NCBI GenBank assembly: GCA_963762255.1
Contig: CAVXKA010000002.1
Coordinates: 1,312,001-1,376,000 of the forward strand
Reading direction: 5' to 3'
DNA: 64,000 nucleotides
Origin: Candidatus Eiseniibacteriota bacterium
GTDB taxonomy: Bacteria > Eisenbacteria > RBG-16-71-46 > JABDJR01
Positions 1 to 64,000 of this stretch are shown piece by piece; positions within the stretch are counted from its first letter, which is position 1, and each line of letters opens with the position of its first letter. Made by a program: the position numbers and the translations under genes. A model generated the notes under the pieces. That model was given only the letters and a program-made list of their open reading frames with translations. It ran no database searches and was not told where the DNA came from.

Positions 1-331
1 CTGGTCGGTAGAACGCGAGGGGCGACGCCAGCATCTCAAGGGCACGCTCGCCGCGCGGCTGATCGCCGAGCATCCCGATTTCGCGGAGTTCGTCGCGATG
101 CCGCGACTCGACGCTTGGCGCGCGTTCCGCTATCGCGTGAGCCGCACCTTACGCCCGGCGATCGAGGCCGCGGGATGGCGGCACGCCACCGAGTGGTGCT
201 GGGCTCACGAACTGCACTATCAGTTCGCGCGGGGCCTGGCCGAGGAATCGGCCCGACTGCGGGGCGCGCCCGTCTCGCGCGAGGCGGCCGTGCCCGAGGC
301 CGCGGTATCGCCGGAGCGGGGCGCGCGATGA
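1..331 (+). CDS. 3' part of a gene truncated by the window edge, probably a glycosyltransferase
   Basis: Frame is open from position 2 to TGA at 329-331 and overlaps the next ATG (ATGA). Function is inferred from cluster context only. Confidence 0.45.
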   Translation, partial: WSVEREGRRQHLKGTLAARLIAEHPDFAEFVAMPRLDAWRAFRYRVSRTLRPAIEAAGWRHATEWCWAHELHYQFARGLAEESARLRGAPVSREAAVPEAAVSPERGAR

Positions 332-1464
332 AGATCGCGGTCTACTACGATCTCGTGCGCGGCGGCGCGGCGTTCGCGCTGGTTCGCTTCGTGGCTCATC
401 TGCGTGCCGGGCACACCGTGGACGTGTTCGCGCCGCGCGGCGCGTGGCCGATCGTCGACGATGTGCGCTGGGTGGGCGAGGCGCCTCGCCAACTCCCTCG
501 CCCGCTCTACTATGCCAATCGATTCATGGTGCCGCGACGCGCCGCGGAGCTGGCCCGCGTGGAAGAGAAGCTGGCGGGATCGCTTGGCGCGTACGACCGC
601 GTGCTGGTGCATGCCTGTCGAGAGCGCGGCGCTCCGGCGCTCTTGTCAGCGCTGGGCGGGCGCGCGCACTACTACGTCACCGAACCGCTCCGTCTCTATC
701 GCGAGCCACGCCCCCAGGACGCGATCCCCGAACCGTGGTGGAGTGCGTCGCGTGTGGTCTACGCGCCCATCTCGCGCCGACTGAACGCGAACGACGCGCG
801 TCACGCAGCGGACGCGGGAACGCTCATCGCAAATTCAAGCTACACGCGCGAGCGCGTCGCCGAGGTGTACACCCGCGATTCCAAGGTCGCGCCGCCCTCA
901 CTCGATCCCTTCTATCTGGAGTTGCCGCCCGGCGCGGGCGACGGAGATTTCGTGCTGAGTCCCGGCGCGCTCATTCCGCAGAAGGGACATGGGCGCGTGA
1001 TCCGCGCGCTCGGCACGTGGCCGAGCCCGCCGCCGCTCGTGGTTGCGGGCTTTCACGGCCGGTCGGGGTATGCGGCGCGGTTGCGGAGGCTGGCCGCGTT
1101 GCATCACGTGCCGTTGCGCATCGTGCGCGATCTCGATCCCGAGACGCTGCGCCGGCTTCTGGGTCAGGCGCGCGTCACCACGATCGCTGCCGTGCGCGAG
1201 CCGTTCGGGCTGGTGTCGCTCGAGGCGCAGGCAGCCGGGCGGCCGGTAGTGGTCGTTGACGAGGGCGGTCTTCCGGAAACTGTTGCGCCGGATGAGACGG
1301 GCCTGGTCTCGTCGCCGCGCGCGGAGGAGTTCGGCGAGGCGCTGCACTCGCTCTGGGCGGATGCGTCTCGGCAGGAGCAGATGGGAGCGCGCGGGCGAGA
1401 GCGAGTCGCCGAGCTGTATTCGATCGAGCGCTGCGGCGCGCGGTTGGAAGCGGCGCTGGGATGA
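328..1464 (+). CDS. Glycosyltransferase family 4 (GT-B)
   Basis: Starts MKIAVYYD; motifs IANSSYT, KGH and EPFGLVSLEAQAAGRPVV (GT4 E-x7-E). Confidence 0.9.
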   Translation: MKIAVYYDLVRGGAAFALVRFVAHLRAGHTVDVFAPRGAWPIVDDVRWVGEAPRQLPRPLYYANRFMVPRRAAELARVEEKLAGSLGAYDRVLVHACRERGAPALLSALGGRAHYYVTEPLRLYREPRPQDAIPEPWWSASRVVYAPISRRLNANDARHAADAGTLIANSSYTRERVAEVYTRDSKVAPPSLDPFYLELPPGAGDGDFVLSPGALIPQKGHGRVIRALGTWPSPPPLVVAGFHGRSGYAARLRRLAALHHVPLRIVRDLDPETLRRLLGQARVTTIAAVREPFGLVSLEAQAAGRPVVVVDEGGLPETVAPDETGLVSSPRAEEFGEALHSLWADASRQEQMGARGRERVAELYSIERCGARLEAALG

Positions 1465-2351
1465 GCGCGGTCGAAGCCACGGGCGGTGACCGGGCCGCGA
1501 GCCTCCCCGACACCTGCGCAATCGTCGTGCATCACGCGGGGGGCGAGCGCACGCGGCGCTGTCTCACGTCGCTCGCCGCGCAGGATCTGGATGGGTTGCG
1601 GGTGATTCTCGTGGATCACTCCGAGGCTTCCGAAGGAGCGCGACTCATTGACGGCCTTCCGCGCACGCGTTGCGTGCGGCCGCCATCGAATAGCGGCTTC
1701 GCGGCCGGAGTGAATGCGGGCGTGGCGGCCGACAACGCGCCTTGCGTGCTGCTGCTCAACCCCGACGCGTACGCGCAGCCCGCGTGGGCCCGGCGCATGG
1801 TCGCCGCACTCTGGGCCTCACCCCAAGCGGGCATGGCAGCGTGCCGTGTCCTGGGACGCGACGGGCGACTAGATTCGGCGGGGCTTGCGGTGAGTCGCGG
1901 CGGCATGGGGATTCTCCGCGGGCATCGCCACGACGCGCGTGTCTCCGTGGCGCGACTCGACGCGATGCCGCTCCTCGGTCCGACCGGCGCCGCAGCCGCG
2001 TATCGACGCGAAGCGCTCTCCGCGATCGGCGGCTTTCCGGAAGACTACTTTCTCTACTACGAAGATCTCGAAGTTGCATGGCGATTGCGCGCACGCGGCT
2101 ATGAGTGCGCGTGGCTCGACGAGGCGCTGGTCGTGCACGATCACGTCTCCGGCGCGGGCGCCGCGAAGCGTGCGCACCTGTGGCGGTCGCGCCGGCTCTT
2201 CCGAGCGCGCAACTTCTCGCCGGCGGAGGCGCGGCGCACGCGTGGCGCGGCGACACTGGAGGATCTGGCCGCGCTCACCCGGGTGATCACCCGGGTGATC
2301 ATCGACCCCACCCGCCGCCGACTTGCCGCGCGGCGCAGCCGCGGAAGTTGA
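1461..2351 (+). CDS. Glycosyltransferase family 2 (WbbL-like)
   Basis: Motifs NSGFAAGVNAG, LLLNPDA, GGFPEDYFLYYEDLE; ATGA coupling to the previous gene. Confidence 0.88.
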   Translation: MSAVEATGGDRAASLPDTCAIVVHHAGGERTRRCLTSLAAQDLDGLRVILVDHSEASEGARLIDGLPRTRCVRPPSNSGFAAGVNAGVAADNAPCVLLLNPDAYAQPAWARRMVAALWASPQAGMAACRVLGRDGRLDSAGLAVSRGGMGILRGHRHDARVSVARLDAMPLLGPTGAAAAYRREALSAIGGFPEDYFLYYEDLEVAWRLRARGYECAWLDEALVVHDHVSGAGAAKRAHLWRSRRLFRARNFSPAEARRTRGAATLEDLAALTRVITRVIIDPTRRRLAARRSRGS

Positions 2352-2352
2352 C

Positions 2353-3394
2353 ATGCGCGTCGCGTTGATCGCCCCTGCGGTCGGGCCACGCACCGGATCG
2401 CGCACCTACGCGGATCGTATGATCGCGCTCGTGGGTGAACTCCACGACGTCTTCATGGTGGCCGATCCGCGCGCTGCGCTCCCGCGAGTGGACATCGTGC
2501 ACGCGCTCGACGTGAAGCACGTTCTGGGGTGGACGCCCCCGCTCGAACGTCGCGTTCGTGGCCGACCTGCACGACGACTACTGGACCGGCGACGCCCGCT
2601 ATCCGGCCTTCGACGCGCCAGCCCGTGCGTGGCGGCGCGCGCGGAATCGACCGCGCTACCTCGCGCTTCTGACCCGCGCGGACGCAGTGGTGGTACACGC
2701 GTCGGCAGTGGCAAGCGCGGTGCCTCACGGGAGAACGGCGGTCGTGCCGATCCCGGCGGAGAGACCGGCATCGACTGAAGCGGCCGCGGCGGCGCGCGAC
2801 GACGCGGGGGCCCCGCGCGACAACGCCACCCCGCTCCGCGTCCTTTTCGCCGGTCGCGACGCGCTACGCAAGGGTCTTCCCGTGCTCGGCGACGCGTTAC
2901 GACTGTTACGCACGCAAGACATCCCCGCAGAGCTTCGCGTCGCGGGCGGCGACTGGTTGCATCTACGCGCGGCTTCACGTTGGTGGTGCCGGGGCCTGGA
3001 CGTGCGCTTTGACGGCGATCTTCGCGGCGATGAGATGCCCGCCGCATACGCCTGGGCCGACGTGGTCGCGCTCCCTTCCTACACCGAAGCCTTCGGTCTG
3101 GTCGCGCAGGAGGCGCTTCTGGCCTGGCGGCCGGTCGTCGCATCCCGCACGGGAGGCTTGACCGAACTTCTCGACGATCTCCCCGGCGCGTTGCTCGCGC
3201 CGGTCGGTGACGCCGCCGCGCTCGCCAATGCCCTGAGCACGATCGCCGCCGACCGCGCCGCGTGGCGCGCCCGCGCACAGACCTCGGCCGAACGTCTGCT
3301 TGCCGAACGCACGCCCGAAGCCGCGCTCGACGCGCTCGACCGCGCCTATGCGATTGCCCTCGCCCACGCCGTCCGCAAGCGAGGCGCGCGATGA
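2353..3394 (+). CDS. Glycosyltransferase family 4 with +1 frameshift near 2535-2557
   Basis: N-terminus MRVALIAP in one frame; LFAGRDALRKG and PSYTEAFGLVAQEA in the next frame. Confidence 0.8.
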
Positions 3395-4581
3395 AGGTCG
3401 GCCTCCTCAAGACCTCGCCCCCCGGCGGACGCGGGCTCTCCGGTGTGTCGCGCTACCTCCAGGATCTCGCGCCGCGCCTGCGCGCGCTCGACGTGGAGAC
3501 CGCGTTCTTCTGGACGCTGGGCGAGGGCGCGGGCACGCCCGCGGTTCCATATCAAAGGCACCTGCACGGATGGGGCGCCTACCGCGCCATCACGTTTCCG
3601 AATCCGCGACTCACCGCCTCGATCGCCGACTGGATCCGCGTCGAGCGTCCCGATCTTCTGCACGTGCACTGGGACTTTCGCCAGGCGATCGCGGCGCTGC
3701 GCGATCTGCCCGCGGGCTCGCCACCGGTACTGGTGAGCTTCCACACGTTCGAGCCCGTGTGTCCCCTCAAGACCCACATCACGGTGCGCGGCGTTCCGTG
3801 CGATGCCGTGCAGGGCGCGGTGTGCATGCAGCGCGGCTGCCGGTCACTGCGCAAGCGCCTCATGCACGACATCCCCGCGCAGGCGCTGACCCGTCGCGTC
3901 TCGCATCGCGCGTCGGGATACGTCGCGCACAATCGCGAGCTTGCGGAACTTGCCGAGCGCTCGGGTCTCGAGCCCATGCACATGATCCCGCTCGGCGTGG
4001 ACATCGACGTGTTTCCCGCCGGGGCGTATCCGCGACCGCCGGTGCTCCTCTACGCGGGTCGAATCCGTCCGGAGAAGGGCATGGCGGTCCTCGCCGAGGC
4101 CCTGCCGCTCATCCTCGACGCCGCGCCCGATGCTCGCGTTCACATCGCTGGCGACGGGCCGATGAAAGACGCGCTGCGACGCGCGGTGCCCACCGCTCAC
4201 ACGGATCGCGTGCAGTTCCTGGGCACGATCCCCGTGCCCGAACTCGCCCGCGAATACGCGACCGCGCGCGCGGTGCTGGTGCCGTCGATCTGGAAGGAGA
4301 ACTTCGCGCTGGTCGGCCCCGAGGCGATGGCGGCGGCTACGCCGGTCGTGGCGTCGGATCTGGGCGGCATCCGCGAGTGGTTGCGGCACGAAGAGAACGG
4401 GCTCGCCGTTCCCGCTGGGGATGCGCGGGCGCTGGCCGAGGCGTCGTTGAGGCTCCTTAACGATCCTGCGCTCGCCGCGCGCCTGGGCGGGGAGGCGCGC
4501 CGCACCGCGGAGTCGATGAGCATGGCGCGCCATGCAGAAGCGCTCGCCGCGCTCTACCGGTCGTGTATCCGTCGCGGGTGA
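3391..4581 (+). CDS. Glycosyltransferase family 4
   Basis: Motifs LYAGRIRPEKG and PSIWKENFALVGPEAMAA; internal Cys cluster (CP...C...C...C) seen in some GT4 enzymes. Confidence 0.9.
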   Translation: MKVGLLKTSPPGGRGLSGVSRYLQDLAPRLRALDVETAFFWTLGEGAGTPAVPYQRHLHGWGAYRAITFPNPRLTASIADWIRVERPDLLHVHWDFRQAIAALRDLPAGSPPVLVSFHTFEPVCPLKTHITVRGVPCDAVQGAVCMQRGCRSLRKRLMHDIPAQALTRRVSHRASGYVAHNRELAELAERSGLEPMHMIPLGVDIDVFPAGAYPRPPVLLYAGRIRPEKGMAVLAEALPLILDAAPDARVHIAGDGPMKDALRRAVPTAHTDRVQFLGTIPVPELAREYATARAVLVPSIWKENFALVGPEAMAAATPVVASDLGGIREWLRHEENGLAVPAGDARALAEASLRLLNDPALAARLGGEARRTAESMSMARHAEALAALYRSCIRRG

Positions 4582-4655
4582 CAGCGGCGGCACCTCTCTC
4601 CCAGGCGCGCGCGGCCCGTCTGTCTCCCCCGCGCGTGATCGGCTAGACTCCCGCC

Positions 4656-6651
4656 ATGGCGAAACCGACCGAGACCCCCGCGCCTCGCACACCCCTCTGG
4701 GTATGGTTCCTCCCTCCCCTCTTCGGGCTACTTCTCTACCTCGTCACCTTGCGCAACGGCTTCGTGCTCGACGACTCGATCCTCATCCTCAAGGACCCGC
4801 GCATGGGCTCGCATTGGCGCGTTCTTCCAGCTCCACAAGAGCGAGCTGGTGGTGCGCTATTGGTCGCTCCTCATCGACAGCGTGATATGGAAGACCAACC
4901 CGCTCGGGTTCCATCTCACCAACGCGCTCCTGCACGCGGCCACGGGTCTCGCGCTCTTCGCGTACCTGCGCGTGCTCCTCGCTGCGGTCACCGCGCAGGA
5001 GTCGGCCAAGTCGCGCACGCGCACCGGCGTGGGCCCCGCCGGGATGACATGGCGCGACTGGAGCGCGCTCGCGGCGAGCCTTCTCTTCGTGGCCCATCCC
5101 ATGCAGACGGAAGCGGTGGCGGGGGTCACGCACCGCAAGGAAGTGCTGGCCACGCTCTTCCTGCTGCTCGCGCTGTGGCGGTCGCTGCCGTCGGCCGTGC
5201 CACAGAAAGGCATCGCCCGCCTCTTGCGCGCGATCGAGGTTGGCATCTACGTCGCGCTCGCGGTGTTCGCCAAGGCGCCGGCGGTGGTCTTCTTCCCTCT
5301 CGTCTTCTTGCAGGATCTCTGGGCACGCCGCCAGTCGCTGAGTATCTGGATCCGTCGCGATCTCGTCTTCTATCTTCCCGCAGTGCTCGCACTGGTCGCG
5401 TATCTCGCGTACCGATGGGGCGGCATCCAGGGTGCGGTCGACGCGGACCCGGTTTACTTCGAAGCCTACAACCCGCAGGCAGCGAAGCTCTCGACCGGCG
5501 ACCGACTCCTCACCTCGCTCACGGTGCTCGGGCTCTACTGGCGGTTGCTGTTCATTCCGTGGCGGCCGACGCTCGAGCGTTTCGTGGAGCCCGCCGAGGG
5601 CGCAGCGCCCCTGGTGATGCTGGTCCTGGCGGTGGTCGCGCTCGTGTTCGCGTTCCGGATCGGTCGCCGCCGGCCGTTGGTTTCGCTTGGCATTGCGTGG
5701 CTCGTGCTCGCGCCGATCCCCACGCTCAATCTGCTTCCGCTCAACTTTCTCTTCGCCGAGCGTTATCTCTACCTTCCCGCGGTCGGAGTGGCGCTGCTTG
5801 CAGCGGCGCTTGTGGCGTGGCTCCCCGAGCGCGTCCGTTCCGCCCGCGCGGTGAGCGCGATCGGCCTTGGCACGCTGCTCCTCTTCTTCGCGCCATTGAC
5901 CGTCGTGCGCAACTTGGAGTGGTACGACGTCGACACGCTGCTCCGCGCGACGGTGCGCGACAACGAGAGTTCGCCTCGGGTGGTGTTTCTCCACGCGCGC
6001 GACCTGCGCGATCAGGGGAAAATCGCGGAGAGCCTCGCCGAGGCCCAGCGCGCGTTGCGGCTCCAGCCCAATTCGCCCGACGCGTGGTATCTGGCCGGGC
6101 GCAACTACGCCGATCTCGGGAAGAAGGCCGAGGCGCTCGATGCATACCAGCGCGCGGTCAAGCTCGCGCGCTCGCCCAGGGCGTCGTGGCTCAACGACTA
6201 TGCGGTGGCGCTAATCCAGAACGGGCGCGCCGCCGAGGCGGGGCCGGTGCTGGAGACGGCCATGCAGCGCGACGACGACAACGAGCGCGTTCGCGACAAC
6301 TACGCGCAGTGGCTGTTGCTCCGGCCCGAGACGCGCGCGCGCGGGATGGAGTTCCTCTTGGAGGAGACGCGCCAGCGGCCCGCCGACTTCACGCCGTGGG
6401 TGCTCTTGGTGGAGGCGCGACTGGCTTCGGGAGATTTCGAGGCGGCGCGGCAGGCAGCCACCGAAGGCGCTGCAGCTCTCTCCAATGGAGCGGAGCGGTT
6501 GTTCCTTGGGGCGCGGATCGCGGAGGCGGCGGGGCGCATCGATGAGGCGACCCGAGTCTACAGAGAGCTATCGGCCTCGTCGGAAACGGAAGCATCACTG
6601 CGAGACCGAGTTCGGGCGGCACTGCGACGGGTCGAGAATCGCTGGAATTGA
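4656..6651 (+). CDS. TMTC-like GT-C membrane glycosyltransferase with C-terminal TPRs, +1 frameshift near 4820-4850
   Basis: First-loop motif NGFVLDD; FHLTNALLH; HPMQTEAV; FAERYLYLP; many TM segments followed by TPR-like helices. Confidence 0.8.
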
Positions 6652-6753
6652 TGGGATAGCTGCATATCCAAGCTATGGTGAACATTGCCGCCAGGCACAT
6701 GAACCCGGGGCAGTCGTCACCTTCTTATTCTATCCGATGTCGGTCGTCATTTC

Positions 6754-7188
6754 TTGTCTTGCCGCGTTTCCAGCGTCGGGCTGCGTGATCGTTCCGCCCT
6801 CCGCGTGAGATTGCCAGGCAGTTCCGAGGTATCCGAGAGAGAAGGGACGCACCTATACTGCGCGGGATGGTCGTTCGCGTGGGCTGCTTCTGCAGTCCAA
6901 TCCACGTTCAGGACCGACAGCAGAAATGAGGAGGTGCAGGTGAGTGGCGAATCTCTGGCCCTCGAACTGCTTGTGCCTGCGCTAAGGGGCATGCTCGAGG
7001 ATTGGGACGACAACCAGATAGAGTACTACTTCAGGTTAGCCTATAGTGACTCTGACATGACCCTGCTTGTGGACACCAATGACCGTAAAGCGATGGGCGC
7101 GATTGTTGCGGCTGTCGCTACCCGCATGAAGGCCATTAGCAGGAAGCATCCTTATCGGCTCACAAGCGAGGACGGCGACAATGGTTAA
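6754..7188 (+). CDS. Hypothetical protein, possibly 5'-truncated
   Basis: 144-aa ORF with atypical codon usage; overlaps the next ORF by 8 nt; start is a weak TTG. Confidence 0.4.
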   Translation: MSCRVSSVGLRDRSALRVRLPGSSEVSEREGTHLYCAGWSFAWAASAVQSTFRTDSRNEEVQVSGESLALELLVPALRGMLEDWDDNQIEYYFRLAYSDSDMTLLVDTNDRKAMGAIVAAVATRMKAISRKHPYRLTSEDGDNG

Positions 7189-7534
7189 GCCGCGCTGGCG
7201 ATACGCCGACTTGACCTTCTCGGTCGCTTCGCGCATTCGCTTCGCGGACGGGCACTTCGAAGACGGGCCCAACACCTCCCTGCAGAGTCGCGTTGACACC
7301 GTGGAGGCCAAGAATCAGCTCGTTGCCATGCTGGAGAAGACTGTCGCGAGCTTGCTCCGTCGCGATCTGCTCAGTGAGTTGCTGGCTCCGTTTCGGGAGG
7401 TCTTTGTCGTTGGCGACGGCAGCCGTCAGCAAATCAACATTACTTACCGCATCAGCTATGACCTAGTCGTCACCATGGAAGATTGGAGTACGCTGTCCTC
7501 GTCGGACTCCCAAGAGTACACGCGCCCAATCTAG
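7181..7534 (+). CDS. Hypothetical protein (cassette-like)
   Basis: ATG start with upstream GAGGA; ends about 18 nt before an attC-like site. Confidence 0.5.
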   Translation: MVKPRWRYADLTFSVASRIRFADGHFEDGPNTSLQSRVDTVEAKNQLVAMLEKTVASLLRRDLLSELLAPFREVFVVGDGSRQQINITYRISYDLVVTMEDWSTLSSSDSQEYTRPI

Positions 7535-7551
7535 CTGGAGTCTGGCGTGGT

Positions 7552-7650
7552 CTCTAACGCCTGGTTGAACGCTCTGCCCTGCGCAGGGCAGAGCATGTCG
7601 CGAACCGATTCCTATTCTGCGCCAGCGGCGCTACAGACCGCACGTTAGGC
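7552..7650 (+). mobile_element. Integron attC-like recombination site
   Basis: CTCTAAC (R'') at 7552 and GTTAGGC (R') at 7644; imperfectly complementary arms; internal perfect palindrome GCTCTGCCCTGCGCAGGGCAGAGC (7571-7594); immediately followed by RBS GAGGAGG and an ORF. Confidence 0.7.
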
Positions 7651-7665
7651 TGAGGAGGATGAAAC

Positions 7666-8178
7666 GTGATGAGCTTCACATATGAAGTCCTCCGCGAACT
7701 GACCAAGGAATTGTCAGGCAAGCGCGGAAGCCCAGCGGTCCGGGCCCAGCTCACGACTCTGCTCGTGAGCATCGCCGCCGTTACTGTGGGAATGAGCACA
7801 ATGTTCTTCGAGCGCTCGACGTTGCAGAACAAGACCTACCAAGATCAGATCCAGTCCCTGAACGAGACTGAGCGGGACCTTCGACAACTTGTGGACTTCG
7901 TGGAGGGGCAGAAAGAGAAGCTCGCCGAATCGGAAGCCGTTGTCGTATCCCTGAAGGAAGAGGAGTCGAAGCTTCGTCCGATGGTAGAGGCGAACCGTGA
8001 ACTCGTCGACACGATTTTGGAGGCGCAGCAGGCCCGAAGCCGGGCGCACATATGGAAGGACCGAACGATCTCTTTCCTGTTCGGTGTCATCGCTTCCATC
8101 GTTGGAGCACTGATTCTGACAGCCATCAGCAAGACACGGCATGCGCGAAGAGCGAGGGCCAGCCGCACAACTGCATGA
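7666..8178 (+). CDS. Two-TM protein with central coiled coil (cassette gene)
   Basis: Hydrophobic segments LLVSIAAVTVGMSTMFF and ISFLFGVIASIVGALILTAI flank a heptad-rich region; strong RBS. Confidence 0.75.
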   Translation: MMSFTYEVLRELTKELSGKRGSPAVRAQLTTLLVSIAAVTVGMSTMFFERSTLQNKTYQDQIQSLNETERDLRQLVDFVEGQKEKLAESEAVVVSLKEEESKLRPMVEANRELVDTILEAQQARSRAHIWKDRTISFLFGVIASIVGALILTAISKTRHARRARASRTTA

Positions 8179-8434
8179 ACCCGCTAAGTACCAGGCCACG
8201 ATCCACTTGCCCTCCCCTTGCGCGCCAGGTGAAATGTTGGCCGGTTTCAGGGGAAGGCCTTACCCAACGCGTAGCATGTCTGAGCATTCCTCGCGCGCAC
8301 TGGCGTCCAAGTGAACGGCAAGCCTGCGAGATGGTGCGGCGGTGGAGTCGCGCCGACCATCAGATCAAGTCGGAGTCATTCTGGAGATGAGGCGGCCAGC
8401 CCTTCCTGCGGGGCCCATGGATGAGCAATATTGA

Positions 8435-8508
8435 TCCTAGCAAGGGTTTGCATGAGGCGGCGACTGGTGCAATCATGAGCTGTCGCGGCCGAAGAGTGGC
8501 CGCTAGGT
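8435..8508 (+). mobile_element. Degenerate attC-like site with AGC/GCT core
   Basis: TCCTAGC-AAGGGTTTGCA...ATCATGAGCTGTCGCGGCCGAAG...GCTAGGT; 74 bp; complementary ends CCTAGC/GCTAGG; lies just upstream of the DUF262 RBS. Confidence 0.5.
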
Positions 8509-8545
8509 TAGCTCTGGGAATCGAACGGTTCTTGTGGAGGGGTCT

Positions 8546-9650
8546 ATGAGCCTGCAGCAGGAAATCGACAACGCCCGGGAGGACATTCGGACCGACGGCT
8601 ACGCGGTCTCAATCGGTGAGTGGATCAGTCTCTACGAGAAGGAGGAGATCGACATCCACCCCGAATTCCAGCGCTTCTTCCGATGGACCCCGGAACAGAA
8701 GACTCGGCTAATCGAGTCGATACTGTTGGGAATTCCGGTACCGCAGATCTTTGTTGCGCAACGTGAAGATGGCGTGTGGGACGTCGTCGATGGCCTTCAA
8801 CGACTATCCACAATCTATCAGTTGGTGGGGATCCTTAAAGACGAAGAAGGTCGTAGCGTTGCCCCTCTCGTCCTCACCAAGAACCGAGTACTTGCCATCC
8901 CTGGCGGGGAGGCAGTGGGATTCTCCGGGGTCACCGGAAGAGTCGTTGACGTCTGCACAACGGTTGCTGATCAAGCGGGCGAAACTGGAAGTCTCGATCA
9001 TTCTCCGGGAGAGCGAAGAGCGTACTAGGTACGAGCTATTCCAGCGTTTGAACACAGGTGGGTCGCAGCTCTCCGATCAAGAGGTGCGAAATGCCATCTT
9101 GGTTATGCTGAACCGCGATCTCTATCAGTGGATCACTGACCTTGCGCAGTCGACCGACTTCGTGGAGACAATTGCGCTTTCCGACCGATCCGTCGATGTG
9201 CGTTACGACATGGAGTTGGTTCTGCGGTTTCTCTCACTGCGTCGCGCCGCCGAGGACGACCTAAAGAGCGTCGGGGACCTCGGCGACTACCTGACGCAGC
9301 GGATGCGCGATATGGCGACAGATCAAGCGTTTCGTCGTGGTGAAGAAGAGCAGGCATTCCGGGACACCTTTGCGTTGCTGAATCGATGTGCTGGCAGCGG
9401 TTCGTTTCGGCGCTGGGACGCCGGGCGCCAGAAGTCGGTTGGCGGGTTCTCGGTGTCAGCATTTGAGGCCGTTGCCCTTGGAATCGGCTTTAGCCCGCGC
9501 GATGCCATCCAAGATTGCGCTAGCCTGCGAGAACTGATTCACGGTCTCTGGGCTGAGGCGGAATTCACGGAGAATGCGGGGTCCGGAATTCGGGCATCAA
9601 GCCGAATTCCAAAGGTTGTGCCCTACGGTAGGACGCGGTTTCAGGTTTGA
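8546..9650 (+). CDS. DUF262 (ParB/Srx-like, GmrS-type) protein, +1 frameshift near 8880
   Basis: Motifs PEFQR, LIESILLGIP, VVDGLQRL and FQRLNTGG match the DUF262 QR/DGQQR/FxxxN set; removing one A at about 8882 restores LTKTEYL. Confidence 0.85.
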
Positions 9651-10288
9651 GTATTCAAACGGAAGAGGTTCTCTCCGATCGCCTGGCCGATGACTTGATC
9701 TGGCGAAAGAAGGAGCTCACGGTGCTCAAGAAGCTCGTCAGCTCGGCTTCTCTGGATCGCGAGGCCGTCCTAGTTCGGTCACTGGTGGCACTTCTGTACG
9801 CTCATTGGGAGGGTTTCGTAAGGAACGCCGGACTGTGCTACCTCCAATACCTGTCACCGCGGCGCCTGCGGTACTCTGAGTTGGCTTCTAACTTCGTGGC
9901 CCTTTCCCTCCTGCCGCGCATTCGGGACGCGGCCTCACGTCACAATCTCTCTGAACTAATCCAAGTGGTTGAGTTGCTCCGTGATCAGCCCGAAGAGAGG
10001 TGCAGAATGCCCAAGGACGCCGTCGACACGGAGTCCAATCTGTCTTCCAGAGTCCTGCATGATCTCATGACCGCTATGGGACTTGACTACGCGCCCTTCG
10101 AGACCAAGGCAGTGCTCATCGATGAGCGTCTTCTTGGCAACCGCAATCGAATAGCTCACGGAGAATATGTCGCCCTCGACGCTCGCGATAGTATCGAGCT
10201 GGCCGATCAGGTTCTGGCCCTGATGGAGGGTTTCAGGGATCAGCTCGAGAATGCAGTAGCGTTGTCCAGGTACCGAAAATCAGCCTAA
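9647..10288 (+). CDS. MAE_28990/MAE_18760-like HEPN nuclease
   Basis: Motifs DLIWRKKEL, LYAHWEGFV and RxxxxH in RNRIAHG; translationally coupled to DUF262. Confidence 0.85.
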   Translation: MSIQTEEVLSDRLADDLIWRKKELTVLKKLVSSASLDREAVLVRSLVALLYAHWEGFVRNAGLCYLQYLSPRRLRYSELASNFVALSLLPRIRDAASRHNLSELIQVVELLRDQPEERCRMPKDAVDTESNLSSRVLHDLMTAMGLDYAPFETKAVLIDERLLGNRNRIAHGEYVALDARDSIELADQVLALMEGFRDQLENAVALSRYRKSA

Positions 10289-10392
10289 CACCGCCCTACT
10301 GCTGACGGTCCAATCCTCGGCGGTCATTTGCACAATCCAGAAGATGGCCACTGGAGCCGGTCCGGGGCTGTCAGCACATGTCTTCGTCTGGT
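10283..10392 (+). mobile_element. attC-like site, left arm intact and right end decayed
   Basis: GCCTAAC contains the HEPN stop codon, as is typical for cassettes; TGCTGAC (10300) pairs with GTCAGCA (10370); no clean GTTRRRY. Confidence 0.45.
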
Positions 10393-10734
10393 GACCGTTG
10401 TCGCAGTCTTCGCGCTGCCTTGTCTGAAGTCGCCCACGCCGCCAGCTCCCGCCCATGAACGCGGGGGGGGCATCGCACGGCGTCTTCCGATGGCTGTTGT
10501 CGTGATTGTGCCGCCGCGCGACCCCAGGCATCCTGGGGCCATCGCATGTTTCGTCGTGGGACCATCCAGGACTGCGAAGTGTCCGAGACAGGCGGAGCAG
10601 AGTTACACTGGGCGGCAGTACCGGTTTCCGAGAGCATTTCTGCTACCCGATCCTCTTGAGCAGGCTTTCAGGAGCTCATCATATCGCACTTGAGTCGCAG
10701 GACTTGCGTTTCATGCGCGAGGAGGGAGTCAGTG

Positions 10735-12000
10735 ATGGCGCGCCGCGGTTTCTTCGCTGAACTTCAACATCAATCAAAGGTCGCCGCCCGAGAGCGGGCA
10801 CGGGATCTGCGGGAAGCGCAGCGGGCGCGCGCGGGTGCGATCCGCGAGGCCGAACGGACCCGAAGAGCCGAGGAACGTGCAAGAGATCAGTGGTCCCGGG
10901 CGACTGCGGCGGACAAGAAGCGGCTAGCACGGGAAGCCCGGGACGCTCATGTTGCCGCCATGGAAGCGGAGGTACTGGAGAAGAACCTCGAACTCGCACA
11001 GGTGTACGACGAGCTGGACTCTCTGCTTGCGGCGACCCTGGCAGTCGATGATTTTGTGGACTTGAATACACTGCGTACTGTCGTCGAGCACCCACCATTC
11101 GATCGAACCGATCTGGAAGTGCCCATCCCCACACCCGATCCTATTGCTGACCCCCTCAGGCCCGTCGTTCCCCCACTTCCCCCACCTCCCAAGGGACTGC
11201 AGGGGTTGTTTGGCAAGAAGAAGTACGGACAGGCACTCGCCGAAGCAGTAGCTGCTCATGAACGCGCCGTTGCACGCTGGCAGGCTGAACTACCCAAGGC
11301 AGAGGCGGCCCGGAAGGCGGCGGCGACTCAGCACGCTCAAGCAGAGGCCCGGCGCCTCTCAGACCTTGCGGCGGCCCGGGACCGCTACGCCGCAGAGTGT
11401 TCAGCGCGCGAAGCAGAGGCGGAGGACCGAAACAGAGCCCTCGATGCCCTGATAGCCAACCTTGGCTACGGAACCGTTGACGCCGTCCAGGAATACGTGT
11501 CCATCGTGCTGTCAAACTCCGTGTATCCGAAGCACCTCTCGATCGAACACAGCTTTGCGTTCGACGTTGCAACTGCAGAGCTGCGACTGCGCGTGCTAGT
11601 ACCGGGCCCCGACAAGGCGCCTACCATTGGCACGTACAAGTACAGCAAGGCATCTGACGAGGTCACGACCACCGCATTGTCGCAGAAGGCGTGCAAGGAC
11701 CGGTACGCGAATGTGGTGTACCAAGTCGCCCTCCGATCGATGCATGAGGTTTTCGAAGCCGACCGTCGCGGATTGGTGAAGTCGATTTCTTTGGAGGTCG
11801 GGACTGAAACCATCGACCCGGCCACGGGGAGAGAGATCTACATCCCATTCGTCGCGGCGGGCGCTGAGCGGGATTCGTTCCTGGCCCTGGATCTTTCAAA
11901 CGTGGTCCCATCCGCCACCCTGAGTCACCTAGGCGCGGCCGTCTCAAAGAATCCATTCGGTTTACTCGCCGCAGATGTATCGGGAATCCGACGCGCATGA
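10735..12000 (+). CDS. Coiled-coil protein resembling the N-terminal region of long Mrr-type restriction proteins, lacking the nuclease domain
   Basis: Starts MARRGFFAELQ; long R/E/A helix; LLAATL, Pro-rich linker, YQVALRSMHEVFEAD, DPATG; ends with no PD-(D/Q)xK segment. Confidence 0.6.
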   Translation: MARRGFFAELQHQSKVAARERARDLREAQRARAGAIREAERTRRAEERARDQWSRATAADKKRLAREARDAHVAAMEAEVLEKNLELAQVYDELDSLLAATLAVDDFVDLNTLRTVVEHPPFDRTDLEVPIPTPDPIADPLRPVVPPLPPPPKGLQGLFGKKKYGQALAEAVAAHERAVARWQAELPKAEAARKAAATQHAQAEARRLSDLAAARDRYAAECSAREAEAEDRNRALDALIANLGYGTVDAVQEYVSIVLSNSVYPKHLSIEHSFAFDVATAELRLRVLVPGPDKAPTIGTYKYSKASDEVTTTALSQKACKDRYANVVYQVALRSMHEVFEADRRGLVKSISLEVGTETIDPATGREIYIPFVAAGAERDSFLALDLSNVVPSATLSHLGAAVSKNPFGLLAADVSGIRRA

Positions 12001-13361
12001 CTCCCAAACACCTAGTCTTCAATCCGCCTCCCGGATGGCCCAAGCCCCCTGAAGGATGGTCTCCCCCAAAGGGCTGGACTCCGGATCCCACTTGGCCAGA
12101 TCCACCGGATGGCTGGCAGCTTTGGCTCCCCGCCGAATCGCCAGGTGATGAAGCGACCCCTTCTGAAGACTTCAGCGGCGGGATCAGCAGCCCCCAATCA
12201 CCACCACAAGCGCAACCGGCGGCGGTACAAGTGCCTGCCGACGCCGATCGGCGGACCATGCTCCTTGAAGCCGAGATCACCGCGCTTCGGGCCCAATTGC
12301 ATGCAGCCGCATCCGCGGCTGACACCGTCGTGCTTGACGACGAGTGGGTTCTGCAAGAGGCAGGAGTCTATCGGTACCACCACCCCCTCGAGAACGCGGC
12401 GGCGTACAAGGATCGTCTCGCCGATCTGAGCATGCGCATCGCAACTCTCATCAAGTCCGGGGGCGCAATCGAGATGTCGAACAGCTTCACCTTCGACAAC
12501 TCCCTCGCCAAAGGCCGCCAGATGTCCAACGACCTCGGCAAGCTCATGCTGCGTGCGTACAACGCGGAAGTGGACAATAGCCTACGCGCGTTGCGAGCAG
12601 GCAACGTCGTCACAGCGAAGCGACGTATTGATGCTACGCGAACCGCAATCAAGAGACTCGGGCGGATGATGCAGATGCAGATCAGCGATGCATTTCACGC
12701 CTTACGTCTCGAAGAGCTCGAATTGACCGCCGACTTCATGATGAAGAAGGAGGAAGAACGCGAGGCGGCTCGCGAAGAGCGCGAGCGCCTTCGTGAGGAA
12801 CGAAAGGTCGAGGCCGAACTCGCAGCGGAGCGGGAAAGGCTCGACAAGGAGCGAACTCATCTCGTGAACGCACTTGGGGCACTACGGAACGGGGGAGCGA
12901 CCGATGTTGAGTTGGAGCGCAAGCTCGCTGAACTCGATGATGCAATCGCCCAGAATGACTATCGGGCAGCCAACATCAGGGCGGGTTACGTCTACGTAAT
13001 CTCGAATCGGGGCGCGTTTGGCGCCGACGTTGTGAAGATTGGCCTGACTCGCCGATTGGAGCCGCTTGACCGCGTAAGTGAACTGAGCGGGGCCGCAGTG
13101 CCGTTCCGTTTCGACGTCCACTGCCTGATCTTCTCCGAAGATGCCGTCACCCTCGAATCCGAATTGCACAAGCACTTTGGCAATCGAAGAGTCAATCACG
13201 CCAACGAACGCAAGGAGTTCTTCTTTGCAAAGCCAGGAGACGTGCGCGCAGCTCTCACTTCCCGAGTTGGCACGCTTCTCGAGTTCGCAGAACACGCTGA
13301 ATCGACGGAGTACCTGCAGAGCGTTCGCTACTGGCCAGAGGACCTCAAGAGGGATAGCTGA
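11997..13361 (+). CDS. DUF4041 + T5orf172/GIY-YIG nuclease (SNIPE/PD-lambda-1-like)
   Basis: KLMLRAYNAE (DUF4041), coiled coil, then RAGYVYVISN..AFG..VVKIGLTRR..P.DRV.EL...VPF.FDVH...RKEFF. Confidence 0.9.
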   Translation: MTPKHLVFNPPPGWPKPPEGWSPPKGWTPDPTWPDPPDGWQLWLPAESPGDEATPSEDFSGGISSPQSPPQAQPAAVQVPADADRRTMLLEAEITALRAQLHAAASAADTVVLDDEWVLQEAGVYRYHHPLENAAAYKDRLADLSMRIATLIKSGGAIEMSNSFTFDNSLAKGRQMSNDLGKLMLRAYNAEVDNSLRALRAGNVVTAKRRIDATRTAIKRLGRMMQMQISDAFHALRLEELELTADFMMKKEEEREAAREERERLREERKVEAELAAERERLDKERTHLVNALGALRNGGATDVELERKLAELDDAIAQNDYRAANIRAGYVYVISNRGAFGADVVKIGLTRRLEPLDRVSELSGAAVPFRFDVHCLIFSEDAVTLESELHKHFGNRRVNHANERKEFFFAKPGDVRAALTSRVGTLLEFAEHAESTEYLQSVRYWPEDLKRDS

Positions 13362-13413
13362 GCGCGGACCCAGGCCGCCAGTCAATGACGGGAGAACCGC
13401 CTCACCTGCCCCC

Positions 13414-13659
13414 CTACCCCACCTCCACCCACTCCTCCACCACCAGCACGTGCCGATGCCGCTGCCCTCGCACGCGGATGCGCTTCCCCACCAGCGCATC
13501 GAGTTCCGGATCGCTGGGCGGTCGCACTCCAACAAGACGCAGCACGAACTCGCCGTAGCGGGTCGAGAGCATGACCGCATTGCGCTCGCTCTTGGATCCC
13601 TCGGCAATCCGGCTCCGGATCACGTCGCCGGTGTATTGCTTCGTCTCGCTCGCCACCAC
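13414..13659 (-). CDS. Small beta-rich hypothetical protein with GSKSE motif
   Basis: Starts 7 nt after the C25 stop with RBS AGAGG; OB-fold-like pattern LVGKRIRVRG. Confidence 0.7.
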   Translation of the reverse strand: MVASETKQYTGDVIRSRIAEGSKSERNAVMLSTRYGEFVLRLVGVRPPSDPELDALVGKRIRVRGQRHRHVLVVEEWVEVG

Positions 13660-13666
13660 GTGCCTC

Positions 13667-15259
13667 TTATCGCCGGTAGATGACCGTCAAGTCGTCCACG
13701 GCCCCGTCCACCTCTCGGACCACCAATAACTGCTTGGGTTCAACCCGGGGGCCCGCGACCTTCGGCTGAGCCTTACCGCCAACCGTTCTCACCAGCGGCA
13801 CCACGAAGTACTGCGTCTTGTGCTTGGCGAGCCGCTTGGCGAGCGCCGCCACCGGCGCTCCATCGCCCCTACGCATCCCAAAGCGATCCACCCGTCTCCC
13901 CAGAGCATAGCCCCTGGGCAGGCGTAGCCGAAAACGCGACAGCGCTCCGACCGACAGCACCTGCGCGCTGCCCGGATCGGCGGTGGCGATCGTGCGCTCG
14001 ATCGCACGCCCGCGCGCGGCCAGCACGTGTCGGCGGTCGACTCGCGCCGCCAACCACGAGACCGCCTTCGCGGCGGCGCCCTTGCCCTTCTTCGCAGCAC
14101 TCTTCGCTGACTGCGTCTTCTTCCCACCCTTCTTCGCCACCACCGGCTGGATCGACGGATCGCCGATCAGGTTGAACTGCGCCACGGTCTTGAGATCCAC
14201 CGGCCCCATCGTTCCTCCCGCCTCGATGTAGCGCTGGCGGGCTTGAAGCGCGGCGCGCCCCAGCGACGCCCCGTCCCGCACTGCCTGGATGAACTCGATG
14301 CAGAGGAGGTCGGCGTACTCGGTGCCGTCGGCGGGGCCATACGCAACCGTGCTGCTACCGAAGAAGCCCCACGCGCCTTCGCCCAGGTAGCGTTGCGAGA
14401 TCCCCATCTCCGTGCCGGTGGGATCGTAGAGCTCCGCGCCGTAGCAGCACTCGGCGGCGATCACGGTGCCCGACACCACGCGTCCCGAAAGATGGGTCGA
14501 GAGATGCGCGATCGGCTGGTCGTTCTCGTTCGCCTCCGCCTGCCCAAAATACGCAGGGAACGCGACGTCGCCGTGGCAATTGATGAAGTGCACGCGCGGC
14601 TTGAGCACGTTGGCCGACCACGTGGGGCCCTCGGGGGGCGAGAGATGGACGCCCTTTGTCGATCCGAAAAGCTTCTTCATGCTCGCGCGGGTGGAGCCCT
14701 TCCATACTTCGGCGGAGAGCGCGAAGTGGCTCTTGTAGCTCGCGCGACTGCGCGACGTCCACGAGGCGGCGCGATCGATCACGCCCACGAAGTAGCCCGT
14801 GTCGCCACGGCCCATGATGTCGGGGAGCCGCCCCACGACGCGCCCGGGCCCGAGGAAGTCTGTGATGTCGAGGCTGTAGCCCGCGTCGCACGCGTAGGGC
14901 AGATCCGACTCCACGCGCCGGTCCGGATCGGTCGTGGCGGAGAGCGGGTTCTTGAGCTGAACGTGCGGGATCACGTCAGGCGCGCCAAGAAGCAGCACGT
15001 AGTGCGGAGCGAGCGCGGCGCAGATCGCGTCCACCGCGCGCTTCACCTGGCGCGCGTCGCCGGCGGAGGTCACCCGCGGTCCGAACGGCTTCATGTCCTC
15101 AGCGCGATCGATGTGAACCACGATGGTCGTGATCCCGCGCTTCTTGTCGGCGGCGATCATGCGGTGGACGGCGGCGCGGAGCTTCGGCATGCCCGCCGCC
15201 TTGTGCTTCTTGCGAAGCGCCACCGAGTTCGCAACGATCACCTTGTGCACCGGGCTCAT
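13667..15259 (-). CDS. C25 (gingipain-like, clan CD) cysteine peptidase without signal peptide
   Basis: Motifs YVLLLGAPDVIP, VGRLP, FINCHG (His), AECCYG (Cys), FNLIGDPS; ATG at 15259 preceded by AAGGGGG. Confidence 0.82.
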   Translation of the reverse strand: MSPVHKVIVANSVALRKKHKAAGMPKLRAAVHRMIAADKKRGITTIVVHIDRAEDMKPFGPRVTSAGDARQVKRAVDAICAALAPHYVLLLGAPDVIPHVQLKNPLSATTDPDRRVESDLPYACDAGYSLDITDFLGPGRVVGRLPDIMGRGDTGYFVGVIDRAASWTSRSRASYKSHFALSAEVWKGSTRASMKKLFGSTKGVHLSPPEGPTWSANVLKPRVHFINCHGDVAFPAYFGQAEANENDQPIAHLSTHLSGRVVSGTVIAAECCYGAELYDPTGTEMGISQRYLGEGAWGFFGSSTVAYGPADGTEYADLLCIEFIQAVRDGASLGRAALQARQRYIEAGGTMGPVDLKTVAQFNLIGDPSIQPVVAKKGGKKTQSAKSAAKKGKGAAAKAVSWLAARVDRRHVLAARGRAIERTIATADPGSAQVLSVGALSRFRLRLPRGYALGRRVDRFGMRRGDGAPVAALAKRLAKHKTQYFVVPLVRTVGGKAQPKVAGPRVEPKQLLVVREVDGAVDDLTVIYRR

Positions 15260-15276
15260 GGAATTCCCCCTTCGCG

Positions 15277-16939
15277 CTACCGGCTCATGTGATCCCGAAG
15301 TCGCCGTGACGCCATCGTCCATCGTACCGCGCCCTTCGCCTTGGCGCCCCGCGCCTTCTTTCCGCGAGCCCGGTCGCGTACCGACTGTCGGAGCTTGGCA
15401 TCCGTCGCCAGGTGGAAGGCGATCTCGGGCCCGAAGTCTTCGAGGAACGCGTCGAGCGTCGCGTCCGTCACTTTGAACGTCGCGGCCAGCGCCTTTCGCA
15501 TCGCCGCCGGTGGAAGATCCGGGAAGAGCGCCAGAACTTCCTCGAGCGGCGTCACCCGCGCGGCGCGGCGCTTCGCCATGCCCTTCGCCTTGGGTGTCGT
15601 TGGAAGCGGCGCCTTCAGGAGTCGCTCGGCATCGAGAGTCCCGGCCCCATACTCCCGCGCGTCCCATCCCGCGGGCCGTCGGACTCCCGCGGTCACGAGC
15701 ACCTCGCGGAACACGGAAGCGAGGTTGGCCCTTCCGTACTTGGCGATGAGGCGATCTCTTCCATGGTACGCGAGCCAGAGCGCGCAAGCGCCGGCGGTCG
15801 TGGTCACCGCGAACGAGGTCCCCGTCCCGCGCTCGGCCGTGTACGCCGTGGGGTTGTCCTTGGGCGTTCGCGCCACCCACACCGATTCGCCGGGAGCGGC
15901 GAGATCCACGTCGGCGCCTCGCGCGGTGAACCTCCATGGTTTCCCCGCGCAGTTGACGGCGGCCACCGCGATGACCGCGTCGAGCCTCGCCGGGTAGACC
16001 ACCCACGGCCAGTAGTTCCCGGCGGCGGCGAGGACGATGACGCCTTGCCCCACCGCGTGATCCACGGCATTGCGCAGAGCGTTGCTCGCGATCGGCCCGC
16101 CGAGCGACATGGAGATGACGTGACAGCCGGCGTCGACGGCGCGATAGATGGCGCGCGCGACGTTGAGGAAGTTGAAAACCACAACCGTTTCGATGACGCG
16201 AAGGGGAACGACCTCGGCCATGGGGGCGCTTCCGGTGACCCACAGCGCGGCGCCGGCCCGCGCCCGGCCCGATGCCGCTCATGATGACGCTGGCGGTGGC
16301 GGTCCCGTGGCCTTCGTTGAGCCCGCTCCGCAACGGATCGCGCGGATCGGCCTTCGAGTTCACGAAGTTGAATCCGAGGTCCGTGCGGACGCGCTGATGC
16401 GGGCCGGGCTCCCAGATCTCCGGGTGCGGCGTGTAGCCGGTGTCGGGATGGCCGACGCGGATGCCCTCACCGAAGCGCTTCCCCTTCCCATGCTTGGGCA
16501 GCGCCACGGCCCACGCGTCGACGACCCGGCTCTGCTTGAGGCTCCATTCGCAGTCGGCGGAACAGGGCTTGGGGGCCTTTGCGAGGAGGGACTTGGGCGC
16601 GGGCTGTTCGTCGGGGGCGAGTAGCTCGCGAAGGTGCTTCGGATCGGGTTCCAGCCCCGGGAGTTCGAGAAGCGGCTCGGCATCCAGAACGTCGCGGTCA
16701 GCGACCAGACGATGCACGTGGTCCCACGCCGTGGAGAGCATGATGCGCTTGGATTTCCTGTCACGAAGGACCACGAAATCGCGACTGCCTCCATGAATGG
16801 GTTGGACGCTCCATCGGCCCGGGAGGTTCCTGCCCACTATCTCGCGGGCGAATCCGAGCGCGGCGGCGTGCGACTCGATAGGGTCGCCCGCGTGAATGAG
16901 GAGGCCTTCGCAGATCGGTGTGACGTTGGATCGGGGCAC
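15277..16939 (-). CDS. S8 subtilisin-like serine peptidase without signal peptide, +1 frameshift near 16250
   Basis: Triad motifs GHPDTG, GHGTATASV and GTGTSFA; oxyanion AAAGN; SMSLGG. Confidence 0.88.
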
Positions 16940-17126
16940 TGGATCTCCCGGTTGATCCTCTTGGGGGTCTGCCGGTTCCCGAGGGGACAGTATACGGCGA
17001 TTCGCAGTCCTGTTCGAGCTTGGACGGCAAGAACCACGTGGCTATCCTGGCTCGACTATGAGCCAGCCGCTGAGGCGCGGCGTCGGATCCATCCATTCTG
17101 GGCTGAACGGAAATGAGGGCAGACTC

Positions 17127-17825
17127 GTGAAAAGAATCCTCATCGTACTCGGGTTCAGTCTCATGTTGTTCGGGCTGGCGCACGGCTCTGAGATCATGAT
17201 GGTTTCCTTTACCTGCCCGATCGACAGCACGACGTTTGAATCCGGGGTTCAGGTCTCCTGCTACATAGTCGGACAGATGCTCGACTTGGAGCCCTTTGGA
17301 GCAGTCGCGGCACCTGCCCCCTTGCCGGTCTGTCCGAAGGACCACTTCGTGGTCTACGCGGACTCGATTCCCGCTGATGTCATCGCCAAACTGAAACCGT
17401 ACGTCCTTTCTTCCGCCTACCAAGACCTAGTGGAGGGCAACAGCTCTTACTACCTTCTGGCCAAGCTGGCTGAGTTTCTTGGCATTCCACCTCTCCAGAT
17501 CGGCTACCAGTACCTTCAAGCCTCGTGGCAAGTCGCCGACGATCCCGACAGACACCGGGAATACGTCGGAGAGTGCCTCAATGCGCTTCTCGCCGGCATC
17601 CCGCATGCAAACGGGGCGGCAGACGACTCGCTCACCATTGAGATTCTCTGCGTCGACCTGCAACGACAGTTGGGGAGGTTCGCCGATGCCCACGCACGGC
17701 TCCTGCCACTTCTGGAGAATCAGCAGATGCCGGATCATGTCAAGAGCGTCGCCAAGTACGAAATGGATCTGGTCGCCGCGCAAGATACTCTGCGCCACGA
17801 GGCGCCCGAGGCAGGGAGCAAGTGA
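17127..17825 (+). CDS. Exported DUF2225-like protein
   Basis: GTG start with signal peptide; CPID...LDL.P...CP motif; helical C-terminus with YLQASW. Confidence 0.6.
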   Translation: MKRILIVLGFSLMLFGLAHGSEIMMVSFTCPIDSTTFESGVQVSCYIVGQMLDLEPFGAVAAPAPLPVCPKDHFVVYADSIPADVIAKLKPYVLSSAYQDLVEGNSSYYLLAKLAEFLGIPPLQIGYQYLQASWQVADDPDRHREYVGECLNALLAGIPHANGAADDSLTIEILCVDLQRQLGRFADAHARLLPLLENQQMPDHVKSVAKYEMDLVAAQDTLRHEAPEAGSK

Positions 17826-17945
17826 CGTCGGAGCATGCAGTTGCTGTCGCCCGTGAGTTCTGACGGCTCATGGCCACAACCGACTTCCATTCAGTTGCGG
17901 TTGTGCTGGCACCAGACTTCGTGCTCGAATGGCCGCAATCCAACG
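17822..17945 (+). pseudogene. Truncated SnoaL/NTF2-like gene remnant
   Basis: Reads VAREF*RLMATTDFHSVAVVLAPDFVLEWPQSN; in-frame TGA at 17861 where Trp is expected; similarity ends at about 17945. Confidence 0.55.
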
Positions 17946-17977
17946 GGCGCCATGCGCTGCGCCGAGGAGACAATCCG

Positions 17978-18403
17978 ATGGAAGCTCGGAACGCTGACGG
18001 AACCCCTGCAACCGCCGGCCGCGGCGAACCCGAATACCCGAGCCTTGTCCGCAGGTACCTCGTGACTTTCCTGGACGGGTCGTTCGTCTTCGGCCTCTTC
18101 CTCCTGCTCATCTACGCGTTCCCCGGCAGCGAGCTCGCGTGGTTGCGGGTGGGGATCATCGCGACCACCATCCTGCTCTACGAGCCTGTCTTCACGAGCA
18201 GATCCTGCACTCTGGGTCAGAAGTTGCTCGGCGTGAGGGTGCGCCGATCCGATGACCTGTATCCGATCTCCATCCTCCAGGCCTATGCGCGCCTCGTCGT
18301 GAAGATCCTCCTCGGCTGGATATCGTTCCTGTCGCTGGGCTTCGACCGGGAGCGGCGCGCGATTCATGACTACGCCGTGGGTTCGGTCGTCATCCGGAGC
18401 TGA
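17978..18403 (+). CDS. RDD family membrane protein
   Basis: Motifs YPSLVRRYLVTFLD, TLGQKLLGVRV, RRAIHDYAVGSVVI. Confidence 0.85.
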   Translation: MEARNADGTPATAGRGEPEYPSLVRRYLVTFLDGSFVFGLFLLLIYAFPGSELAWLRVGIIATTILLYEPVFTSRSCTLGQKLLGVRVRRSDDLYPISILQAYARLVVKILLGWISFLSLGFDRERRAIHDYAVGSVVIRS

Positions 18404-18550
18404 CGTGGTGACCGCCATCAACTGCGCAACGTCAGGCCGGCCTGAGGCCGCTGGCTGGGCACCGCTAAGATGCGCCGCCCCGCGTGCCGATGACCACCGG
18501 AGAACACCGGGCATCCGACAGATAGCGCCTCCAACCAGGACAGCACGACG

Positions 18551-19186
18551 ATGAACGAAACCGCCTCGGACAGCATGCTCAAGGCCGTTTTCGATGCGCT
18601 CCCCTCCATGATCTTCGTGGTCGATGACGATGTGAAGATCCAGGAGTTCAACGCGGCGGCATCGGATCTCCTGGATGTTCAGGGAGGTGCCATCCTCAAG
18701 CAGCGAGCCGGCGACGTGCTGCATTGCGTGCACTCGATCGAGACCAACGAGGGATGCGGCAGATCATCCGCCTGCAAGGATTGCGTCATCAGGAACTCCG
18801 TCGGGCAGGCCTTTCAGGGGAATCGGATCGTTCGCAGCCGCATGAGAACAGAGCTCCTCCGGGACGGAGGCAAGATCGAGGTCTACGCGCTGGTCACCGC
18901 TTCCCCGTTCGTCTTCGAGGGCAGACAGCTCGTACTGCTCGTCATCGAGGACATCAGCGAGATCGCCGAACTCTATCGAATGATTCCGATCTGCTACGGC
19001 TGCGGCAAAGTGCGGGACGACAAGGAGTCCTGGATGCGGATCGAGTCCTACTTCAAGACCGGGTGGGGCGTCGAGTTCTCGCACGGACTTTGTCCGGACT
19101 GCTACAAGATCGAGCGGTGCAAGCTTCACGACCACCTGCAAGCGGGGCGCGAGGCCGCAGCGAAGGCCGAAGAGCCCCGCGGCTGA
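18551..19186 (+). CDS. Stand-alone PAS domain protein with C-terminal Zn-ribbon
   Basis: PAS start VFDALPSMIFVVD..FNAAA and end VIEDISE; tail PICYGCGKVRDD...FSHGLCPDC. Confidence 0.85.
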   Translation: MNETASDSMLKAVFDALPSMIFVVDDDVKIQEFNAAASDLLDVQGGAILKQRAGDVLHCVHSIETNEGCGRSSACKDCVIRNSVGQAFQGNRIVRSRMRTELLRDGGKIEVYALVTASPFVFEGRQLVLLVIEDISEIAELYRMIPICYGCGKVRDDKESWMRIESYFKTGWGVEFSHGLCPDCYKIERCKLHDHLQAGREAAAKAEEPRG

Positions 19187-19247
19187 TCTGAAAGGCCCGA
19201 CCCGGGCTACCTTTCCCGCCCGCGCCCCTGTCCCCTGGACATTTCCC

Positions 19248-19288
19248 TTGTATCCTCTGGCCGGATTCGGCATCATACAAACGTATGA
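19248..19288 (+). promoter_or_regulatory. Putative near-leaderless promoter and TetR operator
   Basis: TTGTAT-17 nt-CATCAT; inverted repeat TCATAC-AAAC-GTATGA (19273-19288) spans the ATG; no SD sequence. Confidence 0.5.
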
Positions 19289-19899
19289 ATCACGAACAAC
19301 CCACCCGGGACCGCATCCTGACCGTCGCCCGGGCCCTCTTTGCCCAACGCGGCTACCAGGGGGCCTCGGTGCGGGCCATCACGAGGGAAGCCGGGGCGAA
19401 CCTGGGCGCGGTGACCTATTACTTCGGGACGAAAGAGGCTTTGTATGAGGCGGTGATCGACTCGCTGGTCGGGCCGCTGGAGGAGCGTGTGCGCGCCGTC
19501 GTAGATGGGCCGCAGCCGCCGCTCGATCGCCTCGAACGTCTCATCGCAACGCTGATCCATCACCTCAGCACGCATCCCGAGCAGGCGCCGATCATCCAGC
19601 ACGAACTCGCGCGCCAGCAGGCGCTTCCCCCGCGCGCAGGGCAATGGGTCGCGTTCCTTTTCAAAAGCCTCACCCGCCTGATCGAGGAGGGACAGGCCGA
19701 CGGGAGCATCGTCGCCGGTCCGCCCGCGCTGCTCGCATCCGCCGCGGTGGCGCAGCCGTTCTACCTCGTCATGGTCGGGCCTCACTTCGCCGAGGTGGCC
19801 GGTCTTCCCGGTCGATCCTCTCTCACCGATCCCGAGATCACCGGGCACATCTGCGGCATGGTGCGCCGCGTGCTCGCCGCTCCGCGGAGGGATTCATGA
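19285..19899 (+). CDS. TetR/AcrR family regulator (CecR-like)
   Basis: HTH motif RILTVARALFAQRGY..SVRAITREAGANLGAVTYYFGTKEAL. Confidence 0.92.
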   Translation: MNHEQPTRDRILTVARALFAQRGYQGASVRAITREAGANLGAVTYYFGTKEALYEAVIDSLVGPLEERVRAVVDGPQPPLDRLERLIATLIHHLSTHPEQAPIIQHELARQQALPPRAGQWVAFLFKSLTRLIEEGQADGSIVAGPPALLASAAVAQPFYLVMVGPHFAEVAGLPGRSSLTDPEITGHICGMVRRVLAAPRRDS

Positions 19900-21218
19900 A
19901 CGCGTTTTCTCCTCTCGTATTGCTCGCCCTCGCCGGGCTGCTCGCCGGCGGGCCGCTGACCCTCGACGAGGCCGCCCGCGCCGCCCTCGCTCACTTCCCC
20001 ACCGTTCGCGGGGCGCGCGCCGAGGCGCAGGGCACCGAAGCCGCGGTCGGCGAGCAGAAGGCGGCCCGCTACCCGAGCCTCAAGCTCAGTGGCTCGGCCA
20101 CGCGCTATGAGGAGCCGAGCATCGTCTACCCGATTCACGCGTTCGGCTTGAATACGTTCCCGCCCTTGAACCGCACCGTCTACCAGAGCGGCCTCTCCGC
20201 CGCCTACACGCTCTTCGACGGCGGCGGGCGCGGCGCGCGCGTGCGCGAAGCCGAGGGGCAGAACAGCGCCGCCGGCGCTGCGCTCGCCGGCTCCGAGCAG
20301 GAGCTGCTTGCCCAGGTCGCGGCCAAGTACGCGGAGATCCTCGCCAGGCGCGAGGTGCTGCGCGCGCACGAACGGCGCTTGGACGCGTTGCGCTCCGAGC
20401 GCGCGCGCGTCGGCAAGTTCCTCGAGGCGGGCAAGGCCGCAAAGGTCGACTCACTTCGCGTCGAAGCGGCGATGGCCTCCGCCGACGCCGAACGCCTGCG
20501 GCTCGAAGCCGATCTCGCCCTCTCCGAGCGCGATCTCACCGGCTTGACCGGCATCCCGCGCGAGCGGACCCGCGCCGGGAACCTGATCGCGGTCGCGATC
20601 GCCGACACCGCGCTCACTCCAGCGGACGCATCGATCGCGCAGGCGCTCGAAGAGAACGCCGACGTCCGCGCGGCGCGCGCCCGGGCAGCCGCCGCCGACG
20701 CCGGTGCGCGGGCCGCTCGCGGCGCCTACTGGCCGCAGCTTTCCGTGGTGGGTAACTATCAGGTCTGGAGCGATCCCGACGGTAACTCCACCGGCGAATG
20801 GAACGCGGGGCTCCAGCTCACGCAGAACCTCTTCACCGGCGGCGCGGTCTCGAGTCGCGCCGCTCAGCGCGATGCGGCGAACCGGCGCGCGGAGGAATCG
20901 GTGCGCTTGGCCCGCATCCAGACCGGACGCGGCGTGCAGGCTGCTCACGATCGCGTGCGCGAGACCGCGGCCGGCGCGCGAAGCCTGCGCGCCGCCGCCG
21001 CCAGCTACGAAGAGGTCGCGCGCATCGAAGCGCTCACCTTGCAGGCCGGCTCCGGCACGCAGACGGACTTCCTCGCCGCCGAAGCCGACCTCATGAACGC
21101 GCGCGCGAAGCTCGCCGAGGCCGAGCACGCCGAGATCGTCGCGCGCCTCGAACTCGCACGTCTCACCGGCGACCTGTCCACCGACTGGCTCGCTCGACAC
21201 CTGGAGGCAAGACCGTGA
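19896..21218 (+). CDS. TolC family outer membrane efflux protein
   Basis: Signal peptide; two OEP repeats (YPSLKL..YTLFDGG and WPQLSV..QNLFTGG). Confidence 0.9.
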   Translation: MNAFSPLVLLALAGLLAGGPLTLDEAARAALAHFPTVRGARAEAQGTEAAVGEQKAARYPSLKLSGSATRYEEPSIVYPIHAFGLNTFPPLNRTVYQSGLSAAYTLFDGGGRGARVREAEGQNSAAGAALAGSEQELLAQVAAKYAEILARREVLRAHERRLDALRSERARVGKFLEAGKAAKVDSLRVEAAMASADAERLRLEADLALSERDLTGLTGIPRERTRAGNLIAVAIADTALTPADASIAQALEENADVRAARARAAAADAGARAARGAYWPQLSVVGNYQVWSDPDGNSTGEWNAGLQLTQNLFTGGAVSSRAAQRDAANRRAEESVRLARIQTGRGVQAAHDRVRETAAGARSLRAAAASYEEVARIEALTLQAGSGTQTDFLAAEADLMNARAKLAEAEHAEIVARLELARLTGDLSTDWLARHLEARP

Positions 21219-22216
21219 ACCGCAAGAAACTCCTTCGCATCATCCCCGTGCTCGTGCTCGTGATCGCCGCGATCATCGTCGCGAGCATCCTGCGCGGCAG
21301 GGAGAACCGCGGCCCGTTGCGCGTATCGGGCACGGTGGAGGCCACCGAAGCGCGGCTCGGCTTCGAAGCCCCCGGCCGCCTGGCTGAGGTCTTCGTGCGT
21401 GAGGGCGACCGCGTCACGGCGGGACAGGTCCTCGCCCGCCTCGACACCACCGAGGTCGCCGCGCGCGTGGAGCAGAGTCGCGCGCAACAGGCGGGCGCGG
21501 AAGCACGGCTCCTGGAACTGGAGCGCGGCTCGCGGAGCGAAGAGATCGCGCAGGCGCGCGCGGAGGCCTCCGCCGCCCGCGACCGCCTGAAGCAGGCCGT
21601 GCTCGACAAGGACCGCGCACAGCTTCTCTTCGACGGCGGCGCGGTGAGCCGCGAGGTCTACGACCGCGCGGTGACGGCGCTCGACGTCGCCAAAGCGCAG
21701 GCGCAGCAGGCGGAAGAACGGCTTCTGCTGGTGCAGCGCGGCCCCCGCGAAGAGCAGATCGCGGCTCAACGCGCCGCCCTCGCCGGGGCAAGCGCTTCGC
21801 TTGAAGCCGCCGCCGCCGCGCTTGATTACATGACCGCGCGCGCGCCGTTCCCCGGCGTGGTCACAGTCCGCCATCGCGAACCGGGCGAGACCATGTCCCC
21901 CGGCAACCCCGCGATCACGATCATGAACCCCGACGATCGCTGGGTGCGCATCTACGTTCCCGAGAACCGCATCGGCCGCGTGAGCATCGGACAGGGCGCC
22001 GCCGTCGCCTCGGACAGCTATCCCGACAAGCGCTATCAAGGCGAGGTGACCTTCATCGCAAGCGAAGCCGAGTTCACCCCCAAGAACGTGCAGACCGCCG
22101 AGGAGCGCGTAAAGCTCGTGTACGCGGTCAAGGTGCGCGTGACCGGAGACGCCGCGATGGAGCTCAAGCCGGGCATGCCGGTGGACGTGGAGCTGGAAAA
22201 GGGCCCCGCATCGTGA
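21215..22216 (+). CDS. HlyD-family membrane fusion protein (YbhG-like)
   Basis: Motifs SGTVEA, VREGDRV, IASEAEFTPKNVQT, LKPGMP. Confidence 0.92.
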   Translation: MNRKKLLRIIPVLVLVIAAIIVASILRGRENRGPLRVSGTVEATEARLGFEAPGRLAEVFVREGDRVTAGQVLARLDTTEVAARVEQSRAQQAGAEARLLELERGSRSEEIAQARAEASAARDRLKQAVLDKDRAQLLFDGGAVSREVYDRAVTALDVAKAQAQQAEERLLLVQRGPREEQIAAQRAALAGASASLEAAAAALDYMTARAPFPGVVTVRHREPGETMSPGNPAITIMNPDDRWVRIYVPENRIGRVSIGQGAAVASDSYPDKRYQGEVTFIASEAEFTPKNVQTAEERVKLVYAVKVRVTGDAAMELKPGMPVDVELEKGPAS

Positions 22217-23199
22217 CCTTGGCAGCCGGCGATCCCATGGTTCGCGTGGAAGGGCTCACCCGCCGCTTCGGTGGGCTCACCGCGGTGGACGGCCTCAGCT
22301 TCGAGGTCGGACGCGGCGAGCTATTCGGCCTGGTCGGCCCCGACGGCGCCGGCAAGACCACGACACTGCGCATGCTGGCGGGCGTGCTGCGGCCGACTGA
22401 GGGCGATGCGATCGTCAACGGCACGAGCGTGGCCCGCGACCCCGAGCGCGTGAAGCACGATCTCGCCTACATGTCGCAGCGCTTCGGACTCTATGGCGAT
22501 CTCACCGTGATCGAGAACCTCCACTTCTACGCGGATCTCTACGAGGTGCCGCAGGCCGAACTGCCGCCGCGGCTCGAGCGGCTTTTCAAGTTCTCCAACC
22601 TCGGGCCCTTCCGGGACCGGCTCGCCGCGCAGCTCTCCGGCGGCATGAAGCAGAAGCTCGGCCTCTCCTGCGCGCTCGTGCACGAACCCAAGCTGCTGCT
22701 CCTGGACGAGCCCACCTTCGGCGTGGACCCGATCTCGCGCCGCGATCTCTGGCTCATCGTGCACGAAATGGTGGCGCAGGGGGTGACCGCGATCGTGAGC
22801 ACCGCCTACATGGACGAGGCCGAGCGCTTCGACCGCGTCGCGCTCCTCCATCGCGGGCGGCTGGCTGCGCTCGATACCCCGGACGCGCTGCAAGCGCGTC
22901 TCGACGACCGCATTCTCGAAATCCAGGTGGACCGCGTGCGCGAGGCGCGCGAGGTGGCGCTGCACGACCCGCGCGTGAGCCGCGCCGCGGCTTTCGGAGA
23001 CCGGCTTCATCTCACCGTCGCCTCCGCCTCGGCCGAAGCCGAACCCATGGCCCGCGCGCTGCGCGACCAGGGCTTTGCGGTCGGCGACGCCCGCCCTATC
23101 GACGCCGGCATGGAAGACGTGTTCATCGACGTGGCGTCCGAGGAGGGCGCCTCCGCCACCGCGACCGCAGGCACGCCGTCGAGGGAGCCTGCCGCGTGA
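22213..23199 (+). CDS. ABC transporter ATP-binding protein (like the N-half of YbhF)
   Basis: Motifs GPDGAGKTT, LSGGMKQKL, LLLLDEPT. Confidence 0.93.
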   Translation: MTLAAGDPMVRVEGLTRRFGGLTAVDGLSFEVGRGELFGLVGPDGAGKTTTLRMLAGVLRPTEGDAIVNGTSVARDPERVKHDLAYMSQRFGLYGDLTVIENLHFYADLYEVPQAELPPRLERLFKFSNLGPFRDRLAAQLSGGMKQKLGLSCALVHEPKLLLLDEPTFGVDPISRRDLWLIVHEMVAQGVTAIVSTAYMDEAERFDRVALLHRGRLAALDTPDALQARLDDRILEIQVDRVREAREVALHDPRVSRAAAFGDRLHLTVASASAEAEPMARALRDQGFAVGDARPIDAGMEDVFIDVASEEGASATATAGTPSREPAA

Positions 23200-24149
23200 A
23201 CTCGCCAAACCGCACCGCCGCGATCGTCGTGGATCGCCTCACCAAGCGCTTCGGGAAGTTCACCGCGGTGGATGCGGTCACCTTCGACGTGGCCGCAGGC
23301 GAAGTATTCGGCTTCCTCGGCCCGAACGGCGCGGGCAAGACGACCACGATCAAGATGCTGGCCGGGTTGGTGCTGCCGTCGGAGGGCCGCGGCACGGTGG
23401 CCGGCTTCGACATCGCCAAGGAGACCCGCGACGTCAAACGCAGCATCGGCTACATGTCGCAGCTCTTCTCGCTCTATGCGGACCTGACGGTCGATGAGAA
23501 CATCGCGTTCTTCTCCGGTCTCTACGGCGTGTCGGGCGCTCGCGCGGAAACGCGCCGCGACTGGGTGCTGGAGATGGCGGGGCTCACCGATCATCGCAAG
23601 CGCCTCACCGGCGATCTCCCCCTCGGGTGGAAGCAGCGACTGGCGCTCGGATGCGCCGTCCTCCACGAGCCGCCGGTGCTCTTCCTGGACGAGCCGACCT
23701 CCGGGGTCGACCCGATCTCGCGCCGCGCGTTCTGGGATCTCATCTACTCGCTCGCCGCGCGCGGCACGACGGTGCTCGTGAGCACGCACTACATGGAAGA
23801 GGCGGAGTACTGCCACCGGCTCGCGCTCATGAACCGCGGGAAACTGATCGCGCTCGACACACCGCGCCGCCTGCACGAAGGAATGCAAAGGCCGGTGCTG
23901 GAGATCCGCACCGACGACGGGCCGCGGGCGGCGGCGGCGCTCGCGGGACGCGAGGGCGTCCTGGAAGCGGGCCTGTTCGGCCGCCACGTGCACGCGATCG
24001 TACGGGACGCTGAGGAAGCCCGTCGCACGGTACCGGAGACGCTCGCCGCGGCGGGGATCGTGGTGCGCGGCATTGCGACGGTCGAGCCGTCTCTCGAAGA
24101 CGTCTTCATCGCCCTGGTCAAGGAGCAGGGCGGGGCGCCGGTGGAATGA
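23196..24149 (+). CDS. ABC transporter ATP-binding protein (like the C-half of YbhF)
   Basis: Motifs GPNGAGKTT, LPLGWKQRL, LFLDEPTSGVDP. Confidence 0.93.
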   Translation: MNSPNRTAAIVVDRLTKRFGKFTAVDAVTFDVAAGEVFGFLGPNGAGKTTTIKMLAGLVLPSEGRGTVAGFDIAKETRDVKRSIGYMSQLFSLYADLTVDENIAFFSGLYGVSGARAETRRDWVLEMAGLTDHRKRLTGDLPLGWKQRLALGCAVLHEPPVLFLDEPTSGVDPISRRAFWDLIYSLAARGTTVLVSTHYMEEAEYCHRLALMNRGKLIALDTPRRLHEGMQRPVLEIRTDDGPRAAAALAGREGVLEAGLFGRHVHAIVRDAEEARRTVPETLAAAGIVVRGIATVEPSLEDVFIALVKEQGGAPVE

Positions 24150-25270
24150 CGATGCTCAACCGTCGCCGGCTCCTCGCTGTGTCCCGCAAAGAGATCCTCC
24201 AACTGCGTCGTGACCGCCGAAGCCTCGTGCTCGCCTTCCTGCTTCCGGTGCTGCTTCTCATCCTGTTCGGCTACGCCATCACCTGGGACGTGGACGACAT
24301 TCCCCTGGCCGTGCTCGACCAGGATGGAAGCGCGCGCAGTCGTGAGTTCATCGACGCGTTCCAGGCTTCCGGCTATTTCTCGATCAAGGAGCGGCTGGAT
24401 CGCCCGGCGCAGGCCGACGGGGCGCTGACCCGCGGCACGGTCCTCATCGTGCTGGTGATCCCTCCCGAATTCGCCGACGATCTCTCTTCGGGGCGCACCG
24501 CCTCTGTGCAAGCCCTTGTCGACGGGAGCGACGCCAACACCGCATCCATCGCGCTCGGCTACGCGGAGGCGATCGCTCAGCGCTATTCGTCCAAGCTCTT
24601 GCTCGAGCGCCGTGAGATCCAACCGCCGGTGAGCCCCGAGATCCGCGTCTGGTACAACGAGGAACTCTCCAGCCGCAACATGATCGTGCCCGGGCTGGTG
24701 GCGGTGATCATGATGATCATCGCGGCCATGCTCACCTCGCTCACCATCGCGAGCGAATGGGAGCGCGGCACGATGGAGCAGCTCGTGGCCACGCCGGTTT
24801 CGCGATTCGAAGTCGTTCTCGGCAAGCTCCTCCCCTACCTCGTCATCGGCCTCATCGACGTGGCGGTCTGCACCGTCCTCGGCGTGCTGCTCTACGGCGT
24901 TCCGTTCCGGGGCAATCCGTTCCTCTTCGCGATCCTCTCGTTCGCGTTCTTGACCGGCGCGCTCGGGCTGGGCATCTTCATCTCCGCGGTGTCGCGCTCG
25001 CAGCTCCTGGCCACCCAGATGGCGATGGTGGCCACGTACCTTCCCGCGTTCCTCCTCTCCGGGTTCATGTTCGCGATCTCGGCGATGCCCAAGCCTCTCC
25101 AGGCGATCACCTACCTCATCCCCGCGCGCTATTTCCTGGTGGTGACCCGCGGCATCTTCTTGAAGGGAGTCGGCGTGCAGGTGCTGCACGTTCAAGGGTT
25201 GCTCATGATCGCGTTCGCGTTCCTGGGCCTCGGCCTCGCCGTGCGCGCGTTCCGCAAGGAGATCCTGTGA
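24146..25270 (+). CDS. ABC-2 permease (YbhS-like)
   Basis: Motifs KEILQLRRD, DGSDANTA, EWERGTMEQL. Confidence 0.92.
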   Translation: MTMLNRRRLLAVSRKEILQLRRDRRSLVLAFLLPVLLLILFGYAITWDVDDIPLAVLDQDGSARSREFIDAFQASGYFSIKERLDRPAQADGALTRGTVLIVLVIPPEFADDLSSGRTASVQALVDGSDANTASIALGYAEAIAQRYSSKLLLERREIQPPVSPEIRVWYNEELSSRNMIVPGLVAVIMMIIAAMLTSLTIASEWERGTMEQLVATPVSRFEVVLGKLLPYLVIGLIDVAVCTVLGVLLYGVPFRGNPFLFAILSFAFLTGALGLGIFISAVSRSQLLATQMAMVATYLPAFLLSGFMFAISAMPKPLQAITYLIPARYFLVVTRGIFLKGVGVQVLHVQGLLMIAFAFLGLGLAVRAFRKEIL

Positions 25271-26376
25271 TGAGGGACAAGGCGAGGCGCATCGCTCAGG
25301 TCGTGCGCAAGGAACTCATCCAGATCCGTCGCGACCCCCGGCTCTTGCGGCTGGTGATCGTGGCCCCCATCCTCCAGCTCGTCATCTTCGGCTATGCGGT
25401 CTCCACCGATGTGCGCGACACCGCGACCTTCGTAGTCGATCACGACCAGACCCGAGAGTCGCGCGACCTCCTCGACGCGTTCACCGCATCCGGCTATTTC
25501 AAGATCGTCGGTCGCTCGTCGCGCTCGGAGGATCTCACCGTTGCCCTCGACCACGGCCGGGCGGTGCTCGGGATCGAGATCCCCACCGGCTACGCCCGCG
25601 ATCTGGCACGCGGCGACGCGACCGTGCAGCTTATCCTCGACGGCACGAACTCGAACCTGGCCACGGTGTCCATGGGCTACGCCTCCCGCATCGTGCAGAC
25701 ACACGGCGCGAAGCTCATGACCGCCGGCGCCGCACCGCTGGAGCTGCGCAGCCGCGCGTGGTTCAACCCCGATCTATCGAGCCGCGACTACAACGTCCCC
25801 GCGGTGGTGGGATTGGTCGTGCTGCTCCTCTGCCTTCTGCTCACCTCGCTTGCCGTGGTGCGCGAGCGCGAGGTAGGCACCCTGGAGCAGCTCCTGGTGA
25901 GCCCGCTCACCGCGGGTGAACTCATCGCGGGCAAGACCATTCCCTTCGCCATCGTGGGGCTCGTCGACTTGACCCTCGTCACCGCGGTCGCCCGACTCTG
26001 GTTCCACGTCCCATTCGAGGGGAACCCGCTCCTCTTCGTGGTCGCGAGCCTGCTCTACATCCTCTGCGGTCTCGCCTTCGGCCTCTTCATCTCCACGATC
26101 TCGTCGACCCAGCGCGAGGCGTTCCTTGCCTCATTCCTCTTCTTCATGCCCACCATTCTTCTCTCCGGATTCATGTTCCCGGTGAGCAGCATGCCGACGC
26201 TCTTCCAGTGGCTCACGCTGGGGAACCCGATGCGCCACTTCCTGGTCGTGGTGCGCGGGATCTTCCTCAAGGGGGCGGGCCCCGCCGAGCTGTGGCTGCC
26301 GATCCTTGTGGTGGGAGCCATGGGAGTGGCGGTGCTGGCGGTGGCCTCGCGGCGCTTCCGGGCGATGCACGGCTGA
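25270..26376 (+). CDS. ABC-2 permease (YbhR-like)
   Basis: Motifs KELIQIRRD, WFNP, REREVGTLEQL. Confidence 0.92.
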   Translation: MRDKARRIAQVVRKELIQIRRDPRLLRLVIVAPILQLVIFGYAVSTDVRDTATFVVDHDQTRESRDLLDAFTASGYFKIVGRSSRSEDLTVALDHGRAVLGIEIPTGYARDLARGDATVQLILDGTNSNLATVSMGYASRIVQTHGAKLMTAGAAPLELRSRAWFNPDLSSRDYNVPAVVGLVVLLLCLLLTSLAVVREREVGTLEQLLVSPLTAGELIAGKTIPFAIVGLVDLTLVTAVARLWFHVPFEGNPLLFVVASLLYILCGLAFGLFISTISSTQREAFLASFLFFMPTILLSGFMFPVSSMPTLFQWLTLGNPMRHFLVVVRGIFLKGAGPAELWLPILVVGAMGVAVLAVASRRFRAMHG

Positions 26377-26416
26377 CCCGGGCGGTCCGCCCCGAGTTCC
26401 AACGCCCGCCCGCGCA

Positions 26417-26446
26417 GGCGGATTGCATTGCATCCTGCAATCCGCC
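26417..26446. repeat. 11-bp inverted repeat (possible enhancer-binding site or terminator)
   Basis: GGCGGATTGCA-8 nt-TGCAATCCGCC; no U tract; about 130 bp upstream of a sigma54 motif. Confidence 0.5.
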
Positions 26447-26575
26447 CGACCGGATCCGGCGGAAGTGACGATCTGCAACCCGCTGCGGACGCGCCCGCAG
26501 TGGCACGCTCGCAGTAACCTCAATCCCGGCGGCGGGTTAATGCATGGGCTGCGAATTGCCGATGACTCTCGAAGC

Positions 26576-26591
26576 TGGCACACTCCCTGCT
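26576..26591 (+). promoter_or_regulatory. Sigma54 -24/-12 promoter
   Basis: TGGCAC-ACTCC-CTGCT has the canonical GG-N10-GC spacing and lies upstream of the pilin gene. Confidence 0.7.
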
Positions 26592-26629
26592 CTGACTCGG
26601 GGTGGCCCTATCTCCCACTGGAGTCGCCG

Positions 26630-27004
26630 ATGAAGAACCAACGAGGCTTTACACTCATTGAATTGATGATCGTGGTGGTGATCATTGGCATCCTCGCCGC
26701 GATCGCCACGCCGAATTTCTTCTCCATGCGGGAGAACACCCGCAAGGCGTCCTGCATATCGAACCAGCGCAATATCCTGGGGGGGGCCAGCCTCTACGGT
26801 GCGGAACAGAACATCGTGGATGACGTCATCAACGTGACCGATCTCCTCCCCGGGAAGTACGTCGTGTCCCCGCTCGGGGAATGTCCGGCCAGCGATGTCG
26901 AGGACAACGACGACTACACCATCACCTTCGTCGGCGGGCGCGTCAGCGACATCGAATGCGACGTGTTGCCGGAACTGCACCACTGGGACGGCCCGGGCCG
27001 GTAG
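26630..27004 (+). CDS. Type IV pilin-like protein
   Basis: Prepilin cleavage/N-methyl motif MKNQRG|FTLIELMIVVVIIGILAAIATP. Confidence 0.9.
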   Translation: MKNQRGFTLIELMIVVVIIGILAAIATPNFFSMRENTRKASCISNQRNILGGASLYGAEQNIVDDVINVTDLLPGKYVVSPLGECPASDVEDNDDYTITFVGGRVSDIECDVLPELHHWDGPGR

Positions 27005-27056
27005 CGTCTCCGTTCCCGCGCTGCGGTATACTTCACGACGATGTGAGGTGACCGCC

Positions 27057-28067
27057 GTGAAAGTCATGATGCTCCCCCGGCCGGCGCCGGTGACCGCGCG
27101 CCCGCTCGTACTCACCAATCTCGCCGAACCCCGGCTGGAACCCGGCGATGTCCTCGTCGAGGTCTCCGCCTGCGGCGTCTGCCGCACCGACCTCCACGTG
27201 GTCGAGGGAGACCTCCCCGCCCCCGCCTACCCTATCGTTCCCGGACACCAAGCGGTGGGACACGTCGTGAAGGCGAGCTCGGAGGGAAGTCGTCTTCACC
27301 CCGGCGACCGCGTGGGAGTGGCCTGGGTCGGTCATTTCTGCGGAGTGTGCGACTACTGCGTCGAGGGGCGCGAGAATCTCTGCGAGTCTCCCACGTTCAC
27401 CGGGTTCCACCGCCACGGCGGGTTCGCGCAACGTCTGGCGGTGAGCGCGGCGTACGCGCATTCGATCCCCGATGCCCTCGGTGACGACCTCCATGTCGCG
27501 CCGCTCTTGTGCGCCGGCATCATCGGCTACCGCGCGCTCAAGCGGAGCAGGCTCCGACCCGGTCGCCGTCTGGCACTCTACGGCTTCGGCGCCGCCGCCC
27601 ACATCGCGATCCAGATCGCGCGCGCGTGGGGCTGCGAGGTGTTCGTGATCTCGCGCGACCGTGCTTCGCTGGATCGAGCCAGAGAGATGGGCGCGGCATG
27701 GACCGGGCTCTCCGGTGAGCGCCTGCCGCGCCTCGTCGATCATGCGGTGAGCTTCGCCCCGGCGGGGAGCGTCATTCCGCAGGCCCTGCGCGATCTGCGC
27801 CGTGGGGGCACGCTCTCCCTGGCCGGCATCTACGTCGATCGCGTTCCCGAACTCGATTACGAAGAGCACCTCTTCCAGGAGAAGGAACTGGTGAGCACGA
27901 CCGCCAACACCCGCGCCGATGCGCGCGAGCTTCTGGAGTTGGCCGGCCGCCTCGCGCTACACACGGATATCCAGACCTTCGCGCTGGAGGACGCCAACGA
28001 GGCGCTCCTCCGACTCAAGAACGGCACCCTCACCGCGCAGGCAGCGGTCTTGCGCATCGGGGAGTGA
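27057..28067 (+). CDS. Zinc-dependent alcohol dehydrogenase (AdhA-like)
   Basis: Motifs CGVCRTDLH, PGHQ, CGVCDYC...NLC, APLLCAG, YGFGAAAH. Confidence 0.93.
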   Translation: MKVMMLPRPAPVTARPLVLTNLAEPRLEPGDVLVEVSACGVCRTDLHVVEGDLPAPAYPIVPGHQAVGHVVKASSEGSRLHPGDRVGVAWVGHFCGVCDYCVEGRENLCESPTFTGFHRHGGFAQRLAVSAAYAHSIPDALGDDLHVAPLLCAGIIGYRALKRSRLRPGRRLALYGFGAAAHIAIQIARAWGCEVFVISRDRASLDRAREMGAAWTGLSGERLPRLVDHAVSFAPAGSVIPQALRDLRRGGTLSLAGIYVDRVPELDYEEHLFQEKELVSTTANTRADARELLELAGRLALHTDIQTFALEDANEALLRLKNGTLTAQAAVLRIGE

Positions 28068-28074
28068 GTCCCGC

Positions 28075-29274
28075 TCAGAATCGCAGGAGCGCCCCGATCG
28101 GCTCCGCCACCGGGAGAAGCGCGCGCCCCTCCTCGCTGCGCACCAGCTCGAGTCCGGCTTCCTGCACCACCGCACGCTCGAGCGCGGCGTCGACGACGTC
28201 CTCCACGGCCTCGACGGGTCCCCCGCAAGCGGGACAGCTTGGGGCGCCCGCGACGAGAAGCAGCCGGCAGTTGAGACACTCTCCCCCCGCGGCGCGATAC
28301 CGATCGTGCACGACCAGCGTCATCACCCGGCGCTCTTCGAGACGACCGAGAGCGGCGGCGAGGCCCCAAACCCCGCGGCCGGTCGAGATCCAGTTCTCCA
28401 GGCGCCGGATCGTCTCCGTTTCCTCGCGGGCCTCCACGCGCCGCTGCACGGGCTCGATCGCGGCGATGATCTCGCTCGTGGAAGCGTCGATGGCGAGCGC
28501 AAACTCCCCCGCCCATCGGCGGAGCACGTGGGCCGGCAACGCGGCGCGGTACTCCGCGAGGACCTGCGGCGATCCGCTCACCAGGAGATGGCGAGCCTCG
28601 AAGCGTTCCAGGATCATCTCGGTGGCGTGCGCCACAGCGCCCGCATGCCACATCACGTGGGCGTCGCGACTGCGACGGAAACGCAGCCGGCTCCGGCTCC
28701 CCTCATTGTGCTGATCGGGAGTCTCCTCGATGATGTCGGCCACCTCCTCCAGCGATCCAAGCTGGCTCAGGAAGAGCCGCGCGCGCTGGTTGTCCAGGAG
28801 CACCACCGCGAAGCGATCGTGCTCGTCGCGCACGCGCGCGAGCGGGCGAAGGTAGGGGCGCCGGCCGATCCTCAGTCGCGTCGGCAACGCGATCGGCAGC
28901 GAGATCGACCACCACAGCTCGCGAGCCGGGCACGAGAAGAGTGCCGCCCCCCGTCCCATCCGCGCCGCGTGCTCGCGGATCCAGCGCTCCATGCGCGCGA
29001 TCTCCGCGCGCACCACATCCGCGTCCGGGCGCGCATCGTTCGCGGCCAGCGCCACACGCGCCGCGGTCTTGAATGCGATCTCCCAGGCATCGTTGTGGCG
29101 GTTCTGCGGGCTCAGATCGAGGTAGAGGCTCACGACCGGACCCTCGTCGCAGGTCACGGCCGCCAGCTCGGCAAAGCGCCGGTGAGTAAGCACGGCCAGC
29201 GGTCCGTCGACGCCGAGATCTTCGAAGCGGGAGAGAAGCGCATCGCGTTCCTGTGGAGTCAAGGTGGCGGTCAT
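28075..29274 (-). CDS. Bacterial archaeo-eukaryotic release factor-like protein (baeRF10-like)
   Basis: Motifs VVSLYL, G.ALF, PYLRPL, Zn-ribbon CLNC...CPACG and C-terminal IGALLRF. Confidence 0.8.
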   Translation of the reverse strand: MTATLTPQERDALLSRFEDLGVDGPLAVLTHRRFAELAAVTCDEGPVVSLYLDLSPQNRHNDAWEIAFKTAARVALAANDARPDADVVRAEIARMERWIREHAARMGRGAALFSCPARELWWSISLPIALPTRLRIGRRPYLRPLARVRDEHDRFAVVLLDNQRARLFLSQLGSLEEVADIIEETPDQHNEGSRSRLRFRRSRDAHVMWHAGAVAHATEMILERFEARHLLVSGSPQVLAEYRAALPAHVLRRWAGEFALAIDASTSEIIAAIEPVQRRVEAREETETIRRLENWISTGRGVWGLAAALGRLEERRVMTLVVHDRYRAAGGECLNCRLLLVAGAPSCPACGGPVEAVEDVVDAALERAVVQEAGLELVRSEEGRALLPVAEPIGALLRF

Positions 29275-30137
29275 TGTTCGTCTCCTTCCGAAGCGTCAAG
29301 AAAGAGTTGTTTGAGCCTTTCGAGGGTCGCGGGAGCGTGACCCGCATAGTGATTGTTGATGTAGACGAAAGACGGCACGCGCCGCTCGGTGAGGCGGGCC
29401 AGAAAGCGCGCCCAGCGGCGGAGCCGATCCGTGCGGTCGATGACCTCCTTCTCCCAGGTGGTGGTGATGTTTTCGATCTCCTGACGGTCGCCGAGAAGCC
29501 TCACGTAGGCGAAGTCGGCGGTCACCGGATCCATCGTGCGCTCCACTTCATCCGCGTGCGGCATCCATGCCTGATCCACGAGCACCATCGCCACACGCCG
29601 TCGCCGGCAGAGTTCGGCAAACGCCTCGGTGAGCCAGCCGCGATTGCGAATCTCCACCGCATAGCGCGGTCCCTCGGGGAGGTCGGCGAGAAACCGGTCG
29701 AGCCGTTCGAGGAAGGGAACCTCCGAGGCGAAGACCTTCCGGTTGAAGTAGGGGAACTGGATGACGAGGGGGCCGAGGCGCGGCCCCAGTCCTTCCATCA
29801 CTCTGAGGAATCGGTCTCGGACCGGATAGGCGATCTCCGGATCGAGGATCTTCGCCGGGTCCGGTGTCGCCCCGCTTCCTCCGTGCACGATCTCGCGAGG
29901 GAACTTCGCGGCGATGGTGAATCGCTCCGGGGTCTTGCGCGCCCAACCTTCCACCGTGCGCGCCGACGGAACTGCATAGTAGGTGGAATCGATCTCCACC
30001 GTGTCGTAGCGCTCGGCGTAGGTCTCGAGGAACCGCGATGGCGGCGTTCCTTCGGGATAGAACGGGCCGACCCAATCGGGCGAGGAGAACGAAGAGGTGC
30101 CCAAGCGTACAATTTCAGGAAGAGAGCGTGTCGTCAC
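29271..30137 (-). CDS. DUF72 family protein
   Basis: Motifs GTSSFS..W...FYP, TVEIDSTYY, AVEIR, YVRLLG, YINNHYAG. Confidence 0.92.
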   Translation of the reverse strand: MTTRSLPEIVRLGTSSFSSPDWVGPFYPEGTPPSRFLETYAERYDTVEIDSTYYAVPSARTVEGWARKTPERFTIAAKFPREIVHGGSGATPDPAKILDPEIAYPVRDRFLRVMEGLGPRLGPLVIQFPYFNRKVFASEVPFLERLDRFLADLPEGPRYAVEIRNRGWLTEAFAELCRRRRVAMVLVDQAWMPHADEVERTMDPVTADFAYVRLLGDRQEIENITTTWEKEVIDRTDRLRRWARFLARLTERRVPSFVYINNHYAGHAPATLERLKQLFLDASEGDEQ

Positions 30138-30422
30138 CGAAACCTCCAAGGGGACAGCTCTCCGAACGGCGGACCGCCGCATGCGCCGCTAAGGAGATCA
30201 TCATAACGCGATCGGGCGGACCGGAGAGGATCGGTCGAGTCGGATCCGACCTCGGCCGTCAACATGTCGTCCCGATCCGTTGAGTCAACATTCGCAGACG
30301 ACTCCGGTGACGATGTATCCACTTCAACGTGTAATATTTGTTGATTGTGCTGTCTATCTTATGATGTACTAGCGATCTAGTCCGCGTGGCTGCTGTCCTA
30401 CCCCAGATACGGAGGATCCATA

Positions 30423-31538
30423 ATGAGTCGGACTCGGCGCTCCAACTGGACACTGCTGCCTCTCCTTGCGCTGGCCCTCGTCCTCACCGTTACGATGTGG
30501 ACGGGTTGCGGCAACGAGCGCATGGAGACGGTGAGCGGCCCCGATCTAGCGAATCCCTCCCTTGAATTCACAGTCGACCATCCCTCGATGCGCACCGTCA
30601 TGGAAGTCCAGGATCGGCACACCCCCGATCTCTTCCAGGTCGAAGGCGTGGTCGGCACCGCCACTGCTCTCAACGAGGCCGGCGAGCCGGTCATCGTGGT
30701 CTACTTGGCCCAAGCACTCCCGAAGGGCATCATCTCCGAGCACTTCGACGGCGTCGAAGTCATCACCGAAGTGACCGGGGTGTTCCGCGCCATGAAGACC
30801 GTCACCTCTTCGCACACCGCGAAGCAGGTCGCTCCGATCCAGCTCGGCACCTCGGGCGGCTGGCGCTATGACCTCGCCAACGGCTACTGCTGCGGCGGCA
30901 CGCTGGGCTCGCTGGTCCTGAAGAGCGGCACCCAGTACGTGATGAGCAACTACCACGTGCTCGAGGCCGACATCGTCTCCGGCGGCAACAGCCGCGTCGC
31001 GACGGCCGGCGACCCCGTCGTCCAGCCCGGTCTCATCGACGTGGGCTGCGTCGCTACCAGCGCCCAGAACGTGGCCACCCTCTCCGGGATCAAGAGCCTC
31101 CCCGGCTCGAACGTGGACGTGGCCATCGCCGCGGTCATCCCCGGTATGGTTCGCACCGACGGCGCGATCCTGGAAGTGGGCACGATCTCTTCGCAGACCG
31201 TGGCCGCGTTCGTCGGCCAGCTCGTCAAGAAGAGCGGGCGCACCACCGGGCTCACCCGCAGCACGGTGAGCGGCCTCAACGCCACCGTTTCGATCGCCTA
31301 CGAGAACGAGTGCGCGGGCGGCGCCGCCTTCACCAAGACCTTCACCGGTCAGATCGTGATCGCGAACAGCCGCAGCAAGTTCCTCGCCGGCGGCGACTCG
31401 GGTTCGCTCCTGGTCGAGGACGTCACCACCAGCCCGCGCGCGATCGGTCTCCTCTTCGCCGGAAGCACGACCACCGCGATCGCGAACCCCATCAGTTCCG
31501 TGCTGAGCTACCTCGGCGCGACGATGGTCGGGAACTAG
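30423..31538 (+). CDS. Nal1-like trypsin-fold serine protease, predicted lipoprotein
   Basis: Lipobox-like WTGC; GTLG, SNYHV (His), DVAIA (Asp), KSGRTTG, GDSGS (Ser). Confidence 0.88.
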   Translation: MSRTRRSNWTLLPLLALALVLTVTMWTGCGNERMETVSGPDLANPSLEFTVDHPSMRTVMEVQDRHTPDLFQVEGVVGTATALNEAGEPVIVVYLAQALPKGIISEHFDGVEVITEVTGVFRAMKTVTSSHTAKQVAPIQLGTSGGWRYDLANGYCCGGTLGSLVLKSGTQYVMSNYHVLEADIVSGGNSRVATAGDPVVQPGLIDVGCVATSAQNVATLSGIKSLPGSNVDVAIAAVIPGMVRTDGAILEVGTISSQTVAAFVGQLVKKSGRTTGLTRSTVSGLNATVSIAYENECAGGAAFTKTFTGQIVIANSRSKFLAGGDSGSLLVEDVTTSPRAIGLLFAGSTTTAIANPISSVLSYLGATMVGN

Positions 31539-31579
31539 TCGGAAACACACCGATCGGATACAGCAGCGATCAGGACACC

Positions 31580-31611
31580 GCGCCCGCCCCTCAACGGGGC
31601 GGGCGCTTTTT
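31580..31611 (+). terminator. Rho-independent terminator
   Basis: GCGCCCGCCCC-tcaac-GGGGCGGGCGC-TTTTT. Confidence 0.85.
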
Positions 31612-31655
31612 CCGCCGGCGTCGGACCGGTGTATCATCGGAGACCTGGAGGGACG

Positions 31656-32018
31656 ATGAGCAAGCCGCGTGCAACCCGTGCCGCGATGGTAGGACCGGTC
31701 GTAGCCACGGCTTGCGCGCTCTTGCTCGCGACGGTCCCCGGCTGTCGGCCCGAGACGGCGGCCAGACAGGAGACGCAGACCATGCCGACGCGCCCCATCG
31801 AGGCGGTGCTGGCCGACCACACTCCAAGGCTGATGGCGCTACCGGGCGTGATCGGCACCTATCAAGGCGCACTCGAAGACGGCCGCCCGTGCATCGTCGT
31901 GCTCCTGCTCCATGGACACGCGGATACGCGCAAGAACATCCCCGCTGAACTGGAAGGCCATCCGGTGATCGTCGAGGAGACCGATCCGATTCGCCCGCTG
32001 GGGGAAGATTCGAACTAG
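31656..32018 (+). CDS. Small lipoprotein homologous to the N-terminal domain of the adjacent protease
   Basis: RBS GGAGGG; lipobox-like VPGC; HTP...GVIGT...GRPCIVV...EG.PVIVEET aligns with about residues 60-125 of 30423..31538. Confidence 0.8.
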   Translation: MSKPRATRAAMVGPVVATACALLLATVPGCRPETAARQETQTMPTRPIEAVLADHTPRLMALPGVIGTYQGALEDGRPCIVVLLLHGHADTRKNIPAELEGHPVIVEETDPIRPLGEDSN

Positions 32019-32049
32019 CCCCCGCCCGCTCGGTGACCCCGCGCCGTCC

Positions 32050-33594
32050 TCACCAGGTCAACAGATCGTCGCCGAGGAACCGATGGAGTTCCTGGCGCTC
32101 GGCCAGGTTCACGGCCTCGCTCCACAACTCGACCGGGTTCGTGTCGTCGGTGAGGACCTGGGCACCCTCTGTCTTGGGCTCGAAGCGGTTGTCCCATGCA
32201 TGGTTCATCTGGATCAGCATCCAGTGCGCGTAGTCGTCCTCGATGTAGTCCGCGGCATTGGGAATGGTGTTCTCGGGTAGATCGAGATCGCGATCGGATA
32301 CCAGGAGCACGACATTCCCCATCGCATCGGGGGGCTCCTGCGTCGGCAGCGCGACGACGTTGCGGAAGTGCCGCCTTAGCGTCGCCGCCACGGACCGAAC
32401 GATGGGCGTGTCCCAACCGAGGGACTGGAGGTTGACCGCCACGATGCCGTCGGGGACGAGCCGCGACTTCACCAGCTCGAAGTACTCGTCGGTGACCAGA
32501 TGGAACGGGATGACCCCACTGCCGTAGGCGTCCAGAACCACGGCCTTGTAGGGGCCGGAGTGGGTTCTCAAGTACCGGCGGGCATCCATGCACTCCACCT
32601 GAGCTTCATCGTCGCGCAGCCCGAAGTAGCTGTGGGCGAGCACGATCACGTCGGGGTCGATTTCCACGGCGTCCACCTGCCAGTGGGACGCGGCGAAACG
32701 CTTGGCGACCGAGCCTCCCCCGAGCCCCACCACCAGAGCGCGTCCTCGCTCGGTATCGAAGAGCCGGATGATATCGGTGGCCACGACGTAGGGGGCCACG
32801 GATTCCATGGTCTCCCGATCCACGATGGTGTGCTGGGATCCGCCGAGGATGAGGTAGCGCTGATCCCATCTCTCGATCACCCGAAGCTCGGCGTAGGGAC
32901 TTTCGACGAACGCCAACGTGTTGTTCCTTGCGGCGGGATCCATCCGAGGCATCAGCACGCCGGCGAAGCCGGTCAGCACAAGACAGAGGATGGGAGCGAT
33001 CGCGCCCCTTCGGGATCGGCGGTCCCCGATCATCGCCAGCGCCCCCGCGATGAGCAGGAGCAATCCGATCAGCACCGTGAGCCGGCGCACGCCCATGCTG
33101 GGGATGAGGAAGAACCCGGTGGCGATCGCGGCGACCACGCTCGCCACGGTCCCGACCGCGTAGATGTTGCCGGCTGCGCGCCCCACCTCGCCCAGGTTCT
33201 GCGCCCGCAGCTTGATGGCATACGGCGAGACCATGCCGAGCAACGTGAGCGGCGGAGCGAAAAGCACCAGCGCGGCGAGGAGGACGGCGGCCCGCAGACC
33301 GAGGGGTTCGACAAGCTCCAGCACGGGTCGGCGAAGCCAGGGCACCAGCAGCATCCACACGCCTGCGGCGGCGAGCACGTAGCCCACGCGTGCCAGGCGC
33401 GGGTTGCGATCCGCCCACCTTCCTCCCGCCGCGTACCCGGCGCTGAGGGCGGCCAGCGTTACCGAGATCAGGGCGGACCACAAGAAGAGGCTCGTTCCGT
33501 AGTACGGAGCGAGAACCCGCGTGCCGAGGATCTCGATGGCCAGAACGGCGGCTCCGGAGATCGACACGATGAGATAGAGCAGCCAGCTTCCCAT
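32050..33594 (-). CDS. Membrane-domain/spermidine-synthase-like methyltransferase fusion
   Basis: About 7 N-terminal TM segments (EILGTRVLAPYYG); SAM fold VVGLGGG, VEIDP, DAR, LDAY. Confidence 0.85.
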   Translation of the reverse strand: MGSWLLYLIVSISGAAVLAIEILGTRVLAPYYGTSLFLWSALISVTLAALSAGYAAGGRWADRNPRLARVGYVLAAAGVWMLLVPWLRRPVLELVEPLGLRAAVLLAALVLFAPPLTLLGMVSPYAIKLRAQNLGEVGRAAGNIYAVGTVASVVAAIATGFFLIPSMGVRRLTVLIGLLLLIAGALAMIGDRRSRRGAIAPILCLVLTGFAGVLMPRMDPAARNNTLAFVESPYAELRVIERWDQRYLILGGSQHTIVDRETMESVAPYVVATDIIRLFDTERGRALVVGLGGGSVAKRFAASHWQVDAVEIDPDVIVLAHSYFGLRDDEAQVECMDARRYLRTHSGPYKAVVLDAYGSGVIPFHLVTDEYFELVKSRLVPDGIVAVNLQSLGWDTPIVRSVAATLRRHFRNVVALPTQEPPDAMGNVVLLVSDRDLDLPENTIPNAADYIEDDYAHWMLIQMNHAWDNRFEPKTEGAQVLTDDTNPVELWSEAVNLAERQELHRFLGDDLLTW

Positions 33595-33789
33595 GATGAG
33601 GGGTCCTCCGCGGGTGGCGAAACGGGCGTGGGCCGAACTCCCGCGCAAGGGCGCGGCGGCCGGCCTCGGCCCCGGGCGAGGTCCGAGGCATTGTACTGCG
33701 CCCGCCGCTGTTCGCGCGCCCCGGAATGTGCGATCCTCCGCACGGCTTCGCCGGTTTGGCGGAACCCGCTTCGCTCCACATCCCTCTGC

Positions 33790-35067
33790 ATGATACGAAA
33801 CCGAACCCTCTTCATTCTGCTGTTCGTGCTGGCGGCCGTCGGCCGGCTCGCTTACATCGTTCAGTACCGGACGTACGTGGCGATCAGTTCAGGTGGCGAG
33901 ACGGAGCACGTCGCGGCCACGCTGGCTCGGTATGGATTCCTCGGAGACGCATTCGGGCCCGGCACGGGGCCCACCGCTCATCTCGCCCCGCTCTATCCGA
34001 TACTCCTCGCAGGGGTCTATCGCGTTTTCGGATCGAACACGCTGGAAGGCAGGCTGGTTCAGGAACTCCTGGCCATTGCGGTCACCAGCGCCGGCATCGC
34101 GCTCCTCCCCCTCGTGGCGCGAAAGGCACGACTTCCGCTCGCTGCGGGAATCCTCGCCGCGGTCTTCATGGCGGTGCTTCCCATCCATCTCTGGATCGAG
34201 ACCTCGGGGAGTTGGGAACAGCCCTATGCGGCGCTGGCCCTTCTGGGGATTCTTTGGTGCTTTATCTCTATGCACGAGGCCGGGTGGCGATCCTGGCGCG
34301 CAGCGGCGCTGGTCGGAGCGTTCATCGGCGCCGCGGCCCTGCTCAGCGCGTCGTTGTTCGCGGCGGGAGGCTGCATGGCGGCCGCCGCGTGGTGGAGCCG
34401 GCCGAGCGCGCGGAAGCAGGTCCTGACGCGAGGGCTGGTCCTCGCCGTGATGTCGGTCCTCGTAATCGCGCCGTGGACGATTCGCAACCACCGGGAGCTG
34501 GGGGGCTTCATCCCGCTGCGCAGCAACTTCGGTCTGGAACTCGCCGTGGGCAACAACGACAACGTCAATGGCATCGGGTACGAGCCCTCCTGGGAGGGAC
34601 CGGAACGCCCCGGGGTTCCCCCGCATCCGTTCCGCAACCCCGCGGAGGGGGCGAAGCGCCAGGCGATGGGCGAGCGGGCCTACATGGCGGCCAAGCAGCG
34701 CGAGGGGATGGAGTGGATCAGGACGCACCCGAGTCGTTTCGCGACGCTCACCTTTCGCCGGTTCATGCTCTTCTGGTTCCCCACACCGGATCTCTGGATG
34801 GCACCAACGCCGTTGCGAGGCCTCAAGGCGGCGATATCGGGCGTGATCGGCGCGGGGGCTCTACTCGGACTGGCCGGACTCTTCGCCGCGCGGCACCCCT
34901 ACCGCTGGTACTTCCCGGCCGCATTGTTCGGCACCTCGGCGGTCTACTTCGTTCTGCATGTGAGTGTGCGCTACCGATATCCGATCTTCGGCCTTTCGAC
35001 CCTGCTCGCCGCATGGGTGGTGCTTCGCACGATCGAGTGGGTCCGCAAGAGAATCCGATGCGCATGA
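33790..35067 (+). CDS. GT-C/ArnT-like membrane glycosyltransferase
   Basis: Motifs PTAHLAPLYP, IAPWTIRN, RYRYPI; multi-pass TM. Confidence 0.65.
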   Translation: MIRNRTLFILLFVLAAVGRLAYIVQYRTYVAISSGGETEHVAATLARYGFLGDAFGPGTGPTAHLAPLYPILLAGVYRVFGSNTLEGRLVQELLAIAVTSAGIALLPLVARKARLPLAAGILAAVFMAVLPIHLWIETSGSWEQPYAALALLGILWCFISMHEAGWRSWRAAALVGAFIGAAALLSASLFAAGGCMAAAAWWSRPSARKQVLTRGLVLAVMSVLVIAPWTIRNHRELGGFIPLRSNFGLELAVGNNDNVNGIGYEPSWEGPERPGVPPHPFRNPAEGAKRQAMGERAYMAAKQREGMEWIRTHPSRFATLTFRRFMLFWFPTPDLWMAPTPLRGLKAAISGVIGAGALLGLAGLFAARHPYRWYFPAALFGTSAVYFVLHVSVRYRYPIFGLSTLLAAWVVLRTIEWVRKRIRCA

Positions 35068-35528
35068 AGCGCCAGCTTCACCTGCTCCCCCTCTTGGGGA
35101 TCATCCCCTCGTTTCTCCTTGCCGCGTACTCCCTCACGCAGCCGTGGGCGCGCGGGCGTTTCATGCTCGTGCTCGGCATCTCGCGCAGCCCGGGCGCCGC
35201 GCTCCTCGTGGTCATCGTGCTGGCGGGAATGGTGGCGGTGAGCATGACCGCGGCGGCCCGGTTCCGTTATCTGACCCTGGCCGGTGCAGTGCACCTTGGC
35301 ATGGGTGCCCTTATGGGCGGCGTATCCTGGATCGCGTTCCGCATGGTGCGCCACGCCGGGGTGAAACTCCTGGGCTTCGTGCCCCTCACGTCGATCCACC
35401 CCGCAGACGGGCTATGGCTCTTTCTCGGCGCCTCGCTCATGGTGGTGGTGCTGGGCTTGGTCGAGATCGCGGTCTCCCAGGAGCGCCGGCGTCGCCGGAA
35501 GCGGATGTCGAGACTGCGGCCGGCCTGA
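35058..35528 (+). CDS. Four-TM hypothetical membrane protein
   Basis: Four hydrophobic segments; overlaps the previous stop codon. Confidence 0.6.
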   Translation: MRMKRQLHLLPLLGIIPSFLLAAYSLTQPWARGRFMLVLGISRSPGAALLVVIVLAGMVAVSMTAAARFRYLTLAGAVHLGMGALMGGVSWIAFRMVRHAGVKLLGFVPLTSIHPADGLWLFLGASLMVVVLGLVEIAVSQERRRRRKRMSRLRPA

Positions 35529-35649
35529 CCCCGGGCTCCTTCCTCCCCGCAATCAAACTCCAGGTGCTTCCCCCGCCCTGTGCCAGTACAATGCCCCCTT
35601 ACCCCTCTGAGCCTCACAACACTCCAGCCACCGACAGGGAGTCCCACCT

Positions 35650-37650
35650 GTGATTACGACCCCCACCGCAGCCATACCGCCTATCCAGGGGCGCACGCTC
35701 TTCGGTCACCCGACCGGGCTCTTCACGCTGTTCTTCGCCGAGATGTGGGAGCGCTTCTCGTATTACGGCATGCGCTCGCTCCTCGTGTTCTACATGCTGA
35801 AGGGATTTCTGGGGTACGGCGACTCCCAGGCCTACGCGGTCTACGGCGCCTACGCCGCTCTGGTCTACATGACGCCGTTCTTCGGCGGGATGCTCGCCGA
35901 CCGGCTCCTCGGCGCCCGGCGTGCGATCGTCTTGGGGGGTCTCTTCATGGCCGCGGGGCATCTCCTGATGACGCTCCAGAACACGTTCACCTTCTTCACC
36001 GCGCTGGCGTTCATCATCGTCGGCAACGGCTTCTTCAAGCCCAACATTTCCTCCATCGTCGGCACCCTGTATCCGCAGGGGAGCCCCAAGCGTGACGGCG
36101 GATTCACGATCTTCTACATGGGCATCAATCTCGGCGCGGCGATGGCACCGCTCCTGTGCGGATACATCGGCGAGACCTACGGGTGGCACTACGGGTTCGG
36201 TCTGGCCACCATCGGCATGCTCACCGGCATCGCCGTCTTCGTGGCCCCCATCCTCCTCACCCAGATCCTCATCATGATGGGCGCGGCGGCGGCGGCCCTC
36301 GGCCTCTTCGTGTTCCGCCCCGACAACGTGTTCTCCACCGCCGCCAACATCTTCATCGGGGTCTCGCTCCTGGCCGCCGCGGTGGTGGCCTGGATCGCGT
36401 TGGCTCGCGGCGGGCTCCCCGCCGAGGCGGGCGGGCCTCCCGACCGCGAGCGCCTCAAGCGGCGCAGCAAGCTCGGCCTGCCCACCGACTGGACCGTGTA
36501 CGCGGGCGCGCTCTTGAGCATCCCCGTCTTCGCGCTGCTCGTGTCGGGGCTCTCCCCCTTCACCGCCAGCGGCAACGGGCTGTCGCTGGTGCCCCCGGCC
36601 GTAATCGAGCACCTGCACGCAAGCGGGGGACGGCTCATGCAGGTTCTCGCCGTGGTGCTCGAAGAGGTCAGCAAGCCGGCCGGGCTGATCCTCATGGTGG
36701 CGGGCCTCGGCGCCCTCCTCTACGTGGCCAAACAGAGCTTCAAGCTCGACCGCGTGCCGCGCCAGCGGATGTTCGTCGTCATGATCCTCACCTTCTTCTC
36801 GTTGCTGTTCTGGTCCTTCTTCGAGCAGGCCGGGAGTTCCATCAACAACTTCACCGATCGCAACGTGGACCGCGTGAACACCGAACGCATGGTGACGCCC
36901 GAGATGGTGGGGCAGACGATTCAGATCCAGCCCACGCAGAAGCAGCTCGGGTACCACAACGGCGAGCGGATCTTCACCCTGGACCAGCTCGACGAGCTGC
37001 GAAAGGTGAACCCGGCCAAGCCCGACTTCACCGTCGACTGGACGGTCGCGGCCGACAACGTGGGAATGGGGCTTGCCGAGCGCATCGACGAGACTCCGGC
37101 CAGCACGTATCAGGCGGTGAATCCCGCCTACATCATCGTCTTCGGGCTCGTGTTCACCGCATTGTGGGGGTTCCTGGCCAACCGCAGGCGCGAGCCGAGC
37201 ACGCCGTTCAAGTTCGCGCTCGGGCTGCTCCAGCTCGGGCTCGGCTTCGGCGCGCTGTGGTGGGGCGCGCAGCATGCCGACGCGCGCGGCATGGTCGGCC
37301 TGGAGTGGCTCTTCCTGGCGTATCTGCTGCACACCACAGGGGAACTCTGCCTATCCCCCGTCGGTCTCTCGATGGTGACGCGCCTCTCGCCGGTTTACCT
37401 CGTGAGCACCGTCATGGGCACGTGGTTCCTGGCCACCGCGTTCTCGGAGTACCTGGCCGCCATCATCTCGCAGTTCACCGGCGTCGCCGGCAGCGAGGGC
37501 AGCGGCGCGATGCCGATTCCCCGAGACACGGTTCATATCTACGGCGGCGTGTTCGGGCAAGTCGCGATCGCGGCCATCGTCTGCGCGGCCGTCTGCTTCA
37601 TGCTGGTGCCGTTGCTCAAGCGGTGGATGCACGAAGGGGAGCCGGCGTAG
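35650..37650 (+). CDS. POT/PTR proton-dependent oligopeptide transporter
   Basis: Motifs EMWERFSYYGMR (ExxER), GNGFFKPNI, FYMGINLG, GELCLSPVGLS. Confidence 0.95.
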   Translation: MITTPTAAIPPIQGRTLFGHPTGLFTLFFAEMWERFSYYGMRSLLVFYMLKGFLGYGDSQAYAVYGAYAALVYMTPFFGGMLADRLLGARRAIVLGGLFMAAGHLLMTLQNTFTFFTALAFIIVGNGFFKPNISSIVGTLYPQGSPKRDGGFTIFYMGINLGAAMAPLLCGYIGETYGWHYGFGLATIGMLTGIAVFVAPILLTQILIMMGAAAAALGLFVFRPDNVFSTAANIFIGVSLLAAAVVAWIALARGGLPAEAGGPPDRERLKRRSKLGLPTDWTVYAGALLSIPVFALLVSGLSPFTASGNGLSLVPPAVIEHLHASGGRLMQVLAVVLEEVSKPAGLILMVAGLGALLYVAKQSFKLDRVPRQRMFVVMILTFFSLLFWSFFEQAGSSINNFTDRNVDRVNTERMVTPEMVGQTIQIQPTQKQLGYHNGERIFTLDQLDELRKVNPAKPDFTVDWTVAADNVGMGLAERIDETPASTYQAVNPAYIIVFGLVFTALWGFLANRRREPSTPFKFALGLLQLGLGFGALWWGAQHADARGMVGLEWLFLAYLLHTTGELCLSPVGLSMVTRLSPVYLVSTVMGTWFLATAFSEYLAAIISQFTGVAGSEGSGAMPIPRDTVHIYGGVFGQVAIAAIVCAAVCFMLVPLLKRWMHEGEPA

Positions 37651-37665
37651 AGTCGCGGGATTCCG

Positions 37666-40600
37666 TCACACCCCGCCGCGCCGCAGCGTCAACGGCCGCG
37701 CCGCGTCGGTCACCGCGCCGATCTTGGCGGCGTAGGTCGTGCCTCGCGTGATGTCGGCGTCCGTGACGAAGTGCACATCGAGGAGCTTCTCCGTCCGATA
37801 GCCGGTTCGCAGGTAGTTCATCTCGGCCAGCGATGCGTTCCAGCCGTCGAGCCAGACGTGCAGATCGTGTCGCTGGCCCTTTGAGCCGGTGAAGTGCACG
37901 ACCAGGTCGATGTCGCTGTTCGGTCCGGCAGTGGCGTTCTTGGTGCTCCCGATCACGTAAAGCGCCTTCACACCGAAATGATCGGCGTCGAGCGTGGCCC
38001 CGATCCGCTCGGCCATGCGCATGCGCCAGCGCCAGTGATCCTCGGCGGGGGCGACCGCCGAGCGGGCAGCGATTCCCTCCACGCGCGGCCCGTGCCCCGG
38101 CGCGGCGAGGAACCCGACCGCCTCGTCGAAGTCCCCGTTCATGACCACGCGCAACACGCGCCCATCCGTGTGCGCCGGGACGTCGATGACGTGCACGGTG
38201 GAAGCCAGCCCCGCGAACTCGGGGAGCAATCCGGGCAGGATGTTGCGCGAGCCGAGCAGAAACTCCTCGTTGAACACGTTCCCCGGTTCCTCCGGATAGA
38301 GCGGGATGTACCGGATCTGGGCCTCCACGAGGTCCTGGAAGAAATGGGTTCCGAAGGAGACTTCGGGAGCGAACTCGCTCTTGCGGCTGGACACCTCGAG
38401 AAGCGCGGCAGTGTTGTTGATATCGGAGTAGGTCACTCCGACCCCCAGCTTGATGTCCCCCCGGCTCCCCCACCGCCCGGGCCCGATGAGGATGAACTGG
38501 CGCTTGGGCAGGAGCTTGTTGAGCCGCCGCACGACGCCGGCGACGTCGGTGAGATCCTTGTGAGTGGGCAGCGAGGCATAGCCGGCCGGATCCACATACA
38601 CGATGTGGGTGATGTCAGGGAGCCGTCCGTTGGAGATGAAGCGGTGGGCGGAGAAGACGATGTCCTCCGGGACCAGGTCGTGGGGAATGATCCCCGGCGC
38701 GTCCTCGCGCGCGTAGCTCTGCGGGCGGCACTGCAGGAGGTACAGATCCTTGCCGTCGTGGGCGAACTCGATGTCTACCGGGGTTCCCAGCTCCTCGCTC
38801 AGGATCTCCATCACCGTGCGGATCTGGGCCACGAACTGCGTCTCGTGGGTGAGGCCGTCCAGCGTGACCACAAACTCGTCGTTGTCCCAGTCCGGCTCCA
38901 GCGCCGACGGCGTCCGCAGGCGGTCGCGATCGACCATGGAGATGATGCTGCGCACCATCGGATAGTCCTCGCGGCATTCCCGCAATAGCGAGCGCAGGTC
39001 CACGGTCTCGAACGCGTTGCGATCGAGGTTGATCACGTCGACATACCTCGGACAGTAACGCAGGACCTCGGCCATGGAGACGTTCACACGCAACTGCGGC
39101 TGGCCGGGGGAAACCAGGACCGGATAGTCGTCCCCGATGCGGTCGACCGCCCGAGTGCCCAAGCCCGGAACCAGCCGGAGCAGCCCGTCCTCGCGGCGGA
39201 TGCGCGCCGACCAGCGGAACTCGTTGTTGGTGAAGCCGACGCCGGCAAAGGCGGGGAGGAAGTAGTTCCCCACGCGCTGGCCCACCACCTCCTGGATCAT
39301 GATCCCCATTTCCTCGCGGAAGTCGAGGAGGCCGCGCTCGGCGCGGTACTCGATGGGGTCGGGGCCGAAGATCGACGCGTAGACCTCGGCGATGGCGTCC
39401 TGGAGCGCCGCGAGGCGCTCCCGCTTGCTCCCCTGATTGGCCAGGAAGAGGCTCTTGTACTTGCCCGAGAACGCGGATCCGGTGCGATCCTCGAGGAGGC
39501 TCGAGCTGCGCACGATGAGCGGACGGTCCTCGAAATCGTCGAGCACCACCGCCAGCCCCTTCACGATCTCCGGGGGCATCTGCGAATTCTTGAAGACCTG
39601 AACGATGTGCGGATAGTCCTGGCGGATCCGCTCGATGTCCACGTACTTCTGTTTGTAGAGGTCATCCAGATTGTTGTGCCGCATGAAGGCGAGCACGCCG
39701 TCCGAGGCCACGTGCCAGGTCTTGGGAACCTTGATGGGCCCGAACTGATCGAGTTGATCCGTGTGCCGCCGCAGGATGTGGTCCGCGACGTAGAGTCCCG
39801 CCGCCTTCCCTCCCAGCTTGCCCTGGCTCTGCGGCGGATAGACGACATGCCGGACCAGATCGTAGAAATCGCTGATCTGGACGTGCTTCTTGGCGAGGTT
39901 GATGTACTCGAGACGATCGGTGAAGAGCCGCTGCAGGAGCGACACGCGCAGGCTCATCTGTACCGCGGGCGGCAACTCCGACTCCTCGACCGACGCCGAC
40001 TGGTACCGCTCCACGGCTTCGATGATGTTGCCCAGATTGCTGTCCATGTTTTCGAGCGTGCGGATGAGGAAGCTCGCCTTCTCTTCCTGGATCCATCCCT
40101 GGACGCTGGACATGAGTTCGGACTCGCCGATGTTCAAGGCGGCGATCTCGAACACCCGCTGGGTGAGTTCGAGCGTGCTACGCATGAGCTTGCGGGCGGC
40201 GGGGCGATTCTCGCCGCCGGCCCCTCCTTCGCCTCCCTGGGCTCCTCCCGGCTCGCCCTGCAGGATCCCCCTCACCTCGCTCACCCCGCTCCAGGAGAGG
40301 TAGTTGACCATCTTGCGCGTGACCCGCTCCAGCAGTGCGGGATCGGTGCGCCGCATGAAGTCGATCATCACGACCCAAGCCGGGCGGTCCGGCGTGCGGC
40401 CGCTCTGGAGCGCAGCCTCCATCGTCTGGTAGGCCATGCGCAAGCGCCGCTGCAGGAGGTAGAGACCGATCCGGTCGGCGATGGCCTGAATGAGCCTGCG
40501 CTCTTCGGCGAGGAAGGGTCCCTCGTCCGACTTGGGGCGCCGCTCGGTGTAGAAGACGGTGATCGTCCCCGCCGGCTCGCCCTGAACGGCGACGTCGGCC

Positions 40601-40851
40601 GACATCGCCCAGGAATCCACGGGGGGACCATCCATCCCGTAGACGGTGTCGCGCACCTCGATCCGCGCGCCGCATACATCGGGGAACTGCCATCCGGAGG
40701 GGATGATGGGGACGAGTTCGTTCATGACCTCGTCGGGGGGCGCGTCATGGCGGCTCAGGATTTCGTCCACCCGGTAGAGGCAGGAGAATTCCTTCGCGCG
40801 CTCGCGCAACGCGAGAAGGATGTCGTCGAACGAGCGTTCGGGTTCCGTCAT
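37666..40851 (-). CDS. PEP-synthase-like nucleotide-binding (PPDK_N) protein with N-terminal GAF-like and C-terminal nucleotidyltransferase domains
   Basis: Motifs GKLGGKAAGL, IVRSSSLLED..FSGKY, GLGTRAV, DIEFA, LLQCRP; C-terminal YVIGST..ATAGPNSDIDL. Confidence 0.82.
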   Translation of the reverse strand: MTEPERSFDDILLALRERAKEFSCLYRVDEILSRHDAPPDEVMNELVPIIPSGWQFPDVCGARIEVRDTVYGMDGPPVDSWAMSADVAVQGEPAGTITVFYTERRPKSDEGPFLAEERRLIQAIADRIGLYLLQRRLRMAYQTMEAALQSGRTPDRPAWVVMIDFMRRTDPALLERVTRKMVNYLSWSGVSEVRGILQGEPGGAQGGEGGAGGENRPAARKLMRSTLELTQRVFEIAALNIGESELMSSVQGWIQEEKASFLIRTLENMDSNLGNIIEAVERYQSASVEESELPPAVQMSLRVSLLQRLFTDRLEYINLAKKHVQISDFYDLVRHVVYPPQSQGKLGGKAAGLYVADHILRRHTDQLDQFGPIKVPKTWHVASDGVLAFMRHNNLDDLYKQKYVDIERIRQDYPHIVQVFKNSQMPPEIVKGLAVVLDDFEDRPLIVRSSSLLEDRTGSAFSGKYKSLFLANQGSKRERLAALQDAIAEVYASIFGPDPIEYRAERGLLDFREEMGIMIQEVVGQRVGNYFLPAFAGVGFTNNEFRWSARIRREDGLLRLVPGLGTRAVDRIGDDYPVLVSPGQPQLRVNVSMAEVLRYCPRYVDVINLDRNAFETVDLRSLLRECREDYPMVRSIISMVDRDRLRTPSALEPDWDNDEFVVTLDGLTHETQFVAQIRTVMEILSEELGTPVDIEFAHDGKDLYLLQCRPQSYAREDAPGIIPHDLVPEDIVFSAHRFISNGRLPDITHIVYVDPAGYASLPTHKDLTDVAGVVRRLNKLLPKRQFILIGPGRWGSRGDIKLGVGVTYSDINNTAALLEVSSRKSEFAPEVSFGTHFFQDLVEAQIRYIPLYPEEPGNVFNEEFLLGSRNILPGLLPEFAGLASTVHVIDVPAHTDGRVLRVVMNGDFDEAVGFLAAPGHGPRVEGIAARSAVAPAEDHWRWRMRMAERIGATLDADHFGVKALYVIGSTKNATAGPNSDIDLVVHFTGSKGQRHDLHVWLDGWNASLAEMNYLRTGYRTEKLLDVHFVTDADITRGTTYAAKIGAVTDAARPLTLRRGGV

Positions 40852-40944
40852 GCTCTCCGCCGACGCCGCCAGGGCGGGCGCGGTTCGGGCAAACGCGCCC
40901 CGCCGCGGCGTCGAACAGGACGCTCGACGCCGCGACGGACCACT

Positions 40945-42231
40945 CTAAACCCAGCCGCGGTCGCGGCAGGCCTTGGCCACACGATCCACCGCGATCATGT
41001 AGGCCGCATCCCGCATGTAGACCTTCCGCTTGCGGGCGAGATCGCTCACCGCCTGGAACGCGGAGGTCATCTTCAGGTCGAGCTTGCCGAGCACTTCGTC
41101 CTTCTCCCAGAAGTAGTTCATGTTGCTCTGCACCTGCTCGAAGTAGCTGCACGTCACGCCGCCGGCGTTGCAGAGGAAGTCCGGGATGTTGAAGACGCCG
41201 CGCTCGTGGAGGATCTTGTCCGCCTCGGGCGTGGTCGGCCCGTTGGCGCCCTCGGCCACGATCTTCACCTTCTTGGAGATCCTGACCGCGGTTTCCGCGG
41301 TGAGCTGGTTCTCGATGGCGGCGGGGATCAGGATATCCACGTCGTAGTCGAGCCATGCGTCGCCGGGGAGCACCTCGTAGCCGAGCCCCTTGGCCTTCGT
41401 CTTGTCGATCCCGCCGAACTTGTCGGTGATCCCCTGCAGCTCGGCCAGATTCACACCGCTCTTGCGATAGTAGGTGTGCGACTCGCGGTCCTGCTGATCC
41501 CAGCAGGACACCGCGACCACGGTTCCACCGAGCTGCTGGTACAGATCGATGGCGTACTGCGCGACGTTGCCGAAGCCTTGCACGCTGGCCGTGGTCTTGG
41601 CCGCGTCCATCCCCATCTGCTTGAGCGCCTCGCGGATGGTGTAGACCACACCGTACCCGGTGGCCTCAGTGCGGCCCAGAGATCCGCCCATCCCGACCGG
41701 CTTGCCGGTGATGAAGCCGGGGGCGCGATGGCCGTGAATCGCTTCGTACTCGTCGAGCATCCAGAGCATGTGCTGCCCCGAGGTCATCACGTCGGGCGCG
41801 GGCACGTCGCTCTCCGGCCCGACATTGCGGGCGAGCTGGCGCACCCAGCCCCGGCAGATCCGCTCTTGCTCGTGCATGCTGAGGTTGTGGGGATCGCAGA
41901 CCACGCCGCCCTTGCCGCCGCCGAGCGGAATATCCACGACCGCGCACTTCCACGTCATCCACATCGACAGCGCGCGGACCGTGTCGATGGTCTCGAGCGG
42001 GTGGAAGCGGATCCCGCCCTTGCATGGCCCGCGCGCGTCGTTGTGCTGCACGCGGAAACCCCGGAAGACCTGGACGCGCCCGTTGTCCATCCGCACCGGA
42101 ATGCCGAAAGCGTACTCACGCAACGGATACCGCAGCAGCTCGCGCGTGCCCTCGTCCAGATCCAGCTTGCCCGCCACGGCGTCGAATTGCGCCTGCGCCA
42201 TGGCATAGGGATTGAACCCCTTGGTCGTCAT
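40945..42231 (-). CDS. gdhA: Glutamate dehydrogenase (Glu/Leu/Phe/Val family)
   Basis: Motifs GPCKGGIRF, GGGKGG, DVPAPD, QGFGNV, EGANGP, NAGGV. Confidence 0.93.
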   Translation of the reverse strand: MTTKGFNPYAMAQAQFDAVAGKLDLDEGTRELLRYPLREYAFGIPVRMDNGRVQVFRGFRVQHNDARGPCKGGIRFHPLETIDTVRALSMWMTWKCAVVDIPLGGGKGGVVCDPHNLSMHEQERICRGWVRQLARNVGPESDVPAPDVMTSGQHMLWMLDEYEAIHGHRAPGFITGKPVGMGGSLGRTEATGYGVVYTIREALKQMGMDAAKTTASVQGFGNVAQYAIDLYQQLGGTVVAVSCWDQQDRESHTYYRKSGVNLAELQGITDKFGGIDKTKAKGLGYEVLPGDAWLDYDVDILIPAAIENQLTAETAVRISKKVKIVAEGANGPTTPEADKILHERGVFNIPDFLCNAGGVTCSYFEQVQSNMNYFWEKDEVLGKLDLKMTSAFQAVSDLARKRKVYMRDAAYMIAVDRVAKACRDRGWV

Positions 42232-42575
42232 GTCACACCCCTCCTCATTCACGTCCCATCGTCGGAGCTTGCACGGCGGGGTCCGAGGCCGCGGTGGCCG
42301 GTGCCGCCGCCGTTCCCTCCGAGACTCACACAAAACGCGGCCAGTTTAGAGCATTCAGGGCGCCGATGCACGCGGGTCCAGACCTGAAAACGCTCCAGGG
42401 TGGACATGGCGGCGTAAAACTGATATAAGGCACAGGGCTTTTTGGGCTTGTCGTGGTCTCCACGCCCGCCGGACGGCACCCCGCCCGCCCGCCCGCCTCC
42501 CGCGGGAGACCGAAACTTCGTCCCTCTCACCTGCCGAGAGCACCAGCGCGTCGTGCGGTACCGGAGGAACCTTCA

Positions 42576-45083
<2,508 letters not shown>

Positions 45084-45087
<4 letters not shown>

Positions 45088-46587
45088 CGCGCCGCTCCCG
45101 GCCGGAGATGGCTGCGGTGGGCGCCGTAGAGCAGGTAGATGACGAGCCCCACCAGCAGCCACAGGCCGAACCGGAGCCAGGTGATCCAGGGGAGCCCCAG
45201 CGCGAGGTAAGAGGCAGGAGACGATCCCTAGGATCGGAACGACCGGCACCCACGGCGTGCGGAACGCCCTCGGCCGGTTCGGATCGCGCCGCCGCAGGAT
45301 CAGAATGCCCACGCACACCAACATGAAGGCGAAGAGAGTGCCGATGTTGGTGAGGTCCACCATCTCGTCGATGCTCGTGAACATCGAGGTCACACCCACC
45401 GCGACGCCGGTCATGATCGTGGTCACGTGAGGCGTGCGGTACTTGGGGTGGACCTTGGCGAAGACGGGCGGCAGGAGACCGTCACGCGCCATCGAGAAGA
45501 AGATGCGCGGCTGTCCGAGCTGGAACACCAGCAGAACCGCGGTGTGGGCGACCACCGAGCCGAAGGCGACGATCCCGACCGCCACGTTCCCCCAGTTCTC
45601 GATGTTGGCGTACTGGAGAGCCAGGGTGAGCGGTTCCGCCTGCTGAGTGGCCAGCGTCGCCTTCAGATCGTGATAAGGGATGATCCCTGTGAACACCGCG
45701 GCCACGATCACGTAGATGATCGTGCACACCACGAGGGAGCCGATGATCCCGATGGGAAGATCGCGCTTCGGGTTGCGCACCTCCTCCGCCACCGTGGACA
45801 CCGCGTCGAAGCCGATGTAGGCGAAGAAGACGACCGCCGCCCCGGCCTGGATCCCCGCCCACCCGTTGGGCGCGAACGGCGTCCAGTTCTCCGGTTTCAC
45901 GTAGCGCATGCCGATCAGGACGAAGAACGCGAGCACGAGGAGCTTGACGATCACCATCACCGTGGTGGTGCGCGAGCTCCCGCGGATGCCCATCACGAGC
46001 ACGATCGTGATGAGGCTCACGATCCCGATGGACAGCACGTTGACCACGATGGGGATTCCGAAGATGTGGGGCGCGTTCTCGAGGAGCCCTGGGATCCGCC
46101 CCGCGGTTCGGTAGTCGGTCGATAGCCAGTCGGGGATGTGTATCCCGAACCCGCTCACGAAGGTCTTGAAGTAGTTGGCCCAACTGATGGCGACGGCCAC
46201 GTTGCCGACCGCGTACTCGATGATGAGATCCCACCCGATGATCCACGCGACCAGCTCGCCGAGGGTGGCATAGGAGTACGTGTAGGCGCTCCCCGAGATC
46301 GGCACCATCGCCGCGAACTCCGCATAGCAGAGCGCGGCGAACCCGCAGGCGACGGCGGTGAGCACGAACGAGAGGATGAGCGCCGGTCCCGCCCCCGGGC
46401 GCGCGGCGTCGCCGGCGGCGGCGGTTCCGATGGTGGCGAAGATGCCGGCCCCGATGATGGCGCCAATCCCGAGCATCACCACATCGAAGGAGCCGAGGGC
46501 GCGCTTGAGTTGCCGCTCGGGGGCGTCCCCTTCATGCAGGAGCGCGTCCAGGTTCTTGGTGCGGAAGAACTGCTTGAGCATTCCCAT
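45084..46587 (-). CDS. APC family amino acid permease, +1 frameshift near 45210
   Basis: Motifs GAIIGAGIF, GSAYTY, FAYIGFD; C-terminus WITWLRFGLWLLVG in the shifted frame ends at TAG 45084. Confidence 0.92.
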
Positions 46588-46643
46588 CCCCCGGTCAGGA
46601 TTCGAGCGCGTCGGCGCGGAGCAGGAAGGCACGAGTGCCGGGC

Positions 46644-46652
46644 ATTCTAGCA
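46644..46652 (-). promoter_or_regulatory. Extended -10 element of the permease gene
   Basis: TGCTAGAAT on the minus strand, 57 nt upstream of the start; identical copy upstream of tricorn. Confidence 0.5.
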
Positions 46653-46760
46653 GGGGCGCAACCGGCCCGGCCTCGTGTATTCTTCGGGCCGCCGCTCCCC
46701 TTCGGGGGACGACCGCCCCGCGAGGCGGGGCAGGTTCCGTTCACGCATGGAGGCTGCCAG

Positions 46761-49700
46761 ATGATCTCGCGCCCGCTCGTGCTCGCCCTCGTCGCCGTCC
46801 TCGCGACTTCACTCGTTGCCGGAGCCTCGGCGGGGTCCACGAAGGAGGAATCGCGGCTGAAGGCCGAGACGTTCTCCGGGCTGGAGTTCCGAAGCATCGG
46901 TCCGGCCATGAACTCCGGCCGGATCGGAGATCTCGCCATCCACCCGTCGGACCCGAATACGTGGTACGTGGCAGTCGCGTCGGGGGGCGTGTGGAAGACA
47001 AGCAATGCCGGCACGACCTGGACACCCATCTTCGACAAGACCGGCTCGTATTCCATCGGGTGCGTCACCGTCGATCCGACGAACCCGCTCACGGTGTGGG
47101 TTGGCACCGGCGAGAACAACAGCCAGCGCAGCGTCGGCTACGGCGATGGCGTGTACAAGTCGGTGGACGGCGGGCGCAACTGGGAGAACATGGGCCTAAA
47201 GACCTCCGAGCACATCGGCGTGATCCTCGTCGATCCCCGCGACTCCAACATCGTGTTCGTGGCCGCGCAGGGACCGCTCTGGTCGAAGGGCGGCGATCGC
47301 GGGCTCTACCGCACCGAGGACGGCGGCAAGACGTGGAAGGCCGTGTTGGAGATCGACGCCTACACCGGCGTGAGCGACGTGATCTTCGAGCCGGGCAACC
47401 CGGACGTGATGTACGCCACGGCCTACCAGCGGCATCGCCGCGTGTGGACCCTGATCGACGGAGGGCCGGGCTGCGCGCTCTACAAGTCGGATGACGCCGG
47501 CGTCTCGTGGCGCAAGCTCGAGAACGGGCTCCCGAAGGGGGATCTGGGACGCATCGGCCTCGCGATCTCCCCCGCCAATCCGAAGATCGTCTACGCGCTC
47601 GTGGAGGCCGCCGACACGAAGAAGGACGGCTTCTACCGCTCCACAGACGCCGGCGGCAACTGGGAGAAGATGAGCGACTACCAGTCGCAGAGCCCGCAGT
47701 ACTACCAGGAGATCTACGCGGATCCGCACAATCCCGATCGCGTCTATTCGATGGACACCTGGATGCACGTGACCGAGGACGGTGGGAAGACCTTCCGCAA
47801 GGTCGGCGAGACCTACAAGCATGTGGACAATCACGCGCTCTGGATCAACCCCGACAACACCGACCACCTGATCGCCGGCTGCGACGGCGGCCTCTATCAA
47901 ACCTTCGATCGCTGCGCGACGTGGGCCTTCAGTGCCAACCTCCCCATCACCCAGTTTTACAAAGTCTGCGCGGACAGCGCCGCTCCGTTCTACAACGTCT
48001 ACGGCGGCACGCAGGACAACAACACGCTGGGCGGGCCCTCGCGCACGATCACCAACCACGGCATCATGAACTCGGACTGGTTCATCACCGTGGGCGGCGA
48101 CGGCTTCCAGAGCCAGGTCGATCCGGTGGATCCCAACATCGTCTACTCACAGTGGCAGCACGCGGGGCTCGTGCGGTTCGACAGGCGTAACGGAGAGGCC
48201 ATCGACATCCAACCCATGGCGGAACCCGGCGAGGCGCCGCTCCGTTGGAACTGGGACTCGCCGCTCGTGCTGAGCCCCCACTCGCCGACGCGCCTCTACA
48301 TCGCCGCCCAGCGGATCTTCCGCACCGACGACCGCGGAGATTCGTGGAGACCGGTGAGCCCTGATCTCACCCGCCAACTCGACCGCAATCGCCTCAAGAT
48401 CATGGATCGCGTCTGGAGCATCGACGCGGTGGCCAAGAACGCCTCGACGTCGTACTACGGCAACATCGTGTCGCTCACCGAGTCGCCGCTGGTGGAAGGG
48501 CTCCTCTACGCCGGCACCGACGACGGCCTCGTACAGGTGAGCGAGGACGGCGGCGGGAGCTGGCGCAAGGCGGAGAGCTTCCCCGGCGTGCCCGAGCTGA
48601 CCTACGTATCGCGGCTCACCGCGTCGCTCCACGACGCATCCACCGTGTACGCCGCGTTCGACAATCACAAGATGGGCGACTTCAAGCCGTACGTCTCGAA
48701 GAGCACCGATCGCGGCAAGAGTTGGAAGTCCATTGCCGGGGATCTGCCGGAGCGTGGCACGGTGTACGCGCTGGTCGAGGATCACGTGATCCCCGACCTG
48801 CTCTTCGCCGGCACCGAGTTCGGCGTCTTCTTCACCGCGGACGGCGGGAAGCGATGGGTCCAACTCAACGCAGGCATCCCGGTCATCGCGGTGCGCGACC
48901 TTGCCATCCAGCGGCGCGAGAGCGATCTCGTGGCCGGCACGTTCGGCCGCGGCTTCTACATCCTCGACGACTACTCGCCGCTGCGGTCCGCGCCCGCGGT
49001 GGTGGACAGCGCGTCCATGCTCTTCCCGGTGAAGCCGGCCTGGATGTTCATCCAATCATCGCCGATGGGCGGGCGCGAGAAGGCGAGTCTCGGCGACGCG
49101 TTCTTCACCGCGCCCAACCCGCCGTTCGGCGCGATCTTCACGTACTACCTGCGCGAGGAGATCAAGACCCGAGCCGAGAGGCGGCGGGACGCTGAGAAGG
49201 AGCTGATCAAGGCGGGCAAGGACATCTCCTACCCGGATTGGGATAGCGTGAGGGTCGAGGAACGCGAGGAGGAGCCGACTGCGATCCTCACCGTGACCGA
49301 CGACGAGGGCAACGTCGTGCGGCGCTTGACCGGTCCGGTGACCAAGGGCTTCCATCGGGTCGCATGGGATCTGCGCTACCCGGCCGCGGAGCCCATCAGC
49401 CTGAAGCCGAGGGAGGTGAACCCCTGGGACGAGCCTCCGGCCGGACCGCTCGCCTCGCCCGGTGAGTACCGCGTTTCGCTCGCCGTGCGCGTCGACGGCA
49501 AGGTGAAGTCGGTGACCGGCTCGCAGGCCTTCGACGCCCGGCCGCTCGCCACCGCGACGCTTCCGGCCAAGGACCGCGGCGCGCTGCTCGCCTTCCAGAA
49601 GGAGACGCAGCGGCTCCAGCGCGCGGTGCTGGGCGCGGTGCAGTCCGCGCGTGAGGCCAAGGACCGGCTCGCCCACCTCAAGAAGGCCATCGACGACACG

Positions 49701-50048
49701 CCCGGGGCCGATCCCGCGCTCGCCGACGACGCGCGTTCACTCGACGCGCGGCTCACCGAGCTTCTCGTGAGCCTCTCCGGTGACGACATTCTGTCGCAGC
49801 ACAACGAGCCCACGCCGCCTTCGATCGCAAGCCGCGTGCGGCGGGTCGTCGAAGGGCACTGGACCTCGACCTCCGACGCCACGAAGACGCATCATCGCGC
49901 CTACGAGATCGCCGCGGCCGAGTTCGGCGGCGTGCTCGCGCAGCTCCGCACGCTGGTGGAGACGGATCTGCGCGGGCTTGAAGAGCGCGCCGAGAAGGCC
50001 GGAGCGCCGTGGACGCCGGGGCGCGTGCCGGAGTGGAAGCCGGAGTAG
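46761..50048 (+). CDS. Secreted VPS10/BNR-repeat beta-propeller protein
   Basis: Signal peptide; many SxDGGxxW Asp-box repeats; helical C-terminus. Confidence 0.88.
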   Translation: MISRPLVLALVAVLATSLVAGASAGSTKEESRLKAETFSGLEFRSIGPAMNSGRIGDLAIHPSDPNTWYVAVASGGVWKTSNAGTTWTPIFDKTGSYSIGCVTVDPTNPLTVWVGTGENNSQRSVGYGDGVYKSVDGGRNWENMGLKTSEHIGVILVDPRDSNIVFVAAQGPLWSKGGDRGLYRTEDGGKTWKAVLEIDAYTGVSDVIFEPGNPDVMYATAYQRHRRVWTLIDGGPGCALYKSDDAGVSWRKLENGLPKGDLGRIGLAISPANPKIVYALVEAADTKKDGFYRSTDAGGNWEKMSDYQSQSPQYYQEIYADPHNPDRVYSMDTWMHVTEDGGKTFRKVGETYKHVDNHALWINPDNTDHLIAGCDGGLYQTFDRCATWAFSANLPITQFYKVCADSAAPFYNVYGGTQDNNTLGGPSRTITNHGIMNSDWFITVGGDGFQSQVDPVDPNIVYSQWQHAGLVRFDRRNGEAIDIQPMAEPGEAPLRWNWDSPLVLSPHSPTRLYIAAQRIFRTDDRGDSWRPVSPDLTRQLDRNRLKIMDRVWSIDAVAKNASTSYYGNIVSLTESPLVEGLLYAGTDDGLVQVSEDGGGSWRKAESFPGVPELTYVSRLTASLHDASTVYAAFDNHKMGDFKPYVSKSTDRGKSWKSIAGDLPERGTVYALVEDHVIPDLLFAGTEFGVFFTADGGKRWVQLNAGIPVIAVRDLAIQRRESDLVAGTFGRGFYILDDYSPLRSAPAVVDSASMLFPVKPAWMFIQSSPMGGREKASLGDAFFTAPNPPFGAIFTYYLREEIKTRAERRRDAEKELIKAGKDISYPDWDSVRVEEREEEPTAILTVTDDEGNVVRRLTGPVTKGFHRVAWDLRYPAAEPISLKPREVNPWDEPPAGPLASPGEYRVSLAVRVDGKVKSVTGSQAFDARPLATATLPAKDRGALLAFQKETQRLQRAVLGAVQSAREAKDRLAHLKKAIDDTPGADPALADDARSLDARLTELLVSLSGDDILSQHNEPTPPSIASRVRRVVEGHWTSTSDATKTHHRAYEIAAAEFGGVLAQLRTLVETDLRGLEERAEKAGAPWTPGRVPEWKPE

Positions 50049-50069
50049 TCGCGCGGTTCGTTCGCACGG

Positions 50070-50097
50070 ACGGGCGGGGCTGCGGCCCCGCCCGTTT
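50070..50097. terminator. Hairpin terminator between convergent genes
   Basis: ACGGGCGGGGC-tgcg-GCCCCGCCCGT-TT. Confidence 0.7.
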
Positions 50098-50109
50098 GCA
50101 GTACAGGTC

Positions 50110-51171
50110 CTAGTGGACGTGCTGCTCCCCGTCCAGCGGCGCCGTCATCCACAAATTCCAATCGTCGTCGGGGAGGAGCTGCAGCCCGCTCATATCGTAC
50201 TGGCCTCGGTTGATGTCATACGCGTCGTACCAACCCGCCGCGAACTCGTAGACCTCGCCGCTCTCGGGGTCGTAGACGCGCTCCACGCCGCGATAGCCGT
50301 CGGTCCACTTTTCGGCCGTGATGTCCTCGGTGTGCGACCGCCCCTGCCAGCCTTCCCATAGGATGTCCGAGGCCTCGCTCAACGTTCGGCCCGCCTCGGC
50401 GACCGCACCCCAGATCTGCGCCGACTCATCCAGGCAGTCCTGCACGTATCCCTGGGTGATCGTGAAGGTGTTGAGCGACGCAACGAGACGATCGATCGCG
50501 TCGGGGAACTCGCCCTTGGGCATGGTCGCTCCGCAGATGAAATAGCCGTAGCCGTTCCCCCCCGCGGGATTGCCGGTGAAAGGCGAAAAGGGAACCACGG
50601 TGACGAGGAACATCCCCTCCCCCACCGCGCCGTCCTGCGTGAACAGACCGCGCAGGATGGCGGTGGAGCCGCCGGGAAGCATATCGTCCTGAGGATCGAC
50701 CGCCACCACCTTGAGATCGCGCAGCTTGGGGAACCTGGACATGAACGCGGTGGCGGCGGCCATGTCCGCGATTTGCGGCCAATGCGCCAGGTAGTTCTCC
50801 GGCGTGAACGGGTCCACCACCGGCGCGTCGATCCAGGGTATGGGATAGCCACTCGCACCGACGTACTCCTCGTCGATGTCCTTCTGCGCCTGGCTCATGT
50901 ACACCGGACCCACGCTGCCGAAGTAGTAGATCTGGCGCATCGGGTTCGCGGGGTCGTAGGCGAGGAGGGCGAAGGTGGTGCAACGGCCCGAGGTGACGAG
51001 GGTCCACCCCTTTGGTTTGTCGATGGAGAAGAAGCCGGCGTCGAAATGCTCCAGGGGGAGGTCGCCGTCCGAGGGCGGGCCCGTGGAGTTGCCTCCACCG
51101 CAGCCGAGGCCGAGCATCAACCCAACGATACAGATCAAGAAAACGTGGCGGCCAAGGACGATTCTACGCAT
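50110..51171 (-). CDS. Lipoprotein of unknown function
   Basis: Lipobox LGLGC; host-like codon usage; TATAAT upstream on the minus strand (about 51218-51223). Confidence 0.75.
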   Translation of the reverse strand: MRRIVLGRHVFLICIVGLMLGLGCGGGNSTGPPSDGDLPLEHFDAGFFSIDKPKGWTLVTSGRCTTFALLAYDPANPMRQIYYFGSVGPVYMSQAQKDIDEEYVGASGYPIPWIDAPVVDPFTPENYLAHWPQIADMAAATAFMSRFPKLRDLKVVAVDPQDDMLPGGSTAILRGLFTQDGAVGEGMFLVTVVPFSPFTGNPAGGNGYGYFICGATMPKGEFPDAIDRLVASLNTFTITQGYVQDCLDESAQIWGAVAEAGRTLSEASDILWEGWQGRSHTEDITAEKWTDGYRGVERVYDPESGEVYEFAAGWYDAYDINRGQYDMSGLQLLPDDDWNLWMTAPLDGEQHVH

Positions 51172-51293
51172 GTCGCGAACCCTTCATGGATTCGGAGCAC
51201 GGGGTGGTACGGGGCGCATTATACGCCGGAGGCGCGCGGCGCGCACGCCCGCGGCGACAATCCCCCGCCGGCGCTTCGGGCCCGCGCCAAAGA

Positions 51294-51325
51294 CGAAGCC
51301 CCGGCCGTTCCCGACCGGGGCTTCG
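51294..51325 (-). terminator. Terminator downstream of tricorn
   Basis: CGAAGCCCCGG...CCGGGGCTTCG followed by TCTTT on the minus strand. Confidence 0.7.
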
Positions 51326-51345
51326 CATAACGGCTCAGACCGCGA

Positions 51346-54300
51346 TCACTGCTTCTTATACTTCGGACGCCCCGGTCGAACGACCGGATGAGCCTTGAGC
51401 TCGTCCTGGCAATACCGGATCGCCCGTTCGAGCTGAAGGTCGTGGCCGTCCACCATCGACTCGGGTGTGTTCTCCACCTCGAAATCGGGATCCACGCCGT
51501 GGTTCTCGACCAGCCACTTCCCGTCCACGCTGTACATGCCGAAGTCGGGCATGGTCACGCCGCCCCCGTCCACCAGCGGCAGCCCGTGGCTGATCCCCAC
51601 GAGACCGCCCCAGGTGCGCTTGCCGATGATCGGGCCGCAGCCCATCATGCGGAAGTAGAGCGGGAACGCGTCGCCGCCCGAGCCGGCGTACTCGTTGGCG
51701 AGGATGCATTTCGGGCCGTCGATGCTCCCGCCCGGCGTGCGGAACGAGCCGCCGTCGCGACTCGACCAGTACACCCACGTCGAGCGCATCAGCCGCTCCA
51801 CGAAGAAGTCCGGGATGAACCCGCCGCCGTTGAAGCGCTCGTCCACGATGATCCCGGTCTTGTCGACCTGCGGGAAGTAGCCCTTCCAGAACTCCTGCAC
51901 GCCGGCGATCGACGTGTTGGGAACGTGGATGTAGGCGACCTTCCCATCGGTGGCCTCGTAGACCTTCTTGCGGTTCCCGCTTACCCAGGCGACGTAGCGC
52001 AGCGAGGCCTCGTTGGCGATCGGGGTCACCGTGTAGGTGCGCGCTTTGGAGTCGCCCGCCGAGGCGCCCACCTTGATCGACGTTTGCTTACCGACTGTGC
52101 CCACGAACGCGGCGTGGATGTTCTCCGGCGCCCGCACCGGCCGGCCGTTCACCTCCAGGAGGTAGTCGCCCTCGCGAACGAGGATGCCGGGCTCGCCGAG
52201 CGGCGCCGCGTTCGAGGAGTTCCAGTCGCGCTCCCGGTAGATCTTCGTGAACCTGTAGAGCCCGCTCCCGGCGTCCAGCTCGTAGTCGGCACCGAGAAGC
52301 CCCACCGGCACCGGCATCACGCGCGGCGAATCCCCGCCGCCGACGTAGGCGTGCGACGTCGCCAGCTCCCCGATCAATTCGCCCAGGATGTAGTTGAGAT
52401 CGGCGCGATGCGCGACGTACGGCACGAGCTGGCGATAGCGCTCACCGACCGCTTTCCAGTCCAGTCCGCCCATGTCGGGGTCGTAGTAGAAGTCCCGCTC
52501 GAGGCGCCAGGCCTCGTCGAACATCTGCATCCACTCCTGGCGCGGGTCGACCGATGCCATGAGGGAGCCGGAGTCGATCTTGCCGTCCCCGACCTTCTGC
52601 CCTTCGGCGATGTCCACGATGCCCGCGGTCTCGCCCTTGCGATAGAGGAGCTTCCCGCCGTCCTTGGACACCGAGAAGAACGGATCGACGCCATCGAGAA
52701 CCGTCTTGTCCTCGCGCTTCTCCAGATCGTAGAAGTGGATGGAAGCCGAGCCCTCGCCGTCCTCTTCGGGATCCCCGGCCTCCTCCTGCTTCACGAACAG
52801 AACCTTTCCCTTCAGCGCCTGGATCCCGAGGTAGCGACCGGCCGGCACCGGAATCTCCGCGATCCGCGTGCCGAGTCCGTCCAGACCGATCTTGAGCGCC
52901 GGAGCATCGTCGTCCTTCTTCTCGTCCTTCTTCTCATCCTTCGCGCCCCTTCCGCCCTTCGCCTTATCCCCGGCGTCGCCCTTGTCGCCGTCCTCGGACT
53001 TGGCTTCCCCCGTCTCCTCGTCGCTCTGGGGAGCGACCGGCGAGGCGGTGGTGTCCTGAAGGGTCATCGCGTAGATCTTGTCGGTGGCCTTGAACTGGAA
53101 GTCCAGCTCGAAGGCGCCGATCTCCGGCTGGAACGTGCGCCGCGATACGAAGTAGAGGTACTTCCCGTCGGGATCGAACGCGGGCATGAAATCGTCGCTC
53201 ATCCCGTCGGTGACCGCGGTCGGCTTGCCGCCGCCCAGCGCGTAGAGATGAATGACGGAGAAGCCGGCCTCGGTGGGCTTCGAGTAGCACACCCATTTCG
53301 AATCCGACGACCAATCGTAGTCGTGGATCTCCCCCCACTCGCTGTAGTCCACGTCGGTGATGCGGCCGCTCTCCACGTCGGCCCAGTAGAGTCGCAGCGT
53401 CTTGTCCGAGAAGAGGAGCTTCTTCGAGTCGGGCGACCATACCGGCCGGAAGCGGAACGTGGCTCCTTCGCGAGTCACCTGACGGTCGGGCGTCGCGCCG
53501 TCCGCACCGATCACGTGGAGCTGATACTCACCCGACTTGTCGGAGAGGAACGCGATCCACTTGCCGTCCGGCGACCACATCGGGTCACGCTCCCGCGCAC
53601 CGGGCGTATTGGTGAGGTTTCGCACGTCCCCCTTCTCGGCGGGGACCGAGAACAACTCGCCACGGGCCTCGACCACCACCCGCTTGGCGGACGGCGAGAG
53701 GCTCATCCCCCCGGTCCACTCCGATACGTTGCGGAACTCGACTCGCGCGGCCGGTTTGTCGTCGGGGACCAGCACCGAGAGCTTGGTGAGCTTCTCGGAC
53801 GGGAGGTCCATCACGTAGAGATAGCCGCCGTTCTCGAACACGACGGCGTCGCTTCCTACGCTCGGCCACTTGACGTCGTACTCGGAAAACGTCGTGACCT
53901 GGCGGTGAGTCTTCGCGTCGAGGTCGTAGGCCCACAGGTTGGCGATCTTGGCGTTGCGGTCCGAACAGTAGTAGACCGTGCGACCGTGGAACATCGGCCA
54001 CTCGTCGGGGCCGTCCCAATCGGTGATCTTCTCGGACTGATTCTTATCGAAGTCATAGACCCAGATGTCGGCGGCGCTGCCGCCGCGATAGCGCTTCCAG
54101 GTCCGCCGGTCGTAGCTGGGGCTCACGAAGGCGATCAGCTTGCCGTCGGCTGACAGGCTCGCGTAGCCGGCGGTGGGAAGAGCGAGCATCTCCTCGAAGC
54201 CGCCCCCGGCGGGAACGCGGAAGAAGCGCTCGACGCGCGAGGGTGCAGAGGCACGTGCCGAGCGCAACAGGATGGTGCGCCCGTCCGGATACCACTCCGC

Positions 54301-54651
54301 AACCTGGTCGCCGCCCGGATGCCACGTGAGGCGCTTCGGTTCGCCCCCGACGACGGAGGCGGTGAACGCATCCATGTTGCCGTCGTACTCGGCGGTGAAG
54401 GCGACGGTCCCGCCGTCGGGCGACAACTTGGGGAACTGCTCGATCCCCTCGTGGGTGGTCAAGCGTACGGCGGTCCCTCCATCGCGGGGCACCATCCAGA
54501 GATCCCCCGCGTAAACGAAGACGATCTGGTTTCCTTGAATGTCGGGCTGGCGCAGGAGGCGACATTCCTCGAGCGCGGCGACGGGCGCAGCGGCCCCGAG
54601 CACCAGGACCAACACCAGGGTGAGCAAGCCGGCGAGACGGAAGACAGACAT
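51346..54651 (-). CDS. Tricorn protease (S41), secreted
   Basis: Signal peptide; beta-propeller repeats; PDZ domain; SHAY, DERFNGGG, AGSGGD, GKRTWGG. Confidence 0.93.
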   Translation of the reverse strand: MSVFRLAGLLTLVLVLVLGAAAPVAALEECRLLRQPDIQGNQIVFVYAGDLWMVPRDGGTAVRLTTHEGIEQFPKLSPDGGTVAFTAEYDGNMDAFTASVVGGEPKRLTWHPGGDQVAEWYPDGRTILLRSARASAPSRVERFFRVPAGGGFEEMLALPTAGYASLSADGKLIAFVSPSYDRRTWKRYRGGSAADIWVYDFDKNQSEKITDWDGPDEWPMFHGRTVYYCSDRNAKIANLWAYDLDAKTHRQVTTFSEYDVKWPSVGSDAVVFENGGYLYVMDLPSEKLTKLSVLVPDDKPAARVEFRNVSEWTGGMSLSPSAKRVVVEARGELFSVPAEKGDVRNLTNTPGARERDPMWSPDGKWIAFLSDKSGEYQLHVIGADGATPDRQVTREGATFRFRPVWSPDSKKLLFSDKTLRLYWADVESGRITDVDYSEWGEIHDYDWSSDSKWVCYSKPTEAGFSVIHLYALGGGKPTAVTDGMSDDFMPAFDPDGKYLYFVSRRTFQPEIGAFELDFQFKATDKIYAMTLQDTTASPVAPQSDEETGEAKSEDGDKGDAGDKAKGGRGAKDEKKDEKKDDDAPALKIGLDGLGTRIAEIPVPAGRYLGIQALKGKVLFVKQEEAGDPEEDGEGSASIHFYDLEKREDKTVLDGVDPFFSVSKDGGKLLYRKGETAGIVDIAEGQKVGDGKIDSGSLMASVDPRQEWMQMFDEAWRLERDFYYDPDMGGLDWKAVGERYRQLVPYVAHRADLNYILGELIGELATSHAYVGGGDSPRVMPVPVGLLGADYELDAGSGLYRFTKIYRERDWNSSNAAPLGEPGILVREGDYLLEVNGRPVRAPENIHAAFVGTVGKQTSIKVGASAGDSKARTYTVTPIANEASLRYVAWVSGNRKKVYEATDGKVAYIHVPNTSIAGVQEFWKGYFPQVDKTGIIVDERFNGGGFIPDFFVERLMRSTWVYWSSRDGGSFRTPGGSIDGPKCILANEYAGSGGDAFPLYFRMMGCGPIIGKRTWGGLVGISHGLPLVDGGGVTMPDFGMYSVDGKWLVENHGVDPDFEVENTPESMVDGHDLQLERAIRYCQDELKAHPVVRPGRPKYKKQ

Positions 54652-54715
54652 CGCGAAGCTCCTTACGGCTGTGCGAGCGGGTGGAGGACTGAGGCCGGCG
54701 GGGACCGGAAGGGGC

Positions 54716-54724
54716 ATTCTAGCA
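54716..54724 (-). promoter_or_regulatory. Extended -10 element of tricorn
   Basis: TGCTAGAAT on the minus strand, 65 nt upstream of the ATG. Confidence 0.5.
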
Positions 54725-54802
54725 GGATGGGGCCGAAACGGCGTGCCGCGGAGGGCCCAAGCAGGGCCCTCCACGCCGCCGAGCAGGGTTAACGGTCGGA
54801 GG

Positions 54803-55354
54803 TCAGCTCTCCGCCGGGACGAAGTACACGTCGGTCGGCTTGAGCTTGCTATTGCGCAGGAAACGCGGTTTAACCTTCATCCCGATCCACTCCAGAGACG
54901 CCTTGTCGGGGTCCATACCCATGATCCGGGTGAGAAGGAGCGTGTTCGCCCCCTCGAACTCGACCAGGGCGAGCACGAACGGCGTCTCGGGCAGGAATTC
55001 CTCCGACCCGAAGTGGCAGACCGTGAAGGCATGCACGTGCGCCTCACGGTCGGTGATGTCGATCCAGTCGGTCTCCTCCCCGGTGTACATGTCGTTGCCG
55101 CGCGGCTGCGGGTACGTGTAGCCGGTCTTCGGGTCCTTGGAGGCGATGATCCGGCGGTTGGTGAGCGCGGCGAACCAGGGACTGTCCTGGCCGTAGGAGT
55201 GCAGATACGCGATCCGGTACTCCTGCTCGATCTGGATCGGGGTCATCTTCTTGAGGAACGCCAGCGAATCGGGATCGGTCTCCACCGGGAACGGGATCCC
55301 GTGGACGACGAATCCTCCCAACGTCTCTTCGCGGCGGGAAGGCAACTTGGCCAT
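54803..55354 (-). CDS. DUF35-like OB-fold protein
   Basis: Motifs HAFTVCH, PFVLALVEFEG, IGMKVKPRF; downstream of a thiolase. Confidence 0.85.
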   Translation of the reverse strand: MAKLPSRREETLGGFVVHGIPFPVETDPDSLAFLKKMTPIQIEQEYRIAYLHSYGQDSPWFAALTNRRIIASKDPKTGYTYPQPRGNDMYTGEETDWIDITDREAHVHAFTVCHFGSEEFLPETPFVLALVEFEGANTLLLTRIMGMDPDKASLEWIGMKVKPRFLRNSKLKPTDVYFVPAES

Positions 55355-55425
55355 GATGAACTCCTTCTACTGACCGCACCGCGAGCGCGGCGCGAGGTGC
55401 ATGCGGTTGTGCTCGTGCGTCGCGC

Positions 55426-56790
55426 TCACGCTTCGCGCTCGAGAATGCTCACGGAGACGTAGGTTCCGGTGCCGGCGTGGGAGTGGATCGCTCCCCGCTT
55501 GGCGTCCTTGACCTGGAGGGTGGCGTCGCCGAAGTGCTTCTTGATCGTCCCCTGCAACTGCCAGATCGCGAAGACGCCCTGCATGAGGCCGGTGGCGCCC
55601 ACGGGGTGTCCGCAGGCGATGAGCCCGCCCGAGGGATTGACCGCGCACTGGGGCTTCTCGGCGAGCTTGAGACCGTAGTCCACGCTCGGCATGAACGCCT
55701 TGCCCGAAGCGGCGAAGGGACCGCCCTCGCCGTACCGGCAGAGGCCCATGTCCTCATAGGTCTGGAGCTCGCTCGAGGTGTAGGCGTCGTGAAGCTCGAC
55801 GAAATCGAGTTCGTTCAGGGGGTCCTTGATCCCCGCCCCGCGGTAGGCCATGTTGCCCGCCGTGCGGCCGGCCCGGAACGAGTGAACGCCGGGGTACCGC
55901 GTGCCGTGCTTCCAGAGCTTCTGGTAGTAAGCGCGCGTGTCCTCGGAGTTCCGCTCCTGCTCGGTGGCGTAATCGTTCATGAACGCGTCGTAGTCGACGT
56001 GCGGTCGATCGGCCATGCGCATGGCGTCCGTGCCGCGACCGATGCCGGTCACCTTCACCAGGGGTCGCGGGATCTTCGCCCCGGCCGCCTCCAGCCTCTT
56101 GATCCCCTCTTCGGAGGCGAGGACCGTCGCCGCGGCGCCGTCCGACATCACGCAGATGTCGAGGCGGGTCAGGGGCCACGCCACCATGGGCGCGTTGCGC
56201 ACGTCGGCGATGGTGTACCGGTTGCGCTTCTGGGAGTACGGGTTGTGATAGGCGTTGCGATGATTCTTCACGCTCACCGCCGCCATCTGCTCGACGGTCG
56301 TCCCGAACTCCTTCATGTGACGCGTGACCATCATCGCGTAGTAGCCGGAGTAGAAACCGCCGACCGGGTAGTCGAACGACACATCGGAGGCAAGCGCTAT
56401 GAACTCGTTCCCCTTCCACGTCTCCACGTGGCTCATGTTCTCGAACCCGTAGGCCACGCAGACATCCATGTGCCCGCTGGCCACCGACTTCCACGCCTCC
56501 TGGAAGCAGAGTCCTCCGGTGGCGCCTCCGCCCTCCACGCGATGGCTGGGTTTGGGACACAGGCCGAGATAGTCTTGGACCATGATTCCGGCCATGAGCT
56601 GGCGGCTGAAGTGGTCCGAGAAATAAGAGGCCACCGAACCGTCCACCGCGCGGGTGAAGTCCGGGAACGACAGTCCGATGTCCCGGATGGCGTAGTCGTA
56701 CGCCTCCTTGACCACCGCTTGAAACGTCTTGTCGGGGCGGGCCTTGGCGAACTTGGAGACCCCCCCGGATACTGCATAGACGGGTCGCAT
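55426..56790 (-). CDS. SCP2-type thiolase-like protein
   Basis: Motifs SDGAAA, ELHDAY, NPSGGLIACGHPVGATG. Confidence 0.88.
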   Translation of the reverse strand: MRPVYAVSGGVSKFAKARPDKTFQAVVKEAYDYAIRDIGLSFPDFTRAVDGSVASYFSDHFSRQLMAGIMVQDYLGLCPKPSHRVEGGGATGGLCFQEAWKSVASGHMDVCVAYGFENMSHVETWKGNEFIALASDVSFDYPVGGFYSGYYAMMVTRHMKEFGTTVEQMAAVSVKNHRNAYHNPYSQKRNRYTIADVRNAPMVAWPLTRLDICVMSDGAAATVLASEEGIKRLEAAGAKIPRPLVKVTGIGRGTDAMRMADRPHVDYDAFMNDYATEQERNSEDTRAYYQKLWKHGTRYPGVHSFRAGRTAGNMAYRGAGIKDPLNELDFVELHDAYTSSELQTYEDMGLCRYGEGGPFAASGKAFMPSVDYGLKLAEKPQCAVNPSGGLIACGHPVGATGLMQGVFAIWQLQGTIKKHFGDATLQVKDAKRGAIHSHAGTGTYVSVSILEREA

Positions 56791-57098
56791 GGTTTCTCCT
56801 TCAGGCGGGTAGGAACGAATTGGGGAAGAGCGAGATATTGCAGCATTCTAAGAGACGTCGATGCACTGGCATAGCAAGACATACCGTGGAAATGCGGTTT
56901 CCGCGAAAGTGCCGGGCATGTCTCGACGCGGGGGGGGCGTCGGCCGGGCCCCGGTTGAAGCCCCTTCGGAGCGAATTGACGGCGCACCATCAATCTTCCC
57001 AGCCGGATTGAAGTGCGGGCACGAATCTTCAGAAATTCGCTCTCTGAAATGGGTTAGCGGATCAGGACGGGAGGCCGCGCGCCGATATTTCTCACACC

Positions 57099-58927
57099 AT
57101 GAAGCCCGTCCCGACCCTCACCCATCAGGCTGGCCGCTGGGTTAGCCTCCGCGCGGGCACGACCGTCGCGGTCCTGGTCCTTCTCGCCGGCGCCCTCGCC
57201 TTCGCGCAACTCCAGCGGATGGCCCACCGCGCGTATCGGTCGGAGACCGTCCTCCACGCCCTCGGCACGCAAGTGAGTCGGATGAACGGGCTCGAATGGG
57301 AGGCGATCGCGATCCACGAGCTGTCCATCGAGTCCGACGTCGAATGGCAGGAGGCGCGGGAAGCGGCCGAGCACGAGATGCACACGCTACTCGAGCAGCC
57401 GGGGGCCGGCGCGAGGGTCAAGGCCCTGGAGAGCGCCCTCCACGCTTACGACGAGGCCATCATCAGGGAGTTCACGCTGATCAGGTTGGGGAAGATCGAC
57501 GAGGCCGAGCGGCTGGATGCTGAGACCGTGGACCCTTTGTACGACTTTCTCTTCGACACGATCACCGACCTGACGGGCGGGTATCGCGACCAGGCGATCC
57601 GCGCGGGCCGCTTCGGCCTCGGAGGAGGTCTCCTGACCGTTCTCGCCGCCCTGATCGCGATGGGCTACCTCGCGTGGAATGCTCAGTCCGCGCGACGGGA
57701 CATCGCGGTGACGTTGGCGGAGCAGCGGGTGCGGCAGGAGAGCGAGGAACGCTACCGGGGTCTGTTCGAAGCCAACCCGCACCCGATGTGGGTCGTCGAC
57801 TTGGCGACGCTGCGGTTCCTCGCGGTGAACTCGGCGGCGATCGAACGCTATGGGTATTCGCGCGAGGAATTTGGCGGGATGACACTGGAGGATGTGCGCC
57901 CCTTCGAGGATCTCGTTTCGATGTTCGGCGATGCGCAAACATGGAACGGCTCGGCCCATCACCACGGTCCATCGCGGCCACCGAACCAAGGACGGATCCA
58001 TCTTCCAGGCCGAGGCCACCTGTCGCCGCCTGGACTTCGCGGGCCGCCCCGCGGCGCTCTCGCTGGTCCGGGACGTGACCGATCGCCTGCGCCTGGAGGA
58101 AGAGCTGCGAGAGTCCCACAAGCTGGAGGCGGTGGGACGTCTGGCCGGCGGCGTGGCCCACGACTTCAACAACATCCTCACAGGGATCAGCGGCTTCGCC
58201 CAGCTCCTGGCGGCGGGGCTCCCCGATGAAGCGCACCGCAAGCACCGCAGATACGCCGAGGAAATCGTCACGTCCACACGAGCGCGCGGCCGGGCTCACA
58301 CAGCAGCTTCTTGCCTACAGCCGCCGGCAACCGCGGCGGGCGGAGGTTCTGGACCTGAACACGTTCATCGGCACCGTGCAGCACATCATTCAGCCGGTGG
58401 TCGGCAGCGCGATCCACGTGGAGGTGCGCAAGGCTCCGGATCTTTGGCCGGTTCGGATCGACCCGGGCCAGATCGAGCAGGTGATGGTGAGTCTGGCGGG
58501 ACACGCCCGCGACGCCATGCCTAACGGGGGAACGTTTACCCTGGAGACGGGGAATGCCCTTCTCGATGAGCGACAGGCCGCGGCCCTCGGAGGTCTTCCA
58601 GCCGGTGAGTATGTCGCCATCGAGATCAGCGACACCGGACCGGGAACCGGCGAGGAGACTCGAACCCGCATCTTCGACCCATTCTTCTCGGCCCGGCCGG
58701 ACAGTCCGGGCACCGGTCTGGGTCTGGCGATCGCCCAGAGCATCGTGAAGCAGAGCGGCGGGTTCATCACGGTGGAGAGTGCGGCCGGCCGGGGAACGAC
58801 GTTCCGACTACATATTCCGCGGGCGCAAGGGGAGATCGGAACCGCAGCGCCCCGCCCTTGGGCCGGCCGGATTCGCCGGAACAGGGGAACTGGGCTCGGG
58901 GAACGGCCGGCAGGCGGCCTGAAATAG
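57099..58927 (+). CDS. Membrane PAS sensor histidine kinase, two +1 frameshifts (about 57950 and 58277)
   Basis: Two TM segments; [12 protein letters not shown]; H-box [12 protein letters not shown]; ISDTGPG, IFDPFF, GTGLGL, GRGTTF. Confidence 0.85.
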
Positions 58928-58930
58928 GGC

Positions 58931-58959
58931 TTGCGCCCACCCCCCGGCTCCTGTACAGT
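58931..58959 (+). promoter_or_regulatory. Sigma70-type promoter of the RRM gene
   Basis: TTGCGC-17 nt-TACAGT. Confidence 0.45.
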
Positions 58960-59157
58960 CTCTCGCGTGTGGGGTGTGGTGACGGTCGGTTTAAAGGTGA
59001 TTTTCCTCCCGATGTGCCGCGAGCATTGATCGCGTCTCCTCCCGAGCCTTCGCCGATTTCCGCTGTCTCTGTGGGGTTCCAGGATCCTTCCGCCCATCCG
59101 GACGGGAGGCGGTATGCTCAGTCCAATCCCGCCATCGAGCGGGACTTACGAGGAACG

Positions 59158-59460
59158 ATGTCCAAGAAGATCTACGTGGGCAACTTGCCCTTCAGCGCTA
59201 CCCAGGAAGACATTCATCGCCTGTTCTCGCAGTACGGGACGGTGGAAAACGTTTCGCTCATCACCGACCGCGACACCGGCCGCCTCAAGGGGTTTGGCTT
59301 TGTCGAGATGTCGGCTGAGGGCGCAGCAAAGGCCATCGCCGCGCTCGACCAGACCGAGTTCGGCGGCCGCAACCTCAACGTGAACGAGGCCCGGCCTCGT
59401 GAGGAAGGTCGCGGTGGCGGCGGCGGCGGCTCCCGCGGTCCGCGCGGTCCCCGCTGGTAA
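59158..59460 (+). CDS. RRM RNA-binding protein with Gly-rich tail
   Basis: RNP2 KIYVGNL, RNP1 [15 protein letters not shown]. Confidence 0.95.
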
Positions 59461-59487
59461 TCTGACCCAGCGCTGACAGTTCGAATA

Positions 59488-59524
59488 ATCGGGGCCCGGC
59501 TCCCAAGCCGGGCCCCGATGCTTT
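59488..59524. terminator. Bidirectional terminator
   Basis: ATCGGGGCCCGGCT-ccca-AGCCGGGCCCCGAT between convergent genes. Confidence 0.8.
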
Positions 59525-59548
59525 ATGTCCCGGAAAGCGCGCGTCGCC

Positions 59549-61201
59549 CTATGTCCGGGAAAGCCGCGTCGGACCGGCCGCCGCCACCTCGGTGGGGCAA
59601 CCCTCCATGTAGAGCTTGAAGTTCTCGATGTAGCGCGCGGCCAGCCCGTCGTAGGTCTTCCAGTACTCGTCCTTGTTGCCCCACGCGTTGGAGGGCTCGA
59701 GCACGTCCTCGGGAACCTCCGGGCAACTGAGCGGCACTTCGAAGTCGAACAGTTTGTCCTTGCGGTATTTCACCTTCGCAAGCTTGCCCTCGAGCGCCGC
59801 GTTCAGAAGATTCCGGGTGTGGCGAATGCTGATGCGCTTGCCCACCCCGAACCGGCCGCCCACCCATCCGGTGTTGACGAGCCAGCACGCGCAATCGTGC
59901 TTCAGCATCTTCTCGCTCAGGAGTTTCGCGTAGAAGAACGGGTGATGGACCATGAACGGCGCCCCGAAGCAGGCGCTGAAGGTGATCTGCGGCTCGATGC
60001 CGAGCCCGATCTCCGTCCCCGCGATCTTCGAGGTGTACCCGCTGATGAAGTGATACATGGCCTGCTCGGGGTTCAGGCGCGCGATGGGCGGGAGCACCCC
60101 CGAGGCGTCGCAGGTGAGGAAGATCACGTTCCGCGGGTGCGAATGCACGTACCCTTCCTGAATCACGTTGGGGATCATGCTGATCGGATAGGATGCGCGC
60201 GTGTTCTCGGTGTTCCGGTCGTCGTCGAGATCGATTCGCCGCGACGCGGGATCCCACACCACGTTCTCGAGAATGGTGCCGAACTGGTGCGTGGTGGCGT
60301 GGATCTGCGGCTCGTGCTCCGCGGAGAGCCGGATCACCTTCGCGTAGCAGCCCCCCTCGAAATTGAACACGCCGGTGTCGCTCCAGCCGTGCTCGTCGTC
60401 CCCGATGAGGTTGCGCTTGGGGTCGGCGGACAAGGTGGTCTTTCCCGTGCCGGACAGCCCGAAGAAGAGGGCGACGTCACCCTCCGGCCCCACGTTGGCC
60501 GAGCAGTGCATGGCCATCACCCCGCGGAGCGGCATGAGGTAGTTCATGATCGTGAAGACGCTTTTCTTGATCTCTCCGCCGTAGGCGCTGTTGGCGATCA
60601 GCCCAAGCCGGGAGGCGAAGTTGAGCATGATGGCGGTATCGGTGCGGGTGCCGTCGACGCGCGGGTCCACCTTGAACGAGGGTGCGGCGATCACCGTGAA
60701 CTCGGGGACGTGCCGCTTGAGTTCGTCCTGATTGGGGATGGTGATGAACATGTTGCGCGCGAAGAGGCTGTGCCAGGCCTTGGTGGTGATGATGCGGATC
60801 GGCATGCGGTATTCGGGATCCGCACCGACGTAGCAGTCCTGCACCCACACTTCCTCGCCCTGCATGAACGCCTGGAGTCGCCCGAGAACGCTGTTGAACC
60901 CTCCCGGACTGGCCGGGCGGTTGTACTCGCCCCACCAGATCCGGTCCTCGTTCTCCGGCTCCCTGACGATGTACTTGTCCGCAGCAGCCCGGGCGCTCCA
61001 CTTTCCGGTGTTGACCAGGAAGGCACCGCCACGGACGAGGTGCCCCTCGTTGCGGAACACTGCCTCTTCGACCAGAGCCGAGTCGGGCAGATTCCAGTAC
61101 ACGCGGTCCAGGTGCTCCAAGCCGTGGTTGTTCAGCTTGAACTCGCTGGCCAGTTCGCCAGCCTGCTTGCTTGCCGGAGTATCGAATTCGAGGTACTTCA
61201 C
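59549..61201 (-). CDS. pckA: Phosphoenolpyruvate carboxykinase (ATP)
   Basis: Motifs YGGEIKKS, MHCSAN, GLSGTGKTTLS, IGDDEHGW, NFEGGCYAK, TENTR. Confidence 0.96.
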   Translation of the reverse strand: MKYLEFDTPASKQAGELASEFKLNNHGLEHLDRVYWNLPDSALVEEAVFRNEGHLVRGGAFLVNTGKWSARAAADKYIVREPENEDRIWWGEYNRPASPGGFNSVLGRLQAFMQGEEVWVQDCYVGADPEYRMPIRIITTKAWHSLFARNMFITIPNQDELKRHVPEFTVIAAPSFKVDPRVDGTRTDTAIMLNFASRLGLIANSAYGGEIKKSVFTIMNYLMPLRGVMAMHCSANVGPEGDVALFFGLSGTGKTTLSADPKRNLIGDDEHGWSDTGVFNFEGGCYAKVIRLSAEHEPQIHATTHQFGTILENVVWDPASRRIDLDDDRNTENTRASYPISMIPNVIQEGYVHSHPRNVIFLTCDASGVLPPIARLNPEQAMYHFISGYTSKIAGTEIGLGIEPQITFSACFGAPFMVHHPFFYAKLLSEKMLKHDCACWLVNTGWVGGRFGVGKRISIRHTRNLLNAALEGKLAKVKYRKDKLFDFEVPLSCPEVPEDVLEPSNAWGNKDEYWKTYDGLAARYIENFKLYMEGCPTEVAAAGPTRLSRT

Positions 61202-62415
61202 GCCCAATCCCTCACAAGCTTCCGGTTGCCTATGTACAGCTCGTTGGGCGCGTTCGGATCGAGCGCCCACTTCATCCGCTCGACACCCTCGGTGACATCC
61301 TTGATCGAGCCGCAGTAGCTCATCCGCAGGTAGCCTTCCATGCCGAACTCGACGCCGGGAACCGTGACCACGAGCACCTTGTTGAGGAGGAACTCCGAGA
61401 GCTTGGTCGAGTTCTTGTTGTAGTGGCTGAAGTCGGCGAAGAGGTAGAACGTGCCGTCGGGCTTGGTCACCCGCACGCCGTCGAACGCCTCCAGGCGCGA
61501 CATCAGCACGTTGCGGTTGTTCTCCAGGGTGACCCGCAGGCTCTCCACCGAGGACTGGAGGCCGGCCAGGGCCGCCGCCGCCGCGTGCTGGAGGAGCGCG
61601 GAGGGGCCCGAGGTCTGGTGGCTCTGGATGTTAGTCATCGCCTCGATGAGTTTCTTGTTGGCCACCGCCCAGCCGATCCGGAACCCGGTCATGGCGTATT
61701 GCTTGGACACGCCGTTGATGATGATGAGCTTCGAGTTCTCCGTCTTGTCCTTGGCGAAGCTCCAGCAGTTGATGGGCCGCCGGCCGTCGAAGATCAGCCG
61801 GTGGTAGATGTCGTCCATGATGAGGTAGAGGTCGCGCCGCTCGCAGAAGTCGACGATGTCGGCGATGAACTCGGCCGAGTACATGGCCCCCGAGGGGTTG
61901 TTGGGGCTGTTGATGATCACGACCCTGGTGTACGAGCCGACCTTCTCCTCGATGTCGCGGATCGTGGGATAGAAGGTTCCGTCCTCCGGGTAGACCGGCA
62001 CGCCGATCGCGCCGCAGAGCTTGGCCATCTCGGGATAGCTCACCCAGTAGGGCGCCGGGTAGATCATCTCTTCCTGCGGGTTGAGGATGGCCTGCAGGGC
62101 GACCATGATGGACTGCTTGGCCCCGCCCGAGGCCATGACGTTCCACGGCGTCACCGGGCGGTCGTAGAATTCCTCTGTGTAGCGGATGATCGCCTGCTTG
62201 AGCGCGGGAGTGCCGTCGGCGGGCGTGTAGCGGACCTCGCCCGAGTTCAGCATCGCCGCCGCGGCGACCAGCGCGTCCATGGGAGGTTTGCTCTTCGGTT
62301 CGCCCCCCCCGAGATGAATGACCGGTTCCCCCTTGGCCCGCAAAATGGCCGCTTTCTCGTTCAGCTTGAGGGTGACCGATTCCCCGATGCTCCTGCCGAT
62401 CAGACTGAGGCTCAT
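61198..62415 (-). CDS. Class I PLP aminotransferase (aspartate aminotransferase-like)
   Basis: Motifs GGAKQ, PYWVSY, NSPNNPSG, DDIY, SKQYAMTGFRIG; GTGA coupling to pckA. Confidence 0.93.
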   Translation of the reverse strand: MSLSLIGRSIGESVTLKLNEKAAILRAKGEPVIHLGGGEPKSKPPMDALVAAAAMLNSGEVRYTPADGTPALKQAIIRYTEEFYDRPVTPWNVMASGGAKQSIMVALQAILNPQEEMIYPAPYWVSYPEMAKLCGAIGVPVYPEDGTFYPTIRDIEEKVGSYTRVVIINSPNNPSGAMYSAEFIADIVDFCERRDLYLIMDDIYHRLIFDGRRPINCWSFAKDKTENSKLIIINGVSKQYAMTGFRIGWAVANKKLIEAMTNIQSHQTSGPSALLQHAAAAALAGLQSSVESLRVTLENNRNVLMSRLEAFDGVRVTKPDGTFYLFADFSHYNKNSTKLSEFLLNKVLVVTVPGVEFGMEGYLRMSYCGSIKDVTEGVERMKWALDPNAPNELYIGNRKLVRDWA

Positions 62416-62556
62416 GGCTTGCATTCCCCGCCGCTTCCAGGACCCAAAGCTACGCACACGCACGCCGACAGAGGACATCTAGGGTACCCGGCGACCCGAG
62501 GAACGTCAACACCGCCACCCGCCAAAATGGCTCACCACGTCCCCGAAAAGAAGCCG

Positions 62557-62609
62557 TTGACTTGGGCGGCGTCATGTTTCATCATTTCACTAATTCGCGA
62601 AATAGCGAA
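62557..62609 (+). promoter_or_regulatory. ars promoter with ArsR operator
   Basis: TTGACT-17 nt-CATCAT followed by the near-palindrome TTCACTAATTCGCGAAATAGCGAA (62586-62609). Confidence 0.65.
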
Positions 62610-62628
62610 CGAAGAAAGGAGCTGCGTT

Positions 62629-62979
62629 ATGCCCGCGCGCACGACCCGGACCGCGATCCCGCTCGCCGAGGCGATCGGCAAGCTGGAGCCGCTCGACGAC
62701 CTCGCCGCGGTGTTCGCCTCGCTGGGAAGCGCGCCCCGGTTGCGGCTGCTCTTCCTCCTCTATCACGATCCGGACCTCACGGTCGGTGAACTGGCCCGAA
62801 CGCTCGGGATCTCCATCTCCGGAGTCTCCGCGCACCTGCGAAGGCTGAAAGAAGCCAAGCTCGTCTCCTGCCGGAGAGACGGGCAGACGATCTGCTGCAC
62901 GCTCGCGTCGGGCAGCCGGCACATCCGGGCCCTGCGGGCGATGTTCCGGGAGATCACCCGGGATACAGGCTGCTGTTGA
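62629..62979 (+). CDS. arsR: ArsR/SmtB family repressor
   Basis: HTH pattern FASLGSAPRLRLL..LTVGEL..VSAHLRRL; C-terminal Cys pairs. Confidence 0.88.
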   Translation: MPARTTRTAIPLAEAIGKLEPLDDLAAVFASLGSAPRLRLLFLLYHDPDLTVGELARTLGISISGVSAHLRRLKEAKLVSCRRDGQTICCTLASGSRHIRALRAMFREITRDTGCC

Positions 62980-63002
62980 ACCTCTTCGAAGGGAGACTCT
63001 CC

Positions 63003-63824
63003 ATGGAATCCAAAGACGTTCGGGATGCGGTGCGCGACGCCTACGGTCGCATCGCGGAGAAGACCTCAAGCGCAAGCGCCTGCGGGTGCGGCCCGTCGTG
63101 CTGCGGGGGGGGCAGTGCCGACGCCTTCGCGCGCGGCCTGGGCTACGCCGAGGCGGATCTCGCTTCGCTGCCCGAGGGCGCCAACCTCGGGCTCTCCTGC
63201 GGCAACCCCACCGCCCTCGCCTCTCTGCGCGAGGGAGAGGTCGTGCTCGACCTGGGAAGCGGCGCCGGGCTGGACGTCTTCATCGCCGCGCGCGCGGTGA
63301 AGGCGACCGGTCGCGTCATCGGCGTGGACATGACGCCGGAAATGATCTCCAAGGCCCGCGCGAACGCGGCCCGCGCCGGACTCGAGAACGTCGAATTCCG
63401 TCTCGGCGAGATCGAGAACCTCCCCGTGGCCGACGCCTCGGTCGATGTCGTCATCTCCAACTGCGTGATCAACCTCTCTCCGGACAAGGAGCGTGTATTC
63501 CGCGAGATCGCCCGCGTGCTCAAGCCGGGCGGGCGGGTTGCCGTCTCCGACATGGCGCTGCTCCGTCCGTTGCCGGAGAGCGTGCGCGCGGAGATTCTGG
63601 CCTATGTGGGCTGCGTAGCGGGGGCCGTCCTGATCGACGAAACCATCGCCCAGCTGCGCGCGGCGGGGTTCACCGACATCGCCGTGGAGCCCAAACCCGG
63701 TGCGAGCATCCTCGACGACGTGCAGGATCCGCTCTATCGCCTGGTCCGGGACAAGCTTCCGGAGAACACCGGCCCGGAGGATTACGTCGTGAGCGTGAAC
63801 GTGCGGGCGGTGCGCCCGCTCTGA
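63003..63824 (+). CDS. arsM: Arsenite S-adenosylmethionine methyltransferase
   Basis: Motifs [34 protein letters not shown]. Confidence 0.93.
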
Positions 63825-63828
63825 GCCG

Positions 63829-64000
63829 TCACCTCCGCCGGAAACTCCAGAGCTTGTTGGCGACGAAGTTGATCGGCGTCACGGCGGCAATCGCGACGAG
63901 TTGGCTCGGATTGGGCCCGAAGTGGAACCGCTGCAGGCAGATCGAGAAGACGATCAGGTTGGCGGCGTAGGCAAGCAAGCTCACCGTGAAGAACTTGGGT
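63829..64000 (-). CDS. GtrA family protein, C-terminal part (truncated by the window edge)
   Basis: Minus-strand translation KFFTVSLLAYAANL...PINFVANKLWSFRRR*. Confidence 0.7.
   Translation of the reverse strand, partial: PKFFTVSLLAYAANLIVFSICLQRFHFGPNPSQLVAIAAVTPINFVANKLWSFRRR

What the first reader, a model, noticed from the sequence alone, without database searches (positions are those of the whole stretch)
13414..16939. Cytoplasmic subtilase + gingipain-like C25 protease + small protein operon abutting defence genes
Seen: three tightly spaced minus-strand genes (gaps of 17 and 7 nt). They encode an S8 protease with a complete triad, a clan CD C25 protease with His/Cys motifs and an 81-aa protein. 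Neither protease has a signal peptide or secretion C-terminal domain. The operon converges on the SNIPE-like gene. Known: gingipains are normally secreted, and intracellular clan CD and S8 proteases act in bacterial immunity and cell-death systems (gasdermin-associated caspases, IetAS). Inference: a two-step proteolytic cascade with a regulator or effector that I cannot match to a named system.
Basis: partly seen in the sequence, partly recalled or inferred. Interest (0 to 1): 0.8.

Follow-up and report, generated by a model that had tools for sequence, protein, structure and literature searches.

The report
Cytoplasmic gingipain-like protease with OB-fold partner
A bacterial relative of the gingipain proteases that stays inside the cell always travels with a small partner protein that probably plugs its active site, and with interchangeable dormant enzymes (here a subtilase) that it probably switches on by cutting after lysine; it looks like an undescribed protease switch rather than part of the neighbouring phage-defence genes.

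Summary
The three genes are real, but the conserved unit is two genes. The C25 protease and the 81-aa protein were adjacent in 144 of 160 related loci; all 16 misses end within 306 nt of the protease gene. The pair also occurs as fusions. The subtilase joined it in only 9 of 160 loci; an SGNH hydrolase or metallophosphoesterase fills the slot elsewhere. The protease has a gingipain fold and a gingipain-K-like pocket, so it probably cuts after lysine. The small protein is an OB-fold with an invariant Lys in a GSKSE loop; the co-fold gave weak support (0.56 vs 0.01). That Lys changes where the protease's pocket residues change. The subtilase prodomain linker has Lys in 10 of 10 C25-linked copies and Arg in all 8 copies beside CHAT or caspase genes. 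Best model: inhibitor-capped, lysine-specific C25 activates a swappable zymogen (about 0.5). A defence role is unsupported: codon use differs from the neighbouring defence genes, relatives have other flanks, and related loci are not defence islands. The subtilase has one frame break, probably an assembly error. I found no description in print.

The parts
15277..16939 (-). Signal-less S8 subtilase zymogen (about 553 aa when intact): prodomain, Lys linker, catalytic domain, helical C-terminal domain. One frame break near 16263. Swappable partner, probable substrate of the C25.
16586..16597 (-). Proposed C25 cleavage site in the S8 prodomain linker (P-K116-S-L; Lys codon 16592-16594), 16 residues before the first Trp of the catalytic domain
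   Evidence: aligned column is Lys in 10 of 10 C25-linked S8s and Arg in 12 of 18 others; coordinates; cleavage itself is inferred
13667..15259 (-). Cytoplasmic gingipain-fold (C25, clan CD) cysteine protease, 530 aa: catalytic domain 4-372 (His229, Cys272; Trp186, Asn227, Glu270, Cys271, Asp317 invariant), Lys-rich linker 373-405, C-terminal domain 406-530 of unassigned fold
14045..14143 (-). Lys-rich linker between catalytic and C-terminal domain; K-[S/G]-hydrophobic motif enriched across the family; proposed self-processing site
   Evidence: 60 of 124 distinct linkers vs 19.8 expected, 0 of 2000 shuffles; kin are not independent
13414..13659 (-). 81-aa OB-fold protein with a GSKSE loop between strands 1 and 2 (Lys23, codon 13591-13593); near-obligate partner of the C25; proposed substrate-like inhibitor
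13409..17001 (.). Approximate limits of the three-gene cassette: contigs of related strains match within these limits and run on as unlike sequence beyond them
   Evidence: loose ends at 13409/13413 (2 runs) and 17000/17001 (3 runs)

Best explanation
The core is a two-gene cytoplasmic protease switch: a gingipain-K-like cysteine protease and a small OB-fold partner. SHOWN: near-obligate pairing in both directions, fusions, gingipain fold, His/Cys dyad, no export signal, a variable third gene. INFERRED step 1: the protease cuts after Lys (about 0.75). Step 2: the OB protein puts its GSK|SE loop into the active site like a substrate and holds the protease off (about 0.55). Step 3: when the cap is removed or outnumbered (trigger unknown; no sensor is conserved), the protease cuts its own K-[S/G]-hydrophobic linker. 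It then cuts Lys sites in the N-terminal extension of a co-encoded dormant enzyme, here the subtilase at Lys116, elsewhere an SGNH hydrolase or metallophosphoesterase (about 0.55). Step 4: the freed enzymes destroy proteins, lipids or nucleotides as a regulated stress, dormancy or cell-death output (about 0.4). The position beside the defence genes is shared use of an insertion site.
For: Pairing: 144 of 160 loci, all 16 misses with at most 306 nt downstream. Reverse test: 7 of 7 new OB hits among 600 sampled genomes lie beside a C25. Fusions P0220 and P0261. Pairwise identities of the two proteins correlate, r=0.72 over 126 pairs. Fold: RgpB Z 30.4 (rmsd 3.0, 303 aligned), Kgp Z 27.1. Kgp-like motifs: Kgp T442-A-H444-G445, N475-C476-C477, W391, Y512-W513 (sequence, roles in PMC6426963 passages) match N227-C-H229-G230, E270-C271-C272, W186, A306-Y307. 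Invariant D317 fits Kgp D516 if an 8-residue insertion is allowed. OB fold; OB-fold peptidase inhibitors exist (potempins). Lys23 is in 126 of 126 paired rows and 191 of 195 profile rows. Where it changes, pocket residues change too: L187 (N227K, E270M; Lys to Gly), P0261 (N227V; Arg), Myxococcota clade (C271A; Arg/His/Lys). Co-fold score 0.56, best control 0.01; runs agree in at least 52% of contacts; partner pLDDT at least 73. The mark was reached by 116 of 157 solved complexes and 2 of 215 mismatches, but at 0.60 or under by only 18 of the 157 and by both mismatches, so this is weak. S8 linker: Lys in 10 of 10 C25-linked copies (6 by locus, 4 by shared contig length), Lys in 1 and Arg in 12 of 18 unlinked, Arg in all 8 beside CHAT or C14. 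S8-linked C25s fall in at least three parts of the C25 tree. Alternative partners are signal-less with Lys-rich extensions.
Against: No activity, binding or phenotype is shown. The co-fold gave no interface, so Lys23 in the S1 pocket is not modelled. The OB match is generic: best Z 7.3 to an ssDNA-binding protein, 6.8 to PotA, none at 8 or more. In potempins the main inhibitory loop is between strands 4 and 5, not 1 and 2. The pocket/loop covariation rests on 3 independent cases, and one Myxococcota copy keeps Lys. The S8 tree is poorly resolved, 9 of the 12 Arg copies are one clade, and Lys could be ancestral. The SGNH test is muddier: K[S/G] in 9 of 11 linked vs 6 of 31 unlinked, but Arg motifs also in 7 of 11 linked; one SGNH resembling the linked type sat in a genome where no C25 was found (fragmented, no positive control). 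Most loci have no recurring third gene and no sensor. Ala/Lys-rich tails are common in such bacteria (my knowledge). No defence enrichment.
Confidence: 0.5

Rival explanations
1. The OB protein is the sensor or activator, not an inhibitor: it binds single-stranded nucleic acid or another ligand and turns the C25 on, or it is a substrate whose cut loop releases a signal.
For: Top structural neighbours are SSB/PriB-type nucleic-acid-binding OB folds. Basic residues Lys23, Arg41 and Arg42 are conserved. No other sensor is conserved in the loci. Weak co-fold support fits any binding mode.
Against: The invariant Lys sits in the same K-S context as the putative cleavage sites, and it changes together with S1-lining residues of the protease. 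SSB matches are under Z 8, where a shared fold shows no function.
Confidence: 0.2
2. A housekeeping or stress protein-turnover pair with no death or conflict role. The S8 is only co-transcribed and matures itself; the Lys/Arg linker is its own site or is trimmed by any basic-specific protease.
For: Flanks are mostly metabolic genes. Codon use is host-like. No relative was found in viral contigs. The same S8 clade also occurs with no clan CD gene in the fetched region in 10 of 18 cases.
Against: Patchy spread is unlike housekeeping genes: the OB gene is in 1 of 206 genomes of the own phylum, 2 of 300 and 5 of 300 elsewhere. The S8 clade sits beside CHAT or caspase genes in 8 of 18 other loci. 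The partners resemble effector classes of conflict systems.
Confidence: 0.18
3. The order follows the genes: the S8 is the initiator and activates the C25 by cutting its linker or destroying the OB cap.
For: The S8 is first in the operon in 8 of 9 loci. The C25 linker is long and exposed (pLDDT 66-69).
Against: The C25-OB pair lacks an adjacent S8 in 151 of 160 loci, so it cannot generally need it. The linkers of both proteins carry Lys motifs that fit C25 specificity.
Confidence: 0.08
4. The operon is part of the adjacent defence island and works with the SNIPE-like, Mrr-like and DUF262-HEPN genes.
For: It lies 52 nt from a PD-lambda-1/SNIPE-like gene in a low-GC stretch.
Against: Different GC3, different flanks in related strains, no such neighbours recurring in related loci.
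Confidence: 0.04

Closest known systems
Gingipain K and R (Kgp, RgpB; MEROPS C25, clan CD) of Porphyromonas gingivalis
   Same: Catalytic-domain fold (Z 27-30), His-Gly and Cys motifs, Kgp-like S1 residues.
   Different: No signal peptide and no N-terminal inhibitory prodomain (gingipain's latency device). It has a Lys-rich linker plus a 125-aa C-terminal domain outside the structural match, and a separately encoded OB-fold partner.
SAVED-CHAT / PCaspase / PCi cascade of Haliangium ochraceum (10.1101/2023.06.23.546230; passages seen)
   Same: Cytoplasmic clan CD protease that activates a second protease by cleavage, with a small co-encoded inhibitor.
   Different: C25 instead of CHAT and C14; second protease is an S8; the small protein is OB-fold, not CI-2-like; no SAVED, cyclase or CRISPR genes recur in the loci.
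Protease-effector zymogen modules: MBL, alpha/beta-hydrolase, Pepco, EACC1 (PMC12642450; abstract, sections 4 and 10 and passages seen)
   Same: Protease plus a dormant effector opened at a linker whose P1 residue fits the protease.
   Different: The main text has no mention of C25, gingipain or SGNH (supplement not seen). Those proteases are fused to sensors; this one has none and has an obligate small partner; the effector slot is often empty.
Potempins PotA/C/D of Tannerella forsythia (PMC9890683; passages seen)
   Same: Small five-stranded OB-fold encoded next to its cognate peptidase; structural match to PotA Z 6.8, rmsd 2.3, 65 aligned.
   Different: Potempins are outer-membrane lipoproteins that inhibit metallo- and serine peptidases mainly through the loop between strands 4 and 5. 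This protein is cytoplasmic, pairs with a cysteine protease and conserves the loop between strands 1 and 2.
IetAS (AAA ATPase + S8 protease; definition recalled, not read)
   Same: Cytoplasmic S8 protease in a small operon.
   Different: No ATPase partner; only a weak generic PADLOC subtilase hit (36 bits).

Membership tests
Peptidase family C25 (clan CD) | Pfam PF01364 above curated cut-off | tested here: met
   37.1 bits vs 23
Peptidase family C25 (clan CD) | Gingipain two-subdomain alpha/beta catalytic fold | tested here: met
   model pLDDT 88.9, pTM 0.91; RgpB Z 30.4, rmsd 3.0, 303 aligned; next family (separase) Z 15.8
Peptidase family C25 (clan CD) | His-Gly ... Cys catalytic dyad | tested here: met
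   H229, G230, C272 in 126 of 126 rows; C272 kept where C271 is lost
Peptidase family C25 (clan CD) | Cleavage after Lys or Arg | not testable with these tools
   inferred from Kgp-like motifs and linker motif enrichment
Gingipains proper (secreted) | Signal peptide and N-terminal prodomain | tested here: not met
   the catalytic fold starts at residue 4; 1 of 120 homologues flagged hydrophobic
Gingipains proper (secreted) | C-terminal Ig-like and secretion domains | tested here: inconclusive
   structural matches end at residue 399-405; residues 406-530 were not folded or searched alone; no usable Atlas hit
Subtilase family S8 | Pfam PF00082 and Asp-His-Ser triad with oxyanion Asn | tested here: met
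   68 bits vs 21.8; residues located; split by one frame break in this assembly, intact in homologues
Potempins (OB-fold peptidase inhibitors) | Five-stranded OB-fold | tested here: met
   model pLDDT 80; all top rows are OB folds, best Z 7.3, PotA 6.8; generic level
Potempins (OB-fold peptidase inhibitors) | Outer-membrane lipoprotein signal | tested here: not met
   no hydrophobic N-terminus in the window protein; 4 of 194 homologues flagged
Potempins (OB-fold peptidase inhibitors) | Reactive loop between strands 4 and 5 | tested here: not met
   that turn is 2 residues and variable; the conserved loop is between strands 1 and 2
Potempins (OB-fold peptidase inhibitors) | Inhibits the co-transcribed peptidase | not testable with these tools
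   co-fold weak support only
SAVED-CHAT/PCaspase cascade | SAVED-CHAT initiator, C14 PCaspase and type III CRISPR or cyclase genes | tested here: not met
   none in the window region scanned nor recurring in related loci
IetAS | AAA ATPase gene beside the S8 (recalled) | tested here: not met
   neighbours are the C25 and a 255-aa protein with no family hit
Bacterial gasdermin systems | Gasdermin gene beside the protease | tested here: inconclusive
   none among 139 neighbours scanned with Pfam; no dedicated gasdermin search; the reference paper was not held

The most novel reading that the evidence does not exclude
A widespread, undescribed bacterial and archaeal lysine-specific caspase-like cascade. 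A cytoplasmic gingipain is capped by the first OB-fold inhibitor of a clan CD protease, and opens interchangeable death or dormancy zymogens (subtilase, SGNH hydrolase, phosphoesterase). The same subtilase zymogen is re-keyed by one linker residue (Lys for C25, Arg for CHAT or caspase) each time it is recruited by a different activator.
Probability: 0.35. Interest if true: 0.85.

Novelty: new variant of a known kind. Interest (0 to 1): 0.68.

Why it matters
C25 proteases are known as secreted virulence or processing enzymes. A cytoplasmic branch with a dedicated small partner and swappable zymogens would add a new activator class to bacterial proteolytic cascades and a new inhibitor scaffold for clan CD proteases. 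The model gives residue-level predictions that are cheap to test (Lys23 of the OB protein, Lys116 of the S8, Asp317 and Cys272 of the C25). It also suggests that the linker residue of an orphan zymogen can predict which protease activates it. The family is large: 2668 C25 hits at E <= 1e-10 among 8000 candidates scored and 953 OB clusters at 50% identity.

Tried and rejected
PADLOC and NCBIfam gave no family for the C25 or the small protein. Sequence searches of solved structures with the C25 profile or its catalytic part found nothing, so the Kgp mapping went through a canonical C25 of the same genome; the profile-profile alignment to those proteins was weak (probability 8%) and was not used for residue mapping. 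No C25 relative in viral contigs; the OB alignment could not be used for that collection. The Atlas gave only unnamed clusters and a 0.90 lead to DUF5818 for the OB protein (Pfam DUF5818 15.5 bits is under cut-off 27) and nothing for the C25 C-terminal domain. A cystatin/PepSY-like fold for that domain is only a guess from the strand order. No tRNA, sigma-70 promoter or convincing boundary repeat. No RNA holder listed. A recurring 500-aa downstream gene (5 loci) has no Pfam hit and is confined to close relatives; not treated as a part. More distant C25 relatives in 4 genomes of the own class had no OB gene within 1.5 kb. Literature searches for a description: 0 papers; two searches listed 8 and 5 papers, none on this module by title or abstract start. 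PMC7159879 has no C25 or gingipain in its main text. Subscription papers and supplements were not searched. My notebook says 8 PADLOC hits; the output shows 7.
Full report
OBSERVATION. The S8 has a full Asp-His-Ser triad but one frame break between 16262 and 16242. Homologues 80-89% identical are intact 553-554-aa proteins. Two contigs of related strains from soil runs lack one base at 16263/16264. The DUF262 gene nearby is also split. An assembly error is the likeliest cause, but this genome's own reads were not available. None of the three proteins has an export signal by a simple hydrophobicity test.

THE CONSERVED UNIT IS TWO GENES. I fetched the best 80 of 538 genome loci and the best 80 of at least 543 metagenome loci that encode a relative of the C25. 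They span many bacterial phyla and one archaeal bin. The small gene follows the C25 in 144 of 160; all 16 misses have at most 306 nt of contig left. In the reverse test, the OB profile hit 2 of 300 sampled genomes of one phylum and 5 of 300 of another, and all 7 lie next to a C25. Two proteins fuse both domains (P0220, P0261). The pair is patchy: the OB gene was found in 1 of 206 genomes of the window's own phylum, the window's genome itself. The S8 is adjacent in only 9 of 160 loci (3 cut by contig ends, one of these a weak hit; 6 of 113 loci with at least 2 kb upstream). Other recurring neighbours are an SGNH hydrolase (11 loci, all adjacent and co-oriented) and a calcineurin-like phosphoesterase (8 loci, two of them near-identical, some several kb away); caspase, CHAT-NACHT-TPR and TIR-WD40 genes occur once or twice. 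Most loci have no recurring third gene. S8-linked C25s fall in at least three places of a FastTree C25 tree (part of the drawing was cut).

THE PROTEASE. The model (pLDDT 88.9, pTM 0.91) matches RgpB (Z 30.4) and Kgp (Z 27.1) over residues 4-400, far above separase and CHAT (Z under 16). His229, Gly230 and Cys272 are invariant in 126 rows. Kgp binds a P1 lysine with Thr442, Asn475, Cys476, Trp513 and Asp516, and Trp391 lines S3 (PMC6426963 passages). With the Kgp sequence shown, these map by motif to Asn227, Glu270, Cys271, Tyr307, Asp317 (after an 8-residue insertion) and Trp186, all invariant or nearly so. This mapping is by motif, not by atomic distances. There is no N-terminal prodomain. 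A Lys-rich linker (373-405) leads to a C-terminal domain of unassigned fold. In 124 distinct linkers the motif K-[S/G]-hydrophobic occurs in 60, against 19.8 in composition-preserving shuffles (0 of 2000); the Arg version is not enriched, 15 vs 11.8. Related sequences are not independent, so this is suggestive.

THE SMALL PROTEIN. It models as a five-stranded OB-fold. Matches are generic: best Z 7.3 to an ssDNA-binding protein, 6.8 to the peptidase inhibitor PotA. Its most conserved part is the loop between strands 1 and 2, G-S-K-S-E; Lys23 is in 126 of 126 paired rows and 191 of 195 profile rows. That K-S reads like the linker motif. Where Lys23 changes, S1-lining residues of the partner change too. 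In L187 the protease has Lys at 227 and Met at 270 and the loop has Gly. In fusion P0261 the protease has Val at 227 and the loop has Arg. In a Myxococcota clade the protease has Ala at 271 and the loop has Arg, His or Lys. That is three independent cases. The co-fold with matched alignments scored 0.56 against a best control of 0.01, with runs agreeing in at least 52% of contacts and partner pLDDT at least 73. The tool calls this weak: the mark was reached by 116 of 157 solved complexes and 2 of 215 mismatches, but at 0.60 or under by only 18 of the 157 and by both mismatches. It gave no interface.

THE SUBTILASE LOOKS LIKE A SUBSTRATE. Its prodomain ends in a linker with one alignable basic residue, Lys116 in the window. 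Among 28 homologues with some context, that column is Lys in 10 of 10 C25-linked copies (6 by locus, 4 inferred from shared contig lengths). Among 18 copies with no C25 in the fetched region it is Arg in 12, Lys in 1 and other in 5. All 8 that lie beside a CHAT or C14 caspase gene have Arg. The caveats are a poorly resolved tree and one clade supplying 9 of the 12 Arg copies. The SGNH and phosphoesterase partners are also signal-less with Lys-rich N-terminal extensions. The SGNH contrast is weaker: K[S/G] in 9 of 11 linked vs 6 of 31 unlinked, but Arg motifs in 7 of 11 linked as well, and one linked-type SGNH came from a genome where no C25 was found.

THE DEFENCE LINK IS NOT SUPPORTED. GC3 is 0.83-0.86 in the operon, like host genes, and 0.66-0.67 in the SNIPE-like, Mrr-like and DUF262-HEPN genes. 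Contigs of related strains match the window only between about 13409 and 17001 and then run on as other sequence. In 16 loci drawn at random from the 40 full-length genome loci, 7 of 102 flanking ORFs hit PADLOC at 1e-10: a kinase, two mad3-type hits, one mad2-type hit, a protease domain, a subtilase and one methyltransferase (crude gene calling, no matched baseline). No relative was found in viral contigs. This does not exclude a stand-alone immune role; it removes the neighbourhood as evidence.

MECHANISM. Most likely (0.5): a Lys-specific cytoplasmic gingipain is held off by a substrate-like loop of its OB partner; on release it cuts its own linker and the Lys linker of a co-encoded zymogen, here the S8. 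Pairing, folds and motifs are shown. Specificity, inhibition, order and output are inferred, and the trigger is unknown. Rivals: OB as sensor, activator or substrate (0.2); turnover role with a self-maturing S8 (0.18); S8 first (0.08); part of the island (0.04).

COMPARISON AND NOVELTY. It works like the SAVED-CHAT/PCaspase/PCi cascade (passages) and the protease-zymogen modules of PMC12642450 (abstract, two sections and passages), but it is a member of neither. The protease is a C25 family member but not a secreted gingipain. The small protein shares only a fold with potempins (passages). Searches found no description; subscription papers and supplements were not searched, and the gasdermin paper was not held. 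I found that arrangement in 5 Myxococcota loci with an OB gene between the two (SPFH hit in 1 of the 5), so it is probably a sister branch. Verdict: new variant of a known kind, interest 0.68.

Noticed in passing
L216, L217, L219-L222: The same S8 clade with an Arg linker heads a different operon: S8, HExxH-motif protein (5 of 6), CHAT protein, a 1800-2100-aa protein (the one scanned has no Pfam hit), and a C14 caspase further on in 3 loci. Looks like a separate undescribed cascade.
   Followed up: partly
L182-L186: Myxococcota variant: large double-zinc-ribbon protein (SPFH hit in L186), then the OB gene, then a zinc-ribbon C25; OB loop has Arg, His or Lys.
   Followed up: partly
P0220: C25-OB fusion that lacks the catalytic His and the C-terminal domain: a possible pseudo-protease with tethered partner.
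   Followed up: no
L053:11520-13289; P0231, P0170, P0204, P0302: Other fusions of the OB domain: to a phosphoesterase (L053), to a small unassigned domain (P0231), a tandem pair behind a signal-like N-terminus (P0170), and within unassigned proteins.
   Followed up: no
L094, L096, L144, L155, L156, L162: A bAvd-like / 23S rRNA-intervening-sequence protein gene is inserted between the C25 and OB genes in 6 loci.
   Followed up: no
window 8534-10288 (+): DUF262/GmrSD gene split by a frame break, followed by a MAE_28990-like HEPN gene; PADLOC NsnA and PD-T4-2_A hits.
   Followed up: no
window 10690-13361 (+): A 436-aa protein matching the N-terminal part of a type IV restriction model (107 bits), overlapping a SNIPE-like gene whose N-terminus is Pro/Trp-rich rather than hydrophobic.
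   Followed up: no
L020: The C25-OB pair occurs in a bin titled Nitrososphaeraceae archaeon; binning not checked.
   Followed up: no
L167-L171: The window's genome has five canonical large C25 proteins (Pfam over 200 bits), at least three with signal-like N-termini.
   Followed up: partly
window 28078-29274 (-), 30423-31535 (+): A baeRF10 release-factor-family gene and a secreted-looking protein with a Nal1 C-terminal domain.
   Followed up: no
L036:3866-9745: An RHS/SpvB/TcdB-type toxin-like gene lies directly upstream of the pair in one locus.
   Followed up: no
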